This document shows, piece by piece, positions 1 to 64,000 of a stretch of 64,000 nt of DNA. Source of the DNA: Flavobacteriales bacterium. Lineage in GTDB: Bacteria; Bacteroidota; Bacteroidia; Flavobacteriales_F; PHOS-HE28. The DNA is taken from positions 16,703 to 80,702 of the forward strand of contig JABWBQ010000002.1 in NCBI GenBank assembly GCA_013360395.1, given 5' to 3'. The notes under the pieces are model-generated. The model had not been told where the DNA came from and made no database searches. It saw nothing but the letters and a program-made list of their open reading frames with translations. The translations under genes were made by a program, and so were the position numbers. Within the stretch, counting starts at the first letter, position 1; the number at the start of each line of letters is the position of its first letter.

Positions 1-5
1 CGTAC

Positions 6-353
6 ATGGACGAAGCCACGCGCTGCGATCGCATCGCACTGATCCAGGAGGGCCGCATCCTGCAGGTGGACACGCCAGCGGCGATCACGGCGGCCTATCC
101 GGACCGGCTCTTCCAGGTGAAGGGCGGCAGCATGTCGGCCACCCTGCGTGCCTTGAACAAGCTGGACGGGATCATCCGCTGCTACGGCTCCGGCGAGTTC
201 GCGCATGTGGCCGTGCCTGCCACGGCAACCCACATGGAGCAACGGATCAAGGATCACCTGCTCGCACAGGGACTCACGGACGTGGTGGTGCGCCCCGCGA
301 TACCGACCATCGAGGATGTGTTCATCAAGTTCACGCTGGAGAAGAAGGCATGA
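6..353 (+). CDS. ABC transporter ATP-binding protein, C-terminal part (5' end lies outside the window)
   Basis: Open to the window edge. The C-terminal ABC-ATPase-like tail ends 4 nt into the next ATPase gene (350-353 overlap), which is the usual tandem-ATPase arrangement upstream of ABC-2 permeases. Confidence 0.55.
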   Translation: MDEATRCDRIALIQEGRILQVDTPAAITAAYPDRLFQVKGGSMSATLRALNKLDGIIRCYGSGEFAHVAVPATATHMEQRIKDHLLAQGLTDVVVRPAIPTIEDVFIKFTLEKKA

Positions 354-1105
354 GCACCACCGCAACCCCGCATTCGATCGTGGCCGATGGCCTCACCAAG
401 CGCTTCGGCGATTTCGTGGCGGTGGATGCCGTGAGCTTCCGCGTGAACAAGGGCGAGATCTTCGGTTTCCTGGGCGCGAACGGGGCGGGCAAGACCACGG
501 CTATTCGGATGCTCTGCGGGCTGTCCATCCCCACCTCCGGCAAGGGCACGGTGGCGGGCTTCGATGTGTACACGCAGACCGAGCGGATCAAGCGGAACAT
601 CGGTTACATGAGCCAGAAGTTCTCGCTGTACGAGGACCTTTCCGTGACGGAGAACATCGAGTTCTTCGCCGGGATCTACGGGCTGTCGCGCGACCGGATC
701 CGCACCAAGCGCGAGGAGCTCATCGCCAAGCTGGGCCTGGTGCAGGAGGCGGACAAGCTCGTGGGCGCCCTGCCGCTGGGCTGGAAACAGAAGCTCGCCT
801 TCTCCGTGGCCGTGTTCCACCAGCCGCAGATCGTCTTCCTGGATGAGCCCACGGGCGGCGTGGACCCCGTGACGCGGCGCCAGTTCTGGGACCTGATCTA
901 CGAGGCGGCCGACGCGGGCATCACCGTGTTCGTGACCACGCACTACCTGGACGAGGCCGAGTACTGCGACCGCGTGTCGATCATGGTGGACGGGCGGATC
1001 GCCGCCCTGGACACGCCGACGGAACTGAAGAAGCAGTTCGGCACCGGCACCATGGACTCGGTCTTCTACGAACTGGCCCGCGGGGCGAAACGAGGCGGAG
1101 CATAG
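350..1105 (+). CDS. ABC transporter ATP-binding protein
   Basis: Walker A GANGAGKTT. ABC signature region (LSGGWKQKL-like) and Walker B ...IVFLDEPTGGVD. Confidence 0.85.
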   Translation: MSTTATPHSIVADGLTKRFGDFVAVDAVSFRVNKGEIFGFLGANGAGKTTAIRMLCGLSIPTSGKGTVAGFDVYTQTERIKRNIGYMSQKFSLYEDLSVTENIEFFAGIYGLSRDRIRTKREELIAKLGLVQEADKLVGALPLGWKQKLAFSVAVFHQPQIVFLDEPTGGVDPVTRRQFWDLIYEAADAGITVFVTTHYLDEAEYCDRVSIMVDGRIAALDTPTELKKQFGTGTMDSVFYELARGAKRGGA

Positions 1106-1111
1106 CGCACC

Positions 1112-2254
1112 ATGGCAACGCAAGGGAAGAAGAAGCGGTCCGCTCACCTGAGCCACCTCCTGAGCTTCGTGCGCAAGGAGTTCCGCCACATGCTGCGCGA
1201 CCGCAAGACGCTGCTGATCCTCTTCGGCATGCCCGTGGTGCAGGTGCTGTTGTTCGGCTTCGTGCTCAGCAATGAGGTGAAGGAAACACGCATCATCGTG
1301 GTGGACCAGGCGAAGGATGCCGTGTCGCAGGCGCTGATCGAAAAGATCGAGGCCAGCAGCTACTTCACCGTGCTGACCGACTCCCTGCCGCCTACGGGGA
1401 TCACCGATGCGTTCCGCTCGGGGCGGATCAAGGCGGCACTGGTACTGCCCGCGGATCTCCAACGCGACCTGCTGCACGATGGCCGGAACACCGTGCAGAT
1501 CCTCACCGACGCCACGGACATCAACCTGGCCCAGACCATCGAGGGATACCTCACGGCCATCATCACCGACTTCTCCCTCGCCGATGGCATGGCCGCGCCG
1601 TACGTGATCGTGCCGGAGACGCGCATGCTCTACAACCCGGAGCTGCGGGGCGCGCCCAACTTCGTGCCCGGCGTGATGGCCATGGTGCTGCTGCTGGTGT
1701 GCGTGATGATGACCGCCGTGGCCATCGTGAAGGAGAAGGAACTGGGCACCATGGAGGTGCTGCTGGTCTCGCCGATGCGTCCCGCGCTGGTGATCATTTC
1801 GAAAGCGATCCCCTACCTGATCCTCTCCTTCATCAACCTGCTGGCCATCCTGCTGCTGAGCGTTACCGTGCTGGACCTGCCGATCAGGGGCAGCCTGCCG
1901 CTGCTGCTCGCCGAGAGCACGCTCTTCATCACCACCTGCCTCACGCTCGGCATCCTCATCTCCATCGTCACGGCCAGCCAGCAAGCGGCGATGTTCGCCT
2001 CGCTGATCGGGCTGCTGCTGCCCACCATGATGCTGAGCGGCTTCATGTTCCCGATCGAGAACATGCCCCTGCCCTTGCAGGTGCTCTCCAATGCGGCGCC
2101 CTCGCGCTGGTACTATGTGATCGTGAAGGACATCATGATCAAGGGCGCGGGTTTCTCCAGCATCTGGAAAGAAACCGCGGTGCTCTCGGGGATGACGCTG
2201 TTCCTGTTCGCGGTGTGCCTGAAGAAGTTCAACATCAGACTTTCCGAGCGATGA
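1112..2254 (+). CDS. ABC-2 family transporter permease
   Basis: 380 aa. N-terminal cytoplasmic segment, then a large periplasmic loop and a C-terminal cluster of 5-6 TM helices typical of the ABC-2 family. Follows the ATPase genes directly. Confidence 0.8.
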   Translation: MATQGKKKRSAHLSHLLSFVRKEFRHMLRDRKTLLILFGMPVVQVLLFGFVLSNEVKETRIIVVDQAKDAVSQALIEKIEASSYFTVLTDSLPPTGITDAFRSGRIKAALVLPADLQRDLLHDGRNTVQILTDATDINLAQTIEGYLTAIITDFSLADGMAAPYVIVPETRMLYNPELRGAPNFVPGVMAMVLLLVCVMMTAVAIVKEKELGTMEVLLVSPMRPALVIISKAIPYLILSFINLLAILLLSVTVLDLPIRGSLPLLLAESTLFITTCLTLGILISIVTASQQAAMFASLIGLLLPTMMLSGFMFPIENMPLPLQVLSNAAPSRWYYVIVKDIMIKGAGFSSIWKETAVLSGMTLFLFAVCLKKFNIRLSER

Positions 2255-3360
2255 GCGTGTTGCCCGTACTGCTGCGGAAGGAGTTCCGCCAGATATTTAG
2301 GAACAAGTCGATCCTGACCATCTCGCTGGCCGCGCCGATCATGCAGTTCATCGTGCTGCCACTGGCCGCGAACTACGAGTTCAAGAACATCGACCTCGCG
2401 GTGGTGGATAACGATCGCTCCGACCTGTCGCGGCAGATGATCGACCGCATCACGGGCTCGGGCTACTTCCGCCTGGTGGATCACTCCGCCTCGTACGCCC
2501 AGGCGTATGCGTTGATCGAATCCGATGAGGCCGACCTGATCCTGCAGATCCCATCAGGCTTCGAGCGGGACCTCGTTCGTGAAGGCCGAGAAAAAGTGTT
2601 CGTGGCCGTGAACGCGATCAATGGCCTGAAGGCCGGGGTTGGAGGCGCGTACCTCACGGCCATCATCGCCGGGTTCAACCGCTCGGTGGTGCTGGACCTC
2701 ATGCCCACGGCCGCGCCGGCCGGCATCGCGGTGACCTCCTCAGGACTCTTCAATCCCCGGTGGAACTACCAGATCGCCCTCATCCCGGGCATCCTCGCGA
2801 TCCTCGTCACCATGATCGGCGGCATGTTGAGCGCCTTGAACATCGTGAAGGAGAAGGAGACGGGAACGATCGAGCAGATCAACGTCACGCCCATCCGCAA
2901 GCGGGATTTCATCCTGGCCAAATTGATCCCCTTCTGGCTGCTGGCGAACGTGGTCTTCACCATCGGCCTGGTGGTGGCCTACCTGATATACGGCATCGTT
3001 CCTCAGGGCAGTTTGCTGCTGCTGTACGGCTTCATCGGCGTGTACCTGCTGGCGGTGCTGGGCTTCGGGCTGCTGGTCTCCACGTATTGCACCACGCAGC
3101 AGCAGGCGGTGTTCGTGATCTTCTTCTTCCTCATGATCTTCATCCTCATGGGCGGCCTGTTCACGCCGCTGGACAGCATGCCGGACTGGGCGCGTACCGC
3201 CACACGATTCAACCCGCTGACCCACATGATCGAGGTGATGCGGTTGGTGATCCTGAAGGCGAGCACCTTCCGCGACATCCTGCCGAACCTGCTGGCGGTG
3301 GCGGCCATGGCCGTGGTGCTGAACGTGTGGGCCGTGCTGAACTACCGGAAGACGAGTTGA
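2251..3360 (+). CDS. ABC-2 family transporter permease (second copy)
   Basis: In-frame ATG at 2251 forms an ATGA overlap with the stop of the upstream permease (MSVLPVLLRKEFRQIFRNKS...). Same architecture as the 1112-2254 paralog. The ORF-track extension back to 1699 is an artefact. Confidence 0.75.
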   Translation: MSVLPVLLRKEFRQIFRNKSILTISLAAPIMQFIVLPLAANYEFKNIDLAVVDNDRSDLSRQMIDRITGSGYFRLVDHSASYAQAYALIESDEADLILQIPSGFERDLVREGREKVFVAVNAINGLKAGVGGAYLTAIIAGFNRSVVLDLMPTAAPAGIAVTSSGLFNPRWNYQIALIPGILAILVTMIGGMLSALNIVKEKETGTIEQINVTPIRKRDFILAKLIPFWLLANVVFTIGLVVAYLIYGIVPQGSLLLLYGFIGVYLLAVLGFGLLVSTYCTTQQQAVFVIFFFLMIFILMGGLFTPLDSMPDWARTATRFNPLTHMIEVMRLVILKASTFRDILPNLLAVAAMAVVLNVWAVLNYRKTS

Positions 3361-3396
3361 TGAACGGTCGGCGCACCTGCTGACCGGCGGGCGCGG

Positions 3397-3999
3397 ATGA
3401 AAGCGCCGACCGATCTTCGCGCTGCCATGAGCAACAAGGCGGCCAAGAGCAAGGCGGTGGAACTGCTGGGCTTCGGCATACCCAAGCAGCAGGTGTTCGA
3501 CAACCTGCGGATGGAGTTCCCCGAGGTGAAGCCGGGGAAGCTGGCCGAATGGCTGCGTTACATGCCCACCTCGTATGCACGTGAGAAGTACCGCACCTTG
3601 CACCTCGCCCTGCTGGCGATCATCGTGCTCTCCGCCGTACTGCGTATCCTGCGGCAGGTCTTCAGCAGCGGGGTCCACCTGGATCAAGCGACGGCCTACC
3701 TGAGCCTGATCCCCATTGCCACATTGCTCATGGGGTGGAGCCTCTACCGCTGGCAGGGGCAGGTGTTCGAGTGGGTGGGCTGGGGCAACGTAGTGGGCGT
3801 GTTCGGGTTGATGCGCGATCTGAGCCTTTTCGTGAAGGATGGCGGCGATCCGTGGACCATATCCGGTAGGCTCTTGAGCATTTCCACTGGAGCGATCGCG
3901 CTGTACCTGGCGCACAAGGTCTTCGCCAAACCGAAAGTGGATAAGGACCCGATGACCGGGGAGAAGCGCTACGTGTTCCGGGATGAGGCGCTGGTCTAA
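3397..3999 (+). CDS. hypothetical membrane protein
   Basis: 200 aa with a positively charged N-terminus, then 3-4 hydrophobic helices. No recognisable motif. Confidence 0.4.
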   Translation: MKAPTDLRAAMSNKAAKSKAVELLGFGIPKQQVFDNLRMEFPEVKPGKLAEWLRYMPTSYAREKYRTLHLALLAIIVLSAVLRILRQVFSSGVHLDQATAYLSLIPIATLLMGWSLYRWQGQVFEWVGWGNVVGVFGLMRDLSLFVKDGGDPWTISGRLLSISTGAIALYLAHKVFAKPKVDKDPMTGEKRYVFRDEALV

Positions 4000-4120
4000 C
4001 GGGAACTTGGAACCAAGGGAAGGACATGGCTTCGAGGCCACGGCAGCCCCCGACAGAGCAGTCAGCATGACAGAAAACGCCGTAGTGCGGCGATTAAACC
4101 CGATACGGAAGTCCCACCGC

Positions 4121-5365
4121 TCAATGCGGTAGAAAGAAGCCCCAGTATGCGCACCCGGCCAGTGCGGGAAGCAAGAGGGCCAGCGCCGGCAGTAGCGGCC
4201 AGCGCTTGCTCCGATACCGATGCGCTCGAAGGATCAGTACCACCGCCACCACGAGCAGGAAATACGGCAGCGAGGCCAGCGCGGGATGCACATCGCCCAG
4301 GCCGAAGTAGAAGACCTTTTCCAGCGTGAGTAGCACGGCCACCAGCCCCACCAAGGTCACCAGCCCGAGACCGGCCACCACCAACGGCCAACTCGTACGC
4401 ACCGGCAGCCTACGGATCCGACGCAGCCCGTTCATGAGCACCCACACGCCGAGGATGAGGCCCCACAGCACAGCCGCCACGCCACAGGCCATCAACCCTT
4501 GGAACAGCCAGCGTTGGTGGAAGGGCGTGCGGTACGCCTGCAGCGCTTGGTAGGCCTTGTTCGGGGGGAAGAGTGCAGGCAGGTCCAGCGTGTGCGCGCC
4601 CTTTCGCAGCTCCGCGTGCAGATCGAAGGTGATCCGGTGTTCGTAGTCGTGATAGAAAGCCAGGTGCACGAGGCCGCTGTCAGGTTCGAAGAGCGTGCTG
4701 AAGAAGGTGCCGTTCCCCAGGAACTTCCGGCAGGACTTCATGCCTTCCAACACGGACCACGCGCCGTCCACCGTAGGCGCAACACCCGCCTCGAGGAGCG
4801 TACGACCTTGTTGCAGGCGCGGAATGGGAATGGCGTCCATGTCCGTATCGCGTGCCAGCCGCCAGTTGCCCACCGCGAAGTACGGCTCGTCGCCCAGCAG
4901 GATGGTGTCGTTCTGCACCACCGCGTAACGGCCCTGCGCATCTGCCAGGAAGATCATGCTCTGATGCAGGAGGATCCGGTCATGTTTCCGCAGGAAGGCC
5001 ACCGCTTCCGGAACGTCGTGGCACTGCTCCAGCATGCGGTTGGTCAGCGCATTGAACTCAAGCGGCGGCTTGCCCGGCGAAGGCGCTACGTCCATCGGCT
5101 GGACCGTGAGCCCGTCGAACACGAGTCCGACCTCGTTCATGCCCAGTTGGTCCGTCCAGGGCAGGTATGGATGCCCCCGCCAACTGCTGAAGTACACTGC
5201 GCCGAGCCGGCCAGCCTCGCCGGGCACGAAGCGCACGCGGCCTTCCACACACCACGAGTCCTCGTTGTTGCCCACGAAGGTCCGCCCCCCATTGTGGAGG
5301 ATGAAGGCGGTGCAGGCCGGGGCCCACAACGGAAGCAGCATGGCGAGGAAGGCGAACAGGCGCAT
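4121..5365 (-). CDS. choloylglycine hydrolase / linear amide C-N hydrolase family (Ntn hydrolase) with a C-terminal polytopic membrane extension
   Basis: Signal peptide MRLFAFLAMLLPLWAPA followed by CTAFILHNGGRTFVGNNED (N-terminal Cys nucleophile plus Thr, typical of the bile salt hydrolase/penicillin V acylase family). The last ~130 aa form several hydrophobic helices. The start is set at the internal Met (ORF track starts at 5413). Confidence 0.55.
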   Translation of the reverse strand: MRLFAFLAMLLPLWAPACTAFILHNGGRTFVGNNEDSWCVEGRVRFVPGEAGRLGAVYFSSWRGHPYLPWTDQLGMNEVGLVFDGLTVQPMDVAPSPGKPPLEFNALTNRMLEQCHDVPEAVAFLRKHDRILLHQSMIFLADAQGRYAVVQNDTILLGDEPYFAVGNWRLARDTDMDAIPIPRLQQGRTLLEAGVAPTVDGAWSVLEGMKSCRKFLGNGTFFSTLFEPDSGLVHLAFYHDYEHRITFDLHAELRKGAHTLDLPALFPPNKAYQALQAYRTPFHQRWLFQGLMACGVAAVLWGLILGVWVLMNGLRRIRRLPVRTSWPLVVAGLGLVTLVGLVAVLLTLEKVFYFGLGDVHPALASLPYFLLVVAVVLILRAHRYRSKRWPLLPALALLLPALAGCAYWGFFLPH

Positions 5366-5452
5366 ACCGAATGAATGTGATGAAGAGCGAACGTAACGCT
5401 GAACCGACCCCATGCGATCGGGGCTTCTGATCCGGCATGTGATCGCGCCGTG

Positions 5453-6304
5453 CTACTCCTTCACCCACGTTGTGCCGGTCAACCTGCCGGAACCATCGCG
5501 GACGCTGATGCGGTACAGCCCGGCCGGAAGTGCTTCCGTGGATACCAACGGGCGGGGATCGGTGGTGCGCTGTTGAAGCACCACGCGGCAGGTGGCATCG
5601 AGGAGGGTGATGGTGTGCGGGCCGGGCGGGAGGGAAAGCGAGAAGTGGGTGGTGCCGGGGTTGGGGAAGACATGGATGCGTGTGGAGGGATCCTGCTCTC
5701 CCACACCGGTCGATCCGGAGAACGCGAGATCGTCCACCTTGACAAAGCTGCCGGGCACGGGCGCTAGGAAGTTGGTGCTGGAGACGATCTGGATGAAGGC
5801 GGTGTCCGGGATGCCGGTGCCGAGGTAGTCGAGGGGAACGGAGAATGCCTGCCAGGTGGCCAGTGTACCCGTCACTTCCAATGAGCCGAATGCGATGAGG
5901 TCGGTACTGGACGTTACGCTGTTCCACTTGCTGAGCGCCACCTGGACCTGGGCGGTGTCGAAGGGTTGGATGCCGTATTGCCACTGGCCGGTGAGCATGG
6001 CGGGGCGTTGGGCATAGGGGAAGCCGGCATGGCTGGAGGATGTGCCGACCGAGAGCCAACCTTGGATCGCCATGACGCCGCCCGGGGATTGGCGCGTGGT
6101 GATCACGGCATGGAAGCCGCCGGGGTGGCCCGGTGTGCCTTGTTCCACCGTGGGGCCACCGACCGTGGGGATCTCGTTGTAGGTGAGCCAGCCCATCGGG
6201 TCCAGGTATGATCCTTGATCCACCCACGTTTCGAAGCCACCGTTGGGGATCTGAGCGGTGGCCAGCAGGGGGAGCAAGGCCAGGGGGAGGAGGGCTGTGC
6301 GCAT
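5453..6304 (-). CDS. secreted protein with T9SS C-terminal sorting domain
   Basis: Signal peptide MRTALLPLALLPLLATAQ. The C-terminus ...VFPNPGTTHFSLSLP...ITLLDATCRVV...LPAGLYRISV...TTWVKE fits the type-A Por/T9SS CTD. Confidence 0.65.
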   Translation of the reverse strand: MRTALLPLALLPLLATAQIPNGGFETWVDQGSYLDPMGWLTYNEIPTVGGPTVEQGTPGHPGGFHAVITTRQSPGGVMAIQGWLSVGTSSSHAGFPYAQRPAMLTGQWQYGIQPFDTAQVQVALSKWNSVTSSTDLIAFGSLEVTGTLATWQAFSVPLDYLGTGIPDTAFIQIVSSTNFLAPVPGSFVKVDDLAFSGSTGVGEQDPSTRIHVFPNPGTTHFSLSLPPGPHTITLLDATCRVVLQQRTTDPRPLVSTEALPAGLYRISVRDGSGRLTGTTWVKE

Positions 6305-6421
6305 GATGAACGAATGTACGGGCCGGACGCGGATGAGGGGATGCTACCTTGGCCAACTCGATGAACGTAAGCCTCATGTTCCTCGTTCCGCAGTGGTCCG
6401 TCGGTTCCGTAACTTTCGACC

Positions 6422-6649
6422 ATGGCATCAAAGACCAAAACGGCCCGCAATCCTCGTAAGGCAGCCAAAGCGCCGCTCACGAGCAAGACCCTGCGTCGCG
6501 TGTCTACCACAGCCACCAAGTCCGCGAGCCGTTCTGCTTTCGATCACGTGGATGAACTGCTGGTGGTGAAGGAAGGCTGGCTGGTGAAGGTGGACAAGTC
6601 CGGCAAGGTGACCAAGCGGGTGAAGCGGATCAAGCTTCCTGCTGCCTGA
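6422..6649 (+). CDS. small Lys/Arg-rich hypothetical protein (candidate partner/antitoxin of the downstream P-loop kinase)
   Basis: 75 aa ending 7 bp before the zeta-like kinase gene. Basic N-terminus. No recognisable domain. Confidence 0.3.
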   Translation: MASKTKTARNPRKAAKAPLTSKTLRRVSTTATKSASRSAFDHVDELLVVKEGWLVKVDKSGKVTKRVKRIKLPAA

Positions 6650-6655
6650 ACGGCC

Positions 6656-7483
6656 ATGGCGCGATCGCTGCGCTTGCGGATGTTCGCTGGGCCGAACGGG
6701 TCCGGAAAGACGACCATCATCAATGCGGTACGCAAGGCCCGGGTGAACGGCCGTCCCGTGGATCTGGGTGCGTACATCAACGCGGATGACATTGCGAAGG
6801 CCCTCGGCAAGGGCTACGACCTTGCGCCCTTCGAGCTTGAACTTGATGCCGAACGCTTCCTGGCCTTTGCGGCCGCTTCCGGTCTGTTGGACAAGGAGTT
6901 CATGCTGAAGGACCTGGAGCATGGCGTGGTCTGGACCAGCGATCGCGTACGTTCCAAACCTTCACTGCCAAAGGACCGTGTGGCCCAGCTGATCGCGCAG
7001 TTCCTGTACGATGAGCTGCTCACTGCGAAGCGCAAGTTCTCGCTCGAGACGGTGTTCAGTCACCCGAACAAGTTGGAACTGATGAAGCGGGCCAAAGCAA
7101 TGGGCTACAAGGTGTACCTCTACTTCATTTCCACGGAAGATCCTGCGATCAACGTCCAACGGGTGAAGGATATCCGCGTGAAACAGGGTGGCCATGATGT
7201 GCCGAAGGACAAGATCATCAGCCGCTACCATCGGACCATGGCGAATCTGCCGGAAGCGCTATCGATCGCCTACCATGCCTACCTATGGGACAACTCGAAG
7301 CACGGTTCTGCCCAGTTGTTCTGCGAGATGAAGCGGACGGATGACGGTACGCTCTGGGACATCGATCCCACGTTGGTGCCGATCTGGTTCCTGCCCTACT
7401 TGTTGGAGCTCCCGGAGGCGGGAGATCTTTCTCATGTGTATTGGAAGGCGATGGAGCGATTCAGGGATCCTTCAGGGGAGTGA
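6656..7483 (+). CDS. zeta-toxin-like P-loop kinase / AAA family ATPase
   Basis: N-terminal Walker A FAGPNGSGKTTI, size ~275 aa, with acidic residues placed as in zeta/PezT-type UNAG kinases. GC is lower than the flanks. Confidence 0.5.
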   Translation: MARSLRLRMFAGPNGSGKTTIINAVRKARVNGRPVDLGAYINADDIAKALGKGYDLAPFELELDAERFLAFAAASGLLDKEFMLKDLEHGVVWTSDRVRSKPSLPKDRVAQLIAQFLYDELLTAKRKFSLETVFSHPNKLELMKRAKAMGYKVYLYFISTEDPAINVQRVKDIRVKQGGHDVPKDKIISRYHRTMANLPEALSIAYHAYLWDNSKHGSAQLFCEMKRTDDGTLWDIDPTLVPIWFLPYLLELPEAGDLSHVYWKAMERFRDPSGE

Positions 7484-7881
7484 GCGTTCCATACGGGATC
7501 TCCGCCAGGGATGGCAGCGGCAGCCCGGTGAAGGACCGGGCCAACAGCACCGTGGAGCGAGCAGGCCCGACGGTAGGAGGGACCCCGCAGCCCCGGTGAC
7601 GCCGGCCCGGGCCAGGCCACCACAGCGGACAGCCCGCCCGGGCGGCCTGATCAACTCATACTTTCATTCGCTCGCCATTGGATCCCCTACCTTGTACGAG
7701 ACGGAGATCCTGGAAGTGACCGGCATGGGGCCGGTAACGAACTCCTTGCAGGGTCGTGGGGAAGGCGTGGCATGAGCCGTGGAGGACGGGATCGTGAGGC
7801 GGTGCTCACCATAGTGCAACGGATCGGACTTTGCGCGTGGACGAGCGTGATGTCCTGCGAACTTGCTGATCGAACGACGAT

Positions 7882-9405
7882 ATGAACAACTCGGATGGAA
7901 TGAGAATGCTCTTGGTGTTCATGACCGCTTCAGCGCTGGTGGTCCAGGCCCAACCCGAACTGCCGTTGCTTTGGGAGCACCGCTTCCCCGAGCCTACATT
8001 CATGACCGGCTACGGTGACGTGGCCGTGGGCATGGCGGTGCGGAATGACAGTTTGCTGGTGGGCCACAGCTGGGAGAACATTTCCCAGAGCAGCCTGATC
8101 CACGCCGCAACAGGCGATCCGGTCTGGTCCCTATCGTCGGGCGATACCGTGTACCACCAGGGCGGGCGGAGTTTTTTCGGGAATGCGATGATCGGTGCCG
8201 AGCGTGTGGCATCCGGCGCTGGGATCGGTGTCCGCACGCGGTTGTACGACCTGGATGGCACGGTGCCTTGGACCGTGGATGCCGGGCTGCAGAACGTGGC
8301 ACGGATGTGCGGTCCGCTGGTCAATGGCGCGGGCGACTCCGCCTTCGTGCTGGCCTACCAGAATGGAACACTGCACGGCTTCCGCTACGATCACGCGGGT
8401 GGCACGGGGAGCTGGCAGCTCCCCACCGGCCATCCTTGGCGCGAATTCTCCGCCAACTTCAACGCAGCGGGCCATCTGTTGGTCACGGCCATGGTGGACC
8501 ATCCCGGAGCGTTCACGGACGTGCCTCGGCTTGTCGTTCTCAACAGCGTGGATGGCAGCGTGGAATGGTCTGCCTACCTGGAGGATACCACCGGCTTCGT
8601 GGTCAATTCGCCCGCCATGACCGTACCATGGGCCGGCGATACCATGCTCACGGTGCATACCACTTATGCGGGCAAGGTGCTGATGCGGATGACCGAGGCC
8701 ACCACCGGGCAGAGCGTGTGGTCCTTCGAGGACAGCCTGAGCCTTTCGCCATACCTGGCCTCCGTGGCCGTGGTACCGTCCCAGGGCAGCATTTTGGTGG
8801 CGTTGGACCGCGGTTCCGTGATCGCCTACTCCAGGAGCAACGGGCGCGTTTGGATGGACACGCTGAACCTGACGTCCGCGTACCCGAACACGCGGATCCT
8901 GGCGAATGAGGACCATGTGGTGCTGGTATCGCCAGCAGACCGCCACCTCGACCAAGGCCAGGATGTGATGATCCGTGCGCTGGACCCGACCACCGGCACA
9001 GTGCTCGGGGAGGCTTGGGTGAACGACATCGCGGATACGCACGATATGCCGGAGGATGCGCTGCTGAACGGAAGCATGCTCCACCTGATCTCGGCGGCCA
9101 CACACGACACGTTGAACATCCTCTTCGAGAGCACCACCCTCCTGGTCTCCACCTTCGATCTCTCCGTTACGACGGGTGTTCACGGGCATGCGGAAGTGCC
9201 GGCACTCGTGCAAGGGATCATCTCGGCCGGCAGCATCCAGGATCGACTGGGTACGCACGTGAAGCACTGGAAGGCCTTCGACAGGCACGGGCGGCTGTTG
9301 GCCACGGGCGATGGCGGGCGGATGGATGCCTGGTACACCACGGCTGCTTCGGGCATGTATACGTTGGTGGCGGGAAAGGAACGGTTGGTCTTCCTGAAAC
9401 CCTGA
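7882..9405 (+). CDS. secreted hypothetical protein (probable beta-propeller); paralog of 48403-49938
   Basis: Signal peptide MRMLLVFMTASALVVQAQ. Shares motifs with the second copy: LQWQHRF / GHSWEN / GGRSFFGN / LLDPATG / WVND..THD / C-terminal ..DAWY.....Y.L.AG...L.F..P. Confidence 0.6.
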   Translation: MNNSDGMRMLLVFMTASALVVQAQPELPLLWEHRFPEPTFMTGYGDVAVGMAVRNDSLLVGHSWENISQSSLIHAATGDPVWSLSSGDTVYHQGGRSFFGNAMIGAERVASGAGIGVRTRLYDLDGTVPWTVDAGLQNVARMCGPLVNGAGDSAFVLAYQNGTLHGFRYDHAGGTGSWQLPTGHPWREFSANFNAAGHLLVTAMVDHPGAFTDVPRLVVLNSVDGSVEWSAYLEDTTGFVVNSPAMTVPWAGDTMLTVHTTYAGKVLMRMTEATTGQSVWSFEDSLSLSPYLASVAVVPSQGSILVALDRGSVIAYSRSNGRVWMDTLNLTSAYPNTRILANEDHVVLVSPADRHLDQGQDVMIRALDPTTGTVLGEAWVNDIADTHDMPEDALLNGSMLHLISAATHDTLNILFESTTLLVSTFDLSVTTGVHGHAEVPALVQGIISAGSIQDRLGTHVKHWKAFDRHGRLLATGDGGRMDAWYTTAASGMYTLVAGKERLVFLKP

Positions 9406-9882
9406 TCCCAATTCGCACTAAGACGTAGGCCGAACTACTCGGTCTCTTTCCGCATGACTTCTCCGTCGTGATCGTTCCGCAGCCCATGCTATGCAACGCC
9501 CCCGCCGTATCGTCCTGTGTAGTGATCCCTTCGTATCTCTAGCCTACGCCTTCGTGCGAAATGGGATAAGCGGATACGGGTTGAACGGGACGGCCGCGTT
9601 CAGGGCGGCAGCCATGTTCCGCGCCGGGTGTGGTGTGGTTGGTGCACCGAAGTGTAAGGGTGGAGCACTGAACCCGCGTGACGGATCGCAGCGGCACCCC
9701 GCACCCCGAGGGCCCAGAGCGTAGCGCAGCGGAGTCGAAGGGTGCGAGGGGGAGGAGTACAGCGAAGAGCCGGACCCCGAGAACCCTGAGCGGAGGCTCT
9801 GCGAAGTCGAAGGGTGCGAGGGGGCACGCCCAAACCCACCTTCCATTTCACGCTTTCGACCGCGCACCGGTATTTTCGCGGC

Positions 9883-12800
9883 ATGTCAACAGCCGTAGCC
9901 CCTCCATACGTCCCCAAGCACAAGATCCGCGTGGTCACCGCCGCCTCGTTGTTCGATGGTCACGATGCCGCCATCAACATCATGCGGCGGATCATCCAGA
10001 GCACCGGCGCCGAGGTGATCCACCTGGGGCACGACCGCAGCGTGGAGGATGTGGTGAACACCGCGATCCAGGAGGATGCCCACGCCATTGCCATGACCAG
10101 CTACCAGGGCGGGCACGTGGAGTACTTCAAGTACATGCACGACCTGCTGAAGGAGAAGGGCGCGGGGCACATCAAGATCTTCGGCGGCGGCGGGGGTACC
10201 ATCCTGCCCAGCGAGATCGAGGAGTTGCACGCCTACGGCATCACGCGGCTGTACCACCCGGACGATGGCCGCGCCATGGGCCTGCAGGGCATGATCAACG
10301 ACATGCTGGAGCAGGCCGACTACGACCTGAGCGACCAGGTGAACGGTGAGGCGAAGAAGCTGACCCCGCAGAACTGGACGGCCATCGCCAAGCTGATCAG
10401 CACGGCGGAGAACCACCCGCAGGTGTTCGAGAAGATCGCCGACGAGGTCCACAAGAAGGCCGCGGCCAGCAAGGCGCCGGTGCTGGGCATCACGGGCACG
10501 GGCGGTGCGGGCAAGAGCAGCATGGTGGATGAGCTGATCCGTCGTTTCGTGCTGGACCAGCCCGGCAAGACCATCGGCGTGATCAGCGTGGACCCCAGCA
10601 AGCGCAAGACCGGCGGCGCGTTGCTGGGCGACCGCATCCGCATGAACAGCATCCGCGGCGAGCGGGTGTACATGCGCAGTCTCGCTACGCGGCAGAGCAA
10701 CCTCGCGCTCAGCAAGCACGTGAAGGAAGCCGTGGCCATCCTGAAGGCAGCGGGCTTCGACCTGGTGGTGCTGGAGACCAGCGGCATCGGCCAGAGCGAC
10801 ACCGAGATCCTGGATCACAGTGATGTTTCGCTCTACATCATGACGCCCGAGTTCGGTGCGGCCACGCAGCTGGAGAAGATCGACATGCTCGACTTCGCCG
10901 ACGTGGTGGCCATCAACAAGTTCGACAAGCGCGGCGCCCTCGATGCCCTGCGCGACGTGAAGAAGCAGTACAAGCGCAACCACCAACTGTGGGACGCCAA
11001 GGACGAGGACCTGCCCGTGGTGGGCACCATCGCCAGCCAGTTCAACGACCCCGGCACCAACGCCCTCTACGCGCGGCTGATGCGCAAGATCAAGGAGAAG
11101 ACCGGCATCGAGCTCGATAGCAGCTTCCACGCGCACGACGAGATGAGCGAGAAGGTGTGGATCATCCCGCCCGCCAAGAGCCGCTATCTGAGCGAGATCA
11201 GCGAGAGCAATCGGAGGTATGATGGCAAGGTGCGCAAGCAGGCGGAGATCGCGGACAAGCTGTACGGGTTGTATTCGGCTGTACTCACCTTCGGTGGCAC
11301 TGACCTTTTGGAGTCGGAAGTCCCGAGGCCCCTGAGTCACGAGTCGGGCGCGAAAGCGACTCACGACTCACGACTTACGGACTCAGTCGACTTCCTCATT
11401 CAAAGGTTCGAAGAACTGAAGAAAGACCTGGATCCCCACCTCTGGTCCATGCTCCAGAACTGGAAGGCCGAGGAGGAACGCTACTCCGGCGAGTTCTACA
11501 CCTACACCGTGCGAGGCAAGGAGATCAAGGTGCCGAACCACAGCGAGAGCCTCAGTCACCTGAAGATCCCGAAAGTCGCGCTGCCGAAGTTCCGCAGCTG
11601 GGGCGACAAGGTGCGTTGGGCCATGCAGGAGAACACGCCCGGCTTCTTCCCCTACACCGCGGGCATCTACCCGTTCAAGCGCACCGGCGAGGACCCCGCG
11701 CGGATGTTCGCCGGCGAGGGCGGCCCCGAGCGCACCAACAAGCGCTTCCACTACGTGAGCCAGGGCATGCCCGCCAAGCGCCTCAGCACCGCCTTCGACA
11801 GCGTGACGCTCTATGGCAACGACCCCGGCCGTCGTCCCGACATCTACGGCAAGGTGGGCAACAGCGGCGTGAGCATCTGCTGCCTCGACGATGCCAAGAA
11901 GCTCTACAGCGGCTTTGACCTCAGCGACCCGAAGACCTCGGTGTCCATGACCATCAACGGTCCCGCGCCCATGCTGCTCGGCTTCTTCATGAACGCGGCG
12001 ATCGACCAGAACTGTGAGAAGTACATACGGGAGCACGGGTTGGAGAAGGAGGTGGAGAAGAAGATCAAGGAGCGCTGGGAGAAGTTGGAGAAGGCGAATG
12101 GCGAATGGTCAATGGCGAATGGAGGGCGCGGCTTTTCCCATTCACCAACTCCCATTCACCATTCACCTCGACCTCGCTACCACGGAGACATACCTGCGGG
12201 GAACGATGGTCTGGGCTTGCTCCTCCTCGGCATCACCGGCGACCAGGTCCTCCCGAAAGACGTCTACGAGAAGATCAAGGCCGAAACGCTGCAACAGGTC
12301 CGCGGCACCGTGCAGGCCGACATCCTGAAGGAAGACCAGGCGCAGAACACCTGCATCTTCAGCACCGAGTTCGCGCTGCGGCTCATGGGCGACGTGCAGC
12401 AGTACTTCATCGACAAGAAAGTCCGCAACTTTTACAGCGTCAGCATCAGCGGCTACCACATCGCGGAGGCCGGCGCCAACCCCATCAGCCAGCTCGCCTT
12501 CACGCTGGCCAACGGCTTCACCTACGTGGAGTACTACCTGAGCCGCGGCATGGACATCAACGCTTTCGCGCCGAACCTCAGCTTCTTCTTCAGCAACGGC
12601 ATGGACCCCGAGTACGCCGTGATGGGCCGCGTGGCGCGCCGCCTCTGGGCCAAGGCGCTCAAGCACCGCTACGGCGCCGACGAGCGCAGCCAGATGCTGA
12701 AGTACCACATCCAGACCAGCGGCCGCAGCCTCCACGCGCAGGAGATCGACTTCAACGACATCCGCACCACGCTCCAGGCGCTGTACGCCATCTACGACAA

Positions 12801-13401
12801 CTGCAATTCGCTCCACACCAACGCCTACGACGAGGCCATCACCACGCCCACCGAGGAAAGCGTGCGCCGCGCCATGGCCATCCAGCTCATCATCAACAAG
12901 GAGCTCGGCTTGGCCAAGAACGAGAACCCGCTGCAGGGGTCATTCATCATTGAAGAGTTGACAGACCTCGTTGAGGAAGCGGTCTTGACGGAGTTCGACC
13001 GCATCACCGAGCGTGGCGGCGTGCTGGGCGCCATGGAGACCATGTACCAGCGCGGCAAGATCCAGGAGGAAAGTCTCTACTACGAAACGCTGAAGCACAC
13101 CGGCGAATACCCGATCATCGGGGTGAACACCTTCCTCAGCAGTAAAGGATCACCGACGATCCTGCCGAAGGAAGTGATCCGTGCCACGGAAGAGGAGAAG
13201 GAGGCGCAGATCGCAACGGTGGAGAACCTCAAGGCCGCCTACGCCCCCGAAGCCGCCAAGGCCCTGAAGGACCTGCAACAAGCGGCGGTCCACAACGAGA
13301 ATATGTTCGAGGTGCTGATGGAGGCGTGTAAGTATTGCTCGCTGGGGCAGCTGACTGCGGCGATGTTTGAGGTGGGGGGGCAGTACAGGAGGAATATGTA
13401 G
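9883..13401 (+). CDS. icmF: fused isobutyryl-CoA mutase (B12-binding domain + MeaB-like G-protein chaperone + mutase catalytic domain)
   Basis: N-terminal [12 protein letters not shown] (DxHxxG B12-binding motif). Central [13 protein letters not shown]-loop, [21 protein letters not shown] and the NKFD motif of MeaB/ArgK GTPases. C-terminal [20 protein letters not shown]... and [10 protein letters not shown]... of methylmalonyl-CoA-mutase-type TIM barrels. Start taken at ATG 9883 (ORF track begins at GTG 9814). Confidence 0.85.
11321..11395 (+). repeat. in-frame nested palindromic insertion inside icmF (codes [28 protein letters not shown])
   Basis: Outer arms cggaagtc/gacttcc. Inner arms gagtcacgagtcg / cgactcacgactc around gggcgcgaaagc. 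It lies in the linker after the GTPase domain and is absent from the expected mutase consensus. Confidence 0.5.
12093..12168 (+). repeat. in-frame hairpin insertion with tandem 9-mers inside icmF (codes ...[25 protein letters not shown]...)
   Basis: Left arm ggcgaatggcgaatggtcaatggcgaatggag. Right arm ctcccattcaccaactcccattcaccattcacc is its imperfect reverse complement, with loop ggcgcggcttttc. Confidence 0.55.
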
Positions 13402-13430
13402 CAGTAGCGTGGGAGGTTAACTTTGAGGAA

Positions 13431-13736
13431 ATGCCCAAGCTGTACGAGTACTTCGGTCTCATCTTTCTGTTCTACAGCGACGATCATGACCCCATGCATC
13501 TTCATGTGCGGCATGGCGACCGCGAGGGTATCGTCATGCTCATCATCGTGGAGGGCAATCTGGTTGAACTGCGTTGGCGGGCTAAACGCGGGGCGGCCAT
13601 GCTGAATGAAAAGGAACAGCGCGAGGCCGAGGCGTTCGTACGGGCCATGAAGAGCGACATCGTCGCCAAGTGGACCGCCTTCTACGTCGAACACAAGCGC
13701 ATCAAGCCTGAGCGCATAACCCGCCGGATCAAATGA
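13431..13736 (+). CDS. DUF4160 domain protein
   Basis: MPKLYEYFGLIFLFYSDDHDPMHLHVRHGD... matches the DUF4160 N-terminal signature (MP..F.G..I.FY.DH.PPH H). Begins 30 bp after the icmF stop. Confidence 0.75.
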   Translation: MPKLYEYFGLIFLFYSDDHDPMHLHVRHGDREGIVMLIIVEGNLVELRWRAKRGAAMLNEKEQREAEAFVRAMKSDIVAKWTAFYVEHKRIKPERITRRIK

Positions 13737-14050
13737 AGATCGCTGAGGACGTCCGTATCAAGAAGGCCACCTATATGGGTGACTACATCATTCGATTCGC
13801 CTTCACCGATGGCCATGTGAGCGAGATAGACTTCCATCCCTTCCTCAGCGCGGCCGGGCAAAATCCCATGAACAGCCAGTATTTGGATGTCCTGCGCTTC
13901 CGGGAGTTCAAGCTGCACCGCAATGTGGATGTGTACTGGGATGATTGGGAGATGTGCTTCCGGTTCGAGACGCTCTACGCGGGGAAGCTGCCGAAGATGC
14001 CAGCACCGCAACGGCGATCGGTTCGACGAAAGGTGACGGCCAACGCGTGA
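13733..14050 (+). CDS. DUF2442 domain protein
   Basis: ATGA overlap with DUF4160. ...YIIRFAFTDGHVSEIDFHPFL... is typical of DUF2442, the usual partner of DUF4160. Confidence 0.7.
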   Translation: MKIAEDVRIKKATYMGDYIIRFAFTDGHVSEIDFHPFLSAAGQNPMNSQYLDVLRFREFKLHRNVDVYWDDWEMCFRFETLYAGKLPKMPAPQRRSVRRKVTANA

Positions 14051-14058
14051 AGAACGCC

Positions 14059-14355
14059 ATGGTCATCGGCGTGAACACCTTCCTCCGCAGCAAAGGCTCA
14101 CCGACGATCCTGTCCGCCGTACGGCGGATGATCCGTGCCACGGAAGAAGAGAAAGAAGCGCAGATCGCGACGGTGGAGAACCTGAAAGCCGCCTACGCCC
14201 CCGAAGCCGCCAAAGCCCTGAAAGACCTGCAACAGGCGGCGGTGCGGAACGAGAATATGTCCGCGGTGCTGATGGAGGCGTGCAAGTACTGCTCGCTGGG
14301 TCAGCTTACGGCGGCGATGTTCGAAGTGGGGGGGCAGTATAGGAGGAACATGTGA
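14059..14355 (+). pseudogene. duplicated, ~10% diverged 3' fragment of icmF (last ~98 codons incl. stop; first reiteration)
   Basis: ...[17 protein letters not shown]...[73 protein letters not shown] against icmF residues ...[17 protein letters not shown]...[10 protein letters not shown]. Confidence 0.75.
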
Positions 14356-14374
14356 TGATGAGGATGCTGAGCGG

Positions 14375-14412
14375 GATTTGAGGTGGGGGGCAGTACAGAA
14401 GGAATATGTGAC
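14375..14412 (+). repeat. short reiteration of the icmF 3' terminus (gatttgaggtggggggcagtacagaaggaatatgtga)
   Basis: Matches icmF 13365-13401 (gtttgaggtgggggggcagtacaggaggaatatgtag). Third copy of the terminus. Confidence 0.7.
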
Positions 14413-14443
14413 TGGGTACCCGGCTCTGTCTTAACTTCGTGTC

Positions 14444-14659
14444 ATGGCCTCGGCGCACAACTACATCCAACTGTCGTCCCTTCCGGAGGATGTTCGCCAG
14501 CAGGTGCTCGACTTCATCGAGTTCCTGATGCGGCGCCGTCAGGGCAACGAGCCGAAGGAGAAGCGCAAGACACCGGTGCCCGGCCTGGCCAAAGGCATGG
14601 TCACCGTGCCAGCAGACTTCGATGCACCCTTGGATGACTTCAAGGAGTACATGGAATGA
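14444..14659 (+). CDS. DUF2281-like antitoxin (VapB-type partner of the PIN toxin)
   Basis: 71 aa. ...LPEDVRQQVLDFIEFLMRR... and the C-terminal DFDAPLDDFKEYME are characteristic of DUF2281 antitoxins. ATGA overlap with the PIN gene. Confidence 0.6.
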   Translation: MASAHNYIQLSSLPEDVRQQVLDFIEFLMRRRQGNEPKEKRKTPVPGLAKGMVTVPADFDAPLDDFKEYME

Positions 14660-15042
14660 AGCTGTTGCTTGACACGCACGTCCTGCTTTGGTTCCAGGCG
14701 GGCGACCAAGCATTGCCGAAAGCGGCCGAGCAGGCCATCCGATCCGAGGCCAATGAAGCGTTCGTCAGCATGGTCTCCTTCTGGGAGATCGGACTGAAGC
14801 ATAGCATTGGCAAGCTGCCCTTACGTAAGCCGCTGGATGTATTCCTCAGCACGATCACTGAGGCAGCATTCCAGATACTCCCGCTGGACATCCCACACAT
14901 TGTTGCTTCTTCGGCACTGCCGCTGCACCACCGAGACCCGTTCGACCGGATGCTGATCGGGCAGGCGAAGCATGAAGGCATGCACCTGATCACCGTGGAT
15001 GCGCAGTTCCGGGCATACGATGTGCCACTGATCGGTTTGTGA
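14656..15042 (+). CDS. vapC: PIN domain toxin (VapC family)
   Basis: 128 aa. N-terminal LLDTHVLLW and the conserved acidic residue positions of the PIN fold. Translationally coupled to the upstream small gene. Confidence 0.75.
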   Translation: MKLLLDTHVLLWFQAGDQALPKAAEQAIRSEANEAFVSMVSFWEIGLKHSIGKLPLRKPLDVFLSTITEAAFQILPLDIPHIVASSALPLHHRDPFDRMLIGQAKHEGMHLITVDAQFRAYDVPLIGL

Positions 15043-15118
15043 TGACCATCATGCTGAGCGAAGCGAAGTCCCGCCGTAGCGACCGTGGCCGAGGAACGAG
15101 GCGTACGGACGCTGGAGC

Positions 15119-15158
15119 GGGATTCGAGGTGGGGGGGCAGTACAGAAGGAACATGTAG
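15119..15158 (+). repeat. short reiteration of the icmF 3' terminus (gggattcgaggtgggggggcagtacagaaggaacatgtag)
   Basis: Fourth copy of the icmF terminus. Lies between the PIN gene and the Fic gene. Confidence 0.7.
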
Positions 15159-15186
15159 TGCTGTTCAGCATCACCAAGATGAACAC

Positions 15187-15969
15187 ATGCCTGTGGCCCT
15201 GCTAGTCAACACATACCTGCCAGCATATCGCGCACAGCTGAACCTGCCGCTCGCTGAGCTTATCGCCACGCTCGCCGAGGAGCGCAACGGTGGCGGCGCT
15301 GACCTGCTCAACCTGTATGAGAGCGCCGTGGCCAGCAGCCAGATCGAGGGCAGCAAGGTCACCCTCGACCTTTTCAAACGCACCATGGAGGCCGCTGGGA
15401 GCGGGCCCAGACCGCGCGATGTGCAGGAAGTGGCCGATCTGGTGAGCGCCTACCGCTTCGCTCAAGTGAACCCGCTCAACATCGCCAACCTGCTCGAAGC
15501 GCACCGCATCGCATCAGCATTGCTCGTCAACGCCAACGATCGTGGCGCCTGGCGCACAAAGGGCGTTAAGGTGGGCAATGCCATCACCACCGTGTACATG
15601 GCCCCGCATCAGAGCCTGGTGCCATCGCTCATGGACCAGCTGATGGAGGAGACCGGTACGCTCTTGGATCAGAAGCTCACAATCGAAGAGGCGTTCTATT
15701 TCGCCGCGCTCCTGCACCTCGTCTTCGTCAAGGTGCATCCTTTCATCGACGGCAATGGACGCACCGGCCGTCTATTGGAGAAGTGGTTCCTCGAGAGCCA
15801 CATCGGCCCGATCGCATGGAGCATCCGCAGCGAACGCTACCTGATCCGCAACCTCGACGATTACTACGATACACTTGCCGCTGTCGGACCGGATTGGGGT
15901 AGCTTGCAATGGGACCGCTGTCTGCCCTTCATGCTGCTGTTGCCGCAGGCGCTTACCATGAAACGATAG
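15187..15969 (+). CDS. Fic family protein (Fic/Doc AMPylase-type)
   Basis: Canonical Fic motif HPFIDGNGRTGR. Start taken at ATG 15187; the ORF-track extension to 15085 runs through the repeat copy. Confidence 0.8.
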   Translation: MPVALLVNTYLPAYRAQLNLPLAELIATLAEERNGGGADLLNLYESAVASSQIEGSKVTLDLFKRTMEAAGSGPRPRDVQEVADLVSAYRFAQVNPLNIANLLEAHRIASALLVNANDRGAWRTKGVKVGNAITTVYMAPHQSLVPSLMDQLMEETGTLLDQKLTIEEAFYFAALLHLVFVKVHPFIDGNGRTGRLLEKWFLESHIGPIAWSIRSERYLIRNLDDYYDTLAAVGPDWGSLQWDRCLPFMLLLPQALTMKR

Positions 15970-16060
15970 CATTGCGAGGAAGTGATCCGTGCCACCGAGG
16001 AAGAGAAGGAGCCGCAGATCGCGACGGTGGAGAACCTGAAATCCGCCTACGCCCCCGAGG
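15966..16060 (+). repeat. partial internal copy of the icmF tail (corresponds to icmF ~13170-13262: ...[25 protein letters not shown]...)
   Basis: gaagtgatccgtgccaccgaggaagagaaggagccgcagatcgcgacggtggagaacctgaaatccgcctacgcccccgag matches the icmF coding sequence and then diverges. Confidence 0.6.
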
Positions 16061-16129
16061 GGCCAAGGAACGCTTCACCTCCGGGAACGAGTGGCCGGAC
16101 TTTGGGTCGCTTACACACCGCCGTGCGGA

Positions 16130-17173
16130 TCAAGGGAAACAGAATCCGCCGGGGATGATGCCCGCTAGGAAGCTGCCGAGCTCCGTTCCGCCGGGGCTGT
16201 ACCGAAGGACCACACCGTGTTGCACGTAATCGACCGCATCGGAGACGTAGATGGTACCATTGTCCGGATCCACGCCGAGGCCGTAGAAGTTGCGGTTGTC
16301 GGCGGGGATGAAGGCATTGGTCGGCAGGACGCTGTCGTGGATGGCCATGCGGTACACCCCGCCGTCGAGGAAGTACAGCACATCGTGTGCGTCGTTGATG
16401 GTGAGCCGCCACGGTGATGCGGAAGCGGGAAAGGCGAAGCTGGCCTCCACCGCGAGCGTGGCGGGATCGAAGCGATGCAGTGCCGGGGCGATGCCGCCGC
16501 CCATGGACCCGCCGCAGAGGACCCAGAGCCTGCCGTTGGCATCCTGCCGGATGCTGCTGCCCCCGATGGAGACGGGGATGCTGTCGATGAGCTGGTCCGT
16601 CGCGGTGTCGATCACCAGCACCTGGTCGCCTTCCGGTGCGGTGACGAAGGCTTTTCCGTAGGCGAGCGCCAACTCCTCCGTCCGCCCGGGCACGGGGATG
16701 CTGCCGGTGATGGTGTTGGTGACCAGGTCCACCACGGCGATGGCATCCGCGAACAGGTCGGTCACGTAGGCCTTGCCATTGCTCACGGGCAGCAGGTAGC
16801 GCGGCGAACTGAACCCGGTGATGGTCGCGGTGGCGACGAAGGTCTGCGGGTCCACCACCACCACCTTGCCGGAGTTGTTCACGACCAGGTAGCCGCGGTC
16901 GTTGAACAGCGTCATGCTCTGGCACACATCCCCCAGCGCGCTGCCGTTCGCGGGCGCGTAGAGGTCCTCCACGGTGGTGCCGTTCGTCCTGTCGTGGTAG
17001 CTCACCGTCGCGTTGCCCCATCCGAAGTTGCCCTCGTTGGTGATGTACACCCCGTCAGAGCCGACCACGACCGGCGTGTCGTCCGGTGGTCCCGGTCGGT
17101 CCTTGCGGCAGGACGACGATCCCAGGGCGAGCAATGCGAGGCAGAGGAGCAGGAGCTTAGTACGCATGGGCAA
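16130..17173 (-). CDS. YncE-like beta-propeller lipoprotein (DUF5074-like), B12-uptake-locus associated
   Basis: Lipoprotein signal ...LALGSSSC. Repeated YVTD/IYVSD-type propeller motifs. Last gene of the riboswitch-controlled operon. Confidence 0.55.
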   Translation of the reverse strand: MPMRTKLLLLCLALLALGSSSCRKDRPGPPDDTPVVVGSDGVYITNEGNFGWGNATVSYHDRTNGTTVEDLYAPANGSALGDVCQSMTLFNDRGYLVVNNSGKVVVVDPQTFVATATITGFSSPRYLLPVSNGKAYVTDLFADAIAVVDLVTNTITGSIPVPGRTEELALAYGKAFVTAPEGDQVLVIDTATDQLIDSIPVSIGGSSIRQDANGRLWVLCGGSMGGGIAPALHRFDPATLAVEASFAFPASASPWRLTINDAHDVLYFLDGGVYRMAIHDSVLPTNAFIPADNRNFYGLGVDPDNGTIYVSDAVDYVQHGVVLRYSPGGTELGSFLAGIIPGGFCFP

Positions 17174-18143
17174 CGATGAGCGGGTGTGTGATGCGCTTGC
17201 CGGGCATCAGGACCTCCAGGAAATACGCGCCTGGGCGCAGTCCGTTGAGGTCCAGGTCGAGGATGTGCATGCCGACCGCCGGCCAGGTCCGCACCGGGCG
17301 GCCCTGGACATCGACGAGGATGATGGTGGTGGCCGTGGGCTCCGGGAGGCTCAACCGGGTGCTGCCGCAGGCGGGGACGGGGTAGAGGTGCGGCACGGCC
17401 TCCGGCGGGCCGTCCATGCCGACCGGTCCCTGGTGGATGACGCCCACGGCATCCAGGTCGAATCCGCCGGAGGCGAAGGGCGTGCTCCACGGGTCGTTGA
17501 TCTTTTGGCCCAGATGGTCGTGCGTGGCGTAGGCCTCCTGGATGCAACCGACCACATCCACGATCCGCACGTGGGTGATGGCGGTCACGTCCAGGCCGGG
17601 AGCGCCGGCGAGCTGGTCCAGGTCGAAGGGGGTGCCGAAGCCGCCGCGGTATTTCCCCGCGAGGTTGTCGACCTGGGTCGCATCCACCGCGCCGAACCCT
17701 TCCACCTGGGTGGTGGTCTGGGTGTTGCTGGTGGCCGGGAAGCGCACGAAGGTGGTGCCGTCGCTGCTCACCTCCACGAAGGCGAGCTCCAGGTAAGTGT
17801 CGCTGAAACTGTTCTCGAACACGGCGAAGTCCCAGCCGGGGCCGTTGGTGAGGGGCTGGGCGAAGGTGAGCGTGGCGGTGCCGCCATCGCCCAGGCTCAC
17901 CACCCCGTTGGTGCCCGCTGCGCCGGTGCCCAGGGAGTCGGCGCCCGTGCTGGCGGGGCCAAGGCCCGGGTCGGTGATGTCCATCGGACCGCGTTGCACG
18001 GTGCAGCCGGTGGCCCAGGCGATGAGGATCGTGCTGTCCTGCGCGATGGCGGTGGTGCCGGGCTGTCCCGCGGGTGGCGGGAACTGCGCACGGGCGGGGA
18101 GCACGGCGAGCAGCAAGGCGGCGCAGAGGGAGGGATGTTTCAT
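17157..18143 (-). CDS. cell-surface protein (DUF4465-like) with T9SS C-terminal domain
   Basis: True start at internal MKHPSLCAALLLAVLPARAQ (signal peptide). The ORF-track N-terminal 168 aa are a low-complexity artefact. C-terminal ...TTIILVDVQGRPV....PGAYFLEV... is CTD-like. Overlaps btuB-like by 4 nt. Confidence 0.5.
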   Translation of the reverse strand: MKHPSLCAALLLAVLPARAQFPPPAGQPGTTAIAQDSTILIAWATGCTVQRGPMDITDPGLGPASTGADSLGTGAAGTNGVVSLGDGGTATLTFAQPLTNGPGWDFAVFENSFSDTYLELAFVEVSSDGTTFVRFPATSNTQTTTQVEGFGAVDATQVDNLAGKYRGGFGTPFDLDQLAGAPGLDVTAITHVRIVDVVGCIQEAYATHDHLGQKINDPWSTPFASGGFDLDAVGVIHQGPVGMDGPPEAVPHLYPVPACGSTRLSLPEPTATTIILVDVQGRPVRTWPAVGMHILDLDLNGLRPGAYFLEVLMPGKRITHPLIVAHAY

Positions 18144-20050
18144 GGTTTCGACGGCCGGTGGAACTGCATGCTCACCCCGAGCTGGTAGTTGCGCATGGGC
18201 ATGGGCCGGTTGAGCATGGCTTCGTAGACCGTGTTGAGGATGTTGTTGCACCGGGCCTCGATGCTGAAGGTGCAGCGCTTCAGCGGGGGCGGCCGGTAGG
18301 CGAACCGCACGTTGGCCAGCCAGTAGGGCTCCAGGTAGGCCCGGTTGTCCGTGCTCGTGTACCGGTAGCCGGTGTAGCTCAGGGTGCCGGTGAGGGAGTA
18401 CCCCTGGTAGTTGAGGCCGAGCCGTCCCCGGCCGCTGTACATCGGCACATAGATCAGCTGTTTGTCCACCGAGGCGTCGTTGGCGCTGGTGCGGATCCGG
18501 TTGGTGGAGACGACGTGGTCGGTGAGCACCGCGAGCTGCACGCCCAGACGGCCCAGGTGGAAGTTCGCGGTGGTGTTCGTTTCCACCCCGCGGCTCCAGA
18601 CCTGCATCAGGTTGCGCGGGCTCCAGTAGGCGGGACCGGGCGTCCACTGGATCCAGTCGTCGATGAGCCGGTTGAACCAGGTGACCTCGCTGCGCACGGT
18701 GAGGCTTCTCCAGGTGCGGTGAAGCACTGCGCCCAGGTCGCCGCTGTAGCCTTGTTCGGAACGCAGGTCCGGGTTGCCGCCGGGCTGCCAGTGGAGGTCG
18801 TTGAACGAGGGCGTCCTGTACACTTTGGAGGCCTGCGCCTTCAGGGTCAACCAGCGCAGCACGACCTGCTCGGCGCCGAGGGAGAAGGTGAACGGCACGG
18901 CATGGCCATCGAGCACTTCCTGCCGCGCGGAGGCGCTGGCCACGAGGTGTTCGTTCCCGCTGGTGTACCGATAGGCGGCGAAGAGGGCGATGCGGTCCTG
19001 CCGGGGCTCCTGGGGGTATCCGTCCGCGGCGGCCCGCGCGTAGGTGCCGTTGAGGCCCAGGTGAACGTGGTGGCGTCGGGCGGGCTGCAAGCGCGTTTCC
19101 GCCTCGGCGATCAAGGTGCGCGAGCGGTTCAAGGCGGGCGCGGCGCCATCGGCGGCGTACCAGTCCAGGCGCTCGTCGAACCAGGCGACGCGTGCGCTGG
19201 TGGTCGCCCGATCCCCGGTGCGCTGCCAGTCCGCCGTGAGCCGCAGGCTTTGGTCGAGCTGCCGTGCGCTGCCTGGCGGTTCCACGGTGGTGGGGGGGAT
19301 GCGCCTGTCGCTTTCCTGGTACCAGGCGTGCGTACCGAGGCGCTGCCGGTCGGTCAGGCGCACATGCACATCGCCCAGGAGGCCGCGTTGCAGGAATGCG
19401 GCATCGGCGCGGTGCTGGTCCGGTCCGTCGCCGGCGGTGTTCCGGGGCAGGGTGAGGTCATTGTCGGCGGTGGCGTTGTACGCGGCAAGGCCCACGCTGA
19501 GCCTTCTTCCGGACCGTTGCACGCGCACCCGTTGCCGCAGGTCGGCGAAGCTGCCGATGGAAAGCCCGGCATCCACGCGCAGGCCGTCGTTGAAGAAGGG
19601 CAGGGCGTGGAGCAGGACCGCACCGCCGACCGCCCCGCTGCCCCAGAGGGCCGTGCTGCCGCCGTATTGCACGGCGATGCTGTTGGCCACCTGCACGGGC
19701 AGGAGCGACAGGTCAAGCTGGCCGTTCATGGGGCTGCCGATGTTGAACCCGTTCCAGAGCACGGCGGTGTGGAAGGCGCTTCCGCCGCGGAACGCGGCGG
19801 TGGCCAGCCCGCCGGGCCCGTAGCTCTTCACGAAGACGGGGGTCTCCTCGGTCAGCAGGCGGCCCAGGTCGGAGAAGCCGTGGTGCGCCAGTGCGGCGCT
19901 GTCCATCACGACGAGTTTCGTTCCGGGCGTCGCGGTGATGCGCGGCGCCACCACTTCCACGGCCCGGAGCAGCACCGTGTCCGTGAGCGACTGGCCGCAG
20001 AGGAGCGACCCCGCGACACAGGCACCGATGGACAGGAGCGGTCGCCGCAT
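18140..20050 (-). CDS. btuB: TonB-dependent outer-membrane receptor, BtuB-like (vitamin B12)
   Basis: 636 aa. N-terminal plug (DTVLLRAVEVVA... TonB-box-like). Beta-barrel with C-terminal ...LGVSMQFHRPSKP ending in an aromatic-rich motif. Sits in a cobalamin-riboswitch operon. Confidence 0.75.
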   Translation of the reverse strand: MRRPLLSIGACVAGSLLCGQSLTDTVLLRAVEVVAPRITATPGTKLVVMDSAALAHHGFSDLGRLLTEETPVFVKSYGPGGLATAAFRGGSAFHTAVLWNGFNIGSPMNGQLDLSLLPVQVANSIAVQYGGSTALWGSGAVGGAVLLHALPFFNDGLRVDAGLSIGSFADLRQRVRVQRSGRRLSVGLAAYNATADNDLTLPRNTAGDGPDQHRADAAFLQRGLLGDVHVRLTDRQRLGTHAWYQESDRRIPPTTVEPPGSARQLDQSLRLTADWQRTGDRATTSARVAWFDERLDWYAADGAAPALNRSRTLIAEAETRLQPARRHHVHLGLNGTYARAAADGYPQEPRQDRIALFAAYRYTSGNEHLVASASARQEVLDGHAVPFTFSLGAEQVVLRWLTLKAQASKVYRTPSFNDLHWQPGGNPDLRSEQGYSGDLGAVLHRTWRSLTVRSEVTWFNRLIDDWIQWTPGPAYWSPRNLMQVWSRGVETNTTANFHLGRLGVQLAVLTDHVVSTNRIRTSANDASVDKQLIYVPMYSGRGRLGLNYQGYSLTGTLSYTGYRYTSTDNRAYLEPYWLANVRFAYRPPPLKRCTFSIEARCNNILNTVYEAMLNRPMPMRNYQLGVSMQFHRPSKP

Positions 20051-20056
20051 GCCCTC

Positions 20057-21169
20057 CTACTGCACGACGATCGTACGCTTCGCGGTGCCGGTGTGCACCA
20101 CGTAGGCCCCGGCCGGCCAGGTGCTCACATCAACGCTGCGCACGCCGGTGCCCACGGGCAGCCGGGCCATGTGCCTGCCGGTGATGTCGTACACCGTGAT
20201 GGCCTGTGCGGCGTGGCCGGTGTTCAGGTGGAGCAGGTCGGTGGCCGGCTGGGGGTAGGCCTGCAGGAGCTCCTGGCTGGTCTCGGGAAGGCTTGTCGGG
20301 CCGGAGGCTGCCACGGGAAGGTCGGGCCGCAGGGCCGGTGCGAAGTCGGTGTACGAACAGCCGAAGAGCTCGCCGTTCGTAACCGTGTCGCTCACGCCCA
20401 TGTTCATGCTCCAATTGCCCAGGTTGGTCGCGCTCCAGGTGCTCCAGAAGGCGGGGGAGCCGCCGATGCCGGCGTGGGTGCCGTAGGTGATGTCGTTCAG
20501 GAAGCCGCCCACGATCACCACCTCGAGGAGCGGGTCGGCCGCGGCGATGGCGTTCATCATCGTCTGGCCGTCGGTGGTCCCGTCGAACCGGTAGCCCCAC
20601 GCATACGAATCCGTTCCGCTGCCATCCTGGAAGTCGATGACCAGCACGGCGCTGTTCGTCCCCGTGCCGACCCAGTAGGTGACGTCGCTGGCGGTGAACT
20701 GGAAGGGGGCGAAGGCGGCGAACGGTTCGGTCGGCGCCAGCGCCGGTGCGAAGTCCGTGTACGAGCAGCCGAACCACTCCCCGTTGGAAAGTACCTCGCC
20801 GATCCCGCTGTTCATGGCCATCGTGGCGATGTCGGTACCGGTCCAGGTGCTCCAGTAGTCGGGTGCGCCACCGATGCCGGCATGCACCCCGTAGGTGATG
20901 TCGTTGAGGAAGCCCCCCACGATGGCCACGTCGAGGTTCGTGTCCGCGGCGGCCACGTCGTTGAGCATGGTCCCGGCCGTGGCGGTCCCGTCGTGCAGGT
21001 AGCCCCAGGCGAAGCTCTGGCCGTCGAAGCTGCCGTCCTGGAAGTCGATCACCAGCACCGACGAATCGGTGCCCGAGCCGACCCAGTACTGCACGTCCTG
21101 GAGGGAGAATTGGGCTTGTGCGCTGGCCGGGGCCAGCAGCAGGGCGAGGGGGAGTATGCGTGTGTTCAT
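20057..21169 (-). CDS. secreted tandem-repeat protein with T9SS C-terminal sorting domain (first gene after the cobalamin riboswitch)
   Basis: Start at internal MNTRILPLALLLAPASAQAQ. Two ~140-aa internal repeats (...VQYWVGSGTDSSVLVIDFQDGS...GGFLNDITYGVHAGIGG... and ...VTYWVGTGTNSAVLVIDFQDGS...GGFLNDITYGTHAGIGG...). CTD ...ITVYDITGRHMARLPVG...GAYVVHTGTAKRTIVVQ. Confidence 0.6.
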   Translation of the reverse strand: MNTRILPLALLLAPASAQAQFSLQDVQYWVGSGTDSSVLVIDFQDGSFDGQSFAWGYLHDGTATAGTMLNDVAAADTNLDVAIVGGFLNDITYGVHAGIGGAPDYWSTWTGTDIATMAMNSGIGEVLSNGEWFGCSYTDFAPALAPTEPFAAFAPFQFTASDVTYWVGTGTNSAVLVIDFQDGSGTDSYAWGYRFDGTTDGQTMMNAIAAADPLLEVVIVGGFLNDITYGTHAGIGGSPAFWSTWSATNLGNWSMNMGVSDTVTNGELFGCSYTDFAPALRPDLPVAASGPTSLPETSQELLQAYPQPATDLLHLNTGHAAQAITVYDITGRHMARLPVGTGVRSVDVSTWPAGAYVVHTGTAKRTIVVQ

Positions 21170-21288
21170 CCGGTGGGGGTGTGTGGTTGCCTTGTTCAAG
21201 CTCCCAGGATGAAGTGCCGTGGAGATGCGCGAAGCGGCGCACGTTCCGGGCTTGCTCCTTTTCCTGGAAGCAAATGCCGTTCGTGCTG

Positions 21289-21445
21289 GCGACAGGTCTT
21301 CTGGCTTGCCCGCCTTCCGGTGCCTTCCCATCCACCTTGCGGTGGGCAGTGGCCTCTTGCCGGTCGGCTGCTTCGGGCTTACAGCTTCAGGTAAAGCCCA
21401 GGATTCGCACCTGGTTCCCTTTTCACCCCGGTGTGACCCGGGGAT
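21289..21445 (-). ncRNA. cobalamin (AdoCbl) riboswitch
   Basis: Minus-strand sequence ...GGGUGAAAAGGGAACCAGGUGCGAAUCCUGG...GGCCACUGCCCACCGCAAGGUGGAUGGGAAGGCACCGG...GCCAGAAGACCUGUCGCC contains the AAxxGGGAA / GGUG.AAUCC core, the GCCACUG B12 box, GGGAAGGC and the GCCAG.AGACCUG 3' element. ~120 nt upstream of the operon's first start codon. Confidence 0.8.
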
Positions 21446-21605
21446 CGACAGCGCGGCGAATGTAGGCGATCGAGGCCGCCGGCCAACAGGGAACGGTCAG
21501 GAACGGGAGAATGGCCCGGGGCCGGAGCGCCGACCGTGCTACGGGGGTGCGGCCGCGGCACTGCGGGGATCGTCAAATAAAAGTAAATAAATACCGGTAT
21601 ATGCT

Positions 21606-23081
21606 TTGAGCGGCTACCTTTGTGCCGGACCGAAAGCAACGACCATGGGAACGACCACAGGGATGATCCTCGACGTGACACGGCTGGCGCCGATGGAGAA
21701 GCACAGCACCATCTTCAACCGCATCGCACGATTGCAGGAGGGGGAGAGCCTGATCATCCACAACGATCACGACCCGGCCCCGTTGCGCTACCAGCTGGCG
21801 CACACCCACCAGGACACCGTGGCGTGGGAGTACCTGGAGCAGGGCCCGCAGTGGTGGAAGGTGAAGCTCACGCGCCGTGCGCCACGCAACGAGAAGGGGC
21901 GCAACATCCTGGATGTGACGCAGCTGGCGCCACACGAGAAGCACGCCACCATCTTCGCCCGCATCGCCCGTCTGCAGGGCGGGGAGAGCCTCACCCTCCA
22001 CAACGACCACGACCCGGTGCCGCTCCGCTACCACCTGGAGGCCGAGCACGGCGATGCCTACGGCTGGGAATACCTGGAGCAGGGGCCCGCATGGTGGAAG
22101 GTGAGGATCACCCGGCGGATCACCGGCGCCGGCGCGGACGGTGCGAATGAGCTGGATGTCACCAAGCTGGCCCCGCGCGAGAAGCATCCCACCATCTTCA
22201 GCCGTTACCACGCCCTGAAAGGCGGCGAGAGCCTCATCATCCACAACGATCACGATCCAAGGCCGCTGTACTACCAGATGCAGGGCGAAATGGGCGATGT
22301 GTTCACCTGGGAATACTTGGAGGAGGGCCCGCGGTGGTGGCGGGTGCGGATCACCAAAAGGTCGGCGGGCAACAGCGGCGAGCGGCTGGGTGAGATGGTG
22401 GTCCGGGACATGCGCAAGGCGGACGTGCTCAAGCGCAACGGCCTGGACTTCTGCTGCCACGGCGACATGACCTTGAACGAGGCCTGTGCGGCCCGGGGCA
22501 TCGACGTGGTGCGCGTGGAACAGGAGCTGCGCGAAGTGGAGAAGGACCAGGGCCGGTCGGCCCTGCCGTACGGCGAATGGGAGATCGACTTCCTGGCGGA
22601 CTTCATCGTCAACATGCACCATCGCTTCCTGCGCAACAACCTGCAGGACATCCGGACCTATGCCGCCAAGGTGGAGCAGGTGCACGGGGACAGCCATCCC
22701 GAGCTCCACCGCGTGAACGACCTGGTGCAGGCGTTGTGCGACGAGCTGACGGCCCACGTGGAGGACGAGGAGAAGACCCTGTTCCCCTACATCCGGCAGA
22801 TGGTGGCCGCCAGGAACGCGGGGCGAACGAGGCCGGCCAGCGCCATGGGCCCGCTGAACGAGAAGGTGGACAAGCTGGTGCTGGAGCATACCGAGGTCGG
22901 CGGCATGATCGACGAGCTGCACGACGTCACCGGCGGGTACGCCCCGCCTGCGGACGCCTGCGCCAGCTACACGCTGCTGTACCGCAAGCTGCAGGAACTG
23001 GAGGACGATACACACATCCACATCGCCCTGGAGAACCACCTCCTGTTCCGCAAGGCGGCGGAGATGGAGCTGATTGTCTGA
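21606..23081 (+). CDS. fusion of three DUF2249 repeats with a RIC/ScdA-type (repair of iron centres) di-iron hemerythrin-like protein
   Basis: Three ~90-aa repeats (LDVT.LAP.EKH.TIF.RIARLQ.GESL..HNDHDP.PLRYQL...W.V.ITRR). Then ScdA_N-like ...KRNGLDFCCHGDMTLNEACAARGID... and hemerythrin-like His/Glu-rich helices. Confidence 0.6.
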   Translation: MSGYLCAGPKATTMGTTTGMILDVTRLAPMEKHSTIFNRIARLQEGESLIIHNDHDPAPLRYQLAHTHQDTVAWEYLEQGPQWWKVKLTRRAPRNEKGRNILDVTQLAPHEKHATIFARIARLQGGESLTLHNDHDPVPLRYHLEAEHGDAYGWEYLEQGPAWWKVRITRRITGAGADGANELDVTKLAPREKHPTIFSRYHALKGGESLIIHNDHDPRPLYYQMQGEMGDVFTWEYLEEGPRWWRVRITKRSAGNSGERLGEMVVRDMRKADVLKRNGLDFCCHGDMTLNEACAARGIDVVRVEQELREVEKDQGRSALPYGEWEIDFLADFIVNMHHRFLRNNLQDIRTYAAKVEQVHGDSHPELHRVNDLVQALCDELTAHVEDEEKTLFPYIRQMVAARNAGRTRPASAMGPLNEKVDKLVLEHTEVGGMIDELHDVTGGYAPPADACASYTLLYRKLQELEDDTHIHIALENHLLFRKAAEMELIV

Positions 23082-23184
23082 TCCGAGCAACGGGCCGTGG
23101 AGGGGATAGTGGACTTCGTGTGAAGGGTGTGCCGGGTGGTGTACTTTTATTGGTGAGCAGGGGGAGGGCGTGGGGGAGAATGTG

Positions 23185-23295
23185 CGTGTGGAGAGGGGGT
23201 GAGAAAGGTGAGGATGGAGAGGGAGTGGGAATGGTGAGAAAGTGAAAAGGAGAGAAGGGAGAGAAGGGAGAGAAAGGAGAGAAGAGGAAGGCGTG
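23185..23295 (+). repeat. polypurine (GA-rich) low-complexity tract
   Basis: gagagggggtgagaaaggtgaggatggagagggagtgggaatggtgagaaagtgaaaaggagagaagggagagaagggagagaaaggagagaagagg... Almost exclusively G/A on the plus strand. Intergenic. Confidence 0.6.
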
Positions 23296-23377
23296 ATCGG
23301 GTGAAGCGGGACGGGCGAATGGGTGCAGGTCCGGAGTTGATGGAGGATAGGGGTGGTTCACGACGAACAACGGGTGG

Positions 23378-24199
23378 ATGGAAATGGGCAAACTGACGAT
23401 AGACGCCAACACGAAGATCGCGGCGCTGCTGCGGGAGAACCCGGAGGCGCTGGAGGCCATCGTTTCGATCTCGCCGAAGTTCACCAAGCTGCGCAACCCG
23501 TTGCTGCGCAAGTTGATGGCCTCGCGCACCACCATCGCCATGGCCAGCCGGATCGGCGGATGCCGGCCGGAGGACTTTTTCGCCAAGCTGCAGCCCCTGG
23601 GCTTTCGGATCGGCAGCGATGCCGTGGGTGAGGCCCCGGCACAGGCCGCGCCGATGCCGGCCTTCATGAAGCAGCTGAAACCTTCCGATGTCGTGGACCT
23701 GGACGTGCGCCCCATCCTCGCCGGCGGTGAGGACCCCTTCAACCTGATCCTGAAGAAGGTGGGTGAGCTGCAAGCGGGACAGGCGCTGCGGATCATCAAC
23801 GACTTCGACCCCGTGCCCCTGGTGCAGCTGCTGGGCAAACGCGGCTTCGAGACCTACGGCGAGGTGCTCCAAGGCGGGGTGTTCCACACCTATTTCTTCA
23901 AGGGCGGCGCCGTGCGGATGGGCGCCACGGAGGCCGGGAAGCGCAGTGCGGACTGGGCGGAGGTGCTCCAGCGATACGAGGGAAGGATGAAGGAGATCGA
24001 CGTGCGTGACCTGGAGATGCCGCTGCCCATGCTGTCCATCCTGGAAGCGCTGGACCAGCTGCCCGCCGACCAAGCGCTGTACGTCAACCACAAGCGCATC
24101 CCCATGTTCCTGCTGCCCGAGCTGGAGGACCGGCGGTTCGACCACCGGAGCTGGGAGGTCGGGGAGGGGGACGTGAAGATGCTGATCTTCAAGGCGTAG
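23378..24199 (+). CDS. DUF1858 + DUF2249 domain protein
   Basis: N-terminal ...KIAALLRENPEALEAIVSI... (DUF1858-like). Two DUF2249-like segments (VDLDVRPILAGGEDPFNLILKKV... and IDVRDLEMPLPMLSILEAL...). Confidence 0.5.
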   Translation: MEMGKLTIDANTKIAALLRENPEALEAIVSISPKFTKLRNPLLRKLMASRTTIAMASRIGGCRPEDFFAKLQPLGFRIGSDAVGEAPAQAAPMPAFMKQLKPSDVVDLDVRPILAGGEDPFNLILKKVGELQAGQALRIINDFDPVPLVQLLGKRGFETYGEVLQGGVFHTYFFKGGAVRMGATEAGKRSADWAEVLQRYEGRMKEIDVRDLEMPLPMLSILEALDQLPADQALYVNHKRIPMFLLPELEDRRFDHRSWEVGEGDVKMLIFKA

Positions 24200-25489
24200 A
24201 TGACCGGCTCCCCGCTCGGCAACGTGGCGCGCACCACATCCCACAGGGTGGTGATCCCCTTCTACGTGTACGGCGCGGCCGCACTGCTGGTCGCCACGGT
24301 GATGCTCCTTGTCTCCCACCGGTCGTTCACGGGCCACTACTTCCAGCCGCACCTCCTGGCCATCACGCACACCATGGCGCTGGGCTGGGCCACCATGATC
24401 ATCCTGGGCGCCGGCCATCAGCTGTTCCCGGTGCTGGTGGAGACCGACCTGTACAGCGAGGGGCTGGCGCGTGCCTCGTTCCTTCTGGCGGCCGTGGGCA
24501 TACCGCTGCTCGTGTACGGTTTCCACAGCTTCGACCTGGGGCTGCCGGCCCGCCTGGGCGGAACGCTGGTGCTCGGGGCGGTGCTGGCCTTCATGGCGAA
24601 CATCGGCATGGGGCTGGTGCGCAGCAAGAGGGAGAACGTCCACGCCGTCTTCGTGTTCACCTCCACGGCCTGGCTGCTGCTCACCGCGGCGCTCGGCCTG
24701 GCGCTGCTGTTCAACTTCACCCGGTCGCTGCTGCCGCACGATTCGGTGCATTACCTCGGCCTGCACGCGCACCTGGGCATCGTGGGGTGGTTCCTGCTGC
24801 TGGTGCTGGGGGTCGGCTCCCGGTTGGTGCCCATGTTCCTCATCTCCAAATACACCGCGCCGCGGCTGCTCTGGGCGGTGTTCATCCTGGTGAACACGGC
24901 GCTGCTGGGCCACACGGTGTTCTTTCTCGTGGACATGCCCGCGTGGTCGGACTACGTGCCCGTGACCATGGTGGCCGCGGCATTGCTGCTCTTCGCCCAC
25001 TACTGCCGCCAGGCCTACAGGCAGCGCATCCGCCGCAAGGTGGACGCCCAGATGCGCGTGACCCTGCTGGCGGTGGCCCTGATGCTGCTGCCCACGGCGG
25101 TGCTGCTGGTCCTCCTCACCTCCATCGCGCTCGGGGGCGGCGCGCAGGTCCGGGTGGCGCTGCTCTACGGTTTCACCATCTTCTTCGGCTGGCTCACGGC
25201 CATCATCCTGGGGATGACCTTCAAGACCCTGCCCTTCATCGTCTGGAACAAGGTGTACCGGCCGCGTGCCACCCTGGGCAGGATGCCCGGGCCCAAGGAC
25301 CTGTTCAGCGACCGCCTCTTCCTGGCGACGGTGGCGGCCTACCTGGCGGGGTTCACCCTCTTCGGCTGGGGCATCGCCCAGGCATCGGTCGTATTGTTGA
25401 AGATCGGTGCCGTGGCCCTGCTGGCCACGGCCTTGCTGTACAACTGGAGCATCGGCAGGATGGTGTTCATCAAGCAACTCGGACCATGA
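24200..25489 (+). CDS. polytopic membrane protein, possibly NnrS-like/heme-copper-type
   Basis: 429 aa with ~12 TM helices and conserved His inside helices (HTMALGW, GAGHQLFP, HLGIVGWF, LGHTVFF). Sits in a DUF2249/RIC/Rrf2 context. The family assignment is inferred only. Confidence 0.35.
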   Translation: MTGSPLGNVARTTSHRVVIPFYVYGAAALLVATVMLLVSHRSFTGHYFQPHLLAITHTMALGWATMIILGAGHQLFPVLVETDLYSEGLARASFLLAAVGIPLLVYGFHSFDLGLPARLGGTLVLGAVLAFMANIGMGLVRSKRENVHAVFVFTSTAWLLLTAALGLALLFNFTRSLLPHDSVHYLGLHAHLGIVGWFLLLVLGVGSRLVPMFLISKYTAPRLLWAVFILVNTALLGHTVFFLVDMPAWSDYVPVTMVAAALLLFAHYCRQAYRQRIRRKVDAQMRVTLLAVALMLLPTAVLLVLLTSIALGGGAQVRVALLYGFTIFFGWLTAIILGMTFKTLPFIVWNKVYRPRATLGRMPGPKDLFSDRLFLATVAAYLAGFTLFGWGIAQASVVLLKIGAVALLATALLYNWSIGRMVFIKQLGP

Positions 25490-25806
25490 GCGCACCCGGA
25501 CAGGACGAATTGATCGACAAGGCACTGGATGCCCTGCGGACCGTGGACGACCCCGAGGTGGGCCTCAACGTGGTGGACCTCGGGCTGATCTACGAGATCG
25601 AGATCGGTCCGGACGCGCGGGAAGTGGACTGCCTGATGACCTTCACCACGGAGTTCTGCCCCATGGGAGCATCGATCCAGGCGGGCGTGACCGAAGCGCT
25701 GAAGATGACCTTCCCCGAGGCGGCGGTGCAGGTGCGCATCACCTTCGACCCGCCCTGGAGCCAGTCCATGATCTCCGAGGCGGGCCGGATGTTCCTTGGC
25801 GGATAG
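25486..25806 (+). CDS. DUF59 / Fe-S cluster assembly (SufT/MIP18-like) protein
   Basis: ~106 aa. ...DPEVGLNVVDLGLIYEIEI... with the conserved Cys (FTTEFCPMG) of the DUF59 family. ATGA overlap with the upstream gene. Confidence 0.65.
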   Translation: MSAPGQDELIDKALDALRTVDDPEVGLNVVDLGLIYEIEIGPDAREVDCLMTFTTEFCPMGASIQAGVTEALKMTFPEAAVQVRITFDPPWSQSMISEAGRMFLGG

Positions 25807-26242
25807 GACCATGCTGAGCCTGACGTGCAAGGCCGCCATCAAGGCCGTGACCTTCCTGGGGTCGCGGCTCGCCTCCGGCGAACGCTCGAGCCTGAAGGAG
25901 GTGGCAGCGTTCATCGACGAGAACGAGCACACCGTGGGCAAGCTGCTGCAACGGCTGGTGAAGGCCGGGGCCATCAAGAGCGCCAAGGGACCCAACGGCG
26001 GCTTCTACATGACGCCCCGCCAGGTGGAACAGCGGGTGATGCGCATCGTGGAGGCGATCGACGGCAAGGCGGTCTTCCAGGAGTGCGGCCTGGGCTTGCG
26101 CCGGTGCAGCGATGCGCGTCCGTGCCCCTTCCATGAACGCTACAAGCCCATCCGCGACCAGTTCCGGCAGCTGTGCGAGCACCAGCGTGTGAAGGACCTG
26201 TATGAAGAGGTCAACAGCGGGTCGGCGTACCTGGTGGGTTGA
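25796..26242 (+). CDS. Rrf2 family transcriptional regulator (NsrR/IscR-like, 3-Cys cluster-binding)
   Basis: N-terminal wHTH (...AIKAVTFLGSR...SLKEVAAFIDENEHTVGKLLQRLVKAGAIKSAKGPNGGF). Cys triad C-x7-C-x5-C (CGLGLRRCSDARPC). Confidence 0.75.
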   Translation: MADRTMLSLTCKAAIKAVTFLGSRLASGERSSLKEVAAFIDENEHTVGKLLQRLVKAGAIKSAKGPNGGFYMTPRQVEQRVMRIVEAIDGKAVFQECGLGLRRCSDARPCPFHERYKPIRDQFRQLCEHQRVKDLYEEVNSGSAYLVG

Positions 26243-26408
26243 AGGCGGCGCGGCACCGCATGTGGCCGGGTGCGAGGTGCGACGGCCCGGATCGCGCGGT
26301 GGCCGTCACCCTGGCCGCCTCCCTGACGACGGAGACCCTGGAGCCAGGGAGTGATCCGGCCAGAACCGGGAATGCTCCCGTATGTTTGAGGAAAGCAAAT
26401 GACCGACC

Positions 26409-27482
26409 ATGCCCCGTTTGCACACCACGCTGTCCACCGCGCTGTTGACCGCCCTTTTGCCCGCCGCGACGTGCGCACAGTTCGATTGCGGTACCGGCGT
26501 CTTCTACGGCCTGGGCTCGGATGGCAACGTCCACACGCTCATCATGTCCGGCGGCACCATCGCCCTGGGCCCGATCGTGAACAGTCAGGGCACCGGGCTC
26601 TTCGGCCTCGCCATGGCCGACTTCGGAGACGGGCTCACCCTTTATTCCGCAGCGAATCCCGGGGAAGTGAAGAAGCTCAATGGCGGGACATGGCAGACGG
26701 TGCAGACCGACACGCTTTACCGCATCAACGCCGGTGGGCGCGGCGATCACGTGTACTATCAGGTGGGCCGGCTGTTCAATCCCAACCCGTTGTTCCCCAA
26801 CCGCATCGAGCATTTCGACGGGACCGCCACCACCACCGTCTGGGACGACCAGACGGTTTACCAACCGGTGGCCGACGTGGCCGTGGACGGCGATGGCAAC
26901 GCCTACTTCTTCACCGGCCCCACCGCCTTCGATGTCACGGCCCTGAACGTGATGTCGCCCGCCGGCGTGGTACTGAGCACGATCCCCGTCGCCTTCGACG
27001 GGTTCAACGCCTTCGGCAGCTTCCTCATGGACGACAAGCTCTACGTCGGCTTCGGTGCGTCCAGCAACAACTGGCCCAACCAGCTCCTGCCCATCACCAT
27101 CAGCGGGAACAGCGCCACCCTCGGCACGCCCATCGACCTTCCCGTACCGGTGATCGGCATCGGACCCAATGGCCCGGTCTATCTCAGTTTCACGGACCTG
27201 GAGAGCTGTGCGGCCGAGACCATCGACCTCGCGACCGGTCTTCAGGCCATGGCATCACCGATGCCGGTACAAGTGATCACGGAGAACGGCGCGATACTCG
27301 TTGCGAGCGATCAGCGGCCCACCTGGATCCTAGTGACCGATGCCCTGGGCCGACGTATCCATGCGGAAGCACATCCCGACAACCGCACCCGGATCCCCAC
27401 GGCCGGCTGGCTGGATGGCCTCTACATCGTGGTGACGGAAGTGGCGGGGCAACGTTTCGTGGAGCGGATGGTGGTGCGGTGA
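26409..27482 (+). CDS. secreted hypothetical protein with T9SS-CTD-like C-terminus
   Basis: Signal peptide MPRLHTTLSTALLTALLPAATCAQ. C-terminal ...ILVTDALGRRIH....GLYIVVTEVAGQRFVERMVVR. Confidence 0.5.
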   Translation: MPRLHTTLSTALLTALLPAATCAQFDCGTGVFYGLGSDGNVHTLIMSGGTIALGPIVNSQGTGLFGLAMADFGDGLTLYSAANPGEVKKLNGGTWQTVQTDTLYRINAGGRGDHVYYQVGRLFNPNPLFPNRIEHFDGTATTTVWDDQTVYQPVADVAVDGDGNAYFFTGPTAFDVTALNVMSPAGVVLSTIPVAFDGFNAFGSFLMDDKLYVGFGASSNNWPNQLLPITISGNSATLGTPIDLPVPVIGIGPNGPVYLSFTDLESCAAETIDLATGLQAMASPMPVQVITENGAILVASDQRPTWILVTDALGRRIHAEAHPDNRTRIPTAGWLDGLYIVVTEVAGQRFVERMVVR

Positions 27483-27529
27483 GGGCGGGTCTCGCTCACA
27501 TGGATGGCCCACGGATCCGATCGCAGGGA

Positions 27530-28042
27530 TCAGGGCATCGGTAGTCTCACCTCCGAAAGGCCGAGCGCCATGAGATGATCCAATAACGGCATGGCAGGCC
27601 CGCCCCCGCGTTGTGCGTGATGCAGCAGCGTAAGCCCATGCGGTCCCTTCGAGCGTAGCAGGTTCGGGAAGGCTGCGAGCAGCGCCTTCACTTCCACCGT
27701 GCGGCCGAGCATGGTGAGGACAAAGATGTTCGCCCGCGCGCCTTGACCGATCAGGTATTCCGCGACCGCACGGTCACCCACATGGCCGGCGCCTTCCAGT
27801 GCTGTTTCGAAATCGCCACCGCCCCAGTCGTGGGAGGTATTCAACAAACCGGGGTGTTCCTTCAGCAGGCGCTGTACCGTATCCAGTTCACCATGGCCCG
27901 CTCGGACGAACTCCTGCACCAGGTCGAGCGGTAACCGCGGTGGCTTGGCCTCGCCCGTAAGTTGTCGTTGCGCACGGAAGGATGCGAGGCCGAGCATGGG
28001 AAGTCCAAGGGCGATGGTGGAAAGGAAGTGGCGGCGGTGCAT
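27530..28042 (-). CDS. ankyrin-repeat protein with Tat-type signal
   Basis: MHRRHFLSTIALGLPMLGLAS (RRxFL). Ankyrin-like ...GHGELDTVQRLLKEHPGLLN...ALEGAGHVGDRAVAEYLIGQGA... Confidence 0.6.
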   Translation of the reverse strand: MHRRHFLSTIALGLPMLGLASFRAQRQLTGEAKPPRLPLDLVQEFVRAGHGELDTVQRLLKEHPGLLNTSHDWGGGDFETALEGAGHVGDRAVAEYLIGQGARANIFVLTMLGRTVEVKALLAAFPNLLRSKGPHGLTLLHHAQRGGGPAMPLLDHLMALGLSEVRLPMP

Positions 28043-28044
28043 GC

Positions 28045-28240
28045 TACTGGGATTATTCGTGCCTCAACGCCCTTACCGGATCGGTCTGCGCCGCCCTGGT
28101 CGCCCGGAAGCTCACGGTGAAGGTGGCGATCAACAGCACGACCAGTCCCGCGCCGGGGAATACCAGCGGCTCGATGGTGGTGCGGAAGGCGAAGTTCTCC
28201 AGCCAGCGGCCCACGCCGAACCAGGCCAAGGGTCTCGACC
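28045..28240 (-). pseudogene. orphan 3' fragment of an FtsX-family permease gene (~190 bp, ~90% identical to the 3' end of 36608-39016)
   Basis: Encodes ...NFAFRTTIEPLVFPGAGLVVLLIATFTVSFRATRAAQTDPVRALRHE*, matching ...NFAFRTTIEPLVFLGAGLVVLLIATFTVSFRAIRAAQTDPVRALRCE* of the intact gene. No 5' part is present. Confidence 0.75.
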
Positions 28241-28536
28241 TCGGCATCCTCGTTGTTCCCGGAATGGCTGTGCCATTGTTGATCGTCCGGCCATGGAGTA
28301 TGTGGATTCCTATGCTCGAAGATCGGGTGCGTGACCACCGCGTCCAGTTCAGCAGTGACCGAACATCCCGCAGTGGGCTGTCCACGCTGCTCGCGACTAC
28401 GACCGCTGTCTGTTCAATGTTCATCCTTGGGGGTGGACCTGAAAGGAGGGCGCACTACCCGCATTGTGACCAACGGTTGCGAATGGCGCGGAACGGGCAG
28501 TGCCTCCGGGACGGACGGGGATAGTTTTGGGAAACC

Positions 28537-29463
28537 ATGCGATGCCCCTATTGCGAGAGCACGAAGTCACTACTTGTGGGCCATGTCTTTTGTTCCCGGC
28601 ATGCCCATGCGGACATGAATGCATTGCGCAGCGGGACGCTTTACATCAAAACGAAAAGGCTCGAGGAAACGGCCGACCATGTTTCGCGGCTTTCCATCCG
28701 CTTGATGCTCAATGGTCGTCAATGGTACAAGGTGGATGGTGGTGATCGGCTGGTCCATCGGGACAATTTCCTGGTGATCGATCAGGGCCAGCACTACCGT
28801 ACCGCATTCAGTGGGGAGCGGGACCTGGAAATGCTCATGGTCGGTTTCCGGCCCGGATCGGCGCAGGAGGTGGCTCGAAGCCTGACCCTGGGACATGAAC
28901 AACTGCTTGACGAGCCTTGTCGGGATACGGAGGGGCCCGTGTTCGCCGCGCAGACATATACCATGGATCCCGTGATCCGCGCACTATTCTCCCAGCTCCA
29001 CGTCTTGGTTCAAACCGGGGTGGAAGACCACGCGAGCGACGATATCGAAGTGATCCATGATCGTTTGATGGAAAGGTTGATCGGGTTGCAGTCCGGTGTC
29101 CGCTTGAACATGGAACGCTTGGACCTGGTGCGACGCGCCACGCGCGTGGAGATCTGGAAACGCCTGACCATTGCACGGGAATACGCGGAAGCTCACCACG
29201 CGCATGCACTCTCCGTTGCCGACCTTGCCCGGGTGGCCTGCCTCTCTCCGCACCACTTCAAGCGGTTGTTCCGCGAAGTGTACGGGGTGCCACCGCACCG
29301 ATTCCTGCGCCAGGTGCGGTTGATGCACGCCCGCCACCTGTTGTCCGATGGTGACCGACCGGTACATGAAGTGGCCCTGGCCGTTGGGTTCAAGGATGCG
29401 AGCGCGTTCAGCCGGGTCTACCGGCAGGTCATGGGTCGAGCCCCGAGGGACGAGGAGCACTAA
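28537..29463 (+). CDS. AraC family transcriptional regulator
   Basis: C-terminal double HTH (...LSVADLARVACLSPHHFKRLFREVYGVPPHRFLRQVRLMHARHLL...VGFKDASAFSRVYRQVMG). Cupin-like N-terminal half. Confidence 0.8.
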   Translation: MRCPYCESTKSLLVGHVFCSRHAHADMNALRSGTLYIKTKRLEETADHVSRLSIRLMLNGRQWYKVDGGDRLVHRDNFLVIDQGQHYRTAFSGERDLEMLMVGFRPGSAQEVARSLTLGHEQLLDEPCRDTEGPVFAAQTYTMDPVIRALFSQLHVLVQTGVEDHASDDIEVIHDRLMERLIGLQSGVRLNMERLDLVRRATRVEIWKRLTIAREYAEAHHAHALSVADLARVACLSPHHFKRLFREVYGVPPHRFLRQVRLMHARHLLSDGDRPVHEVALAVGFKDASAFSRVYRQVMGRAPRDEEH

Positions 29464-29501
29464 GGAACGCACTTCTGAAAATAGCCCGTTCCGCACATGG
29501 G

Positions 29502-30590
29502 ATGAATGCGTCGGCGACAAACCTTGCCAAGGTCCACATCCCGTTCCCATTCGGGGTGGTAACACAGGCCATGATCCCCTTCCGCACGACCCTTGCCCTT
29601 TGCTTCGGTTGCCTTCCTTTCACCGATCAGGCACAAGTCCTAACCGCACTTGATGTTCTTCCCCTGCTTGGGGATACTTTCCGCTACTACGGCGTGGAGG
29701 ACGATGAACTCTTCGATCCGGGGGAAGCTGGTTCCGGCGTGGTCTGGGACCATGAAGATCTGGTGGTCGAATTGGGGAGCTATACGCAGATCCGGCCGAT
29801 CGAACCCTCGACCGCACCCGGCATATCGACCTATCCAGCCAGCGACCTGGTGCTCGAGCGCACCATCAGTATGACGGCCGACCTGGAAAGGACCTACTTC
29901 GACCTCGACACCACGGGTTTGCGCGAGCTGGGTTCCACCGGCGATCCGTTGAGCTACGTGTTCGATGTGCCTGAGCGGGTGCAACCGATCCCGATGGTGT
30001 TCGACTCGGTATACACTGGATCGTACTGTCACAATTCCAGCGGTTTTGGCCCGTCGTACCATACCTGCGGTGAGACTTCCCATGTACTCGACGGCATCGG
30101 CACGCTGATCATGCCGTACGGTACCTTCAACGGTGTGCGGCGGACCACCTACTACAGGTATCATGTCAACGACGACTCACCGACGGATACCTCCCATGTC
30201 ACCTATCACCGTTGGTGGATCCCCGGGCTACGGCGCCCTGTTCTGGAGCTTTCCCGGTTCACAGGATCGAACGGTGTGGTGCTCTCCAACGCCAGGACCC
30301 TGACGCCATCCAGTGTATTGGGCGTTCCGGAGCTCGGAGCGAGGATGATCAGTGTGAGCCCCAACCCATTTGTGGACCGGGTCGAGGTGGTCCTGGCGGA
30401 ACCCATCCGGAAGGAGGGTACGGTCCGTGTTCTCGCCGCCGATGGTCGCGGCCTATATGACGGGAGGATCACGACCGGTACTTCACGGATCCTTGTGGAC
30501 CTGGGCAACCTTCCTTGCGGAATGCTCCTGATGGAGCTTGAACTGGACAGTGGCCGCAGGACATACAAACTGATACATCAGCAACAATGA
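29502..30590 (+). CDS. secreted hypothetical protein with T9SS C-terminal sorting domain
   Basis: Internal signal peptide MIPFRTTLALCFGCLPFTDQAQ. CTD ...ISVSPNPFVDRVEVVL....GLYDGRI.... Confidence 0.55.
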   Translation: MNASATNLAKVHIPFPFGVVTQAMIPFRTTLALCFGCLPFTDQAQVLTALDVLPLLGDTFRYYGVEDDELFDPGEAGSGVVWDHEDLVVELGSYTQIRPIEPSTAPGISTYPASDLVLERTISMTADLERTYFDLDTTGLRELGSTGDPLSYVFDVPERVQPIPMVFDSVYTGSYCHNSSGFGPSYHTCGETSHVLDGIGTLIMPYGTFNGVRRTTYYRYHVNDDSPTDTSHVTYHRWWIPGLRRPVLELSRFTGSNGVVLSNARTLTPSSVLGVPELGARMISVSPNPFVDRVEVVLAEPIRKEGTVRVLAADGRGLYDGRITTGTSRILVDLGNLPCGMLLMELELDSGRRTYKLIHQQQ

Positions 30591-31930
30591 TCAATTCAAG
30601 GATCCCCTGTCGGTTCACGGTCGTCGCTTGGGCGATGGTCCTTAACACATTCATGGCGTGTGCTCAGGAGCAACTTCCCCGGCGTGTCTTTCTTGGGGTC
30701 CGCATGGAGAACGTCACCGATGACATGCGGCGGATCATGGGCGTGGGTGACTGGCCGGCCGTGCTGCTGAGCGAAATACTACCGGGTGGATCCGCGGAAA
30801 AGACGGGCTGGCGGAAAGGGGACCTGCTGACGACCCTGAACGGGATCCAAGTAGGGACCACGGTGGAGGTCATCGCGGAACTGGCGAACCATCAGTCGGG
30901 CAGCTCCATCACCTACCGCATACTGCGCGACAAGAAACCGGTGACCGGCAAACTGAAGTTGATCGCTTGGCCCGGGGAGAGCTACCCCGACCTCAGCGTG
31001 GAGTACACCACACATCGGACCGTCAATGGGCTGCAACGTGCCATCCTGACGCAGCAGCGGAAGAAGGGATCCGGGCGGCTCCCGTTAGTGGTCTTCATCG
31101 GTGGCATCGGCTGCTATGCCCTCGACTCGCCTCTGGATACCGCACGCAGTGAAACTCAACTGTTGAACGGATTGAGCCGGAAAGGCTTTGCCTGTGCGCG
31201 GCTGGAGAAACCGGGAATGGGGGATGCCGCACGCAGCAGCACGGGGTGTGGCGAGGTGAGCTTCATGAACGAGATGACGGGCTATGCGGAAATGATCCGG
31301 CAATTGAAGCAACGCCCAGACATCGACAGCTCGGACGTGACCATCATCGGCCACAGCATGGGGGGCGTGTTCGCGCCGATGATCGCGCAGCGCACCCCGG
31401 TCCAACGGATCATCGCCTACGGCACGATCGGGAGCAGTTTCGTGGAGTATCTGGCCAAAACACGCCGCACCATCGCAGAAGCATACGGTTGGGACGCAGC
31501 ACGCACGGACGCGTTCATCAAGGACTTTTGCGAGTGCGCCGTGTGGTACTTCGCGGACAAGCTCACCACGGCACAGGCGGCCGAGAAAAAGCCGGCCTGC
31601 GGGGAGTATGTGGGCATCTTCGACCTGCGCTCGCGAGCATACAATGAAGAGCTCTATGCCTTGAACATCCCCACGGCATGGCAGGATTTCAAAGGACGCG
31701 CGCTCCTGCTGTGGGGCAAGGCCGATTATATCGCTGCGCGGCATGACCATGAGATCCTGCGCGACATGATCCAACGGGCGAACCCCGGATCCGTCACGTT
31801 CAAGGAGATCCCTGACGCGGACCATGGCATGAACCAGGCCAACGACTTCCAAGCTGCGGTGGCGGGCAGCGGACCCTACCAGCCGGGCGTCGGGCGCGTG
31901 GTCGCGGATTGGTTGAGCACGGGACCATGA
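30587..31930 (+). CDS. PDZ domain-containing alpha/beta hydrolase
   Basis: PDZ-like segment (..VLLSEILPGGSAEKTGWRKGDLLTTLNGIQV..). Nucleophile elbow GHSMGG with downstream Asp/His candidates. Confidence 0.65.
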   Translation: MINSRIPCRFTVVAWAMVLNTFMACAQEQLPRRVFLGVRMENVTDDMRRIMGVGDWPAVLLSEILPGGSAEKTGWRKGDLLTTLNGIQVGTTVEVIAELANHQSGSSITYRILRDKKPVTGKLKLIAWPGESYPDLSVEYTTHRTVNGLQRAILTQQRKKGSGRLPLVVFIGGIGCYALDSPLDTARSETQLLNGLSRKGFACARLEKPGMGDAARSSTGCGEVSFMNEMTGYAEMIRQLKQRPDIDSSDVTIIGHSMGGVFAPMIAQRTPVQRIIAYGTIGSSFVEYLAKTRRTIAEAYGWDAARTDAFIKDFCECAVWYFADKLTTAQAAEKKPACGEYVGIFDLRSRAYNEELYALNIPTAWQDFKGRALLLWGKADYIAARHDHEILRDMIQRANPGSVTFKEIPDADHGMNQANDFQAAVAGSGPYQPGVGRVVADWLSTGP

Positions 31931-33246
31931 TCGCATCTGCGACATACCGGTTACCGGTGATCGCCTCGGCCCTGCTGATCTCCGGAACATGCACAGCGCA
32001 ACATCCTTCCGTCCAGGATGTCCTGAGCGCGTTCACGGCGGGCTATGCGGAACTGGATCCGGAGCCGTTCTCCCTGGACTTCCGCGAACGACTGGCGGCC
32101 GTGCCTTCCGAGGAGGTGCTGGCTCGACAAGCGGCCTTCTTCCAGGATCAACGTCAGCGTCTGACGAACGTCGACACGACCCGTGCTTCAGCGGATCAGG
32201 TGTTGTTGCTGGACCTTGCCCTGTACGAGGTGAACTACCAAACGGACCGGATCGCACTGGAGCGTCGTTGGATCCAGGCTGGACGCCCGATGCCGACGCC
32301 CAGTGTCCATACCCTTCCGGATCATGAGGCCTGGTACGACCTGCTGGTACGGCGGTTCACGGGCTATGAGCGCACACCTGCCGACCTGATGGCCTTCGGC
32401 GAAGCAGAGGTGGCGCGTTGCCACCAGGAGATCCGACGGCTTCGGGACGAACGAGCGGGCCGGGTGGACGCCGAGGCCTGGATCACGGACAAGGCCGAAC
32501 TGCTGCGCCGGTTCGCGGTGATCGACAGCACGGTGCGGGCGCACCTGATCGGGTTCGTTGCCGCAGTGGACGTTCCGGTCGTACAGGCGATGGAATGGCC
32601 GGACGCCGGTCCATACACGCCGCCCGGGATCTACTTGTCCAAGGATGACAATGCTTACGGTACTGCCGTTTTCCTGTTCAACTTCTTTGAGCAACGGTTC
32701 GATGCACGGGCCTTGGACTGGATCTACCTGCATGAAGCCATACCCGGCCACCATCTGCAATGGAGTTTGCGGCATACCCGCCCGGCTGAGGACCTTCGCG
32801 CACACCTGCTCTACCCCGGCAACTTCGAAGGATGGGCTTGCTATGTGGAGTACCAAGGCAGGGCGCTCGGTCTGTACACCGACCCCTTGCAGGAACTCGG
32901 CAAGTGGGAATGGGACCTGGTGCGTTCGGTGCGGGTGGTGCTCGATGCCGGCATTCACGGTCTTGGATGGTCGCGGGAGCAGGCCCTGGCCTACTGGGAG
33001 AAGCACATTCCAGGCAAGCCCGCCCTGGCCGATCGCGAGGTGACGCGGGTGACCAACTGGCCCGCCCAGGCCTTGAGCTACAAGGTGGGCGCCGACGGCA
33101 TCCAGCGGCTGCGTGACCGCCTCGCGGAAGCGCACGGCCCACGGTTCAATGCGGCCCGCTTCCATCGCGCCTTCCTGGACCTGGGCATGGTGCCGCTGCC
33201 CATCGCGGAGGATCAATTGGCACAACGATTAACCTGCGCACCATGA
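31909..33246 (+). CDS. DUF885 family protein
   Basis: LHEAIPGHHLQ (the HExxPGHH motif diagnostic of DUF885) plus the family's C-terminal helical region. Confidence 0.75.
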   Translation: MVEHGTMIASATYRLPVIASALLISGTCTAQHPSVQDVLSAFTAGYAELDPEPFSLDFRERLAAVPSEEVLARQAAFFQDQRQRLTNVDTTRASADQVLLLDLALYEVNYQTDRIALERRWIQAGRPMPTPSVHTLPDHEAWYDLLVRRFTGYERTPADLMAFGEAEVARCHQEIRRLRDERAGRVDAEAWITDKAELLRRFAVIDSTVRAHLIGFVAAVDVPVVQAMEWPDAGPYTPPGIYLSKDDNAYGTAVFLFNFFEQRFDARALDWIYLHEAIPGHHLQWSLRHTRPAEDLRAHLLYPGNFEGWACYVEYQGRALGLYTDPLQELGKWEWDLVRSVRVVLDAGIHGLGWSREQALAYWEKHIPGKPALADREVTRVTNWPAQALSYKVGADGIQRLRDRLAEAHGPRFNAARFHRAFLDLGMVPLPIAEDQLAQRLTCAP

Positions 33247-34661
33247 GGAATCTGATCCTGCCATTCACCGCGACCTGCCTGTGCTCCCTGTCCCAGGCGC
33301 AGGCACCGAGCATCGATTCCTTGATGCAGGTGATCGTGGAACGCACCGAGTTCAGCGGTACCGTGCTGGTGGCCGACCAGGGCGAGATCCTTTACCACGA
33401 AGCCTTCGGTCTTGCGAACCGCGAGTGGAACGTGCCCAACACGACCGATTCCCGCTACAAGCTTGCGTCGCTCGGGAAACAGTTCACGGCCTTGCTCATT
33501 CTTCAACTCGCGGATGAGGGCAAACTGTCCATCGATGATCCGCTGGTGAAATACATCCCGGAGTACAAGGTGAAGAACGCGGACCGGATCCTGCTCCGCC
33601 ATGTGTTGTCGCACTCATCGGGGATCCCGAACTACCATGCGATCCCGGATTTTGACAGTACGGTCGCCAAACTACCCCGTACACTTGAGGAGTTCGTAGG
33701 GCTCTTTCTCGAGTTACCTCTTCTCTTCGAGCCCGGCAGCGCCACGCAATACTCGAACCTGGGCTACTCCGAGCTGGCGTTGGTGGCGCAGCGCGTGGAC
33801 GGACGATCCTTCAGCGAACAACTGCGCGCAAGGATCTTCTCGCCGGCGGGCATGGTGGACTCCTTCACGGAGGACGATCTCCGCGTGAAACCCCACATGG
33901 CGAACGGGTACGTGAACACATGGACCGGCTACGATCGGGAAGTCTATCGCGACCCTTCATCCGTGATCGGCTCGGGCAATGTGGTCAGCACCACCATGGA
34001 CCTCTTGCGTTACGACCGGGCCCTCCGCAGCGGCAAACTGCTCTCTGAACAAGGGCGACGCGCATGGACCACGATGGTGCGGGGGGATTTCGGCCTGGGC
34101 TGGATGATCATGCGTTATCCCGTTCCCGGGAAGGACAGTGTGACCGTGGCCTTCCACGATGGCGGGAACAGGGGCTACACTACGGTGATGTACCGCTTCC
34201 TGGAGAACGACCGCTGCATCATCGTGCTGTCGAACTCAAGCCAGTACGACGTGTACGGTGTGGCCGGCCGCATCGCGCGCATCCTGCATGGTCGGAAGGT
34301 GCCATACGTCCGGTGGCCGCTCGTGGCCGCGTTCGCACGGGTACTGGAGAAGCAAGGCCCCGAGCAGGCCCGTACGTTCTTCCGGGAGCACCGCAACGAC
34401 CCGGAGTATCTTTTGGACGGCGAAGCCGCCAACTCCCTGGGCTACCAACTGATGGGCAAAGGCCGGTTGGATGACGCTGTTTGTGTGTTCGAGTTGAACG
34501 TTGAGGCCTTTTCGGAGGTGGCCAATGCCTACGACAGTCTCGCAGAAGGCTATATGAAGCAGGGGCGGCGCCAACTGGCGATCAATAACTATGAACGGTC
34601 CTTGGAATTGGACCCGAACAACAGCAACGCCAAGGTGATGCTCGAAAAACTGCGCGGATAA
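33243..34661 (+). CDS. serine hydrolase of the beta-lactamase/PBP family with C-terminal TPR repeats
   Basis: SxxK motif in ASLGKQFTA and a class-C-like YxN region. The C-terminal ~110 aa are TPR-like (..AYDSLAEGYMKQGRRQLAINNYERSLELDPNNSNA..). Confidence 0.7.
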   Translation: MRNLILPFTATCLCSLSQAQAPSIDSLMQVIVERTEFSGTVLVADQGEILYHEAFGLANREWNVPNTTDSRYKLASLGKQFTALLILQLADEGKLSIDDPLVKYIPEYKVKNADRILLRHVLSHSSGIPNYHAIPDFDSTVAKLPRTLEEFVGLFLELPLLFEPGSATQYSNLGYSELALVAQRVDGRSFSEQLRARIFSPAGMVDSFTEDDLRVKPHMANGYVNTWTGYDREVYRDPSSVIGSGNVVSTTMDLLRYDRALRSGKLLSEQGRRAWTTMVRGDFGLGWMIMRYPVPGKDSVTVAFHDGGNRGYTTVMYRFLENDRCIIVLSNSSQYDVYGVAGRIARILHGRKVPYVRWPLVAAFARVLEKQGPEQARTFFREHRNDPEYLLDGEAANSLGYQLMGKGRLDDAVCVFELNVEAFSEVANAYDSLAEGYMKQGRRQLAINNYERSLELDPNNSNAKVMLEKLRG

Positions 34662-35569
34662 TGATGGATCCCATGGTGCGACCAAGCAATCTCCTACCGG
34701 TGCTCCTACTGTGCGGCATGGGCCTGCACGCACAGACCACACCGATCGCTGAGGCTCGGCAGATCACCCGATCCTTCAACTTCGACATGACCCCTTCGCC
34801 GGACGACCGGCATTTGCTGATGGTGACCATTGTGGCCGGGCACGCCCAGATCTTCGTGGGCGCTGCGGACGGCTCACGCTGGGAGCAGGTCACCACCGGT
34901 GCCTACGACCACGAGGATCCCGCCTGGTCGCCCGATGCGGCCCACATTGCCTACGTCCGAACCGATGGGACCACGCGGGTGGTGCATGTCATGGACCGCT
35001 CCGGTGGGAACGACCGCGCCGTGACCCCCCCGCAGGTGCGGGCCATACATCCGAGTTGGACCCCGGACGGAACGGCCATCCTGTTCAGCACCGACGATGA
35101 CCTGCGCCCACCGGCGAAGAACGAATCGGAGATCTACAAATTGCAACTTTCCACCGGTGGCCTCGACACCTTGGTGACCGGGGGGGTGAACACCTTTCCC
35201 GTGCTCTCGCCCGATGGACGGCAATTGGCTTATCGGAAGATCATCGGGGAGATGAACTCCGAGGTCTTCCTGGCCGACCCGGACGGCTCGCGACCACGGA
35301 ACATCACCGACCATCCGGCCTATGAAGGCTGGCCGTCCTGGTCGCCTGATGGCAAGCTGTTGGCCTTCGCGGGCAATCGCAACGGCAAGGACTATCAGAT
35401 CTTCCTACTGCGGCTCGCGGATGGTCACATGGACCTCCTGGCCGATACGCACGGGCGCGCCACCTCGCCCAAATGGGCCCCGGACGGGCGTTCCATCTAC
35501 TTCACCAACTGCCTGCCGCCGGAGAACGGGGGTGGTTGTGAGATCATGTTCGTCATGCTCAATCCTTGA
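34661..35569 (+). CDS. TolB-like PD40 beta-propeller protein
   Basis: Repeated ..PSWSPDG / PAWSPDA / LSPDGRQLAY WD40-like (PD40) motifs. N-terminal signal peptide. Confidence 0.7.
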   Translation: MMDPMVRPSNLLPVLLLCGMGLHAQTTPIAEARQITRSFNFDMTPSPDDRHLLMVTIVAGHAQIFVGAADGSRWEQVTTGAYDHEDPAWSPDAAHIAYVRTDGTTRVVHVMDRSGGNDRAVTPPQVRAIHPSWTPDGTAILFSTDDDLRPPAKNESEIYKLQLSTGGLDTLVTGGVNTFPVLSPDGRQLAYRKIIGEMNSEVFLADPDGSRPRNITDHPAYEGWPSWSPDGKLLAFAGNRNGKDYQIFLLRLADGHMDLLADTHGRATSPKWAPDGRSIYFTNCLPPENGGGCEIMFVMLNP

Positions 35570-35575
35570 TCGCCC

Positions 35576-36508
35576 ATGCCGTTGCACATCACGATATGCG
35601 CATTCCGACCGGAACTGTTGGTCATGGTCCCCTTGGTCCTGGCTTGCAACGGCTTGAGTGAGATGCGTGTGGATCAACAAGGTGCCACGGTTGTGCCGGT
35701 TGACACGGTGATCCTTCATGAGCCCGGCGTGGAGAACGCCTACCCGCGTCTTTCCACCGACGGTAAGCGTATCCTCTACCAGAGCGACCGCACCGGCAAG
35801 TGGCAACTGTTCATCATGGACATCGCCACCGGTACACAGCAGCGCATCACCCACGATGCGCACAACAACAACTTCGTGGACTGGAGCCCGGACAATGAAT
35901 GGATCGCCTTCGTAAGCGATCGTGACGGTAACGAAGAGATCTACCGGATGCGCACGGACGGGAGCGCCTTGGAGCGCCTGACGGATCATCCGGATCGCGA
36001 CATTCATCCCTACTTCAGCCCGGATGGGAAGTACCTGCTTTTCAACAGCACGCGCGCCAATGGCTCGCTGGACATATTCCGCTTGGACCTCGCCACCAAG
36101 GAGCTGATGCACCTGGCGAACAGCATGCAAGAGGAAACCTGTGCGCGCTATTCACCGGACATGAAGCACATCGTCTTCCTGCGCAACGATGTGGCCAGCG
36201 ATGACGTGGCCATCCTCGACCTTTCAACCGGTCTGACCGAGAACCTCACGAGAACGCCCCAGGTGATCGACGGCTGGCCGATGTACAGCCCGGATGGAAC
36301 ATGGATCTACTACAGCACCATGGCCAGTGGCCAACACAGCATCCACCGTGTGCATCCGGATGGGACCGGGGATGAGACCATCACCCGGGCGGCGCCTGGC
36401 GAGGAGGACGGACGCGCCTTCATCGGTCGTGACGGACGGACCTTGATCTACAACAAGCGGGCCAACGGTGCGATCGATATTCGATTGTTGATGATCGACG
36501 AACTCTGA
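35576..36508 (+). CDS. TolB-like PD40 beta-propeller protein (second)
   Basis: ..VDWSPDNEWIAF.., ..YFSPDGKYLLF.., ..YSPDGTWIYY.. repeats. Confidence 0.7.
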   Translation: MPLHITICAFRPELLVMVPLVLACNGLSEMRVDQQGATVVPVDTVILHEPGVENAYPRLSTDGKRILYQSDRTGKWQLFIMDIATGTQQRITHDAHNNNFVDWSPDNEWIAFVSDRDGNEEIYRMRTDGSALERLTDHPDRDIHPYFSPDGKYLLFNSTRANGSLDIFRLDLATKELMHLANSMQEETCARYSPDMKHIVFLRNDVASDDVAILDLSTGLTENLTRTPQVIDGWPMYSPDGTWIYYSTMASGQHSIHRVHPDGTGDETITRAAPGEEDGRAFIGRDGRTLIYNKRANGAIDIRLLMIDEL

Positions 36509-36607
36509 TGGAACCTGAATTTGTGGTGGGGTTTCATGCGCACAACATCCAATTCCGTGGGTGTCAGCATGCACTTGGCCTCGTTCTACACTTCTCACAC
36601 GCTCCCC

Positions 36608-39016
36608 CTACTCACACCTCAACGCCCTTACCGGATCCGTCTGCGCCGCCCGGATTGCCCTGAAGCTCACGGTGAAGGTGGCGATCAACAGCACGACCAG
36701 TCCCGCGCCGAGGAAGACAAGCGGTTCGATGGTGGTGCGGAAGGCGAAGTTCTCCAGCCAGCGCCCCACGCCGAACCAGGCCAAGGGCATGGCCACCAAA
36801 GCACCCACGAGCACCAACAGGAGGAAGTCGCGGGTGACCACCCAGGTGATGCACAGCGTATCTGCCCCCATCACCTTGCGGATGCCGATCTCGCGGGTGC
36901 GCTTCTCGGCGGTCCAGCTGGCGAGCGCGAAGAGACCCAGACAGGCGATGATGACCGCGAGCAGGGAGAAAATGCCGACGAGCTTCGCCAGGCGGCCCTG
37001 CGCTTCGTACTGGGAGTCCAGCTGGTCGTCGAGGAATTGGTACTCGAACGGGAAGTTGGTGGTGCGGCTGTTCCACTCCTTGCGCGCAGCCTCGATCACG
37101 GGTGTGGGATCGCCGGCCTCGGTGCGGATGTAGATGTAGCGCAGCCATTGCGTGATGTCGTCCTTGCCGCATAGGTCGAACACGAAGGGCTGTACGGCCT
37201 TGAACAAGGGGTCGAAGGCGAAGTCCTTGGCCACGCCGATCACGCGCTCGCTGCCATGCGGTGTGTGCATGCGGTCGCCGACGGCCTTGGCGGGATCATC
37301 GGGATGCAGCTGTTTCGCGAAGGTCTCGTTGATCACCACACTGAGCGAATCATCGCCGGGAAAGTCGCGGCTGAACCAGCGCCCCGCAGTGAGTCGGATG
37401 TCCATGGCCTCCTGGAATTCGGGATTCACATACAGCGATGGCAGGTAGGTCCACTGGCCCTGTGCCATGTCGCCCCAGTTGAACTCGTGCGTGTTGTGCT
37501 TCTTGCCGAGGATATCGTTGCTCCAACTCACCGCCTTCACGCCGCTGATCTTCTTCAACTCGGGATAGACCGCCAGGTACACATTGGCCATGGGCGCACG
37601 AACGGGGATCAGCACCACGTGCTCCTTGTTGAAGCCGAGCTCAACGCTCCGCAGGTGGTCGTGCTGTTTCTTCACGAACACGGTGCCGATGATGAGCACC
37701 AGGGCGATGGCGAATTGCACCACCACCAGCGCCTTCCGCAAGGCCTGCCCGCGCGAGGTGCCGCCACTGTTGCCCTTCAGCACCACGGCCGGCTGGAAAC
37801 TGCTGAGGAAGAAGGCCGGGTAGATGCCGCTGAGCAGGCCGAGCACCACGGCCATGCCCAGCACGCCGGGTATCAGTAGCGATGGTAGCGGGATCGTTTC
37901 GCCCGCCAGCGTATTGAACGCGGGCATCAGCAGCTTGATCAGCACCAGCGCGATCACTGCCGCAAGCAGGCTCATCAGCACGCTTTCCAGCAAGAACTGG
38001 CCGATCAACTGTCCTCGCGCCGCGCCCGCCGCCTTGCGCACGCCCACCTCGCGCGCCCGGTACGCACTGCGCGCCGTGGCGAGGTTCATGAAGTTCACCG
38101 CGGCCAGCACCAGGATGAAAAAGCCGATCGCCCAAAGGATGTTCACACTTCCCTTGTCGCCGTTCTGGTGCATCTCGAAATCGAGCTTGCTGGTGAGGTG
38201 GATGTCGGCGAGCGGCTGCAACTCGTGGCCGATCTGATCCTTGAGGAAGTCGGGGTAGTATTTGTGGATGAAGTCCGGAAATACGCGCTCCACCTCGGCC
38301 TTCGTGACGCCTTCCTTCAGCCGCACGTAGGTCCAGCAGGGGTTCCACACCCAGTTGTTGCGCTCGATGTTCTTCCAGAATTGCAGGATGGTGCCCATGC
38401 TCACCAGCCCCTCGAAGCGGATGTGCGAGTTGCGCGGGATCTCGCCCAGGATGCCCGTGACCTGCACGTCCATGGCGTTGTCCCACTTCATCAGCTGACC
38501 CATGGGGTCGGCATCGCCGAAGTACTTCTTCGCCAGTTCCTGCGAGAGCACGATGCTGCCCGGCTTGGCCAGCGCGGTCTTGGGATCACCGGCGATCAGC
38601 GGGTAGTTGAAGAGGTCGAACACGGTGCTGTCCACCAGGTAGAGGCCGCTCTCGGTGAACATGCGGTCGGTGCTGAGGCTGTCGCCCACCTTCAGCGTGT
38701 GCTGCGGGTCCTGGAAGTCGAACCAGCGGCAGTAGCGCTCGATCAGTTCCGGGTGGTCGTGGTAGAGCGTGGGGCCCAGGCCGAAGACCATGCTGCTGCT
38801 GTGCTCCCCTTGGCCCTCCATCTCGATCTCGCCCACCACGCGGCACACACGTTCGGTGTGCGGCACGAAACGGTCGAAGCTGCGCTGGTACCGCACGTAC
38901 AGCCCGATGAGCACGAAGCACGCGATGCCCGTGGCCAGGCCCAGCAGGTTGATGAGGGTGTAGAGCTTCTGCTTCCAGAGGTTGCGGAAGCCGGTGAGGA
39001 GGAGGTTCTTCAGCAT
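36608..39016 (-). CDS. ABC transporter permease, FtsX/MacB family (double FtsX domain)
   Basis: 802 aa. N-terminal TM helix plus MacB-type periplasmic domain, then two FtsX 4-helix bundles. Its C-terminus is the source of the 28045-28240 duplicate. Confidence 0.85.
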   Translation of the reverse strand: MLKNLLLTGFRNLWKQKLYTLINLLGLATGIACFVLIGLYVRYQRSFDRFVPHTERVCRVVGEIEMEGQGEHSSSMVFGLGPTLYHDHPELIERYCRWFDFQDPQHTLKVGDSLSTDRMFTESGLYLVDSTVFDLFNYPLIAGDPKTALAKPGSIVLSQELAKKYFGDADPMGQLMKWDNAMDVQVTGILGEIPRNSHIRFEGLVSMGTILQFWKNIERNNWVWNPCWTYVRLKEGVTKAEVERVFPDFIHKYYPDFLKDQIGHELQPLADIHLTSKLDFEMHQNGDKGSVNILWAIGFFILVLAAVNFMNLATARSAYRAREVGVRKAAGAARGQLIGQFLLESVLMSLLAAVIALVLIKLLMPAFNTLAGETIPLPSLLIPGVLGMAVVLGLLSGIYPAFFLSSFQPAVVLKGNSGGTSRGQALRKALVVVQFAIALVLIIGTVFVKKQHDHLRSVELGFNKEHVVLIPVRAPMANVYLAVYPELKKISGVKAVSWSNDILGKKHNTHEFNWGDMAQGQWTYLPSLYVNPEFQEAMDIRLTAGRWFSRDFPGDDSLSVVINETFAKQLHPDDPAKAVGDRMHTPHGSERVIGVAKDFAFDPLFKAVQPFVFDLCGKDDITQWLRYIYIRTEAGDPTPVIEAARKEWNSRTTNFPFEYQFLDDQLDSQYEAQGRLAKLVGIFSLLAVIIACLGLFALASWTAEKRTREIGIRKVMGADTLCITWVVTRDFLLLVLVGALVAMPLAWFGVGRWLENFAFRTTIEPLVFLGAGLVVLLIATFTVSFRAIRAAQTDPVRALRCE

Positions 39017-39019
39017 GGC

Positions 39020-41455
39020 TTACTCGTATCGCAGGGCCTTCACCGGATCCGCCATCGCCGCTCGGTACGCCTGCACCGATACCGTGAAAACGGTAACGAG
39101 CAGGGTGATCAGCAGGGCCGCGGCGTAGAGCAGGGGTGAGATGCTGGTGTGGTAGGCGAAGGTCTCCAGCCAACGGCCGATGGCGTAGTAGGCCAGCGGG
39201 AAGGCCAGCAGCAGCGCCAGGCCCAGCAGCACCACGAATTCCTTGTTCAGCCGCCGCACGATGTCGAACAGTGGCGCACCCATCACGCGGCGGATGCCGA
39301 TCTCGCGGGTGCGCTGTCTGGTGGTGAAGAACGCCAGCCCGTAGAGACCCATCACCGTGAGCACGATGGTGAGCACGGCGAAGGCGGTGAATACGCGGTA
39401 GAGCTTGTCCTCGGCCTGGTACAGTTGCGCGATACTGTCCGTGAGGAAGGTGGCGTCCCACTCCGCGTTGGGGAACAGCTTCTTCCACTCGGCCTGCAAC
39501 GTGGCCAACTGGGTGGCGACATCACCGGGTTCCAGCCGCAATACCAGGTTCTGCGCACCATAACGCTGGTCGCTCTGGAACATCACCAGCGGCTCAATGG
39601 GCGTGTGCAAGCTGGTGTAGTGGAAGTCCTTCAGCACACCGATCACCGTGAGCTCCTGGTCGGGCTGCGGCGGACTGGCCTGCGCATCGCCAGGGATGAA
39701 GATCTTCTCGCTCAACGGATCCTTCCAACCGAAGGCCTTCACCGCGCTCTCGTTCACCACCACGGCGTTCACGCGGTCGCTGGGGATGGCGGGGTCGAAG
39801 TAGCGTCCTGCCGCCAGTTCCACGCCGAGCAATGCGGGGAAGTCGGCATCGGTGCTCATGGTGGGCATGGGCTTGTCGATGCGCCCCTCCGGCGTGTTCA
39901 CCTTCAGCACCCAGCGGCCGCTGCCCTGGCCGGGCAGGTTCTGCGTGAAGGCCGCACCGGTGACGAAGCTCTGCCGCATCAGCTCATCCTTCACGGGCCG
40001 CAGCTTGTCCCACGCCAGCGTATCCGGCCCGGGCGGCAAGGGCATGGTGATGCTCAGCAGGTTCTCCTTGCGGAAGCCCATGTCCGTGGTGCGCAGCCAG
40101 TGCAGTTGTGCGAACACCGCGAGCGTGCCCACCACCATGAAGAGGGCGATGGCGAACTGCGCGCCCATGAGCACCTTGCGTACACGCTGCTTCCCGGCAC
40201 CGCTGGCAATGCCTTCCTTCAGCAACAGTTGCGGTGAGAAGCGGGAAAGGAAGAAGGCGGGATAACTGCCCGCCACCACGCCGATGGCGAGTACGATGAG
40301 CAGGACGACGACCACGAAACTCCCGCGCATCAGGTAGCCCATGCCGATCTCCTTCTCCGTGATGCTGTTGAACGCAGGCAACGCGAGCCACAGCAGGGCC
40401 AGCGCCACGCCGATGCCGATCACCGCGATCATCACGCTGCCGCCGATGAACTGCGCCACGAGCTGCCTGCGCTGCGCCCCGCTCACCTTGCGCAGGGCCA
40501 CCTCCTTCGCGCGGCGCGTGGCATCGGCCGTGCTCATGTTGATGTAGTTGATGCAGGCGATGGCGAGCACCAGCACGGCCACCAGGGCGAAGAGCGTCAC
40601 GTAGGCCTTGTTGCCCTTCTTCGGCGTGTCGTAGATCAGGTCGTTGTTGAAGTGCACCGCGCGCAGCGGTTCCAGGTTGAAGCGGATGCTTCCTTGGAAC
40701 TGGTCGCCGCCCCATTGTGGGATGATGTACTTCGTGACGAAGGCGTCCATCTTGCCTTGGAAGGCGTGCTCATCCACACCCGGCGCGAGCACCAGGTAGT
40801 TGAAGCAGCTGTTGTTGCCCCACGACTGGTCGAGCTGGGCCTTGGCCTGTGGCGGCATGCCCAGGCGGCTCATGAAGACACCCATCGGGATGTGCGTGTT
40901 CTCCGCCTTGCCGTCGATCACACCGGCCACCTTCAGCGTGCGACCATTGCGGATGACGAGCTTGCCGATGGGGTCCTCCGCGCCGAACATGCGCGTGGCC
41001 ATGTCCTGCATGATCACGATGTTGTCCGGCTCGTCGAGCGCCTCGGGGCCACCGTGCGTGAAGGTGAAATCGAAGGTGCGGAAGGTGCTGGTGTCGGCGT
41101 TGTAGCCGTACTGGGCCAGGTACTTTTGCCCGTTGTATTCCAGTGTGGTCTGCCCGAGCTGGAAGAGCGAGGCACCGGCCTCGATGTCCGGATACTCCTT
41201 CAGCAGAGCCTCCATGATCGGGAAGGGCGTGATGCCGAAGTCGTCCCTGGTGTCGCCGAATTGGTAGTGGGCCTGGATGCGGTAAATGCGGTCGGCCTTC
41301 GCATGGTGGGCATCGAAGCTCAGCTCGTCCTGCACGTAGATGTAGATGAGCATGCAGGCCGTGATGCCGATGGCCAGGCCCAGGATGTTCAGCGCCGCGA
41401 AGAGCTTGTCGCGCTTCAGGCTGCGCCACGCGATGAGGAGGTAGTTCTTCCACAT
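39020..41455 (-). CDS. ABC transporter permease, FtsX/MacB family
   Basis: 811 aa. Same architecture as its neighbour. C-terminal ...DPVKALRYE. Confidence 0.85.
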   Translation of the reverse strand: MWKNYLLIAWRSLKRDKLFAALNILGLAIGITACMLIYIYVQDELSFDAHHAKADRIYRIQAHYQFGDTRDDFGITPFPIMEALLKEYPDIEAGASLFQLGQTTLEYNGQKYLAQYGYNADTSTFRTFDFTFTHGGPEALDEPDNIVIMQDMATRMFGAEDPIGKLVIRNGRTLKVAGVIDGKAENTHIPMGVFMSRLGMPPQAKAQLDQSWGNNSCFNYLVLAPGVDEHAFQGKMDAFVTKYIIPQWGGDQFQGSIRFNLEPLRAVHFNNDLIYDTPKKGNKAYVTLFALVAVLVLAIACINYINMSTADATRRAKEVALRKVSGAQRRQLVAQFIGGSVMIAVIGIGVALALLWLALPAFNSITEKEIGMGYLMRGSFVVVVLLIVLAIGVVAGSYPAFFLSRFSPQLLLKEGIASGAGKQRVRKVLMGAQFAIALFMVVGTLAVFAQLHWLRTTDMGFRKENLLSITMPLPPGPDTLAWDKLRPVKDELMRQSFVTGAAFTQNLPGQGSGRWVLKVNTPEGRIDKPMPTMSTDADFPALLGVELAAGRYFDPAIPSDRVNAVVVNESAVKAFGWKDPLSEKIFIPGDAQASPPQPDQELTVIGVLKDFHYTSLHTPIEPLVMFQSDQRYGAQNLVLRLEPGDVATQLATLQAEWKKLFPNAEWDATFLTDSIAQLYQAEDKLYRVFTAFAVLTIVLTVMGLYGLAFFTTRQRTREIGIRRVMGAPLFDIVRRLNKEFVVLLGLALLLAFPLAYYAIGRWLETFAYHTSISPLLYAAALLITLLVTVFTVSVQAYRAAMADPVKALRYE

Positions 41456-41466
41456 GGGGCCCTCAT

Positions 41467-42162
41467 TTACAGGCGTTCCCCTTCGGCCACCGCTGCGTCG
41501 ATCACCTTGCCATCGAGCAGGTTGATGGTGCGACGTGCGTAGCCGGCGTCGCGCAGGCTGTGGGTCACGATGATGATCGTGGTCCCGGCCTTGTTGAGCT
41601 CGGAAAGCAGGCTCATCACCTCCTCGCCCATGGTGCTGTCCAGGTTGCCGGTGGGCTCGTCGGCCAGGACGAGGCGCGGTGTGTTCACCACCGCACGAGC
41701 AATGGCAACACGCTGCTGCTGGCCGCCGCTGAGTTGTTGGGGGAAGTGCTTGGCGCGATGGCCGATGCCCATGCGTTCCATCGCCTCTTGCACACGTTGC
41801 ATGCGTTCGCCTTTGCCCATGGACGTGTAGATCAGAGGGAGCTCGATGTTCTCGGCGACGGTCAATTCATCGATCAGGTTGAAGCTCTGGAACACGAAGC
41901 CGATGGTGTTCTTGCGCAGCTCCGCGCGCTTACGCTCATTGTAGTTGCTCAGATCCTCGCCGTTCACCAGGTATTGGCCGCTGGTCGGCGCATCAAGCAG
42001 GCCCAGGATGTTCAGCAGGGTGGATTTCCCGCAACCGCTGGGCCCCATGATGGCCACGAATTCACCGGATGCCACTTCGATGTCCACCGCGTTGAGGGCG
42101 GTGGTCTCCACCGTATCGGTGCGGTAGACCTTGGAGAGTTGCAGGGTTCTCAGGAGGCTCAT
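41467..42162 (-). CDS. ABC transporter ATP-binding protein (MacB/LolD-type)
   Basis: Walker A GPSGCGKST, Q-loop, signature LSGGQQQRVAIARA, Walker B LVLADEPTGNLD. Confidence 0.9.
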   Translation of the reverse strand: MSLLRTLQLSKVYRTDTVETTALNAVDIEVASGEFVAIMGPSGCGKSTLLNILGLLDAPTSGQYLVNGEDLSNYNERKRAELRKNTIGFVFQSFNLIDELTVAENIELPLIYTSMGKGERMQRVQEAMERMGIGHRAKHFPQQLSGGQQQRVAIARAVVNTPRLVLADEPTGNLDSTMGEEVMSLLSELNKAGTTIIIVTHSLRDAGYARRTINLLDGKVIDAAVAEGERL

Positions 42163-42252
42163 GTCGGAGGGGGATTGTGTGTTGTGCGTCGCTTGTTGGC
42201 CGAACCCGCAACACGCAGTGCATGACCCGTGGCGGGTGCGGGCGGGAAGGGG

Positions 42253-43509
42253 TTATTCGATCACGAGTTCATCGGCGTCGTTGAAGGCACCATAGCGGCT
42301 GGTGACCACGCGCTCCCCGGGTTCCAGCCCTTCCAACACCTCATACATGTCCGGGTTCTGGCGGCCCAGCTTCACATTGCGCCGGGTGGCGGTCCCGCCC
42401 GCATCCACCACGTACACCCACAGGCCGCCCGTATCCTGGAAGAACGGACCGCGTGCCAGCATCACCGCTTCTTGGGGCTCACCGAGCTGCAGGCGCACCT
42501 GGAACGTCTGGCCTCGGCGCACCTCCGGCGCTTCGGCCACGAAGCGGAGGTCCACGTCGAACTCGCCATTGCTCACCTCCGGATAGATCTTGAACACCTC
42601 GATCGCCACTTCGCGGCCGCCATGGGTGAAACCGCCCCGCAGGCCGATGGAGATCCGGTTCACATAGTGCTCCGGAATGCGGGCGCGTACCTTGAAACCG
42701 TCCAGCACATCGATCTGCGCGATACGCTCCCCGCGTTGCTTGGTCTGGCCCAGCTCGGCGTTCAACCCGCTCAGCTGACCGTCGATGGGCGCCTTGATCA
42801 CCAGGTCCTGCAAGTTTTCCCGCAGGAAGGTGAGGTTCTGATCGATCAAGGAAAGGTTGTTGGTGATGGAGCCGAGTTGGCTGAGGCGGAAGAGCGAATC
42901 ACGCCGAAGGTTCGAGGCCAACAACTTGCGTTTCTCCCGCATGTACGCCAGGTTCTCCGCGTTGTTGAGGAAGCTGTTCCGGGCCAACAAGGAGTCCCGC
43001 ACCAATCGTTCATCGATCCGGCCATCACGTTCCAGCCGCTTCAGGTCCTTGTCCAGGTTGAGCAGTTCGTCTTGCAGGCGCGTGGTCTGCTGGTCCATGG
43101 CCAGGCGCGTGTTGCGCAGGTTGTTCTGCTGGTCCAGCAACTGCGCTTCGCGGTTGATGGCGTCCATGCGCAGAACAGGGTCATCCAGCTCGATGATAGG
43201 CTGGCCGGCCTGCACCATGTGGCCATCTTCCACGAAGCGCCTTTTCACGGTGCCGCCCTGAAGCGCATCCAGGAAGACGGTCTGGATGGGCTGAACGGTG
43301 CCGGTCACGGGGATGAACTCCTTGAACTGCCCCTTCCCGACCGTGGAAATGGTGATCTTGGCCCCTTCCACACGGGTCCGTTTGGTGGAAAGCGACCCTG
43401 CCCAAACCCCTCCCGCCAAGAGTGCTGCACCACCGCCAATGGCGATGGCGAGGAGGCGTTTTCGACGTGTCGGCCGGGGGTCGATGGCGCGGTCCATGGG
43501 TAGAACCAA
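42253..43509 (-). CDS. efflux transporter periplasmic adaptor (HlyD/MacA-type membrane fusion protein)
   Basis: N-terminal TM anchor, long coiled-coil region, beta-barrel/lipoyl-like C-terminal part. First gene of the MFP-ATPase-permease-permease operon. Confidence 0.8.
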   Translation of the reverse strand: MVLPMDRAIDPRPTRRKRLLAIAIGGGAALLAGGVWAGSLSTKRTRVEGAKITISTVGKGQFKEFIPVTGTVQPIQTVFLDALQGGTVKRRFVEDGHMVQAGQPIIELDDPVLRMDAINREAQLLDQQNNLRNTRLAMDQQTTRLQDELLNLDKDLKRLERDGRIDERLVRDSLLARNSFLNNAENLAYMREKRKLLASNLRRDSLFRLSQLGSITNNLSLIDQNLTFLRENLQDLVIKAPIDGQLSGLNAELGQTKQRGERIAQIDVLDGFKVRARIPEHYVNRISIGLRGGFTHGGREVAIEVFKIYPEVSNGEFDVDLRFVAEAPEVRRGQTFQVRLQLGEPQEAVMLARGPFFQDTGGLWVYVVDAGGTATRRNVKLGRQNPDMYEVLEGLEPGERVVTSRYGAFNDADELVIE

Positions 43510-43724
43510 AGGTCAACGGATCGATCGCACGGAGGTCGTGGATCGTGGCCGCTGGATGAGGGTGTGATGAGCGGTGACCTCCGCCGGACCGGATGGAACG
43601 GGGCCGGGCGCATGTGACGGCGGTCAGGAGGTCGCGCACATCGGTGCGCAACACCGGAACGGAATGCTCCGGACCACCCGTACGTAATAGTGCTTGCCGG
43701 CTTTACGCCTGGATCACACGGGCC

Positions 43725-43904
43725 TCAGCGGCCCTTGGCACAGCCGCCACAGGTGCTGCAGGGCCCGCAGCCCGTGGTCGTGCCGGCATCGGACAGCAGG
43801 GCGCGTTCGCGCAGGAACAGCGCACGCCACCGCGCGGGCATCCACAGCCAGGCGAGGTAAGCCACGGCGGCCAGCACGATCAGCACGGTGAGCACGGTCT
43901 GCAT
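43725..43904 (-). CDS. FeoB-associated Cys-rich small membrane protein
   Basis: 59 aa with one TM helix, then GCGPCSTCGGCAKGR. Start overlaps the feoB stop. Confidence 0.55.
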   Translation of the reverse strand: MQTVLTVLIVLAAVAYLAWLWMPARWRALFLRERALLSDAGTTTGCGPCSTCGGCAKGR

Positions 43905-45745
43905 CAGGGCGCGGTGAGGAGCGTGGTGAGCTGGTAGGTGACGAGGCTTGCAAGGTACGCCAGCGCGAAGAGGTATCCGCCCATGATCCACATCTGCCGC
44001 CACGATCCCGTTTCGCGTTTCACCACCACGAAGGTGCTGATGCACTGCGGGGCGAACACCATCCACAGGAGCAGGGAGAGCCGGGTGGCGAGCGACCATT
44101 CCCGGGCGATGCGTTCCGTGAGCCGTCCGCTCACCTCGTCCTCGTCGCCTTCCATGGCGTACGCCGTGCCCAAGGCGCTCACCACCACCTCGCGCGCGGC
44201 CATGCCCGGCACCAGGGCGATGGCGATGTGCTCGTTGAAGCCGATGGGGGCGAAGACGTGCTGCAGGCCGCGCCCCAGTTCGCCCGCCAGGCTGCGTTCG
44301 AGGGGTGTGGCCGTGCGGTCGGCCCACGGGGAGGGAGTGGAGTAGAGGGCCCACATCACGATGGTGAGCGCCAGGATGATGGTGCCCACGCGGCGCAGGA
44401 AGATCACGGCGCGCTCCCACAGGCCGATCGCCAGGCTGCGCAGGTCGGGCCACTGATAGCTGGGCAGTTCCATCAGCAGCGGGACGTGGTCGTGGCGGTG
44501 CCGGCGTTTGATCACCCAGGCCACGGCCATGGCGCTCACCACACCCAGGGCGTAGAGGCCGGACATCATCAGGGCGGCGGTGAGGGGCTCGCCTGGGAAG
44601 AGCGCGGCGATCAGCAGGGTGTACACGGGTATGCGTGCCGAGCAGGCCATCAGCGGCGCGATGAGGATGGTGGTGAGGCGGTCGCGCTGGTCGGTGATGG
44701 TGCGCGTGGCCATGATGCCGGGGATGGCGCAGGCGAAGCTCGAGAGCAGCGGGATGAAGGATCGCCCCGACAGGCCGGCGCCGCTCATGGGTTTGTCCAG
44801 CAGAAAGGCGGCGCGCGGCAGGTAGCCGCTGCTCTCCAAGGCCAGGATGAACAGGAAGAGGATCAGGATCTGCGGCAGGAAGACGAGCACGCCGCCCACC
44901 CCGCCGATGATGCCCTCCACCAGCAGGCCGCGCAGGGGGCCGTCGGCCATGGTGCGCCCCACGGCCTCGCCGAGCCAGGCGAAGCCCTCATCGACGAAAC
45001 CGGCGAGCAGGTCGCCCAGGGAGAACACCGCGATGAAGGTGGTGAACAGCACCAGGGCCAGGATCAGCAGGCCCCACAACGGGTGCATGATCACGCGGTC
45101 GATGCGGTCGCTGGGGTCGGCGTCCACCGCGGGTTCCTGCACCACCGCTTCCACGATGCGGTGAGAGCGTTGCTGGGTGGCCAGCACCTCGGCCACATCC
45201 GGTGCTTTCCAGGTCGGGGCGGTGCGCGGCGGCACGGGTCGGTCCAGCTGTTCGAGCAGCGCCTGGGCGCCGTGGGCCTGCACACCCACCGTGCGCACCA
45301 CGGGCACACCGAGCTCCCGGGCGAGCCGGTCGGCGTCCACGACGATGCCGAGCTGTTCGGCGCGGTCGCTCTTGTTGAGGGCCACCACCAGGGGCAGCCC
45401 CAGCGCACGGGCCTCCAGCACCAGGCGCAGGTGCATGCGCAGGTTGGTGGCGTCGGCCACGCACACCAGCAGGTCGGGGAGCGTGTCGCGGTGGCCGGTG
45501 ACCACGTCGCGCGTCACCGCCTCGTCCGCCGAAACGGCGTTGAGGCTGTACGCGCCGGGCAGGTCCAGCACCTGCACGCGGCGGCCTGCGGGCGTGCGCA
45601 GCCAGCCTTCCTTGCGCTCCACGGTGACGCCGGGGTAGTTGGCCACCTTCTGGTGGCTGCCCGTGAGCAGGTTGAACAGGGCCGTCTTGCCGCAGTTGGG
45701 GTTGCCCAGCAGGGCGATGCGGACGGGAGGTGCGGCGGCGGTCAT
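43904..45745 (-). CDS. feoB: ferrous iron transporter FeoB
   Basis: N-terminal G-domain (IALLGNPNCGKTALFN G1, DLPG G3, NKSD G4), then a polytopic permease domain. Confidence 0.9.
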   Translation of the reverse strand: MTAAAPPVRIALLGNPNCGKTALFNLLTGSHQKVANYPGVTVERKEGWLRTPAGRRVQVLDLPGAYSLNAVSADEAVTRDVVTGHRDTLPDLLVCVADATNLRMHLRLVLEARALGLPLVVALNKSDRAEQLGIVVDADRLARELGVPVVRTVGVQAHGAQALLEQLDRPVPPRTAPTWKAPDVAEVLATQQRSHRIVEAVVQEPAVDADPSDRIDRVIMHPLWGLLILALVLFTTFIAVFSLGDLLAGFVDEGFAWLGEAVGRTMADGPLRGLLVEGIIGGVGGVLVFLPQILILFLFILALESSGYLPRAAFLLDKPMSGAGLSGRSFIPLLSSFACAIPGIMATRTITDQRDRLTTILIAPLMACSARIPVYTLLIAALFPGEPLTAALMMSGLYALGVVSAMAVAWVIKRRHRHDHVPLLMELPSYQWPDLRSLAIGLWERAVIFLRRVGTIILALTIVMWALYSTPSPWADRTATPLERSLAGELGRGLQHVFAPIGFNEHIAIALVPGMAAREVVVSALGTAYAMEGDEDEVSGRLTERIAREWSLATRLSLLLWMVFAPQCISTFVVVKRETGSWRQMWIMGGYLFALAYLASLVTYQLTTLLTAP

Positions 45746-45746
45746 C

Positions 45747-46010
45747 TCAGGGGTGGACGTTCACCAGGATGAGCGCGGCTTCGTGGTGGCGCAGGGCGAA
45801 GGTGCTGCGGCCCACGCGCACGGCCAACGGATCGCGGCGGCCCAGGCCCTCGGCCACGATGCGCACGCGCTCGCCAGGCACGAAACCCAGTTCCATGAGG
45901 CGCAGCACCAGGTCGTGGTCCGCACGATCTTGGGGCACGGGGATGTCGGCCACCGTGGCCCATTGCCCGTCGGGGAGCTCGGCCAGGGGAATGGGGGAGG
46001 CGCTGGACAT
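45747..46010 (-). CDS. feoA: FeoA family protein
   Basis: ~87-aa SH3-like domain directly upstream of feoB. The ORF-track extension to 47090 is antisense overlap with the methyltransferase gene and was rejected. Confidence 0.65.
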   Translation of the reverse strand: MSSASPIPLAELPDGQWATVADIPVPQDRADHDLVLRLMELGFVPGERVRIVAEGLGRRDPLAVRVGRSTFALRHHEAALILVNVHP

Positions 46011-46078
46011 GCGGGCGCTAAGGTCCGGCCCGGCGACGCCGATCGACATACCCCGATCAGGGTATGCCGCTTCCGGGA

Positions 46079-47356
46079 TCAACGGCGGCGGGCTTTGGAG
46101 CGACGTGCGGCGAGCACGGCCGCGGCGCGCTCGATGATGCCCACCACCAGGGCATTGCCCATCAGGAACGCGCGGCGTGTGTCCGGGACCCCGGCCGTGT
46201 GGCCGTCGGGGAACATGTTCAGCCGTTCGAGCTCCACGGGGGTCAGCCGCCGCAGTTCGCCGGTCCCCGTGCGCACCACGTGCTTGAAGCGCGAGGCGGA
46301 GGCACCGCCCTCGGCGGTGATGATGGTGCGCGAGGGCTTGTCCAGCGCGTCGGGGAAGGCCATGCCGCCTTCGGCATAGCGGTAGGTGTGACCCGTGCTC
46401 CGGCTGGTGCGCTCCACCTTCTTGGCCCCCTTGGCGAACTCCCAGCGGGGAAGGTCGCGCGGCGCCAGATAGAACGAACGCGGCACCTGGTCGTCCGGCA
46501 GCAGTACATCGCCCAGCGTAGTGCGCGGTCCGCGGTGGTCGGGCGCCGTCCGGATGGTCCACACCCGGCGGCCTGCCATGACGCCGGCATCGGCGAAGGG
46601 GCTGCGTGCGGTCGAGGGTCCGGCGTTGAAGCTTTCGGTGAGCTCGGCCAGGTCGCCCTGCAACGCGAAGCTGCGGAAGGCGCGCTCGGCGGCCTGGACC
46701 GGAAAGGCCTCGGCCAGGATGCCGTCGTGCAGCACCCAGTCCTCCAACCCGCGGCCGGCAAGGAGCCGGCGGCCGATCGGGGTGCTGCGGTGGTGGCCCA
46801 GGAAGAACACGCGGCGGCGGCGTTGGGGCATGCCGTGGTCGGCCGCGTTGATCACCCGCCATTCCACGGCGTAACCCAGGTCGGCCAGCGAGGCCAGCAT
46901 CACGGCGAAATCGCGGCCGCGTTGCCCGGCGGGCGACTTCAGCAGGCGGTCCACGTTCTCCAGCAGCAGATGGTCCGGCTTGTGGCGCTTGTCGCGGAGG
47001 ATGCGATGGATGTCCCACCAGAGCACGCCCTTGCGGCCCTGCAGGCCGGCGGCCCCGTTCAGGCTGCGGGCCACCGAATAGTCCTGGCATGGAAAACCGC
47101 CCACCAGCAGGTCATGGTCGGGAATAGCGGCGGCGTCCACCGTGGCGATGTCGGCATTGCAGTGGCCCTTCGCACCGAACCGCGCGACGTAGATGTCCGA
47201 GGCGTCCTGCTTGCGCGTGGCGGGCTCCCACTGGTTGCTCCACACCACGCGATAGACCTTGGAGGCACGCTCCAGGCCCACCCGGAATCCGCCCACGCCG
47301 GCGAACAGCTCGACCACCCGTACGGGCTCCGGACTTTTCCTGGGCATGGCGCGCAA
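46079..47356 (-). CDS. DNA (cytosine-5)-methyltransferase
   Basis: Motif I FAGVGG, motif IV GFPCQ (catalytic Cys), motif VI ENV, a target-recognition region, and C-terminal motifs IX/X. Confidence 0.85.
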   Translation of the reverse strand: MRAMPRKSPEPVRVVELFAGVGGFRVGLERASKVYRVVWSNQWEPATRKQDASDIYVARFGAKGHCNADIATVDAAAIPDHDLLVGGFPCQDYSVARSLNGAAGLQGRKGVLWWDIHRILRDKRHKPDHLLLENVDRLLKSPAGQRGRDFAVMLASLADLGYAVEWRVINAADHGMPQRRRRVFFLGHHRSTPIGRRLLAGRGLEDWVLHDGILAEAFPVQAAERAFRSFALQGDLAELTESFNAGPSTARSPFADAGVMAGRRVWTIRTAPDHRGPRTTLGDVLLPDDQVPRSFYLAPRDLPRWEFAKGAKKVERTSRSTGHTYRYAEGGMAFPDALDKPSRTIITAEGGASASRFKHVVRTGTGELRRLTPVELERLNMFPDGHTAGVPDTRRAFLMGNALVVGIIERAAAVLAARRSKARRR

Positions 47357-47454
47357 AACTATCGTAACCCTGCGGCCGGCCGAACCACCACCTTACGCTG
47401 TGGATGCCCGGCCCGCGCCAGGGGCGGTGCCGGGCTCCGCCGTTCCTTTGCCCC

Positions 47455-48147
47455 ATGTGCTACTCCACCACCCTGGACCGCGAACTGGCGGTACTGGAGA
47501 AGCGGCTGAACCGCAGGCTGATCGACGCGCTGCGGCCTCCGGCCGGGTCCGGCCACGACGTCGAGCTCCTGCTGCCCCTGGCGCGGACCAGCGCCTTTGC
47601 GCGACCGTTGTGGCCGGTGGTCTCGAGCAAGGCGATGCAGCGGATCAGCGTGCAACGCTGGGGCCTGCTGCCGAAGTTCATCCGCACCGAGGAGGAGGCG
47701 AAGGACTTCCTGCGGAAGGCGCCCACCTTCAACGCGATCAGTGAGGAGGTGGGGACCAAGCGCACCTTCAAACACGCTTTCGAGAACGGGCAGCGGTGCC
47801 TGGTGCCGGTGACGAGCTTCTACGAATGGCGGCACGAGGGGAAGAAGAAGATCCCGTACCGCATCGGAATGAAAGGAGGCGATGTATTCTGCCTCGGCGG
47901 CCTGTGGGAGGAGAACGCAGGCGTGGACACCTACACCATCCTCACCACGCGCGCCAACCCGCTGATGGCGCACATCCACAACACCAAGCAGCGCATGCCG
48001 GTGATCATCCCCGAGGTCCAATGGGACGCCTGGCTCTCGCCCGATCTGCCCCCCGCGGAGGTGATGCGGTTGTGCGAGCCGCTGCCCGAGGAGGCGATGG
48101 AGGCCGTGCTGGACGCACCGGGGCCGACCCAGGGGGCGTTGTTCTGA
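47455..48147 (+). CDS. SOS response-associated peptidase (SRAP/YedK-like, abasic-site processing)
   Basis: Start at internal MCYST... (Cys2 nucleophile typical of SRAP). Conserved ...VPVTSFYEW... and the C-terminal His region. Confidence 0.7.
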   Translation: MCYSTTLDRELAVLEKRLNRRLIDALRPPAGSGHDVELLLPLARTSAFARPLWPVVSSKAMQRISVQRWGLLPKFIRTEEEAKDFLRKAPTFNAISEEVGTKRTFKHAFENGQRCLVPVTSFYEWRHEGKKKIPYRIGMKGGDVFCLGGLWEENAGVDTYTILTTRANPLMAHIHNTKQRMPVIIPEVQWDAWLSPDLPPAEVMRLCEPLPEEAMEAVLDAPGPTQGALF

Positions 48148-48272
48148 GGGGAGGGCGCGAGGGTGGGGTCTCGAACGCATGAGGGTATCCGGGGGGGAAG
48201 GGTGGGATGCCGGCCACCGTGGAAAGTGCCTTACGGAGGCGGCAACAAAGAAGCGGTCTGTTCCGCTCGGTA

Positions 48273-48340
48273 GTGAGGAAGTGAAGAAGCGAGTAAGCCA
48301 CGACCATGCTCACTTCTTCACTTTTTCACTTTTTCACTAC
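48273..48340 (+). terminator. long imperfect hairpin followed by T-runs (possible intrinsic terminator downstream of the SRAP gene)
   Basis: gtgaggaagtgaagaagcgag...gctcacttcttcactttttcactttttcac. The arms are built from tandem gtgaa(g/a)aag units, then TTTTT. Confidence 0.4.
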
Positions 48341-48402
48341 TTTCCTTCTTCGCCACCCGGATCCGCCCGTGCAGAAAGCGATCCTTTCTCACCGACTGAG
48401 TA

Positions 48403-49938
48403 ATGGCCGATGTGTGCGGCTGTTACTTTTGGACGATGCGCTTCCTCTCCGTCGTGACTTGTCTTGGTGTGCTGGCCGCACATGCCCAGGTGCAACTGCA
48501 ATGGCAACACCGCTTTGATGCTCCCAACGAGCTTACTGGTTTCGGTGACGTGGGCCTCGGGCTCGACCGCCGGGGCGATAGCCTGATGGTGGGTCACAGC
48601 TGGGAGAACTTCGCGCAGACCACCCTCTTCGCAGCCGATGACGGCCAGGTGCTGTGGACGATGGGCACCGCGGACACCGTGTACCACCTGGGTGGCCGTA
48701 GCTTCTTCGGGAACACGATCGTCAGCGGTGAACGCACGGCCTCCGGGAACGGGATCAGTGCACGCAGCTCGCTGATCGGGCTGGATGGCGTGCTCCACTG
48801 GACCGTGGACGCTGGCCTGATGAATGTGCAGCGGTTGCGGGGCCCCTTGGTGAACGCGGCAGAGGACACGGCGCACGTGCTGGCCTACGGCAGTGGGGTG
48901 CTCCACGACCTGCGCGTGGATCACATCGGAAGCGCGGGTGGTTGGTCGTACACACCGGCACATCCATGGCCAGGGTTCGAGACCTGTCTCGCCGCCGATG
49001 GGTCCGTGATCATCACGGCCATGGTCGATCTGCCCGGTGCCTTCAGCGATGTGCCGCGGCTGATGCGCTTCGATGCGGCGGGCGCGCCCACCTGGTCCAC
49101 CTGGCTGGCGGACACCACCGGCTTCGTGGTGAGCGCACCGGCCCGCACCGTGCATTGGAACGCCGACACCCTGCTCTCGGTGCACACCACCTGGCAGGGG
49201 CTCGTGCAGCTGCGCATGACCGATGCCGACGACGGCAGCGTGCTGTGGTCCTTCACCGACAGCCTCGGCCTGGTGCTGGAACTCGCCTCACTGGCCGTGG
49301 TGCCCGAGGCGCAGCGCATCCACGTGGGCTTGCACGGCGGAACGTCGATCGCCTATGCCCCCGGGGCGGGACGGCTGTGGACGGACAGCGTGAACGCGCA
49401 GGCGAACTACATGGAAGTGGCCGTGCTGGCGAACAGCGCCCACGCAGTGAGCATCGTCACCGACGACCGGCACATCGGCCAGGGCCAGGACCTGCACATC
49501 CGCCTGCTCGATCCGGCCACGGGTGCCCTGGTCGATACCGCATGGGTGAACGACACCATCGGCACGCACGACCTGTTCGAGAACGCCCTGTTGTGGGGCG
49601 ATGAACTCCATCTGCTGACCGCCGCGACCTTCGACACGGTGAGCATCCTGAACGAAAGCACCACGCTGCTGCTCTCCACCTTCAACCTCGCCACGCCCAC
49701 CGCGCTGCCCGGTCCCAAGCCATCCGCTTCCCCGCGCACGGCCGTGGTCACCCGTGGGAGCATCGAGGCCTTCCTCGCTCCGCTCCTCGCCCCGTGGACC
49801 GCGTTGGATGCCGCTGGGCGCGTGCATGCGGTGGGAAGCCCGGCGGACCTTGATGCGTGGTATGGCACGGCGCCACCGGGCACCTACCAGGTGCTGGGGG
49901 CGGGTGGCCGGTCCCGGCTGATGTTCATCCGTCCTTGA
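48403..49938 (+). CDS. secreted hypothetical protein (probable beta-propeller); paralog of 7882-9405
   Basis: Signal peptide. Shares motif order and C-terminal ...DAWYGTAPPGTYQVLGAGGRSRLMFIRP with the 7882-9405 protein. Confidence 0.6.
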   Translation: MADVCGCYFWTMRFLSVVTCLGVLAAHAQVQLQWQHRFDAPNELTGFGDVGLGLDRRGDSLMVGHSWENFAQTTLFAADDGQVLWTMGTADTVYHLGGRSFFGNTIVSGERTASGNGISARSSLIGLDGVLHWTVDAGLMNVQRLRGPLVNAAEDTAHVLAYGSGVLHDLRVDHIGSAGGWSYTPAHPWPGFETCLAADGSVIITAMVDLPGAFSDVPRLMRFDAAGAPTWSTWLADTTGFVVSAPARTVHWNADTLLSVHTTWQGLVQLRMTDADDGSVLWSFTDSLGLVLELASLAVVPEAQRIHVGLHGGTSIAYAPGAGRLWTDSVNAQANYMEVAVLANSAHAVSIVTDDRHIGQGQDLHIRLLDPATGALVDTAWVNDTIGTHDLFENALLWGDELHLLTAATFDTVSILNESTTLLLSTFNLATPTALPGPKPSASPRTAVVTRGSIEAFLAPLLAPWTALDAAGRVHAVGSPADLDAWYGTAPPGTYQVLGAGGRSRLMFIRP

Positions 49939-49962
49939 TCGAAGGCCCGCGCGGCCCGTGGC

Positions 49963-50649
49963 TCAGCGCCGCGCGGCCACCATCACTAGGCTCCGGGGGC
50001 TGTACTTCCGGCCTTCGTACTCGGCCTCGGGCTCCTTCAGCACCACGGTGCGCAGGGGACGGAAGCCGTTCGCACGCAGCACCCGCTCCCAGTCGGCCTG
50101 CTCGTACATGGTGAAGCCGAAGGACGCGAAGGGCAGCCGTTCCATGGACGACCGGGCCCGCAGCACGGCGGTGAAGGTGCCGTCGGGCTTCAGCACGCGG
50201 TGCAGCTCGCGCAGGTGCGCGGAAGGGTCGTCCCAGAAGTACACCACGTTGATGCAGAAGATGCGGTCGAAGAAGGCCTCGGCATAGGGCATCCGATCGC
50301 TGGCCCCGTTCACCAGGGACAGTGCCCCCGTGCCGATGAGGCTCGCGTGGTGCGTCGAGGCTTCCTGCACCATCGCCGCACTGAGGTCCAGGCCGTGCAG
50401 CTCGAGGTTGTTCGCCTGCCGGGCAAGCTCGCCGAGGAACTGTCCGTTGCCGAAGCCGATCTCCAGCACGCGCATCCCGTCGCGCAGTTCCAGGGCCGGC
50501 CAGGTGTTGGTGTAGAGGAAGCGGTTCGCGGCGTTCATGCGCTCGCCCACCTTGCGGGCCATGAAGCCGTGCGGCCGGCGCAGTTGCGCGGCCATCTCCT
50601 TCGGCGTGGGGCCTTTCAGCAGCAGGCGGAGCGACGCCAGCAGACTCAT
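49963..50649 (-). CDS. class I SAM-dependent methyltransferase
   Basis: Motif I VLEIGFGNGQF, motif II ..GALSLVNGASDRMPY.., motif III ..LKPDG... Start at internal MSLLASL. Confidence 0.7.
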   Translation of the reverse strand: MSLLASLRLLLKGPTPKEMAAQLRRPHGFMARKVGERMNAANRFLYTNTWPALELRDGMRVLEIGFGNGQFLGELARQANNLELHGLDLSAAMVQEASTHHASLIGTGALSLVNGASDRMPYAEAFFDRIFCINVVYFWDDPSAHLRELHRVLKPDGTFTAVLRARSSMERLPFASFGFTMYEQADWERVLRANGFRPLRTVVLKEPEAEYEGRKYSPRSLVMVAARR

Positions 50650-50692
50650 GCCGTAAAGATGCGGAAGGCCCCGGACCAGCCGGCCCGGCGGT

Positions 50693-51469
50693 TCATTGGC
50701 GCACGAACCGGCCGAACGACCAGGTGCCATCGGCGTGCTCGATGCGCACCACGTACACCCCGGCCACTGCGGGTGCCGGGATCTCCCGCACCCCCGGGCC
50801 GTAGCGTGCGACGGTCCTTCCGGCCGCATCGCACACCGCCATCCGGTGCGCCCCCTCCACCCCGATCCGCACCGGACCGCCGTGGGTCACCGTGGGCACG
50901 ATCGCAACGGGGCGGTCCGCGCCGGGCCCGTCCACGGCCGTGGACATGCAGAGCGAGAGCGCCCGGTGCACGTGCAGCGTGGGCACGGTGGCCATCAGGT
51001 CGAAGGAGAGCAGGATCCAGCCGGTGAGCGCACCCTGGCGGATGGCGATGTACTGGCTGTCCACCACCTCCGGCCCGATCATCCCGAAGCCTCCGTGGTC
51101 GCCCAGGGTGTTGACGTTGGCGCTCTGCCAGCTGAACGTACCGGTGCAGGCGAGCGGTTCGCCGAAGGCGTAGTAGTGCGGCCGTTCGGCGTCCCGGCAC
51201 AGCTCCAGGTCGTCGTCCAGCGTGCGCAGCATCACAAGGTTCGGGAGGTCGAGCGCGGGCATGCCGTGCACGAGCGCGATGGAGAGGTCGAAGGAATCGT
51301 CGCAGTCCGTCTCCAGCAGCACGCTGTCCTCGGTGTAGGCGTTGGGGAGCGCGATCAATTCGTCGATCTCGATGGCGATGGCCCCGGGGGGCACTTCGCC
51401 GGCGAGCAGCTGGGCGTGCAGCGGCAGGGCGGCCAGGTAGGCCATGGCGAGGAGAACGGGCAGGCGCAT
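50693..51469 (-). CDS. secreted hypothetical protein with T9SS C-terminal sorting domain
   Basis: Start at internal MRLPVLLAMAYLAALPLHAQ. CTD ...PVRIGVEGAHRMAVCDAAGRTV....AGVYVVRIEHADGTWSFGRFVRQ. The long upstream in-frame extension is a low-complexity artefact. Confidence 0.55.
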   Translation of the reverse strand: MRLPVLLAMAYLAALPLHAQLLAGEVPPGAIAIEIDELIALPNAYTEDSVLLETDCDDSFDLSIALVHGMPALDLPNLVMLRTLDDDLELCRDAERPHYYAFGEPLACTGTFSWQSANVNTLGDHGGFGMIGPEVVDSQYIAIRQGALTGWILLSFDLMATVPTLHVHRALSLCMSTAVDGPGADRPVAIVPTVTHGGPVRIGVEGAHRMAVCDAAGRTVARYGPGVREIPAPAVAGVYVVRIEHADGTWSFGRFVRQ

Positions 51470-51570
51470 GGTGGGGCGGCCCATCAGGTGGGGCCGTAAC
51501 AAGGACGCACCGGGGGGCCTTGGCGCTGCCTGGCGAGAGACAGGGTGCGACCGGGCGGCACGCGGGCCCT

Positions 51571-51903
51571 TCATTGCCGCAGCGCCTCCAGGCAACTCGG
51601 GTAGGTGATGGCCAGGTGCGAGGCCGACCAGAGACAGCGGCCACCGCGCACCACCAGCACCTGCGGCGAGGCGTGCCGCACACCGTAACGGTCGGCGATG
51701 GCGTTGGACACGTCGCGATGGCGCAGCAGGTCCAGCAGGAACACCTCGCCATCCCCATCCTGCCACGAACGCTGCAGACGGCCCAGCGCAGCCTTGCTGA
51801 TCGAGCAACGAGTGCTGTGCTTGAATAGCAGGAACGTCCGTCCTTCGGGATCGGCGTCCACGGCGTCCAGTTGTTCGAGGGCGGAGAGGGTGTGCCAGGC
51901 CAT
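51571..51903 (-). CDS. YtxJ-like thioredoxin-fold protein (DUF2847, bacillithiol system type)
   Basis: TRCSIS motif (TxCxxS) in a ~110-aa thioredoxin-like frame. Confidence 0.55.
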   Translation of the reverse strand: MAWHTLSALEQLDAVDADPEGRTFLLFKHSTRCSISKAALGRLQRSWQDGDGEVFLLDLLRHRDVSNAIADRYGVRHASPQVLVVRGGRCLWSASHLAITYPSCLEALRQ

Positions 51904-52034
51904 GGCTGCGAAGGTCACGTGCAAGGGCACGATGCGGGGTGACGGCGATCACCTGCCGCGCCGTATTTTGCGGACAGCCGGATGACGGCGTATCCGTCAG
52001 TGACGACCGGCGCCGGACAGAACGACCCGCATGG

Positions 52035-54404
52035 ATGACCTTTCCGACCGAAGCACGCAGTTCCGACGTTGATGCACGGGACCCGGGCCTGGCAGGGCAC
52101 GGGGATGTGCATGTGGAGACCGAGATGGCCGCACTGGCGGCGAGCTTCATCAACAGCACCGACCGCCACGTCTTCCTCACGGGCAAGGCCGGCACGGGCA
52201 AGACCACCTTCCTGCACCGCCTGGCCGCCGCCACGCACAAGCGTTTCGTGGTCCTGGCCCCCACGGGCATCGCGGCCCTCAACGCGAAGGGCGTCACCAT
52301 CCACAGCCAGTTCCTGCTGCCCTTCGGCGCCTTCCTGCCCGAGAAGAACCGCCCGCTGGACATCCCCGAGGGCGCCTTCCACGACCAGGACACCCTCACG
52401 CGGCGCCATCCGCTCAACGCCGCCCGCCGCAACGTGCTGCGCGAGGTGGACCTGCTGATCATCGACGAGGTGAGCATGCTGCGCGCCGACGTGCTCGATG
52501 CCATCGATCACCGCATGCGCGCCGTGCGGCAGCGCCGCGACCTGCCCTTCGGCGGCGCCCAGGTGCTGCTGATCGGCGACCTCTACCAGCTGCCGCCCGT
52601 GGTGAAGGACGACGAGTGGCGCGTGCTGCAACGCTACTACGCCAGCATGCACTTCTTCGAGAGCCGGGTGCTGCGGCAGAGCGGCTACGCCCACATCGAG
52701 CTGGACCGCATCTTCCGCCAGCACGACGACCGCTTCATCCGCATCCTGAACAACCTGCGCAACAACACGGTGCAGGCGGAGGATGTGGCGGAACTGAACG
52801 CCAGGCACCGCCCCGCCATCGACGCCGGGGAGAGCGACGGCGTGATCACCCTCACCACCCACAACCACAAGGCCGACGCCATCAACCAGCGCGAGCTGGA
52901 GAAACTGCCCGGCGCACTGCACGCCTTCGAGGCCGACATCGAAGGCGACTTCCCGCAGAGCATGTACCCGGTGCTCGAACGCATCGAGCTGAAGGTGGGC
53001 GCCCAGGTGATGTTCGTGAAGAACGACCCGGACCGCATGTACTTCAACGGCAAGCTGGCCCGCGTGGAGGAGCTCGACGCCGGGGGCATCACCGTGCGCA
53101 TGTACGAAGGCGTGGGCGACCGGCCCTCGGACACCACCTTCCGGCTCAAGCGCGAGACCTGGGAGAACAAGCGTTACGTGCTGAACGCCGCCACCCGCGA
53201 ACAGGAGGAGGAGCTCATCGGCACCTTCGCGCAATACCCCATCCGGCTGGCGTGGGCCATCACCGTCCACAAGAGCCAGGGCCTCACCTTCGGCAGGGCC
53301 ATCATCGATGTGGGCCAGGCCTTCGCGCCGGGGCAGGTGTACGTGGCGCTCTCCCGCCTGCGCTCGCTCGACGGGCTCATCCTCCGCACCCCGATCGACC
53401 CCGCGGTGGTGAGCACCGACCCCGAGGTGGTGGCCTTCACGCGCCGGGGCGAACAACAGGAGCCGCTGCCCGACCAGTTGCGGACCCATCAACGCAGCTA
53501 TGTGCAGCAGCTGCTCCTCACGGCCTTCGACCTGGGCGACGTGCAGCGCAAGGTGGAGTGGACCCTGAAGGACCATCCGGGCACCGCCCAGTTCGAGAGC
53601 GAGGAGATGCGCACCGCGCTGGACGTGCTGCGCGACACCCTGCAGCGCGAGGAGGGCAACACGCGGAAGTTCCGCGACCAGCTGTTGCGGCTGCTGCAGG
53701 AAGGACGGCGGCAGGAGCTGCAGGAACGCATCGCCAGGGGCGCGGCCTACTACGGCGACCTGCTGCAGGAACGCATGAAGGCCCTGGTGTTGCACATCGC
53801 GCAGGCCGAACTGCTGGCCCGCACCAAGGAGTACACCGCCGCGCTGAAGGAGATCGACGGCATGCTGGTCAAGCGCATCGCCACCATCGCCACCGTGGGC
53901 CACATCACCGGCTGCATCCTGGCCGGCGGGGAGGTGGTGCGACCCAAGGACACCGAGCAGGGGCTGGCCGCCAGGCGCGCGGCCCTGGTGGGCGAGGCGC
54001 GTGCATGGGCCGAGGAGAACCGCCCGAAGGGCCGCACCGGCAAGCGTCGCAAGCAGCAACGGGCCGATGGCGAGGCCCAGGCCGACGGCGCCGCCGCACG
54101 GCCGCCCAAGGGAGCCACATACGCCACCACCTACGCCTTGTTGCAGGAGGGGCTGTCCGTGGAGCAGATCGCCCGGAAGCGCCAGATGGCGCGGACCACC
54201 ATCGAGGGGCACCTGGCCCGCGGCATCGGCGAAGGCGTGGTGGGGATCGAGGGCCTGATGCCCGAGGCCGAACGCGACCTCATCGCCGACTGGATGCGCG
54301 AGAACCCCGGCCAGGGGCTCAACGAAGCCGCCGGCCACTTCGACGGGCGCTTCAGCTACGGCCAGTTGCGCATGGTGCAGGCCTGGGTGCGTAGGGAAAG
54401 CTGA
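52035..54404 (+). CDS. Pif1-family ATP-dependent DNA helicase with C-terminal HTH domain
   Basis: Walker A GKAGTGKTT, motif II LLIIDEVSML, Pif1 signature region, SF1 motifs through ...TVHKSQGLTF.. The C-terminal ~80 aa (..LSVEQIARKRQMARTTIEGHL..) form the HTH typical of Bacteroidota Pif1 proteins. Confidence 0.8.
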   Translation: MTFPTEARSSDVDARDPGLAGHGDVHVETEMAALAASFINSTDRHVFLTGKAGTGKTTFLHRLAAATHKRFVVLAPTGIAALNAKGVTIHSQFLLPFGAFLPEKNRPLDIPEGAFHDQDTLTRRHPLNAARRNVLREVDLLIIDEVSMLRADVLDAIDHRMRAVRQRRDLPFGGAQVLLIGDLYQLPPVVKDDEWRVLQRYYASMHFFESRVLRQSGYAHIELDRIFRQHDDRFIRILNNLRNNTVQAEDVAELNARHRPAIDAGESDGVITLTTHNHKADAINQRELEKLPGALHAFEADIEGDFPQSMYPVLERIELKVGAQVMFVKNDPDRMYFNGKLARVEELDAGGITVRMYEGVGDRPSDTTFRLKRETWENKRYVLNAATREQEEELIGTFAQYPIRLAWAITVHKSQGLTFGRAIIDVGQAFAPGQVYVALSRLRSLDGLILRTPIDPAVVSTDPEVVAFTRRGEQQEPLPDQLRTHQRSYVQQLLLTAFDLGDVQRKVEWTLKDHPGTAQFESEEMRTALDVLRDTLQREEGNTRKFRDQLLRLLQEGRRQELQERIARGAAYYGDLLQERMKALVLHIAQAELLARTKEYTAALKEIDGMLVKRIATIATVGHITGCILAGGEVVRPKDTEQGLAARRAALVGEARAWAEENRPKGRTGKRRKQQRADGEAQADGAAARPPKGATYATTYALLQEGLSVEQIARKRQMARTTIEGHLARGIGEGVVGIEGLMPEAERDLIADWMRENPGQGLNEAAGHFDGRFSYGQLRMVQAWVRRES

Positions 54405-54442
54405 GCCGCCAACATCGGGCCGCGGATCCGTACCTTCCCGCC

Positions 54443-55267
54443 ATGTCGCGATCCATGCACAGCCCGGATGCCATGGGCTTCATCCCCTTCATCCACAACT
54501 ACTGCGACCGGCGCTGCGAACGCTGCCGTTTCGTGCGGCAATGCCGCGTGGGCGCCGTGGACGTGGACGACGTGGGCGAGGCCGAGGGCGGCACCTTCCC
54601 GGACACACCCGAGGACCTGCACCAACACCTGCTCAAGCTCATGGGCATCACCCAGGAGGAACTGGACGCCCTGGAAACCGAACAGCGACTGGTCCCCAAC
54701 CCGCCCTCGCCCGAGGATCAGGCGCGCGCACAGGCCCGCAGGGACGCGTGGGAACAGCGCCGCAAGGCCCTCGAACGCCGGGTGCATGCGCACCCCCTCT
54801 GCCGCATGGGCGAGACCTACCTCGACCTGGTGGACGCGTGGATCGAGAAGCGCGAAGAGGCCCTGAAGGCCCGGGGTGTGCAGCTGCATGCCCGCACGGA
54901 CATGGACATACCCGCCGAGCTGCGCACGCCCGACATGCTCGTGCTGGGCGAGGCCCTGCAGGAGGTGCTGTGGTTCCACACCCTCATCCCCGCCAAGCTG
55001 CATCGCGCCCTGATGGGCCGATCGGATGGGGAGCAGGACGATGACCCGGTGCAGAACGACTGGAACGGAACGGCCAAGGTGTGCGTGGATGCCGTGGATC
55101 GCTCGCTCACCGGCTGGAACACCGTGGTGGAACTGCTCCCCGAGGAAGCCGATGACGCCCTGCCCATGCAGGAGCTCCTGCGGCGCATCCGCCAGGAGCT
55201 CAACACCGAGTTCCCGGATGCGGACCGTTTCATCCGCCCGGGCTTCGACGCGCACCTGGGCGGCTGA
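54443..55267 (+). CDS. hypothetical protein with N-terminal 4-Cys cluster
   Basis: CDRRCERCRFVRQC near the N-terminus. No other recognisable domain. Confidence 0.4.
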   Translation: MSRSMHSPDAMGFIPFIHNYCDRRCERCRFVRQCRVGAVDVDDVGEAEGGTFPDTPEDLHQHLLKLMGITQEELDALETEQRLVPNPPSPEDQARAQARRDAWEQRRKALERRVHAHPLCRMGETYLDLVDAWIEKREEALKARGVQLHARTDMDIPAELRTPDMLVLGEALQEVLWFHTLIPAKLHRALMGRSDGEQDDDPVQNDWNGTAKVCVDAVDRSLTGWNTVVELLPEEADDALPMQELLRRIRQELNTEFPDADRFIRPGFDAHLGG

Positions 55268-55321
55268 GGTCTGCGACCGCTGCCGGGGATCCCTGGCCCC
55301 ACGACCGACAACGCCATACCG

Positions 55322-57613
55322 ATGATCAGACCGACAGCCCTTCTCGCGTTCACGATCCTCTTCGGCGCGCCGGCCACCGCCCAGTTCGGCCCGCGGAACG
55401 ACCTGCACACCGGCACCTCGTACTGGGACCCGCTGATCCTGGACGTGGACCAGGACGGGGACAACGACATCGTGCTGAAGGACTTCGCCCAGGGCATCGG
55501 CATGCTGGAGAACCTGGACGGGCTGGGGAGCTTCGGACCGTTGCAGGTCCTGGACACCACCACCGCGATCTCGTGGCTGCAGGCCAGCGACCTGGACGGC
55601 GACCTGGACCTGGACCTCGTGGCTAACCGCGGCAGCCTCGACCAACTGCTTTGGTTCGCGAACGATGGTGCGGGCGTCTTCGCGCCGGGCACGGTGCTGC
55701 CGGGCGAGGGCGGACACAGGGCGCTTTGTGCGGACCTGACCGGCAGTCCCCTGGACGAGATCCTGTTCTCCAACGATTCGGCGGTGTACTGGTTCGCGAA
55801 CGACGGAGGCACCTTCACCACGATGGACTCGCTGCCCTTCGGGGCGTGGGTGAAGCTCTTCGATGTGGGGGATATCGATCTGGACGGCGACATCGACTTC
55901 GCGGTGCACACCCCGGACCAGGTGCTGTTCGGGCTCAACCCGGGCAGCGGCGGAGCGTGGTCCATCCTGGCGGTCCCGGGTTTTTTGGCCACCGGCCATA
56001 CGTACGGCAAGAAGCTCACCGACTGCGATGGCGATGGCGACCTCGACCTGGTGGATGCCGGCTGGACCGTCCGGTGGGTGGAGAACCTTGCCGTGGACAG
56101 CGGCTACCTCGCCTTCGCACCGGAACGCTACGTGGACCACTTCGCCCCGAACGAGGGCGCCGGATGGGCGGCACCGCTGGGCTGCGGGCCGGGCGCCAGC
56201 ATCCTGTGGTGCCACTGGGTCTATGTAGGGCCGGTGTACTGGGCGCACTACCACACGACCCTGGGCGGCTTTTCGGCACCCACCATGACCAACCTGCGCA
56301 GCGCGGGCGATGGCCGGATGGTGATCGGCGACCTGAACGGCGATGAACGCCAGGATGTGGTGATCACCCACCACGACACGGTCTCCTGGTATGCGAACGA
56401 GCTGCCCGACGCCGGGGGCTCCCTGGCCACCGTGCCGGCGCTGGATACGCTCTGTACCGGGTGCGGTGCCTACCCGTTGCCCGAAGGGAACCCCCCGAAC
56501 GGATGGTGGAGCGGGTCCTATGTCGAACAGGGGAGCTTCTTCGACCCCACCGCGTTCGGCCAGGGTGCCGGTGTCCATCCCCTGGGCTACGGCGTGGTCG
56601 ATGCACAAGGCTGCATCGCCAGCGCATCCACCAGCATCCGGGTGATCAACGAGCCCAACATCCAGATCCTGGACCCGGATCCCCAATGTCCGGACGGCGA
56701 GCTACAGCTCGTTGGTTCGCCCGCTGCGGGGACGTGGAGCGCACCGGCCGACGCGCTGGGACGGGTGAACACCACCTGTGCCGTGCGTCCCATCTTCACC
56801 GATGTGTCGTACACCTACACCGACGTCACCGGCCATGCGTGCCCGGGCGAGGCCAACGTTACGCTGGACATCCTGCCCTGCACCCCGGTGGCCCTCGGGC
56901 CGATCGCCCCCTTCTGCGTGGACGCCCCGCCGCAGCCTGTTCAGCTTGCCGTGCCGGCCATGGGCATTTCCTACTTCCTCCTGGGCGTCGACTCGAGCAC
57001 GTACAACGGTGGTCCGTTCGTCACCGGCTGGCTCTCCGGCGCACAGGGCCCCGGCACCTGGCCGGTGGTGGCCGCCGCGTGGGGCCAGGGTGAATGCCCC
57101 TTCCCGGACACGGTGATGGTGGAGGTGTGGCCCCTGCCCGCCGTCACCTTCGAGCTGGGTGTGGACACGCTCACGGCGTGCGATGTGCCGTTGCCGCTCG
57201 GTCCGGGCGCACCGGTGGGCGGCACGTACAGCATCAACGGTGCCGACAGCGCCTACACGGTCTTCGAGGTGGCCACCTGGGGGCCGGGGACGCACACGGT
57301 GACCTACACCTACACCGACGGCAACGGCTGCACGGGCTCCGCGACGGACACCCTGGTGGTCGATTGCAGCACCGGCCTCCGCGGAACGACACCGGCGGTG
57401 CTGCGGGTGTGGCCTTCCCCCGCGCACGACCGCCTGTTCGTGGCCTTCGGCGACGCACCGTGCAACGCCGTGCTGACCGATGCGATGGGGCGTGCGGTGG
57501 CGCGCTGGCACCTCCAGGACGCACCGGCCGTGCTGGATGTGTCGCGGCTGGGGAGCGGTACCTATCTGCTGCGGCTGGACGACGGGCGCACGCGGCGGGT
57601 GTTGCTGCGGTAG
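55322..57613 (+). CDS. FG-GAP/VCBS-repeat secreted protein with T9SS C-terminal sorting domain
   Basis: Signal peptide. Repeated D.DGDGD.D calcium-binding FG-GAP-like loops. CTD ...VLRVWPSPAHDRLFVAF.....GTYLLRLDDGRTRRVLLR. Confidence 0.65.
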   Translation: MIRPTALLAFTILFGAPATAQFGPRNDLHTGTSYWDPLILDVDQDGDNDIVLKDFAQGIGMLENLDGLGSFGPLQVLDTTTAISWLQASDLDGDLDLDLVANRGSLDQLLWFANDGAGVFAPGTVLPGEGGHRALCADLTGSPLDEILFSNDSAVYWFANDGGTFTTMDSLPFGAWVKLFDVGDIDLDGDIDFAVHTPDQVLFGLNPGSGGAWSILAVPGFLATGHTYGKKLTDCDGDGDLDLVDAGWTVRWVENLAVDSGYLAFAPERYVDHFAPNEGAGWAAPLGCGPGASILWCHWVYVGPVYWAHYHTTLGGFSAPTMTNLRSAGDGRMVIGDLNGDERQDVVITHHDTVSWYANELPDAGGSLATVPALDTLCTGCGAYPLPEGNPPNGWWSGSYVEQGSFFDPTAFGQGAGVHPLGYGVVDAQGCIASASTSIRVINEPNIQILDPDPQCPDGELQLVGSPAAGTWSAPADALGRVNTTCAVRPIFTDVSYTYTDVTGHACPGEANVTLDILPCTPVALGPIAPFCVDAPPQPVQLAVPAMGISYFLLGVDSSTYNGGPFVTGWLSGAQGPGTWPVVAAAWGQGECPFPDTVMVEVWPLPAVTFELGVDTLTACDVPLPLGPGAPVGGTYSINGADSAYTVFEVATWGPGTHTVTYTYTDGNGCTGSATDTLVVDCSTGLRGTTPAVLRVWPSPAHDRLFVAFGDAPCNAVLTDAMGRAVARWHLQDAPAVLDVSRLGSGTYLLRLDDGRTRRVLLR

Positions 57614-57623
57614 CGCGCGGCCC

Positions 57624-59021
57624 TCAGCGCAGCACGGTGACATGGCCCTGGGCCAGGCGCCGCTGCGGCGATCCCGCCTCGGCGGCTTCCACCCGGTAGG
57701 CGTAACATCCCACGGGCACCTCCGTCGGGTCCCAGGCCGCCGCAGGCTCCTGCGTGGCGAACACCGTGCGGCCCCAGCGGTCGAACACCTGCACGTGCCA
57801 GTGGGTGATGCGCTCCGCCTGCCAGACGGGCCTCCAGGTGTCGTTGATGCCGTCGGCGTTCGGGCTCACGGCGCTCGGCACGAACAGGGGCCGCACGCAC
57901 GCGTCCACCACCTGCACCTGGGCCGATGCCGGGCACAGGCCGGGTGCTTCCACCTGCACGGACAGGGTGCCGGAGGCGGTCGCGGTGCACTGCGGGCCGG
58001 CCATGCCGTTGCTCCAGAGCACGGTCGCCCCCGGCGGCAGCGGGCCGATGTCGAACGTCACGCCGGGCACCACGCACAGGTCCACCAGCGTGTCGACCGG
58101 CAGGGTGAGGGCGGGGCGTGCGCCCATGGTCACCACGACCGTGTCGGACAGCGGGCAGTCCGGGTGCTGTGCGGTGACGATGTAGGTGCCCGTGCTGTCC
58201 ACCTGCACACCGGTCCCGACCTGGCCCGTGTTCCACCCGTAGGAAAGGCCGGGTTGTGGGTCGATCACCTGGAGCATCACCGGTCCGCAGGACGTGGTGT
58301 CCGGTCCCGCATCGGGGGCCTGCACCGGGCGGACGCTCACATCATCGACGTAGTAGTAGCTCCAGCTCACCAGCGGGAAGTCCGTGGGCACCTGCAGGAA
58401 GGCCGTGCCCGCCCCGTGGAAATTGCCGATCGTGAGGGTGGTGTAAGCGCTGTCGGCCGTGAAGCAGCCGGCAATGCGGGTCCAGCCCGCCTTGTCCGCG
58501 AGCCAGCCTGCGGTGCCGGAGCTCACCTGCGGCGCGCGGGCGATGGCCAGGTCGTCCGTGCGCACCGGCGGCGCCATGCTGAGCAGCGCGCCCAGGTCGT
58601 TCACCGCGAACTTGGACACATCGGCCAGGCTCACATGGAAGGACACGGCATACGTGGTGCCCACCACCAGCGGCGGGTCCAGCGCGTGGGTGATGTACTC
58701 CCGGTAGCCGTCGGGCTGTTGCGTGTTGGGGTCGAAGCTGCTGAAGGCATAGAGCCCGGTGTAACCGTTGCCCGAGTGTGCCGTCTGCCCGCCCATCTGG
58801 TTGTCGGGCACGCTCATGCTGAAGGGTACGCCGAGGCAGGCATGGAAGTAGTCGCTGGTGCCTTCCGTGGGCCGGCTCCAACCCACGCACCGGTCGATCT
58901 GGCTCACGTAGTCCGGGCACAGGCTGTATTGCTCCATGTCGCCGTTGGTCACGTGATCCTGGGCATCGGTGGCGGCGACCAGGAGGAGCAGGGCGGGGAG
59001 GAGCGTTCCGAAGCGGCGCAT
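57624..59021 (-). CDS. secreted protein with type-B T9SS sorting domain (gliding-motility-associated C-terminal domain)
   Basis: C-terminal ...LFVPSAVSPNADGINDTWRPVW...WHVQVFDRWGRTVF... matches the CHU_C/type-B CTD. Start at internal MRRFGTLLPALLLLVAATDAQ. Confidence 0.65.
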   Translation of the reverse strand: MRRFGTLLPALLLLVAATDAQDHVTNGDMEQYSLCPDYVSQIDRCVGWSRPTEGTSDYFHACLGVPFSMSVPDNQMGGQTAHSGNGYTGLYAFSSFDPNTQQPDGYREYITHALDPPLVVGTTYAVSFHVSLADVSKFAVNDLGALLSMAPPVRTDDLAIARAPQVSSGTAGWLADKAGWTRIAGCFTADSAYTTLTIGNFHGAGTAFLQVPTDFPLVSWSYYYVDDVSVRPVQAPDAGPDTTSCGPVMLQVIDPQPGLSYGWNTGQVGTGVQVDSTGTYIVTAQHPDCPLSDTVVVTMGARPALTLPVDTLVDLCVVPGVTFDIGPLPPGATVLWSNGMAGPQCTATASGTLSVQVEAPGLCPASAQVQVVDACVRPLFVPSAVSPNADGINDTWRPVWQAERITHWHVQVFDRWGRTVFATQEPAAAWDPTEVPVGCYAYRVEAAEAGSPQRRLAQGHVTVLR

Positions 59022-59124
59022 GCCCCAGGGACGCTTCCGCGGGCGTGCGCGCTGCATGCCTCACCACCGGTGGTTGGGACCGGGATGGGCGGGTGGATCG
59101 GACGGCCGTGAAGGCGCGTGGCCC

Positions 59125-60717
59125 TCAGCGCACCTTCAGCAGGTCCTTCACCTGCTGGCGTCGGCCGTTCTGCAGGCGGCAATGGTACACGCCCGGGGGC
59201 AGCTCCTCCAGGTCCACGTCCACCGTGTGGGTGCCGGCGGGCATGTCCTGGTTGCGCACCAGCCGCACGGCGCGGCCCTGCTCGTCGAAGATGTGGATGG
59301 CCACGCGTCCGCCCTCGCTGGTGAAACGCACGTTGGTGCGGGTGGTGAAGGGATTGGGCCACACCTCGAGCAGGCTGGTGCCCGTGCCCTGGTTGGCCTC
59401 GTGGATGCCGATGCCCAGGCATCCGTCGGGATCCACCACGGCCAGCGGCTGGTAGGTGTTCAGCAGCACGGTGTCCACGTCCAGCTGGTCCATGCAGAAC
59501 CAGTCGCGCAGGATGCTGGCGTACACGCTGCGGAAATCGTACTGCATGGGCAGGTTGGTGGTCACGTTGGTGTTGGGGCTGATGGTGGGGTTGCTGCCCA
59601 GCAGGCCCGGCATCACCTGGGTGCCGAACAGGAACATGGGGGCGGCGGCACCATGGTCGGTGCCGGTGGACCCGTTGCTCATCACGCGGCGGCCGAACTC
59701 GCTGAAGGTCATCCCCAGCACGCGGTCCTCCAGGCCCAGCAGCTGCAGGTCGTCCTGGAAGGCGCGGATGGCGTCGCTCACCCCCTGCAGCAGGTCGGCA
59801 TGGGTGCCGGCGGTGGTGTCGTTGGTGAGGGTCTGCTGGGCGTGGGTGTCGAAGCCCTGGTCGCTCACCCAGTAGATCTTGGTCTTGAGGCCGCCGCAGA
59901 TCAGTTGAGCCACGATCTTCAGGGCCTGCGCAAGGCGCGCACCGGGCTGCCCGGCGGTGGGGTACATCGTGCTCTGGTTGCAGCCGGCCTGCGCCGCGTC
60001 GTGGATCACGTCGCCGTAGAGGTCGGTCTGGCGCTGCACGGTGCGCACGAAGTCCAGCTTGCCGCCCTTGCAGTCGGCGGTCACCGGGTCGTTGTAGATG
60101 TTGTTGGTGAGGTTGAGCGGGTCGTCGGTGTTGAAGATGGCGGCGCCCATGCTCACGCCCAGGTGCTGGAGGCCCGGGCCGATGGGCCCGCCCACGCGGA
60201 TGGCCAGCGGGTCGGGCATGTCGGTGTTGGGGAAGCCCACCGGGTAGTTGGGGTACTCGAAGTGCAGGAAACGCCCGGCCCATCCGCTGTCCAGCAGCTG
60301 GTTCGCATCGGAGCCGGTCTCCCAGATGTCCGTGCTGCGGAAGTGGCTGAAGTTGGGGTCGGGGTAGCCCACGCTCTGGATGATGGCGAGCTTGCCGTCG
60401 TTCCACAGGTCCTGCATGCCGGTCATGCGCGGGTGCAGGCCGGTGGCGCCGTTGGTGCCTGTGAGGGCGAGCACGCTGGCCTCGGGCACCAGCACGTTGC
60501 TGCGGAACTGGCTCAGCAGGGCATACTGGTCCAGGGGGATCACGGTGTTGAGGCCGTCGTTGCCGCCATAGAGCTGCACCACCACCAGCACCCGGTCCTC
60601 GCCCACGCCGTTGAGCAGGGGCGCCAGCATGGGGTTGGAGAAGCCGCGCACGGTGAGGCCGCCCACGGTGGCCATGGACATCGAGCGGAGGAAGGTCCTT
60701 CGTTGCATGGTTCGCAC
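59125..60717 (-). CDS. DUF1501 domain protein with Tat signal and T9SS-CTD-like C-terminus
   Basis: Tat motif MQRRTFLRSMSMATVGG. Sulfatase-fold DUF1501 core (..GGNDGLNTVIP.., ..GTDHG..). C-terminal ...LLEVWPNPFTTRTNVRF....GVYHCRLQNG... Confidence 0.7.
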   Translation of the reverse strand: MRTMQRRTFLRSMSMATVGGLTVRGFSNPMLAPLLNGVGEDRVLVVVQLYGGNDGLNTVIPLDQYALLSQFRSNVLVPEASVLALTGTNGATGLHPRMTGMQDLWNDGKLAIIQSVGYPDPNFSHFRSTDIWETGSDANQLLDSGWAGRFLHFEYPNYPVGFPNTDMPDPLAIRVGGPIGPGLQHLGVSMGAAIFNTDDPLNLTNNIYNDPVTADCKGGKLDFVRTVQRQTDLYGDVIHDAAQAGCNQSTMYPTAGQPGARLAQALKIVAQLICGGLKTKIYWVSDQGFDTHAQQTLTNDTTAGTHADLLQGVSDAIRAFQDDLQLLGLEDRVLGMTFSEFGRRVMSNGSTGTDHGAAAPMFLFGTQVMPGLLGSNPTISPNTNVTTNLPMQYDFRSVYASILRDWFCMDQLDVDTVLLNTYQPLAVVDPDGCLGIGIHEANQGTGTSLLEVWPNPFTTRTNVRFTSEGGRVAIHIFDEQGRAVRLVRNQDMPAGTHTVDVDLEELPPGVYHCRLQNGRRQQVKDLLKVR

Positions 60718-60721
60718 GGGT

Positions 60722-62434
60722 TCAGTGGATGTGGTGTTCGGCGGCGCCCAGCATGTCCACGGTGAGCCACAACAGGATGGTGGGCACCAGCTGGGCGGTC
60801 ATGTCCTGCGTGTTCGGGTCGGCCACATAGGTGGCGTAGGCGAAGGTCCAGTAGTAGTCCTGGGTCTGGCCCAGCAGCAGGATGCTGGTCTTGAGCTGGT
60901 CGCGCACGGCCTGGCTCACCGGCGTGCCGTAGTACAGCTCGGCCATGTCGGCCAGCAGCTGGTCGGGGTCGCCGGGGTTGCTCAACTGCTCGCAGAAGGC
61001 CACCAGGTCCACCTTGAACTCCAGGTTCTGGCTCTGGGGCTGGTAGAGGTTGGCGGGCGTGGAGAAGCCCGCATACACGATGCCCTGGAGGCTGTAGTTG
61101 CGCGCCGGGAAGGTGGCGGTGTCCACCCAGATGTCGTCGTACTGCGGATACTGGTAGTAGGCGGGCCAGCCGGCCACGTTGGGCACATTGCCGATCTCCT
61201 GCCCGCAATAGGCCACCAGGTAGTACACGTCCATCCACACGCGGTACTGCGCCTCGAACTGCGTGGCGTCGGGCATGGGCATGTTGAACATGCGCAGGGC
61301 GCCCAGCACCAGATCGGCCGGGCTCTTGATCATGCAGCCGCGCAGGTCGGCGGTGAAGAAGTGGTCGCTGGTGAGCAGGGCGTGCATCACGATGCGCAGC
61401 TGGTCGGGGGCGCCCGCGTTGTTGCGGAAGAGCTCGGCGAGCGGCACGATCACGTCGGCCTCCGCGGTGGCGTCGATGGCCCCGTGCACGAACCAGCGGT
61501 AGATCTCGCGGCAGATGAAGAGGCTCACCTCCTCCTTGCTGAAGATCATGTCCAGCAGGGCGTTGAGCTCGGCGGCCCCGCCGTTGGCGCCGGTCTGGCC
61601 CTGGATCACCGTGTTGTTGAAGAAGGGGCTGAACTGCTTGTCGGTGATGGCGTGCAGGAAGGGCAGGAAGATGGTCTGCGGCACGATGGGCTGGCCGCCG
61701 CTCTGCAACTGCACGGTCCAGCCGGTGAGCACCTGGGCGGCGGCCTGCACGTCGCTCTCGGTGTACCCGCTGCCCTGCCCCAGGGTGAAGAGCTCCATCA
61801 GCTCGCGGGCGTAGTTCTCATCGGGCGCGGTGGCGATGTTGAGGTAGCCGTTCAGGTAGATCAGCATCGCCGGCTCCAGCGTCACGTCGTACATCAGCTG
61901 GCGGAAGTTGCCCAGGCACTGGGTGCGCAGCAGTTGGTTCATGCTGTACAGCGCCTCGGGCATGAACACCTGCTGGGCCTGCACCGGCATGTGGTTGCTC
62001 CAGAAAAGGGTCATCTTCTCGCGCAGGTTGCGCTCCTGGCCCAGGTACAGGCCCATCTGCCAGGCGGCCAGGCTCTGGATGCGCGCGCCGCGCGGGTCGA
62101 TGGGCGCCTGCGGATCGCTGGCCGTGTTCACCCAGGTGCTGCCGAAGGGCACGTCCGGGTCGATCAGCGAGGGGTCCGGCTGGTTGTTGCCATCGGGCGC
62201 CGTGTAGGCCTTGATGGGCGGCGGCACGCTGGTGCCGAAGGTCAGCAGCGCGTCCACCACCTGCGTCAGGCTCATGCCCTGGAAGTGGTCCATGTCCGCC
62301 GGCGAAACGCCGAACAGCGTGCGACGGAGCAGGTGCAGCAGTTCCGGCCTGCCGAAGGGGCCGGTGTAGGGTTGAATGGCCATGGCTGCGATTCGGTTGC
62401 TGGGGTTCGACCGTCGGATGCGGGGAAGGTTCAA
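60722..62434 (-). CDS. DUF1800 family protein (partner of DUF1501)
   Basis: Characteristic DUF1800 helical protein (~550 aa) directly upstream of DUF1501. The true start may be the internal MAIQPYTG. Confidence 0.7.
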   Translation of the reverse strand: MNLPRIRRSNPSNRIAAMAIQPYTGPFGRPELLHLLRRTLFGVSPADMDHFQGMSLTQVVDALLTFGTSVPPPIKAYTAPDGNNQPDPSLIDPDVPFGSTWVNTASDPQAPIDPRGARIQSLAAWQMGLYLGQERNLREKMTLFWSNHMPVQAQQVFMPEALYSMNQLLRTQCLGNFRQLMYDVTLEPAMLIYLNGYLNIATAPDENYARELMELFTLGQGSGYTESDVQAAAQVLTGWTVQLQSGGQPIVPQTIFLPFLHAITDKQFSPFFNNTVIQGQTGANGGAAELNALLDMIFSKEEVSLFICREIYRWFVHGAIDATAEADVIVPLAELFRNNAGAPDQLRIVMHALLTSDHFFTADLRGCMIKSPADLVLGALRMFNMPMPDATQFEAQYRVWMDVYYLVAYCGQEIGNVPNVAGWPAYYQYPQYDDIWVDTATFPARNYSLQGIVYAGFSTPANLYQPQSQNLEFKVDLVAFCEQLSNPGDPDQLLADMAELYYGTPVSQAVRDQLKTSILLLGQTQDYYWTFAYATYVADPNTQDMTAQLVPTILLWLTVDMLGAAEHHIH

Positions 62435-62525
62435 CCAAGGTAGGGCGGTGAAAGGGCCGGGTCCAGGCGCCGGTCGATCTTTTCATCAACACGGTGCCTG
62501 CACGGCAGGACGGCCCCACGGTCGT

Positions 62526-63524
62526 CTAACGCTGCCCGGTTCGGCGTAGCATGCCGGCCCCGCGCATCCAGTCCAGGGTGTCGGCCAGGGTGTCCTCGAT
62601 GGGCCGCGGACGGAAGCCCAGCTCGGCCCGGGCCCGGTCGCTGCGGATGTCGGTGTGGCCCTCCAGCAGGGTGTTGAGGGCTTCCCGCGTCATCAGCGGG
62701 GGGCGGCCGGTGAGCCGGGCCTGCAGGCCGAACAGGGGCACCAGGCCGCGCAGCAACCACGGCGGTGCGGTGCGGGGTGCGCTGCGTCGGCCCGTCAGCC
62801 GGCCGATGGTCTCGGCGAGCGCGCGCAGGCTGAGGTACCGGCCGCTCAGCAGGTACTTGGTGCCCGCAGGGTTGGCGGTGACGGCCGTGGCCACCACGGC
62901 GGCCACATCGCGCACGTCCACGAAATTGAAACCGCCCGGGGGCAGCAGGGGCACGCGCCCGTCGTGCAGGTCGGCGATGGCGCGCCCCATCAGGGAGGGC
63001 CGGGGGTCCGGGGGGCCGATCACCGAGGTGGGGGCGAGGATCAGCGCGCTGAGGCCGTGCCCGGCGATGGCCTGCTGCACCACCGTGTCGGCCTCGGCCT
63101 TGCTGCGGTCGTACACCGCGGCGTCCGCACGGGCCGGGCCGCGCGTCTCGTTCAGAGGCAGGTGCAGGGGGCGGCTGTCGTAGCTGTGGATGCTGCTCAG
63201 GTGCACCATGCGCCGCACGCGGTGGCGCACGGCGGCCTCCACGAGGTGGCGCGTGCCGTCCACGTTCACCCGGCGCACCAGGGGGTCGTTGGCGCTGTCG
63301 ATGCTGATGCGCGCCGCCAGGTGCAGCACGGCGTCACAACCCGCCACCAGGCGGTCCACCGCACCGGCGTCGAGCAGGTCGCCCTGCACGTGCTCGACGC
63401 CCTCCTGCGCGAGGCCGTCGGTGCGCTGGTGCACGAGCAGCCGCAGTCGGTGGCCCTGCCCCAGCAACAGCGGGAGGAGCACCGTGCCGAGGTGGCCGCT
63501 GCCACCGGTGATCGCGAGGTGCAT
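62526..63524 (-). CDS. NAD-dependent epimerase/dehydratase family protein (extended SDR)
   Basis: Rossmann ITGGSGHLG, catalytic YxxxK (YDRSK), ~330 aa. Confidence 0.8.
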   Translation of the reverse strand: MHLAITGGSGHLGTVLLPLLLGQGHRLRLLVHQRTDGLAQEGVEHVQGDLLDAGAVDRLVAGCDAVLHLAARISIDSANDPLVRRVNVDGTRHLVEAAVRHRVRRMVHLSSIHSYDSRPLHLPLNETRGPARADAAVYDRSKAEADTVVQQAIAGHGLSALILAPTSVIGPPDPRPSLMGRAIADLHDGRVPLLPPGGFNFVDVRDVAAVVATAVTANPAGTKYLLSGRYLSLRALAETIGRLTGRRSAPRTAPPWLLRGLVPLFGLQARLTGRPPLMTREALNTLLEGHTDIRSDRARAELGFRPRPIEDTLADTLDWMRGAGMLRRTGQR

Positions 63525-63525
63525 G

Positions 63526-64000
63526 TCACCAAAGGAAGGGGATCACCGCCTTGCGACCGCGCGGGTAGTCCGGGAATCGCTCGCGGTACCAGGCGTGGTG
63601 GTTGCGTGCGCGCGGGGCCAGGTTGGCGAAGGTCCACAGCGCGAAGCTCAGCGCCGGCAGCGACCAGGCGGCCAGGGCGAAGCCGGCCCACTCCATGATC
63701 TCGCCGAAGTGGTTCGGGCAGCTGATGCGCTCGAACAGGCCGCCGCGGGGCACCTTGTAGCCGTCGCCGTTGGTCCGCAGGGCGATGAGCTTCTCGTCGG
63801 CGTGGTGGTTGATGCCCATGCCCGTCAGGAACAGCAGCAGGCCCGCCACGGCCGGCACGTCCGGCAGGGCGCGGTCCGGCGGGGCCAGGTGGCCCAGCCA
63901 CCAACCGTTGAGGCCGCCGTTCACCAGGTTGAAGAACACCCCGCTCAGCACGATCGCCACCGGCATGCGCTTGCCGCGGGTGCGCAGGCGGAAGGGGAAG
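63526..64000 (-). CDS. DUF1295 / steroid 5-alpha-reductase-like membrane protein (5' end beyond the window)
   Basis: Reading frame open to the window edge. C-terminal ...GLFERISCPNHFGEIMEWAGFAL... resembles the conserved C-terminus of the ICMT/5-alpha-reductase family. Confidence 0.5.
   Translation of the reverse strand, partial: FPFRLRTRGKRMPVAIVLSGVFFNLVNGGLNGWWLGHLAPPDRALPDVPAVAGLLLFLTGMGINHHADEKLIALRTNGDGYKVPRGGLFERISCPNHFGEIMEWAGFALAAWSLPALSFALWTFANLAPRARNHHAWYRERFPDYPRGRKAVIPFLW

Follow-up and report, generated by a model that had tools for sequence, protein, structure and literature searches.

A zeta-superfamily kinase gene and its obligate small upstream partner: a probable toxin-antitoxin-like cassette with a candidate new antitoxin family

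In a 64,000-nucleotide stretch of the genome of a Flavobacteriales bacterium (the window), a gene encoding a P-loop kinase lies directly behind a small ORF, and the initial annotation of this DNA read the two as a candidate module of the epsilon/zeta type. This raises the question of whether the pair constitutes a toxin-antitoxin (TA) system and, if so, whether the small protein is an antitoxin of a known kind. Few classes of toxin target small-molecule metabolism; zeta-type kinases are one of them and, to our knowledge, only three of their substrates are known: UDP-GlcNAc, UDP-sugars at the 4'-OH, and NAD. A search for prior literature on the pair, including work on toxicity, neutralisation or binding, covered papers available without subscription and returned only the canonical and the Mycobacterium tuberculosis systems.

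Both ORFs were present where they had been annotated. The small partner gene, the candidate antitoxin, extends over positions 6422..6649 of the forward strand and encodes 75 aa. The candidate toxin, a zeta-superfamily P-loop kinase of 275 aa, is encoded at 6656..7483 of the same strand, with its Walker A motif close to the N-terminus (residues 10-21, FAGPNGSGKTTI). The TGA stop codon of the partner (6647-6649) is followed by ACGGCC (6650..6655, forward strand, read from the sequence) and then by the kinase ATG at 6656. Thus, the gap measures 6 nt, not the 7 bp first proposed, and the two genes share one reading frame; a spacer this tight implies a bicistronic operon. Upstream of it, no operator-like inverted repeat was found between 6250 and 6700, and no sigma-70-type promoter was detected by a scan that does not cover the promoters of Bacteroidota. 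In agreement with the low GC noted initially, the GC content of the pair is 0.585 vs 0.650 for the whole window, within the bottom 1.4% among segments of the same size, and the GC3 of its genes (0.71-0.76) differs from that of the neighbouring genes (0.80-0.89).

The reality of the small gene was examined with an HMM trained on partners from other clades, the partner's own clade being excluded from the model so that the search was not circular. It was run against the 992 six-frame segments of the window and matched the 75-aa ORF alone (E=1e-11). Pairwise dN/dS values of 0.14-0.29 were obtained against relatives whose partners are 59-76% identical, and the C-terminal half of the protein is almost invariant among 23 close homologues. 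The 75-aa ORF is a real gene and a member of a family, not a chance ORF, and both genes of the pair are under purifying selection. The partner gene is sometimes overlooked altogether by annotation pipelines.

The co-occurrence of the two genes, which had been proposed as a check, is very strict. In 84 of 85 loci, distributed over more than 10 phyla, the partner lies directly upstream of the kinase on the same strand, and the sole exception is cut off at a contig end. The partner HMM selected exactly one ORF per locus (84/85), with one spurious match in 8194 six-frame segments. Stop-to-start spacing is -4 nt (ATGA or GTGA overlap) in 24 of 80 related loci and -1 to +7 nt in 35 others, giving 59 of 80 loci in the range of -4 to +7 nt. 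No third conserved gene was found within ±4 kb of these 80 loci, and the neighbouring genes vary from lineage to lineage. Moreover, the divergence of one protein tracks that of the other (Mantel r=0.84, a value not reached in any of 2000 permutations), the partner evolving faster (mean identity of 25% vs 44% for the kinase). The pairing is obligate and the proteins are co-divergent; adjacent, co-oriented, tightly spaced or overlapping and co-occurring genes are the generic signature of type II TA systems.

The kinase passed the Pfam Zeta_toxin profile (PF06414) in the search that the initial annotation had recommended (E=1.9e-7, 31.1 bits vs a cut-off of 22.3), with a match covering only residues 112-198 of the protein, that is, positions 82-170 of the 199 in the profile. 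Its AF2 model has a pLDDT of 92.8, and at the level of the fold the toxins zeta, PezT and AvrRxo1 match it best: the 275-aa protein has a zeta-type kinase fold. NMP kinases and other small-molecule kinases have the same fold; the fold matches to housekeeping and polynucleotide kinase (PNK) families were weaker, and no NMP-kinase or PNK family of Pfam or NCBIfam was matched above the cut-off. Two doubts raised at the outset, that the kinase might profile to a housekeeping family and that the upstream ORF might not be conserved with it, were thus dispelled. Searches of PDB sequences with the kinase or its profile as query returned P-loop-level matches only, and an hhalign comparison with PezT and zeta aligned 22 columns at a probability of 24.7%, which served as an anchor only.

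To locate the residues of functional interest, we relied on an alignment of 33 kinase homologues, on which all statements of kinase invariance are based. The P-loop G12-P-N-G-S-G-K18-T19 (6689..6712, forward strand, as are the other motifs) is invariant, and so are N42 and D44 of the N42-A-D44 motif (6779..6787). D44 is a candidate catalytic base, putatively equivalent to zeta D67, PezT D66 and Rv0366c D36, by the motif spacing of Rv0366c (N34/D36/K40) rather than by structural superposition. All six residues of E131-T-V-F-S-H136 (7046..7063) are invariant; according to the strand pattern and the Pfam match across residues 112-198, this motif would occupy the place of the E-G-T-x-R of zeta and PezT, which contains the UDP-GlcNAc-binding GTXR (EGTLR at PezT residues 115-119, checked against the PDB sequence). 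The GTXR motif is missing from the window kinase and replaced family-wide by the invariant ETVFSH, and the substrate is therefore probably not UDP-GlcNAc. The lid or phosphate-binding segment R169...R174-x5-H180 (RVKDIRVKQGGH, 7160..7195) is also invariant. Within it, R174 may correspond to PezT R157, zeta R158 and Rv0366c R116, and H180 to Rv0366c H122: hhalign anchors GYKVYLYF of the kinase on GYEVQLAL of PezT, an ungapped extension from there places R174 on R157, and the spacing of R174 and H180 is identical to that of R116 and H122.

K18, N42, D44, E131, R174 and H180 are thus invariant across the family, and the residue set of zeta (K46, D67, E116, R158) has its counterparts in K18, D44, E131 and R174, the equivalence of E131 and zeta E116 being drawn from motif spacing, as for Rv0366c, and not from structural superposition. 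The family is further characterised by invariant DNS and WF motifs and an insertion of ∼50 residues. The description of the kinase as zeta-toxin-like holds for its Pfam profile and fold. However, judged by its sequence, it is not a member of the epsilon/zeta family in the strict sense, with GTXR missing and marginal similarity to PezT and zeta.

The partner contains 13 Lys and 7 Arg vs 5 acidic residues among its 75, in line with its first description as Lys/Arg-rich. Residues 1-20 are predicted to form a disordered basic tail, residues 21-41 a helix carrying an Ala stripe (A31/A35/A39), and residues 45-69 a three-stranded beta meander in which G61 is invariant; the AF2 model is of moderate confidence overall (pLDDT 69.5) and reaches 79-88 in the beta part. 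The basic tail is specific to the clade and missing from most partners, for example those of the IPELAEAA type. The only invariant residues are Ala and Gly, and no functional side chain is invariant. The partners of the window clade have no C-terminal strand and their kinases carry an extra C-terminal helix; the idea that this helix compensates for the strand was dropped after a crude length correlation (Spearman 0.11, p=0.34).

Profile search assigned 605 proteins to the partner family, and a further profile search gave 954 clusters at 50% identity. The window partner matched no family of Pfam, NCBIfam, PADLOC or PHROG, including ParD_like or RHH families, and no solved chain, AvrRxo1 ORF2 among them. 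It contains neither Panacea (PF13274) nor HTH nor ImmA (PF06114) and no recognisable DNA-binding domain, and is a stand-alone 75-aa domain. The absence of epsilon/PezA similarity reported initially was confirmed, and the suggestion of a new antitoxin type stands up well: the partner most likely represents a new antitoxin family, named in no database.

Relatives in which the partner domain is fused to antitoxin scaffolds point in the same direction. In one protein (P0312), it is joined C-terminally to SocA_Panacea (E=7e-22), and in another (P0411) to HTH_3 and Peptidase_M78/ImmA; directly 3' of each fusion lies a kinase that has 40% or 35% identity with that of the window. PMC10440598 describes that in PanA of C. 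doosanense an appended C-terminal element, and not the Panacea domain, can neutralise, and that in the RosmerTA defence systems the antitoxin is an HTH+ImmA protein. Panacea and HTH+ImmA fusions preceding a kinase fit the published idea of neutralisation by appended elements.

Taken together, these data indicate that the two genes probably constitute a type II TA-like cassette, self-contained and translationally coupled, with a new antitoxin family. In it, the 275-aa protein would be a kinase dependent on ATP, of the zeta/PezT/AvrRxo1 superfamily, belonging to a GPNGxGK[ST]...NxD...ExV...Rx5H subgroup that includes Rv0366c of M. tuberculosis. Points that speak against this reading are the lack of an operator-like inverted repeat ahead of the operon, the stable chromosomal site of the window copy, the marginal similarity of the kinase to canonical zeta and PezT and the moderate confidence of the partner model. 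We infer toxicity, physical binding, mode of inhibition, substrate and trigger as follows. The 75-aa protein would be translated first, from the same mRNA as the kinase, and would bind it directly and hold it inactive. Epsilon and PezA block the ATP site of their toxins and, by this analogy, the binding surface may consist of the conserved helix, with its stripe of small residues (A31/A35/A39), and the beta hairpin. The free kinase would phosphorylate an essential cellular molecule, probably other than UDP-GlcNAc, and growth would stop. Once the partner is lost or degraded, as could happen on plasmid loss or in phage infection, the kinase would be released. A bolder version, which we put forward only tentatively, is that the kinase acts as an abortive-infection effector on a NAD-type cofactor, as does AvrRxo1, or on an RNA end, and that the partner represents a new, transferable fold for neutralisation, which plugs the active site and has also been grafted onto Panacea and HTH+ImmA scaffolds.

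The genes found around some relatives raise the possibility, which we regard as conceivable rather than probable, that the pair serves primarily in abortive-infection phage defence and not in plasmid addiction or persistence, with the kinase as effector and the partner as a sensor or inhibitor that a phage cue would dislodge. This explanation concerns the biological role, the mechanism being alike. The Rosmer-like HTH+ImmA+partner protein preceding a kinase speaks for it, as do another relative situated amid type I restriction-modification (R-M), TnpB and Gp49/HTH genes and the WYL/WCX, AAA_16 and BsuBI_PstI_RE genes close to some relatives. NetFlax, as presented in PMC10440598, also connects ImmA and Panacea zones with defence. 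However, PADLOC models match at P-loop level only, phage matches are restricted to three weak ones, and the neighbours of the window locus are ordinary genes, encoding Por_Secre_tail proteins and an IcmF-like mutase.

The distribution of the pair bears on a second explanation, namely a non-toxic two-subunit enzyme, in which a metabolic or salvage kinase would have an obligatory small subunit that activates it, stabilises it or presents its substrate. Obligate adjacency, translational coupling and co-divergence are equally expected of any tight heterocomplex, and the fold is common to NMP kinases and other small-molecule kinases. Moreover, the window copy occupies a syntenic chromosomal site shared with relatives whose kinases are 70-75% identical, and is thus not a recent mobile insertion. 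Relatives of the kinase are present in at least 518 species-level genomes and in 324 plasmid records. The pair spans more than 10 bacterial phyla, on chromosomes and plasmids, and was seen on the examined plasmids of Pseudomonas (P. aeruginosa megaplasmids among the carriers), Azotobacter, Acinetobacter and Xylella and on one archaeal plasmid, from Methanomethylovorans; two gammaproteobacterial loci (L012 and L018) carry a partner of the Bacteroidota type. The cassette is mobile, as its changing surroundings, its presence on plasmids, its spread across phyla and the low GC of the window pair indicate, and such a patchy distribution argues against a metabolic enzyme. So do the toxins that head the fold matches of the kinase and a partner whose invariant residues are Ala and Gly only, and a metabolic subunit gives no rationale for the Panacea and HTH+ImmA fusions, one of them within an R-M/TA island. 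We consider a two-subunit enzyme unlikely. Least probable of all, and hardly to be expected, is a polynucleotide or RNA 5'-kinase that takes part in repairing or modifying RNA and has the basic small protein as its nucleic-acid-binding adaptor, since no conserved ligase, phosphatase or Hen1 gene lies nearby, the basic tail is missing in most partners, and Pfam places the kinase in Zeta_toxin and in no PNK family; an RNA-targeting kinase could still be a toxin, and this explanation therefore differs from the preferred one in its target alone.

If the TA reading is true, the pair would reveal a new means by which a zeta-like kinase is silenced, and a new toxin substrate would probably come with it; should the system turn out to be ordinary, it remains a clean case of antitoxin swapping. 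The cassette marks a large uncharacterised branch of zeta-type kinases, whose invariant substrate motif is a different one and whose antitoxin family has no name in the databases, and naming the partner family would improve annotation.

Among known systems, the bacterial PNKs (for example the kinase domain of C. thermocellum Pnkp, 4gp6) differ from the window locus, which has no phosphatase, ligase or Hen1 gene, and we know of none that has a small gene as its obligatory upstream companion. AvrRxo1-ORF1/ORF2 (Arc1) of Xanthomonas pairs a toxin that is an NAD kinase with an antitoxin; AvrRxo1 is secreted as an effector, exceeds the window kinase in size and is only 13-15% identical to it. PanA (Panacea) and RmrA of RosmerTA (HTH+ImmA) are of the scaffold types that bear the partner domain in P0312 and P0411 and not in the window protein, and the searched text of the corresponding reports (PMC8832971, PMC10440598) does not mention a kinase toxin of the window type. 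Epsilon/zeta of pSM19035 and PezA/PezT of S. pneumoniae own the GTXR, where the window kinase has ETVFSH, and their toxins lack the insertion of ∼50 residues located between its NxD and ExV motifs. Epsilon and PezA are three-helix bundles, whereas the window partner, predicted to be alpha+beta3, has no detectable similarity to either and is not a cognate antitoxin of their kind.

PezAT-Mtb (Rv0367c/Rv0366c) shares with the window kinase the motif set GPNGxGK[ST], NxD-x3-K, ExV and R-x5-H, and GTXR is missing in both. In a comparison of motifs and spacing only, G12-T19, N42/D44/K48, E131/V133 and R174/H180 of the window kinase correspond to 9-GPNGAGKS-16, N34/D36/K40, E75/V77 and R116/H122 of Rv0366c. 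Rv0366c has 197 aa and no insertion, whereas the window kinase has 275 aa and carries it, and the antitoxin Rv0367c, a 129-aa ParD-like RHH protein with a PezA-like C-terminus, is unrelated to the 75-aa partner, the upstream protein at the window locus being neither ParD-like nor RHH. In the M. tuberculosis system, Rv0366c is bacteriostatic and its upstream gene rescues growth, and the motif positions that the window kinase has in common with it have been described as catalytic and antitoxin-binding residues (PMC6362051).

The cassette is a real two-gene pair, in which an ORF of 75 aa (the partner, 6422..6649, +), with Lys or Arg at 20 of its 75 residues, precedes one of 275 aa (the kinase, 6656..7483, +) whose residues 10-21 read FAGPNGSGKTTI. 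The Lys/Arg-rich ORF and the Walker A protein of the initial annotation were thus both recovered, and their tight spacing holds as well, except that the gap between the partner TGA (6647-6649) and the kinase ATG at 6656 is 6 nt (ACGGCC) rather than 7 bp, with both genes in one frame. The GC content, proposed to be lower than that of the surroundings, is 58.5% versus 65.0% for the window (bottom 1.4% among windows of equal size), and GC3 is 0.71-0.76 versus 0.80-0.89 in adjoining genes. The source is a Flavobacteriales metagenome-assembled genome. Immediately 5' of the partner ATG lies GTAACTTTCGACC (6395-6421). The Bacteroidota -7 promoter motif is TAnnTTTG, from which TAACTTTC, within this segment, differs by one mismatch; if functional, the cassette mRNA would be nearly leaderless. 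Neither a sigma-70 promoter nor an inverted repeat was found in the 117-nt divergent intergenic region 5' of the partner. A gap of ∼400 nt without long ORF (7484-7881) follows the kinase, the next long ORF being 7882..9405, and the only terminator-like hairpin in the region scan (7409-7424) lies inside the kinase 3' end and is not above shuffled-sequence expectation. Further downstream, a 1195-aa ORF (9814-13401, +; GC3 0.89, far above the cassette) corresponds to a gene of relatives that fuses B12-binding, MeaB and methylmalonyl-CoA-mutase parts (IcmF-like); in related Flavobacteriales genomes (loci L003 and L004), it is conserved as the downstream neighbour of the cassette.

The kinase is a member of the zeta superfamily. 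It passes the Pfam Zeta_toxin profile (PF06414; E=1.9e-7, 31.1 bits, cut-off 22.3) over residues 112-198 only, and its other matches in Pfam, NCBIfam, PADLOC and PHROG are at the P-loop level. The confident AlphaFold model (pLDDT 92.8) retrieved AvrRxo1-ORF1, zeta and PezT as top-ranked PDB structures with Foldseek (E 3e-6 to 8e-6), guanylate and adenylate kinases ranking lower (∼3e-4); sequence comparison alone matched nothing in the PDB past the P-loop. In an alignment of 33 homologues (45-100% identity), F10-K18, G38, Y40, N42, D44, E131-T-V-F-S-H136, G150-Y151, R169, R174, G179-H180, D212-N213, W234 and W244-F245 are invariant. The hhalign comparison with PezT and zeta covers 22 columns only, anchored by GYKVYLYF on PezT GYEVQLAL, and its ungapped extension places R174 on PezT R157 (zeta R158). 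The GTXR motif binds UDP-GlcNAc (PMC6362051); at the position of PezT E115-G-T-L-R (sequence verified), the kinase family has the invariant E-T-V-F-S-H. Its motif set (G-P-N-G-x-G-K-[ST], N-x-D-x3-K, E-x-V, R-x5-H) and spacing equal those reported for Rv0366c of M. tuberculosis, which also lacks GTXR and is a bacteriostatic protein rescued by its upstream gene (PMC6362051). This places the kinase closest to the Rv0366c-type branch. It has an additional insertion of ∼50 residues. Relatives number more than 6679 proteins among the matches listed, under source names including 'predicted ABC-type ATPase', 'zeta toxin family protein' and 'hypothetical protein'. At least 518 species-level genomes encode one.

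A single-sequence search with the partner gave only 21 close homologues, variable at the N-terminus and almost invariant in the C-terminal half; pairwise dN/dS against relatives with a 59-76% identical partner is 0.14-0.29. We examined the kinase-upstream regions of 85 loci from Bacteroidota, Ignavibacteria, Verrucomicrobiota, Planctomycetota, Chlamydiota, Lentisphaerae, Acidobacteriota, Armatimonadota, Gamma- and Betaproteobacteria, Campylobacterota and Desulfobacterota. Nearly everywhere, an ORF of ∼65-125 aa on the same strand adjoins the kinase start. With 41 of these ORFs as input, an HMM had exactly one matching ORF, each time the kinase-upstream one, at 84 of the 85 loci, with a single marginal false match among 8194 six-frame segments; at the one remaining locus, the contig ends 56 nt ahead of the kinase. 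The pairing is therefore obligate among these loci, which answers the co-occurrence check proposed initially. Stop-to-start spacing in 80 loci is -4 nt (ATGA/GTGA) in 24 and -1 to +7 nt in 35 more. Pairwise identities of the two proteins are correlated (Mantel r=0.84; 0/2000 permutations as high), the partner diverging faster (mean identity 25% versus 44%). In several Cytophagales-type and gammaproteobacterial loci (L008, L012, L018, L024, L028, L032), the sole plausible kinase start is a TTG located 14 nt within the partner ORF (...CTTGTCCTCGACTAA...), a conserved overlap suggesting that translation re-initiates in a coupled manner from a codon other than ATG.

Rebuilt without the window's clade, the HMM had 6413..6649 as its sole match (E=1e-11) among 992 six-frame window segments, so the partner belongs to the broad family and is no orphan of its clade. 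Members share a helix bearing a small-residue stripe (A31, A35, A39), then a hairpin at an invariant Gly (G61), followed in most of them by an additional strand. The moderate AlphaFold model of the partner (pLDDT 69.5; 79-88 across strands) has residues 1-20 disordered, a helix (21-41) and three strands (45-50, 53-58, 63-69). Profile searches gave 605 proteins in a word-indexed collection and, exhaustively, 954 clusters at 50% identity (360 at E<=1e-10); members named by their source are 'hypothetical protein', and no precomputed Pfam domain lies on the matches. Pfam and NCBIfam searches found no family matching the partner, in agreement with the earlier view of a new antitoxin type, if real. 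A subgroup of Bacteroidota partners (L060 3694-3987, L066 2747-3037, L069 3694-3984, L083 3694-3984) carries a hydrophobic N-terminal Gly-zipper segment (LIVGGLIGAALGAL...), matched by Pfam Gly-zipper in one member, which suggests a membrane-associated variant. The top profile match, P0262, is a 1425-aa protein with 'atypical Rib' repeats (PF18938) in a tandem array of 22, matching in 22 stretches (summed E=1e-30); its unit, a short helix and VVVKDNGDVTVTLPDGTTKEI hairpin, resembles the partner helix and GWLVKVDKSGKVTKRV. The resemblance could reflect a true common mini-fold or just the summing of weak matches; no partner sequence matched aRib in Pfam.

Multidomain matches carry the partner domain C-terminally. 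P0312 joins it to SocA_Panacea (PF13274, E=7e-22), its stop adjoining the start of a 246-aa kinase 40% identical to that of the window, at a locus flanked by type I R-M genes, an IS605-type TnpB and a Gp49/HTH pair. P0411 combines HTH_3, Peptidase_M78 (ImmA/IrrE) and the partner domain ahead of a 35% identical kinase, and P0353 (L101 97-1745) a caspase-like (Peptidase_C14) fragment and the partner domain, with a 4-nt overlap with a Zeta_toxin-type gene. A 480-aa TPR array (P0392) and a second AAA_33-type kinase domain (P0279) were also seen N-terminal to it; L101, P0392 and P0279 may be genuine fusions or may stem from gene-calling errors on short contigs. Panacea is the 'hyperpromiscuous' antitoxin domain, yet contact with the toxin active site is made in one such antitoxin, PanA of C. 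doosanense, by an element added at the C-terminus instead of by Panacea; the antitoxins of RosmerTA defence systems are HTH+ImmA proteins (PMC8832971, PMC10440598). That antitoxin scaffolds carry the partner domain in just this appended place, ahead of the same kinase, gives the strongest support available for the partner domain as the candidate neutralising element.

Clustering of every ORF >=100 aa within +-4 kb of 80 loci revealed no other family common to more than five; one larger cluster consisted of antisense shadow ORFs within the kinase gene. Neighbours vary by lineage (AraC/short-chain dehydrogenase, FecR/ECF sigma/TonB receptor, TyrRS/Na-Pi transporter, WYL/WCX), the window and its closest relatives having Por_Secre_tail proteins upstream and the IcmF-like B12 mutase downstream. 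Two gammaproteobacterial loci (L012, L018) have a Bacteroidota-type partner, a sign of transfer across phyla. Among plasmids, 324 records contain kinase relatives, and the partner adjoins the kinase on the P. aeruginosa megaplasmid pCF39S, Azotobacter pAcX50d, Acinetobacter pARA1, Xylella pXF64-HB and the archaeal Methanomethylovorans plasmid pMETHO01. Part of the family is overlooked by gene callers or the PLSDB table: the partner genes of pCF39S (L092, ∼2240-2502; HMM E=2e-18) and pMETHO01 (L097, 1250-1498; HMM E=1e-12) are missing from the PLSDB gene table and the plasmid annotation, respectively, the kinases there being 'zeta toxin family protein' or 'hypothetical protein'. Phage records gave only three weak matches.

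The zeta-type fold, catalytic motifs, obligate pairing, co-divergence, mobility and antitoxin-scaffold fusions are shown here and support the initial toxin-antitoxin proposal, which we consider probable. A primary role in phage defence, differing in role and not in mechanism, is possible but doubtful. A non-toxic two-subunit enzyme would be compatible with the linkage data but leaves plasmid carriage, variable context and antitoxin-scaffold fusions unexplained, and is unlikely. An RNA/polynucleotide kinase with a nucleic-acid-binding adaptor, which fits the fold scores and the clade-specific basic tail of the partner and nothing else, lacks conserved repair partners and is very improbable. In the toxin-antitoxin reading, operon order would put production of the partner ahead of that of the kinase, which the partner would bind and thereby block; loss of the partner would let the kinase phosphorylate an essential target, leading to growth arrest. 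Toxicity, binding, mode of inhibition, substrate and trigger are what we infer for the cassette.

The kinase would fail the strict PF06414 thresholds of published surveys (E<=1e-10, >=80% coverage), and none of the upstream-gene clusters named in them is the partner (PMC10532202; TASmania). In the openly accessible literature, we found no description of the pair. The kinase is a zeta-superfamily toxin candidate and the partner a candidate new, widespread and unnamed antitoxin family. In contrast to canonical epsilon/zeta and PezAT, the cassette has neither the GTXR motif nor an epsilon/PezA-type antitoxin, and it differs from PezAT-Mtb (Rv0367c/Rv0366c) in lacking the ParD-like antitoxin; in its proposed working, it may be likened to all three.

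Follow-up and report, generated by a model that had tools for sequence, protein, structure and literature searches.

The gene for a fused isobutyryl-CoA mutase carries, in a Flavobacteriales genome, a palindromic stretch of DNA that is translated as part of the enzyme, and this locus raises the question of what kind of DNA the palindrome is, how it came to lie there in frame, and why the protein tolerates it. The analysis covered 64 kb of DNA around the gene, hereafter the window. The reading frame is open from 9814, with the ATG at 9880 as its likely start, and its product combines B12-binding (PF02310), MeaB (PF03308) and MM_CoA_mutase (PF01642) domains in one polypeptide and matches Cupriavidus IcmF (4xc6) over the full length with 1392 bits; judged by these predicted domains, the host gene is icmF. 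The protein NUQ13836.1, from a Flavobacteriales MAG, is 100% identical to it. The GC skew of the window (+0.03) is too weak to set the direction of replication. The features concerned are the following.

9880..13401, + strand: icmF (fused isobutyryl-CoA mutase), the host gene, from Pfam domains and the 4xc6 match.
11311..11395, + strand: cassette 1, an in-frame inverted heptamer array of 28 codons (11311-11394), from repeats, fold and lag-7 identity.
11311..11346, + strand: left arm of cassette 1, GAGTCNN units GAGTCGG AAGTCCC GAGGCCCCT GAGTCAC GAGTCG, from direct repeats D2 and D4 and inverted repeats I3 and I4.
11347..11356, + strand: loop of cassette 1, GGCGCGAAAG, GC-rich, from RNA folds.
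11357..11395, + strand: right arm of cassette 1, NNGACTC units CGACTCA CGACTCA CGACTTA CGGACTCA GTCGACTTCC, from lag-7 identity and inverted repeats.
12093..12167, + strand: cassette 2, a second in-frame inverted heptamer array (GCGAATG units) encoding a 25-residue stretch, from lag-7 identity and fold.
12093..12122 and 12137..12167, + strand: left arm, (GGCGAAT)x4, and right arm, CATTCAC-type, of cassette 2, around the loop AGGGCGCGGCTTTT.
48272..48340, no strand assigned: third hairpin, intergenic, with 8-nt units (GTGAAGAA-type) ... (CACTTTTT)n, from I3, lag-8 identity and fold.

Cassette 1 is an imperfect palindrome whose arms consist of tandem 7-nt units around a GCGAAAGC loop. It is read in the icmF frame between the MeaB GTPase and the mutase barrel, a position on which Pfam and the 4xc6 match agree and which had been proposed in an earlier, sequence-only reading of this DNA. 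The palindrome described there is borne out, its arms, fold and periodicity having been recovered, as is its 28-residue translation; its start has to be moved from 11321 to 11311. The inner arms, GAGTCACGAGTCG (11334-11346) and CGACTCACGACTC (11357-11369), are 86% complementary across 14 nt (I3), the outer arms are CGGAAGTC (11315-11322) and GACTTCC (11389-11395), and weaker pairing reaches 11302-11409 (I1). The two arrays converge, as seen in inverted repeats I2-I4 and I6, and what had been taken for a nested palindrome is several 7-nt units paired in register. The loop and the bases that follow form a small apical hairpin, GCG-AAAG-CGC (11349-11358), and the cassettes of two related loci, L083 (GCGCGAATGC) and L084, have centres like this loop.

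The hairpin folds above chance without being extreme: the sense RNA reaches -36.6 kcal/mol (z -2.1; 3 of 200 shuffles equally good) and the antisense RNA -42.8 kcal/mol (z -3.5; 1 of 200). The 7-nt periodicity is the stronger signal. Lag-7 self-identity amounts to 0.47 across cassette 1, against a window background of 0.26 +/- 0.05, with 0.53 in the left arm (over 11311-11347) and 0.59 in the right; this periodicity was reached in none of 5000 shuffles, and the two cassettes rank top for it in the 64 kb. In a sliding MFE scan of the window, cassette 2 and the intergenic hairpin ranked top and cassette 1 was not among the top 20. A gapless hairpin scan of the window detected the intergenic hairpin alone, because the arms of the icmF hairpins carry bulges. 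When a detector of inverted tandem-repeat hairpins was run over the 64 kb, it marked three places only, cassette 1, 12096-12167 and 48272-48340, and between none and one in shuffled windows.

The second of these places, which had been overlooked in the earlier note, corresponds to a Bacteroidota-specific loop of the mutase barrel that is missing from 4xc6. Cassette 2 has a lag-7 identity of 0.56 and folds with z -4.0 in the sense and z -7.9 in the antisense orientation. No Rfam family matched the cassettes, the miRNA-like matches given by cassette 2 all being sub-threshold. Both insert peptides are predicted to form coil, and the residues at their centres (480-496 and 743-762) have pLDDT values below 50 in an AlphaFold model of the 1173-aa IcmF, which is a weak indication in a poor model (mean pLDDT 63.6). 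The intergenic hairpin is flanked by an SRAP gene and a PQQ_2-repeat gene, with a lag-8 identity of 0.66 and a fold z of about -5 on both strands; it starts with GTAG and finishes with CTAC. The search for further copies that the sequence-only reading had called for brought to light hairpins of related architecture; neither cassette 1 nor cassette 2 recurred in the 64-kb window or the ~88 kb of related loci scanned.

Relative to distant orthologues, both cassettes are insertions. In distant Flavobacteriales, whose proteins are 75-83% identical, site 2 is empty and the site-1 linkers are short and non-repetitive, which agrees with the earlier expectation that orthologues would not carry such a stretch. 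Among orthologues 84-97% identical, precisely these two sites are filled by cassettes of dozens of unrelated kinds, and some empty sites are also found inside this clade. When genome contigs were searched with IcmF, nearly all orthologues among the matches listed were 70-75% identical, L001 being the sole close one. Neither a conserved segment of equal length nor normal linker variability describes this pattern; the segments of similar length in close orthologues are unrelated cassettes.

DNA was read for 18 cassettes from 10 loci; every one of them folds as a hairpin, and in most the inverted heptamer arrays are clear. Their units include GAGTCAC, GAGCCAC, CAGCCAC, CGGCCAC, AAGCCAC, AATCAGC, GCGAATG and CGGGTTG, several of which are one base apart. 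Similarity between cassettes is all-or-none, at least 95% identity or no alignment: cassette 1 is 96-98% identical to its counterparts in L081 and L082, and cassette 2 is 95% identical to that of L083. Shared cassettes are 95-98% identical, compared with 63-88% for flanking third codon positions, and alleles of one cassette family differ by whole 7-residue (21-nt) blocks. The cassettes at sites 1 and 2 are paralogous to each other (z 6-14) in four of the eight genomes compared (L210, L084, L208 and L209). Cassettes were also found replaced wholesale between genes 98.7% identical. The genes of L211 and L212 are 99-100% identical apart from a tract of ~260 nt around site 1 and ~60 nt at site 2, and the icmF of the window is a mosaic relative to L084. 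Since ~260 nt of flanking coding sequence is swapped with the cassette, recombination is indicated rather than precise insertion.

The sense strand is A+C-rich, with more open frames than the antisense strand, in 17 of the 18 cassettes, and all 18 fold better on the antisense strand. The antisense strand always makes the better hairpin because the sense strand has to be the orientation that is A+C-rich and free of stops. An antisense RNA was also considered as the cause of the better antisense fold; it is an unnecessary assumption, the antisense strand being rich in stop codons.

The same architecture is widely distributed and extends to many uncultured bacteria. Hairpins of GAGTCNN units were found at no fewer than 120 loci in a metagenome scan. 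Of the 120 matches listed, 73 have extra units beyond the search pattern, and the contigs of those listed matches hold 223 such hairpins, 193 with period 7, with several different units on single contigs. In-frame hairpins occur in rpoB, aroA (EPSP synthase), dnaG, thiC, accD (AccD-AccA) and leuA/cimA-like genes, and the verified copies are placed at a domain boundary or close to one, or else between two parts of a single domain. Along an array, the 2-nt spacer varies more than the 5-nt core. Nearly identical elements of the form (GAGTCxx)n-GGGGAGGGGG-(GACTCCA)n, which make up a GAGTC family sharing the GGGGAGGGGG loop, recur in four unrelated contexts, namely the accD-accA gene, a cimA-like gene, rpoB and one context without gene assignment. 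On some contigs, such as L128, one unit family is present in five copies. A viral-contig scan yielded 12 matches only, giving no sign of a phage vehicle.

The best explanation, which may be given an even chance of being correct, is that the interdomain linker of IcmF holds a hypervariable in-frame cassette and that the palindrome is one of its alleles, a heptanucleotide simple sequence repeat (SSR) folded back on itself, representing non-autonomous, selfish or neutral repeat DNA and not a functional protein segment. Replication slippage by whole 7-nt units would give rise to the arrays and alter their length, and inside genes only frame-keeping changes would survive, hence steps of 21 nt (three units). 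Intrastrand or inter-hairpin template switching might create and renew the complementarity of the arms, and might also copy cassettes between hairpin sites, for example from the linker site to the barrel-loop site, and homologous recombination could move whole alleles with their flanks between strains. The cassette may be tolerated because its translation product is disordered and of low complexity and falls in a linker or loop that is permissive.

Several observations run against this explanation. Cassettes more conserved than flanking third positions would be unexpected for a neutral, fast-slipping repeat, unless it has spread recently or corrects itself. The all-or-none similarity argues against purely gradual drift in situ, and a constant 5-nt core next to a 2-nt spacer is not predicted by simple slippage. 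The occurrence of the GGGGAGGGGG-loop family in four unrelated contexts calls for a genuine copy-and-paste step in trans. A broader proposal can be made tentatively, and with more doubt than confidence: inverted heptamer arrays might be a distinct, widespread class of self-propagating hairpin DNA that spreads without conventional transposase or target-site duplications, possibly via hairpin-to-hairpin template switching, and that preferentially colonises and overwrites the interdomain linkers of core genes (icmF, rpoB, aroA, dnaG, thiC, accD) in many phyla, turning them into rapidly changing disordered inserts.

Alternatively, the cassettes might belong to a classical miniature transposable element (MITE-, RPE- or REP/RAYT-like), with an enzyme encoded elsewhere that recognises the repeated arms and inserts copies, some of them in frame. 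Such an origin would account for the near-identical GGGGAGGGGG-loop elements in the accD-accA, cimA-like, rpoB and fourth contexts and for the multiple copies on contigs such as L128; the cassettes are either highly conserved or absent, as young insertions would be, both icmF sites hold the same family in several genomes, and RPEs are a precedent for in-frame palindromic elements (PMC10969869). It is nevertheless unlikely. Direct repeats flank the 116 GAGTC-class elements compared no more often than they occur in shuffled pairs, and no target-site duplications were seen at the icmF sites. No flank motif or conserved termini were found in the GAGTC class, the hairpin families have no termini in common and each has arms of its own, and cassette 1 lacks GTAG or CGTC tags. 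None of the 10 genes scanned with Pfam beside elements, out of about 50 ORFs in the window, encodes a transposase. Cassettes 1 and 2 remain single in the window and the related loci, and the exchange between near-identical genes takes ~260 nt of flank with it.

It is improbable that the hairpin is maintained by function, be it as a structure in the mRNA or in an antisense RNA by which translation or co-translational folding is tuned where domains meet, or because the peptide is an adaptive linker. Shared cassettes do exceed synonymous sites in conservation, all 18 alleles can still form a hairpin although their sequences have turned over completely, antisense folding is very good (z down to -7.9), and the in-frame cases verified are found at domain boundaries, close to them, or between stretches of one domain. 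However, cassettes are missing from some members of the clade and from all distant orthologues, their sequence is replaced wholesale between genes 98.7% identical, and none matches an Rfam family. Of the two strands, the sense strand forms the weaker hairpin, stop-codon avoidance accounts for the strand bias, and the heptamer-hairpin architecture is also common in intergenic DNA.

A still poorer prospect is that the cassettes are homing-endonuclease scars or immunity alleles at two icmF target sites, where breaks would have been repaired with junk or by co-conversion from other alleles. In favour of this idea, an intact DUF559 (PF04480) endonuclease ORF is read in frame in three orthologues (L205, L206 and L207), twice at site 1 and once in the site-2 loop; that of L206 lies between perfect 37-bp inverted repeats. 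The flank-including replacement tract resembles co-conversion, and some short alleles (..TPNPSPKERG..) resemble DUF559 flanks. The site-2 DUF559 is, however, four codons off the cassette position, and no DUF559 was found in the window or any other hairpin-bearing locus searched. Many genes and spacers have heptamer hairpins and, in the DNA examined, no DUF559, and the 7-nt units are left unexplained. Finally, a chance palindrome within ordinary linker variability is scarcely credible, for although the sense fold is modest (z -2.1 to -2.3) and IcmF linker length varies even in Cupriavidus, the shuffles never reach the 7-nt periodicity for which cassette 1 is top-ranked, the detector is nearly silent in shuffled windows, the same gene has a second cassette, and the architecture is present in every clade allele read.

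If spread without a transposase were true, it would add a mechanism of mobile DNA and would be a general way for essential proteins to acquire disordered inserts in their linkers. For asking how such hairpins arise, are copied and are tolerated in proteins, icmF is a natural series: its two sites are fixed, its alleles number in the dozens, and among genes 98-99% identical some sites are empty and others filled. Assembly errors, mis-called genes and, in metagenomic proteins, spurious low-complexity 'domains' also have hot spots at these cassettes.

Among known systems, eukaryotic Foldback transposable elements have long inverted arms, each built up of short subrepeats in tandem. They are eukaryotic, of kilobase scale, sometimes provided with a transposase and not read in frame, and their resemblance to the cassettes is one of architecture alone. 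REPs are extragenic, 20-40 nt long, with a GTAG or CGTC tag and a linked RAYT gene, and MITEs have terminal inverted repeats with target-site duplications (PMC2817692, PMC3116915, PMC3733652; PMC10969869). Like REPs, REPINs and MITEs, the cassettes are short, non-coding, hairpin-forming and non-autonomous, and some heptamer families are multi-copy per contig. Cassette 1 differs from REPs and REPINs in being intragenic and 84 nt long and in having ends without GTAG or CGTC, and the GAGTC class differs from MITEs in its lack of flanking target-site duplications. The DUF559 element at the same icmF site is distinguished by its endonuclease ORF (L205-L207), missing from the window.

RPEs, to which the sequence-only reading had likened the insertion, are palindromic repeats of ~150 bp in ten sequence-defined families, found in Rickettsia only and each encoding a conserved peptide; they lie in frame in metabolic genes and are translated, apparently in a manner compatible with fold and function (PMC10969869). 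Cassette 1 is likewise a palindromic element in frame in a protein-coding gene. Unlike RPEs, it has 84 bp, 7-nt units and a Flavobacteriales host, with no consensus across alleles and no second copy in the DNA examined. Its size, host and 7-nt unit structure speak against membership of an RPE family, and it is best read as resembling RPEs in effect without being one of them. Of the proposed likeness, the in-frame palindrome stands, and the defined transposable family is not supported, given the absence of a second copy in the DNA scanned, of target-site duplications and of conserved termini, the heptamer architecture and the ~260-nt flank swap. The earlier reading knew of no equivalent in Bacteroidota, and none was found in the literature searched.

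Among the long SSRs of bacteria, heptanucleotide repeats form the commonest class, and they have been proposed to result from polymerase slippage (PMC4679880, citing Mrazek 2007). Convergent arrays of the heptamer GGGAATC have been described in Xanthomonas, where 70-75 inverted pairs per genome could form stem-loops (PMC4692102), and other described cases include GGGGA(C/T)T arrays in Nostoc and STRR repeats in Calothrix (PMC4692102; PMC4679880, citing Mrazek 2007). The cassettes share with these SSRs short arrays of ~2-6 head-to-tail tandem 7-nt units, two close convergent arrays, and a length and sequence that vary among close relatives. The described arrays consist of one G-rich unit per genome, are mostly intergenic and under-represented in coding DNA, and are discussed as G-quadruplexes, whereas GAGTCNN and GCGAATG have no G-tracts of the Xanthomonas or Nostoc type. 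The cassettes are set apart by units that vary by locus, by hairpins that lie in frame in conserved genes, and by fixed hot spots at which whole alleles turn over.

The palindrome in icmF is concluded to be an in-frame inverted heptanucleotide-repeat array (cassette 1), one allele of a cassette that the protein tolerates in a permissive linker. The relevant features of the window are as follows.

9814-13401: icmF open reading frame, probable start 9880, with B12-binding, MeaB and MM_CoA_mutase domains
11311-11395: cassette 1, in the linker between the MeaB GTPase and the mutase barrel (site 1)
11315-11322 and 11389-11395: outer arms of cassette 1, CGGAAGTC and GACTTCC
11334-11346 and 11357-11369: inner arms of cassette 1, GAGTCACGAGTCG and CGACTCACGACTC
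Left arm units of cassette 1: GAGTCGG AAGTCCC GAGGCCCCT GAGTCAC GAGTCG
Loop separating the left and right arms: GGCGCGAAAG
Right arm units of cassette 1: CGACTCA CGACTCA CGACTTA CGGACTCA GTCGACTTCC
12093-12167: cassette 2, in frame in the same gene, in a loop of the mutase barrel (site 2); (GGCGAAT)x4, loop, CATTCAC-type units
48272-48340: third hairpin, intergenic, between an SRAP gene and a PQQ_2-repeat gene; 8-nt tandem units GTGAAGAA / CACTTTTT

The palindrome claimed by the sequence-only reading is present, with its inner and outer arms located and weaker pairing out to 11302-11409. It encodes the 28 residues described, in a reading that begins at 11311 and not at 11321. Both arms are made of tandem 7-nt units, and lag-7 self-identity (the share of bases matching at a 7-nt offset) reaches 0.47 vs 0.26 +/- 0.05 for the whole window, with 0 of 5000 shuffles as high. 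The nested look comes simply from several 7-nt units pairing in register. The RNA folding that had been proposed as a check shows that cassette 1 folds (z of -2.1 to -2.3 for the sense strand, -3.5 for the antisense strand); by the standard of generic hairpins, this is no more than moderately unusual. Cassette 2, with GCGAATG units, forms the stronger hairpin (antisense z of -7.9). A detector of inverted tandem-repeat hairpins picked exactly three places in the 64-kb window, namely the two cassettes and 48272-48340, vs 0-1 in shuffled sequence.

The IcmF of the window is identical to NUQ13836.1 from a Flavobacteriales MAG and aligns over its full length with Cupriavidus IcmF (4xc6); its structure model is poor. 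The alignment breaks down at cassette 1, which lies between the GTPase and the barrel as had been claimed, and the site of cassette 2 is a Bacteroidota-specific barrel loop absent from 4xc6. The gene (9880-13401) is a recombination mosaic with respect to L084, the locus of a relative: the first 1.4 kb are 98% identical and the remainder 86-92%, the shift falling upstream of cassette 1. It is set in a variable island (6656-7483 and 13431-15969) whose genes are of toxin-antitoxin or defence-like type (Zeta toxin, DUF4160, PIN, Fic); the corresponding place in relatives is occupied by HicA, HepT and restriction-modification genes. In three relatives, short ORFs matching MM_CoA_mutase (L083 5413-5760; L084 17918-19407; L208 18806-20008) follow icmF at a distance of a few kb and might be either gene fragments or a second, split mutase. 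Elsewhere in the window, about 120 nt (23181-23300; genome 65% G+C) form a purine-rich (G/A) tract with repeats resembling GGAGAGAAG, which separates a DUF2249/ScdA_N/hemerythrin gene from the next ORF.

Alignment of 120 IcmF orthologues, a comparison suggested earlier, established that those 75-83% identical have short, non-repetitive linkers at site 1 and an empty site 2 (..WEDRG-LERPKY..). Within the clade 84-97% identical outside both sites, nearly every lineage has its own low-complexity insert at each site, and in a few members site 2 is empty or site 1 is short. These inserts group into recurring themes, any of which may occur at site 1 or site 2, and same-theme alleles differ in length by whole 7-residue (21-nt) blocks. 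In an orthologue 88% identical, the 'empty' site 2 (L001 12197-12220) contains a perfect palindrome, GGGCGTGAAATTTCACGCCC, whose stem is 9 bp long; this palindrome could be a cassette seed or remnant. Three orthologues carry a complete in-frame DUF559 (PF04480) endonuclease ORF (L206 4998-5696; L207 1487-2119; L205 ~3700-4200), two at site 1 and one in the site-2 loop, which shows that large selfish inserts can be accommodated in frame in both loops. The insert, bounded in L206 by perfect 37-bp inverted repeats, looks like a homing-type selfish element translated as part of IcmF; no DUF559 was found in the window or in any other locus searched.

At the DNA level, both sites were read in 12 clade loci (L001, L081-L084, L205, L208-L212 and the window); ten of these supplied the 18 cassettes that were folded. 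All 18 form hairpins, and inverted arrays of 7-nt units are visible in most. Among the units are GAGTCAC, GAGCCAC, CAGCCAC, CGGCCAC, AAGCCAC, AATCAGC, GCGAATG and CGGGTTG, several of them one base apart, and three site-1 cassettes have similar loops (GCGCGAA[A/T]GC). The exception to the hairpin rule, outside the 18, is the short site-1 linker of L211 (~3925-3975), a direct 8-mer array whose allele GSDDQMIRGSENGNAPEV comprises four direct 8-nt units (GATCAGAN) followed by GAATGG units; at the protein level this allele looks ancestral. L081 and L082 have cassette 1 at 96-98% identity and L083 has cassette 2 at 95%, vs just 63-88% at flanking third codon positions of the same pairs (binomial p 1e-4 to 1e-5). 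No other pair can be aligned, so that similarity is all-or-none. Site-1 and site-2 cassettes are mutually paralogous in L210, L084, L208 and L209 (z 6-14), those of the window are not (z 2.2). L211 and L212 are 99-100% identical outside two stretches, one of ~260 nt around site 1 and another of ~60 nt at site 2; at least this swap thus took flanking coding sequence along, an indication of homologous recombination. The search for other copies of the palindrome, also suggested earlier, found no extra copies of the cassette unit families in the rest of the window or in the flanks of five relatives (up to 10 kb each side).

The antisense strand folds better in 18/18 icmF cassettes, by 6.4 kcal/mol on average, sense C.A mismatches being G.U in the antisense, and the direction is the same in 17 of 24 putatively in-ORF metagenomic hairpins. 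In 17/18 cassettes the A+C-rich strand is the sense strand, with about twice the open frames of the G+T-rich antisense strand. An orientation filter is the simplest cause of this asymmetry and suffices, so antisense RNA is not invoked.

In metagenomes, the pattern GAGTCNNGAGTC..GACTCNNGACTC matched at least 120 loci on contigs of 37-74% G+C, a sample thus chosen by the GAGTC pattern; viral contigs gave just 12 matches. Arrays exceed the search pattern in 73 of the 120 matches listed. The contigs hold 223 inverted tandem-repeat hairpins, of which 193 have period 7, and one contig can carry several distinct units. Many of these hairpins lie in frame within genes, ORF calls in high-GC contigs being heuristic save for six Pfam-verified hosts: EPSP synthase, RpoB, a LeuA/CimA-like protein, an AccD-AccA fusion, ThiC and DnaG. 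In all six hosts the insert is placed at a domain boundary or close to one, or separates two stretches of one domain. On a soil metagenome contig (L128 8160-8753), hairpins of two unit families directly flank two sequences that look tRNA-like by eye, suggesting that such hairpins act at, or favour, sites where RNA is processed or terminated. One hairpin family, (GAGTCxx)n-GGGGAGGGGG-(GACTCCA)n, turns up in four contexts unrelated to one another, of which three are identified genes; thus, copying in trans does happen. Neither an excess of flanking direct repeats nor a flank motif was found among 116 elements.

We infer that the arrays would change by 7-nt slippage, as has been suggested in the literature for heptamer repeats (PMC4679880, PMC4692102), that template switching would both create the inverted arm and keep it renewed, besides copying cassettes from one hairpin to another nearby, and that alleles would pass between strains by homologous recombination. 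The strong conservation of shared cassettes, their all-or-none similarity and the spread of one hairpin family over unrelated genes fit this scheme poorly, and a MITE-like, enzyme-driven mechanism therefore stays as the main rival. A functional role of the cassette as RNA or peptide is less likely, as is its origin as a homing-endonuclease scar. A chance palindrome is excluded.

For heptamer hairpins read in frame at fixed hot spots of conserved genes, no description was found in the literature searched, whose coverage is incomplete; heptanucleotide SSRs themselves are already known. On the features compared, cassette 1 is probably not a member of the RPE, REP or MITE families; the ends of the hairpin at 48272-48340, GTAG at its start and CTAC at its close, resemble the tag of REP elements. 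The nearest described objects to cassette 1 are heptanucleotide SSRs, including the convergent GGGAATC arrays of Xanthomonas (PMC4692102). The likeness to Rickettsia palindromic elements drawn by the sequence-only reading probably does not extend to family membership; in their effect on proteins these elements are the nearest to cassette 1 (PMC10969869).

Follow-up and report, generated by a model that had tools for sequence, protein, structure and literature searches.

Hairpins with heptamer-repeat arms at two sites of the icmF gene in a Flavobacteriales bacterium

Heptamer arrays and in-frame palindromes in other bacteria

Tandem heptamer arrays arranged in convergent pairs are known from Xanthomonas (unit GGGAATC) and Nostoc (GGGGA(T/C)T) (Rehm et al. 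2015, PMC4692102). A Xanthomonas genome holds 70-75 of these pairs, which are able to form stem-loops (PMC4692102), and cyanobacteria carry the STRR and TAACTGA arrays (PMC4679880). Palindromic repeats of another kind, RPE in Rickettsia and BRE in Bordetella, lie in frame inside protein genes (Delihas 2011, PMC3184786). REP/BIME elements are mobilised by RAYT (Y1) transposases (Di Nocera et al. 2013, PMC3733652).

Here we analyse a hairpin at 12093-12167 on the + strand of a 64,000-nt stretch of Flavobacteriales DNA (the window), inside the gene icmF. We call its site S2; it is the second hairpin of the gene, as originally predicted, the first (S1) lying at 11311-11401. Like the Xanthomonas and Nostoc pairs, S2 consists of tandem 7-nt units in few copies (period 7, 4.3 copies per arm by Tandem Repeats Finder, TRF), set in close, opposed arrays that can form a stem-loop. 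As in those pairs, length and sequence vary between near relatives at one locus, and a minority of the described pairs are intragenic. The described arrays are, however, mostly intergenic and G-rich and are discussed as G-quadruplex formers, whereas the S2 unit GGCGAAT has runs of GG only and lacks the G-tracts of a quadruplex. In each of those genomes a single unit dominates and recurs at hundreds of loci, whereas in icmF many families alternate at two sites, and the reading frame of a conserved enzyme runs through both arms. We saw no single dispersed intergenic unit in the window or in 285 kb of DNA from the host clade, in which the arrays use several units and are nearly restricted to icmF.

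S2 resembles RPE in being a small hairpin-forming palindrome that lies in frame in a conserved gene and is translated, with both filled and empty orthologous sites. Compared by description, RPE differ in their size (~105-146 bp), family consensus, many copies per genome and lack of tandem 7-mers; S2 is ~75 nt long, the sampled DNA shows hairpins of its kind at only two sites in each genome, and neither the window nor the +/-10 kb flanks yielded a further copy of S2. No sequence relation to RPE is expected. REP/BIME elements are likewise short imperfect palindromes, and recognition of hairpins would explain how one hairpin replaces another, but they are 20-40 bp long, extragenic and headed by GTAG/CGTC, whereas S2 is longer, intragenic and without such a head. 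No RAYT Y1 gene was noted among the ORFs of the 64-kb window or in the relatives' gene tables, and high copy number was not seen. Nor do the GGCGAAT copies look like MITEs, with no direct repeat beside them and flanks that differ between genomes; the whole S2 element is an inverted repeat with no core, as opposed to a MITE. An intrinsic terminator does not fit a stem that lies inside an ORF and is followed by TCGACCTCGCTACC, and the search of Rfam matched nothing beyond two generic miRNA-precursor models, whose scores of 28 and 22 bits fall short of their gathering thresholds of 97 and 71. Quasi-palindrome correction, template switching and slipped-strand mispairing at SSRs are general replication-error mechanisms. 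Acting together, they are able to create and perfect inverted repeats and to expand or contract units, which fits the duplicated arm of relative L207 and the variable unit counts, but they act locally and leave unexplained the identical arms in diverged genes and the irregular units shared by S1 and S2.

The hairpins of the window

The host gene (9883-13401, + strand) encodes a fused isobutyryl-CoA mutase, IcmF, of 1172 aa with B12-binding, MeaB-like G and mutase domains (Pfam PF02310, PF03308, PF01642). The protein is 100% identical to a database entry (P0001) named 'methylmalonyl-CoA mutase family protein [Flavobacteriales bacterium]' and matches PDB 4xc6, 'Isobutyryl-CoA mutase fused', with E = 9e-95. 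The 75 bases of the S2 hairpin are translated as a 25-residue segment. Its arms of 31-34 nt, 10 nt apart in convergent orientation, are tandem 7-mers, (GGCGAAT)4 and (CCATTCA)4, with the general unit GGYGAAT / ATTCRCC. The 5' arm (12093-12126) reads GGCGAAT GGCGAAT GGTCAAT GGCGAAT GGAGGG and is translated as (K)+11 residues; the loop (12127-12136) is cgcggctttt; the 3' arm (12137-12167) reads CCCATTCA CCAACTC CCATTCA CCATTCA CC and is translated as 11 residues. TRF finds GGCGAAT x4.3 at 12093-12122 and CCATTCA x4.3 at 12138-12167, both with period 7. The borders of the arms are AAG|GCGAATGG at the start and CCATTCACC|TCG at the end. The hairpin of this GGCGAAT family is the GGCGAATGG hairpin.

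The original prediction had thus correctly placed an in-frame inverted repeat in the IcmF ORF and had quoted its translation accurately, but its tandem 9-mers are 7-nt units by TRF, and the first 2-3 letters of the right arm it gave are absent from the sequence, the text after the loop being ...cttttc|ccattcacc... It had also put the hairpin just before an 11-residue motif of the mutase domain; this motif is present and begins 46 residues (~140 nt) downstream. A further hairpin near 48.3 kb, to which S2 had been likened, lies at 48269-48341, upstream of an ORF starting at 48403. It shares the architecture of the icmF hairpins, but its units are of 8 nt (arms GTGAAGAA / TCACTTCT; TRF period 8, 5.2 copies) and it has no sequence relation to them.

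Because sliding-window folding energy ranks GC content and is useless in this GC-rich window, we dropped raw sliding-window MFE for an ungapped stem scan, which placed S2 among the two best hairpins of the 64 kb; the other and best was the intergenic one (fold z = -4.0 on the + strand). The sense RNA of S2 (12085-12174) folds at -38.2 kcal/mol (z = -4.5), and none of 200 shuffles was as stable; the antisense fold (12080-12185) reaches -54.2 kcal/mol (z = -6.3). S1 lies in the linker that joins the G domain to the mutase domain, is hypervariable among orthologs and has arms of (C/T)GAGTCG / CGACTCA 7-mers (TRF: CGACTCA x4.0 at 11357-11385), a loop holding GCGCGAAAGCG and a 28-residue translation. 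It folds at -38.3 kcal/mol (z = -3.3), again with none of 200 shuffles as stable.

Translation may have left traces in the arms. At 12109-12111, where a canonical GGTGAAT unit would put an in-frame TGA, the S2 hairpin reads TCA, which argues for translation, and TCA stands, independently, in the corresponding unit of the porphobilinogen deaminase gene (HemC) of another genome (L155). All of the ~70 icmF alleles preserve the reading frame. Of 20 hairpins, 17 fold more stably on the antisense strand, the mean difference being 7.7 kcal/mol (G.U pairs 99 vs 36; p = 5e-5), and the sense strand of the S2 stem contains C.A mismatches. We considered stop-codon avoidance as the whole cause of these mismatches and rejected it, because pairing all three positions introduces no stop codon, and a hairpin made perfect, with its right arm the reverse complement of its left, would have none either; it accounts for the TCA unit only.

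Site occupancy and hairpin families

A scan for IcmF in species-representative genomes gave at least 79 distant orthologs and at least one clade member among the matches listed, and clade DNA was fetched protein by protein. In 46 of 49 aligned distant orthologs the S2 region is a basal segment of exactly 26 aa with zero extra residues, while extra residues are present at S2 in 65 of 71 proteins from the host clade (high-GC Flavobacteriales MAGs). By this ortholog alignment, the S2 hairpin is an in-frame insertion relative to distant orthologs, as had been predicted. The site is empty in clade members P0049, P0050, P0066, P0068, L001 and L208, and ~90% of clade members keep a hairpin at both sites. 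The C. metallidurans IcmF structure (4xc6) lacks the entire ~62-aa segment containing S2. The S2 loop of IcmF is structurally dispensable and lineage-specific, no function for IcmF is indicated, and the hairpin does not look like a working part of the enzyme. An AlphaFold model of the window's protein places both inserts in coil with pLDDT <50, but we gave it no weight because of its poor overall pLDDT of 64.8.

The sequences that fill the two sites differ widely between genomes. We folded 17 distinct inserts at S1 and S2, drawn from 11 genomes, and each forms a single long stem-loop (z -2.4 to -10.1); period-7 arms were present in all clade inserts for which DNA was available. The occupants belong to at least eight unrelated sequence families, which are scattered over the IcmF gene tree and polyphyletic on it. 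This tree is star-like and poorly resolved. S1 and S2 share a family in 18 of 38 proteins, where chance predicts 5.7; none of 20,000 permutations reached 18, although the association is inflated by the proteins' shared ancestry. The CTGATTC-family copies at S1 and S2 have a common core, GCGCG...GCGAATGCC, and the irregular unit CCAACTC is common to the S2 copies and the S1 copy of L207. The insert peptides are of low complexity, rich in Ser, Pro, Ala and Gly, and unrelated between families.

Across 285 kb from 12 clade genomes, ~35 of 39 period-7 arrays fall in S1 or S2 of icmF. A one-sided array occupies S1 in L208. Both IcmF sites carry in-ORF hairpins in about a dozen genomes, and hairpins of the same build occur in the HemC gene mentioned above and in an E1 dehydrogenase gene (L094), while similar ones are also intergenic. 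The suggestion that hairpins of this build can sit inside ORFs holds, but these 285 kb gave no sign of a family dispersed through the genome. That the clade DNA has the hairpins almost only in icmF is unexpected of an element that moves freely, and would be in keeping with a function tied to the sites or with evolution that is purely local. In metagenome and viral scans for GGYGAATGGYGAATGG we used only multi-unit arrays and hairpins, single two-unit matches being near chance by our estimate from the specificity of the pattern.

Proposed copying between diverged genes, and the alternatives

The window's icmF has gene-wide nucleotide identities of 0.884, 0.880 and 0.835 to the genes of relatives L081, L082 and L084. 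Both S2 arms are nevertheless identical at 65 of 65 positions in these three, the 34-nt 5' arm being exact (34/34), against a probability of 3e-4 to 8e-6 at gene-wide divergence. The 31-nt string of the 3' arm is also exact in L083, and occurs twice in the S2 hairpin of L207, where the right arm is duplicated and a second heptamer array lies inside the loop. There are no synonymous differences over 21 codons between genes that are 16% diverged. The 100-nt flanks of S2 are only 71-92% identical in L081, L082 and L084, with differences reaching the ends of the arms. We ruled out recombination tracts that carried the hairpin together with its flanks, since identity in the flanks next to the arms does not exceed that of the gene as a whole. 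The closest relative (L205, identity 0.921) has a different hairpin family at S2. Arms that are identical at 83-88% icmF identity, together with another family in the 92% relative, point to the copying and replacement of a DNA element. Conservation of the segment, which had been offered as a sign against an insertion, is indeed seen in several relatives and extends to identity, but here it reflects a shared element and not an ancestral protein segment. Among the near-identical copies the loop is the sole variable part (aagggctctt in L081 and L082, agcggctctt in L084). Conserved stems with a variable loop are also a signature of selected structure.

On balance we lean towards reading the S2 feature, an imperfect hairpin, as one copy of a small repeat element of DNA that has been copied and replaced in two permissive loops of icmF. 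The hairpins at S1 and S2 would be repeatedly replaced or converted by DNA-level copying that acts on the hairpin itself, the candidates being template switching or gene conversion from one hairpin to another, and an enzyme that recognises hairpins, and replication slippage would then remodel array length. The ribosome would read the S2 element through as 24 extra low-complexity residues. Such an element would bring IcmF no benefit and may persist because the loops tolerate it, while selection would keep it open, with TCA in place of the in-frame TGA, and weak as an mRNA structure, with C.A mismatches on the sense strand. The DNA sampled yielded no donor copy, no transposase, no target-site duplication and no terminal signature. 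A bolder version, to which we give little credence, makes the two loops dedicated landing pads: translatable heptamer-arm hairpin cassettes would be actively written there, passed from one site to the other and traded among genomes. What does this might conceivably be an undescribed hairpin-directed copy mechanism, without TIR, TSD or transposase signature and perhaps working on the better-folding template strand, a proposal that we regard as similarly doubtful.

Several other explanations bear on the same observations. A purely local origin, with native palindromes growing by slippage and fold-back template switching (quasi-palindrome correction) and no transfer, is in our judgement unlikely. 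Empty sites already hold small palindromes (GGGCGTGAAATTTCACGCCC in L001, GGAGGC...GCCTCC in L208), and native right-hand codons (GGCTTG, GAGCTCGAGGC) enter the stems of the AAGCCNC and AGCTCGA families, whose resemblance to palindromic codons at the site edge suggests growth in place. Unit counts vary and the rearranged S2 of L207 is of the expected kind; heptamer repeats are reported to be over-represented in bacteria, possibly via polymerase slippage (PMC4692102, citing Mrazek 2007). Growth in place would not, however, give arms identical down to their irregular units and C.A mismatches across 12-17% divergence, with a different family in the nearest relative, nor one idiosyncratic sequence at both S1 and S2, and the GGCGAAT and CTGATTC units are unlike the native flanks. 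Less probable still is that icmF of this clade needs hairpins at S1 and S2 as nucleic-acid structures, on the antisense (template) strand or as DNA, for which any folding sequence would suffice; they might serve, for instance, in antisense RNA, pausing, recombination or replication. Hairpins at both sites in ~90% of the clade, drawn from at least eight families, their strong enrichment in icmF relative to its flanks, invariant stems beside variable loops, and the more stable antisense strand would all be expected of such a structure. Against it, the hairpin is missing from several clade members and all distant orthologs of an otherwise highly conserved gene; length, position within the loop and stability vary widely, and one-sided arrays also occur at S1; Rfam has no match; and similar hairpins lie in other genes and between genes. 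Unpaired positions are conserved as much as paired ones, and this equality speaks for recency and not for structural selection.

The remaining readings have very little probability. As a contingency (phase-variation) device, the arrays would shift frame by gain or loss of 7 nt and switch IcmF off or, at S1, cut it short after the G domain. The unit length is not divisible by three and lies inside an ORF, no frame of the arms contains a stop, so that after a shift translation would run on as far as the array does, and heptanucleotide SSRs are treated as candidates for phase variation in Haemophilus influenzae (PMC2651432); yet there are only ~4 units per arm, every one of the ~70 alleles keeps the frame, IcmF is a metabolic enzyme of the cytosol, and phase variation has no need of an inverted arrangement. 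We hold it to be just as improbable that the inserts were selected as protein, as flexible linkers or hypervariable surface loops in which palindromy is incidental. Their places in a linker or surface loop and their Ser/Pro/Ala/Gly-rich peptides suit that reading, but the constraint is on DNA, as seen in the reverse-complement arms and the lack of synonymous change; no common peptide motif was seen among the unrelated peptides of the families, and empty alleles occur. A sequencing or assembly artefact at the tandem repeat, which the original prediction had wished to see excluded, has next to no probability: short-read assemblies may mis-join repeats, but the identical 34-nt and 31-nt arms, always in frame, recur in independent ENA, NCBI and JGI assemblies (P0001, P0002, L081-L084 and L207) from different samples and pipelines.

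The icmF hairpins join heptamer repeats, which are recognised and unexplained, with in-frame palindromic repeats, which are best known from Rickettsia. Here, in a natural series of ~70 alleles, hairpins that differ in sequence take one another's place at two codon positions of a well-understood enzyme with a solved structure. The gene is thus a tractable system for how hairpins arise and move, for how an ORF absorbs them by purging stop codons and weakening the mRNA hairpin, and for how surface loops tolerate foreign sequence. A search with the real 30-aa segment against 1.8 billion representatives returned one irrelevant repetitive protein. For annotators, such inserts inflate alignment divergence, and intergenic copies spawn tiny spurious 'hypothetical proteins': a search with a synthetic 47-aa hairpin peptide returned only 'hypothetical proteins' of 40-80 aa, from many phyla, that lie over intergenic hairpins.

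A heptamer-armed hairpin within the icmF reading frame

An ungapped stem scan placed an imperfect inverted repeat at 12093-12167 (+) and an intergenic hairpin at 48269-48341 as the top two hairpins of the whole window. The former lies within a 1172-aa ORF (9883-13401, +) for a fused isobutyryl-CoA mutase (IcmF), the product of which is 100% identical to a 'Flavobacteriales bacterium' MAG protein, has Pfam B12-binding, MeaB and MM_CoA_mutase domains and matches PDB 4xc6 (E = 9e-95). The hairpin DNA, at a position we call site 2 (S2), is in frame with icmF and is read through as peptide. Its 5' arm is GGCGAAT GGCGAAT GGTCAAT GGCGAAT GGAGGG, its loop cgcggctttt and its 3' arm CCCATTCA CCAACTC CCATTCA CCATTCA CC. 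The fold is significant (-38.2 kcal/mol, z = -4.5 for the sense strand; -54.2 kcal/mol, z = -6.3 for the antisense strand) and the predicted hairpin is real. The description of its arms as tandem 9-mers is wrong, because Tandem Repeats Finder gives a period of 7 with 4.3 copies in each arm. It is indeed the second hairpin of such build in icmF, as proposed: the other one, at 11311-11401, is found 750 nt upstream, where a linker joins the G domain to the mutase domain (site 1, S1); it is built in the same way from CGACTCA units and folds with z = -3.3.

The reading frame is preserved in all S1 and S2 alleles. In a canonical (GGTGAAT)n arm each unit contains TGA, one in three of which is in frame; the window unit where this TGA would fall in frame is GGTCAAT, with TCA at 12109-12111. 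The same TGA to TCA change is found, independently, in in-frame units of a GGTGAAT hairpin within the porphobilinogen deaminase (HemC) gene of the metagenomic contig L155 (487-568). Of 20 hairpins, 17 fold more stably as the antisense strand than as the sense strand; the mean difference is 7.7 kcal/mol (Wilcoxon p = 5e-5; the 20 include several copies of one family and so are not independent). The antisense folds of these hairpins contain 99 G.U pairs and the sense folds 36, and the mismatches in the mRNA are therefore mostly C.A. This asymmetry may reflect selection that disfavours a strong hairpin in the mRNA, or a use made of the template strand. Stop avoidance was also considered as the cause of the three C.A positions of the window hairpin, and does not explain them.

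Two variable loops of IcmF

We aligned 120 IcmF homologs, of which those with 82-100% identity (all from high-GC Flavobacteriales MAGs) were taken as the host clade and those with 80% identity or less as lying outside it. The original prediction of an insertion is right: the 26-residue segment KLKELWEDRG-LERPKY-QGDIPEGNDG keeps its length in 46 of the 49 outside proteins (of the three that deviate, two are partial clade members), whereas 65 of the 71 clade proteins have extra residues at S2. In 63 of these the segment exceeds 32 aa, and the longest hairpin-type segment reaches 74 aa, or 48 extra residues. The S1 linker is likewise enlarged in 67 of the 71. The inserted peptides are unrelated across genomes, yet show a 7-residue periodicity (e.g. 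SHEPRAT x3, NSLIADS/ISNQES, HKPQAS/SLKLEAS, PLAAGSW/QPAASSQ and VDELRVSGLRV/QPATRQPVN). Both sites are dispensable loops, given that the solved Cupriavidus IcmF is without the entire ~62-residue segment containing S2 (S1 falls outside its alignment) and that an AlphaFold model, itself poor, has coil with pLDDT below 50 at residues 479-495 and 741-760.

The icmF DNA of 11 further clade genomes was compared. Each of the 17 distinct inserts at S1 and S2 forms a single long stem-loop (z from -2.4 to -10.1), with arms that are period-7 arrays of GGCGAAT, GAGTGGC, CTGATTC/G, AGCCACG, AAGCCNC, AGCTCGA or CGACTCA units. About 35 of the 39 period-7 arrays in 284.6 kb from the 12 loci are within S1 or S2, and none of three or more copies was found beyond these sites. 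S2 is empty at two loci, and a short palindrome persists in each: in L001 a perfect one of 20 nt, GGGCGTGAAATTTCACGCCC (5200-5219), and in L208 GGAGGC-12 nt-GCCTCC (around 12236-12259). These could be hairpin seeds or scars. At S1, L208 has one-sided tandem 8-mers, GATCAGAN x4 (11496-11526), translated in frame without an inverted partner, and the same one-sided GATCAGAN x4 array is in frame, again unpartnered, in a ValRS-like gene of another locus (L210, 1223-1255). In the S2 hairpin of a further clade locus, L207 (6539-6700), the entire right arm is duplicated in tandem and the loop holds a nested second heptamer array of CCAGTCG-like units, which shows remodelling under way.

The same loops hold a different kind of insert in other Bacteroidota. 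A DUF559 (PF04480) endonuclease domain is found in frame at S2 of the homolog P0044, where a 190-aa segment takes the place of the hairpin-type insert, and at S1 of P0113 and P0119. These inserts are flanked by LTPxPSPKERG... and ...PSPSERGPGGEG motifs that resemble translated inverted repeats; similar motifs without the domain are possible footprints in P0065 (S2) and in P0019, P0023 and P0041 (S1). Possibly the DUF559 insert is a mobile endonuclease cassette that enters the same permissive loops in frame.

Copying versus descent

Gene-wide icmF nucleotide identities to the window were computed with both sites masked. Three clade loci, L081 (0.884), L082 (0.880) and L084 (0.835), have S2 arms identical to the window at 65 of 65 positions, whereas the closest relative, L205 (0.921), carries a different family, CTGATTG, at S2. 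The match in these three loci takes in both irregular units (GGTCAAT and CCAACTC) as well as the three C.A mismatches, and the loop alone varies. Under the gene-wide divergence the probability of such arm identity is 3e-4 to 8e-6. The 100-nt flanks are 71-92% identical to the window, with mismatches reaching the arm ends; since identity beside the hairpin is not above the gene-wide level, a recombination tract bringing hairpin and flanks together is ruled out. Every hairpin family is scattered on a neighbour-joining IcmF tree (both sites masked; star-like and weakly resolved). Sequences are also common to the two sites: S1 of L207 repeats the right-arm string of the window's S2, including its irregular unit, and CTGATTC-family copies have a central core, GCGCG...GCGAATGCC, at S1 (L081, L083 and L205) and S2 (L205). 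S1 and S2 carry the same family in 18 of 38 classifiable proteins versus 5.7 expected (none of 20,000 permutations reaches 18), a figure inflated by shared ancestry.

The reading we consider somewhat better than even is that the S2 hairpin is a non-functional DNA element, tolerated in two IcmF loops, that would spread by hairpin-dependent copy-and-replace. Local slippage with fold-back growth, in which the arrays would arise in place, is a serious rival, although we think it rather improbable. A structure maintained by selection is the other serious rival and is less likely still.

Related hairpins and neighbouring features

The suggested hairpin family in this genome stands in part: the class is widespread, but in the host clade it is concentrated at the two icmF sites. 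In metagenomes, two GGYGAAT units were matched on at least 120 contigs, single two-unit matches being, by our estimate, near chance frequency. Among the matches listed are many arrays of three or more units and about 17 two-armed hairpins, mostly intergenic, on contigs of 39-75% GC. Besides the HemC hairpin of L155, the linker of a fused E1 alpha/beta dehydrogenase has a GGTGAAT-type hairpin in frame (L094, around 764), and a one-armed array is in frame in an ORF that we take from its sequence to be LeuRS-like (L178, around 1494); the three contigs are low in GC (0.39-0.42). The only matches of a peptide search were very small, spurious ORFs that span hairpins of this type (Mesorhizobium, Prosthecochloris, Chloroflexi, Chamaesiphon, Ferruginibacter and others). 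Around icmF in distant Bacteroidota (688 kb), period-7 arrays are dispersed, chiefly at the ends of genes, and are not commoner than period 8-10 arrays; Nonlabens has one at S1. Heptamer arrays directly follow the icmF stop codon in two of these loci (L054, 3347-3378; L063, 5366-5411), and L063 has a pair upstream of icmF (1766-1924).

Heptameric repeats are reported to be over-represented in bacteria, and Xanthomonas genomes have 70-75 convergent, stem-loop capable GGGAATC array pairs each, which differ between close relatives and are 7-11% intragenic (PMC4692102). TAACTGA arrays occur in Beggiatoaceae, Cyanobacteria and five Bacteroidetes (PMC4679880). The icmF hairpins resemble the Xanthomonas pairs in architecture; their in-frame habit is that of the palindromic repeats which are fused into genes in frame in Rickettsia (RPE) and Bordetella (BRE) (PMC3184786). 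The S2 hairpin lacks the defining features of REP, MITE, RPE and intrinsic terminators, and no family in all of Rfam fits it. The apparent novelty lies in three features found together: heptamer-armed hairpins that are translated within a conserved enzyme, a pair of orthologous hot spots, and families that turn over rapidly and are shared across sites and genomes.

Two extra partial icmF 3' ends lie downstream of icmF in the window, at 14062-14352 (+; aa 1078-1172, 89% identity) and 15976-16068 (+; aa 1096-1126, 81% identity); they are separated by a DUF4160/DUF2442 gene pair and a Fic/DOC gene. In relatives, ORFs for mutase fragments are found a few kb downstream of icmF (L081, 5413-5760; L083, 15616-16731; L205, 17918-19407; L206, 18806-20008), and the intervening restriction-modification, HNH and toxin genes vary. 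The arrangement suggests that small islands have integrated one after another into the icmF 3' end, each supplying a replacement end. Purine-rich tandem repeats, a 26-mer x1.9 followed by GGAGAGAAG x4, occupy 23189-23284, an intergenic position upstream of a DUF1858/DUF2249 ORF starting at 23378.
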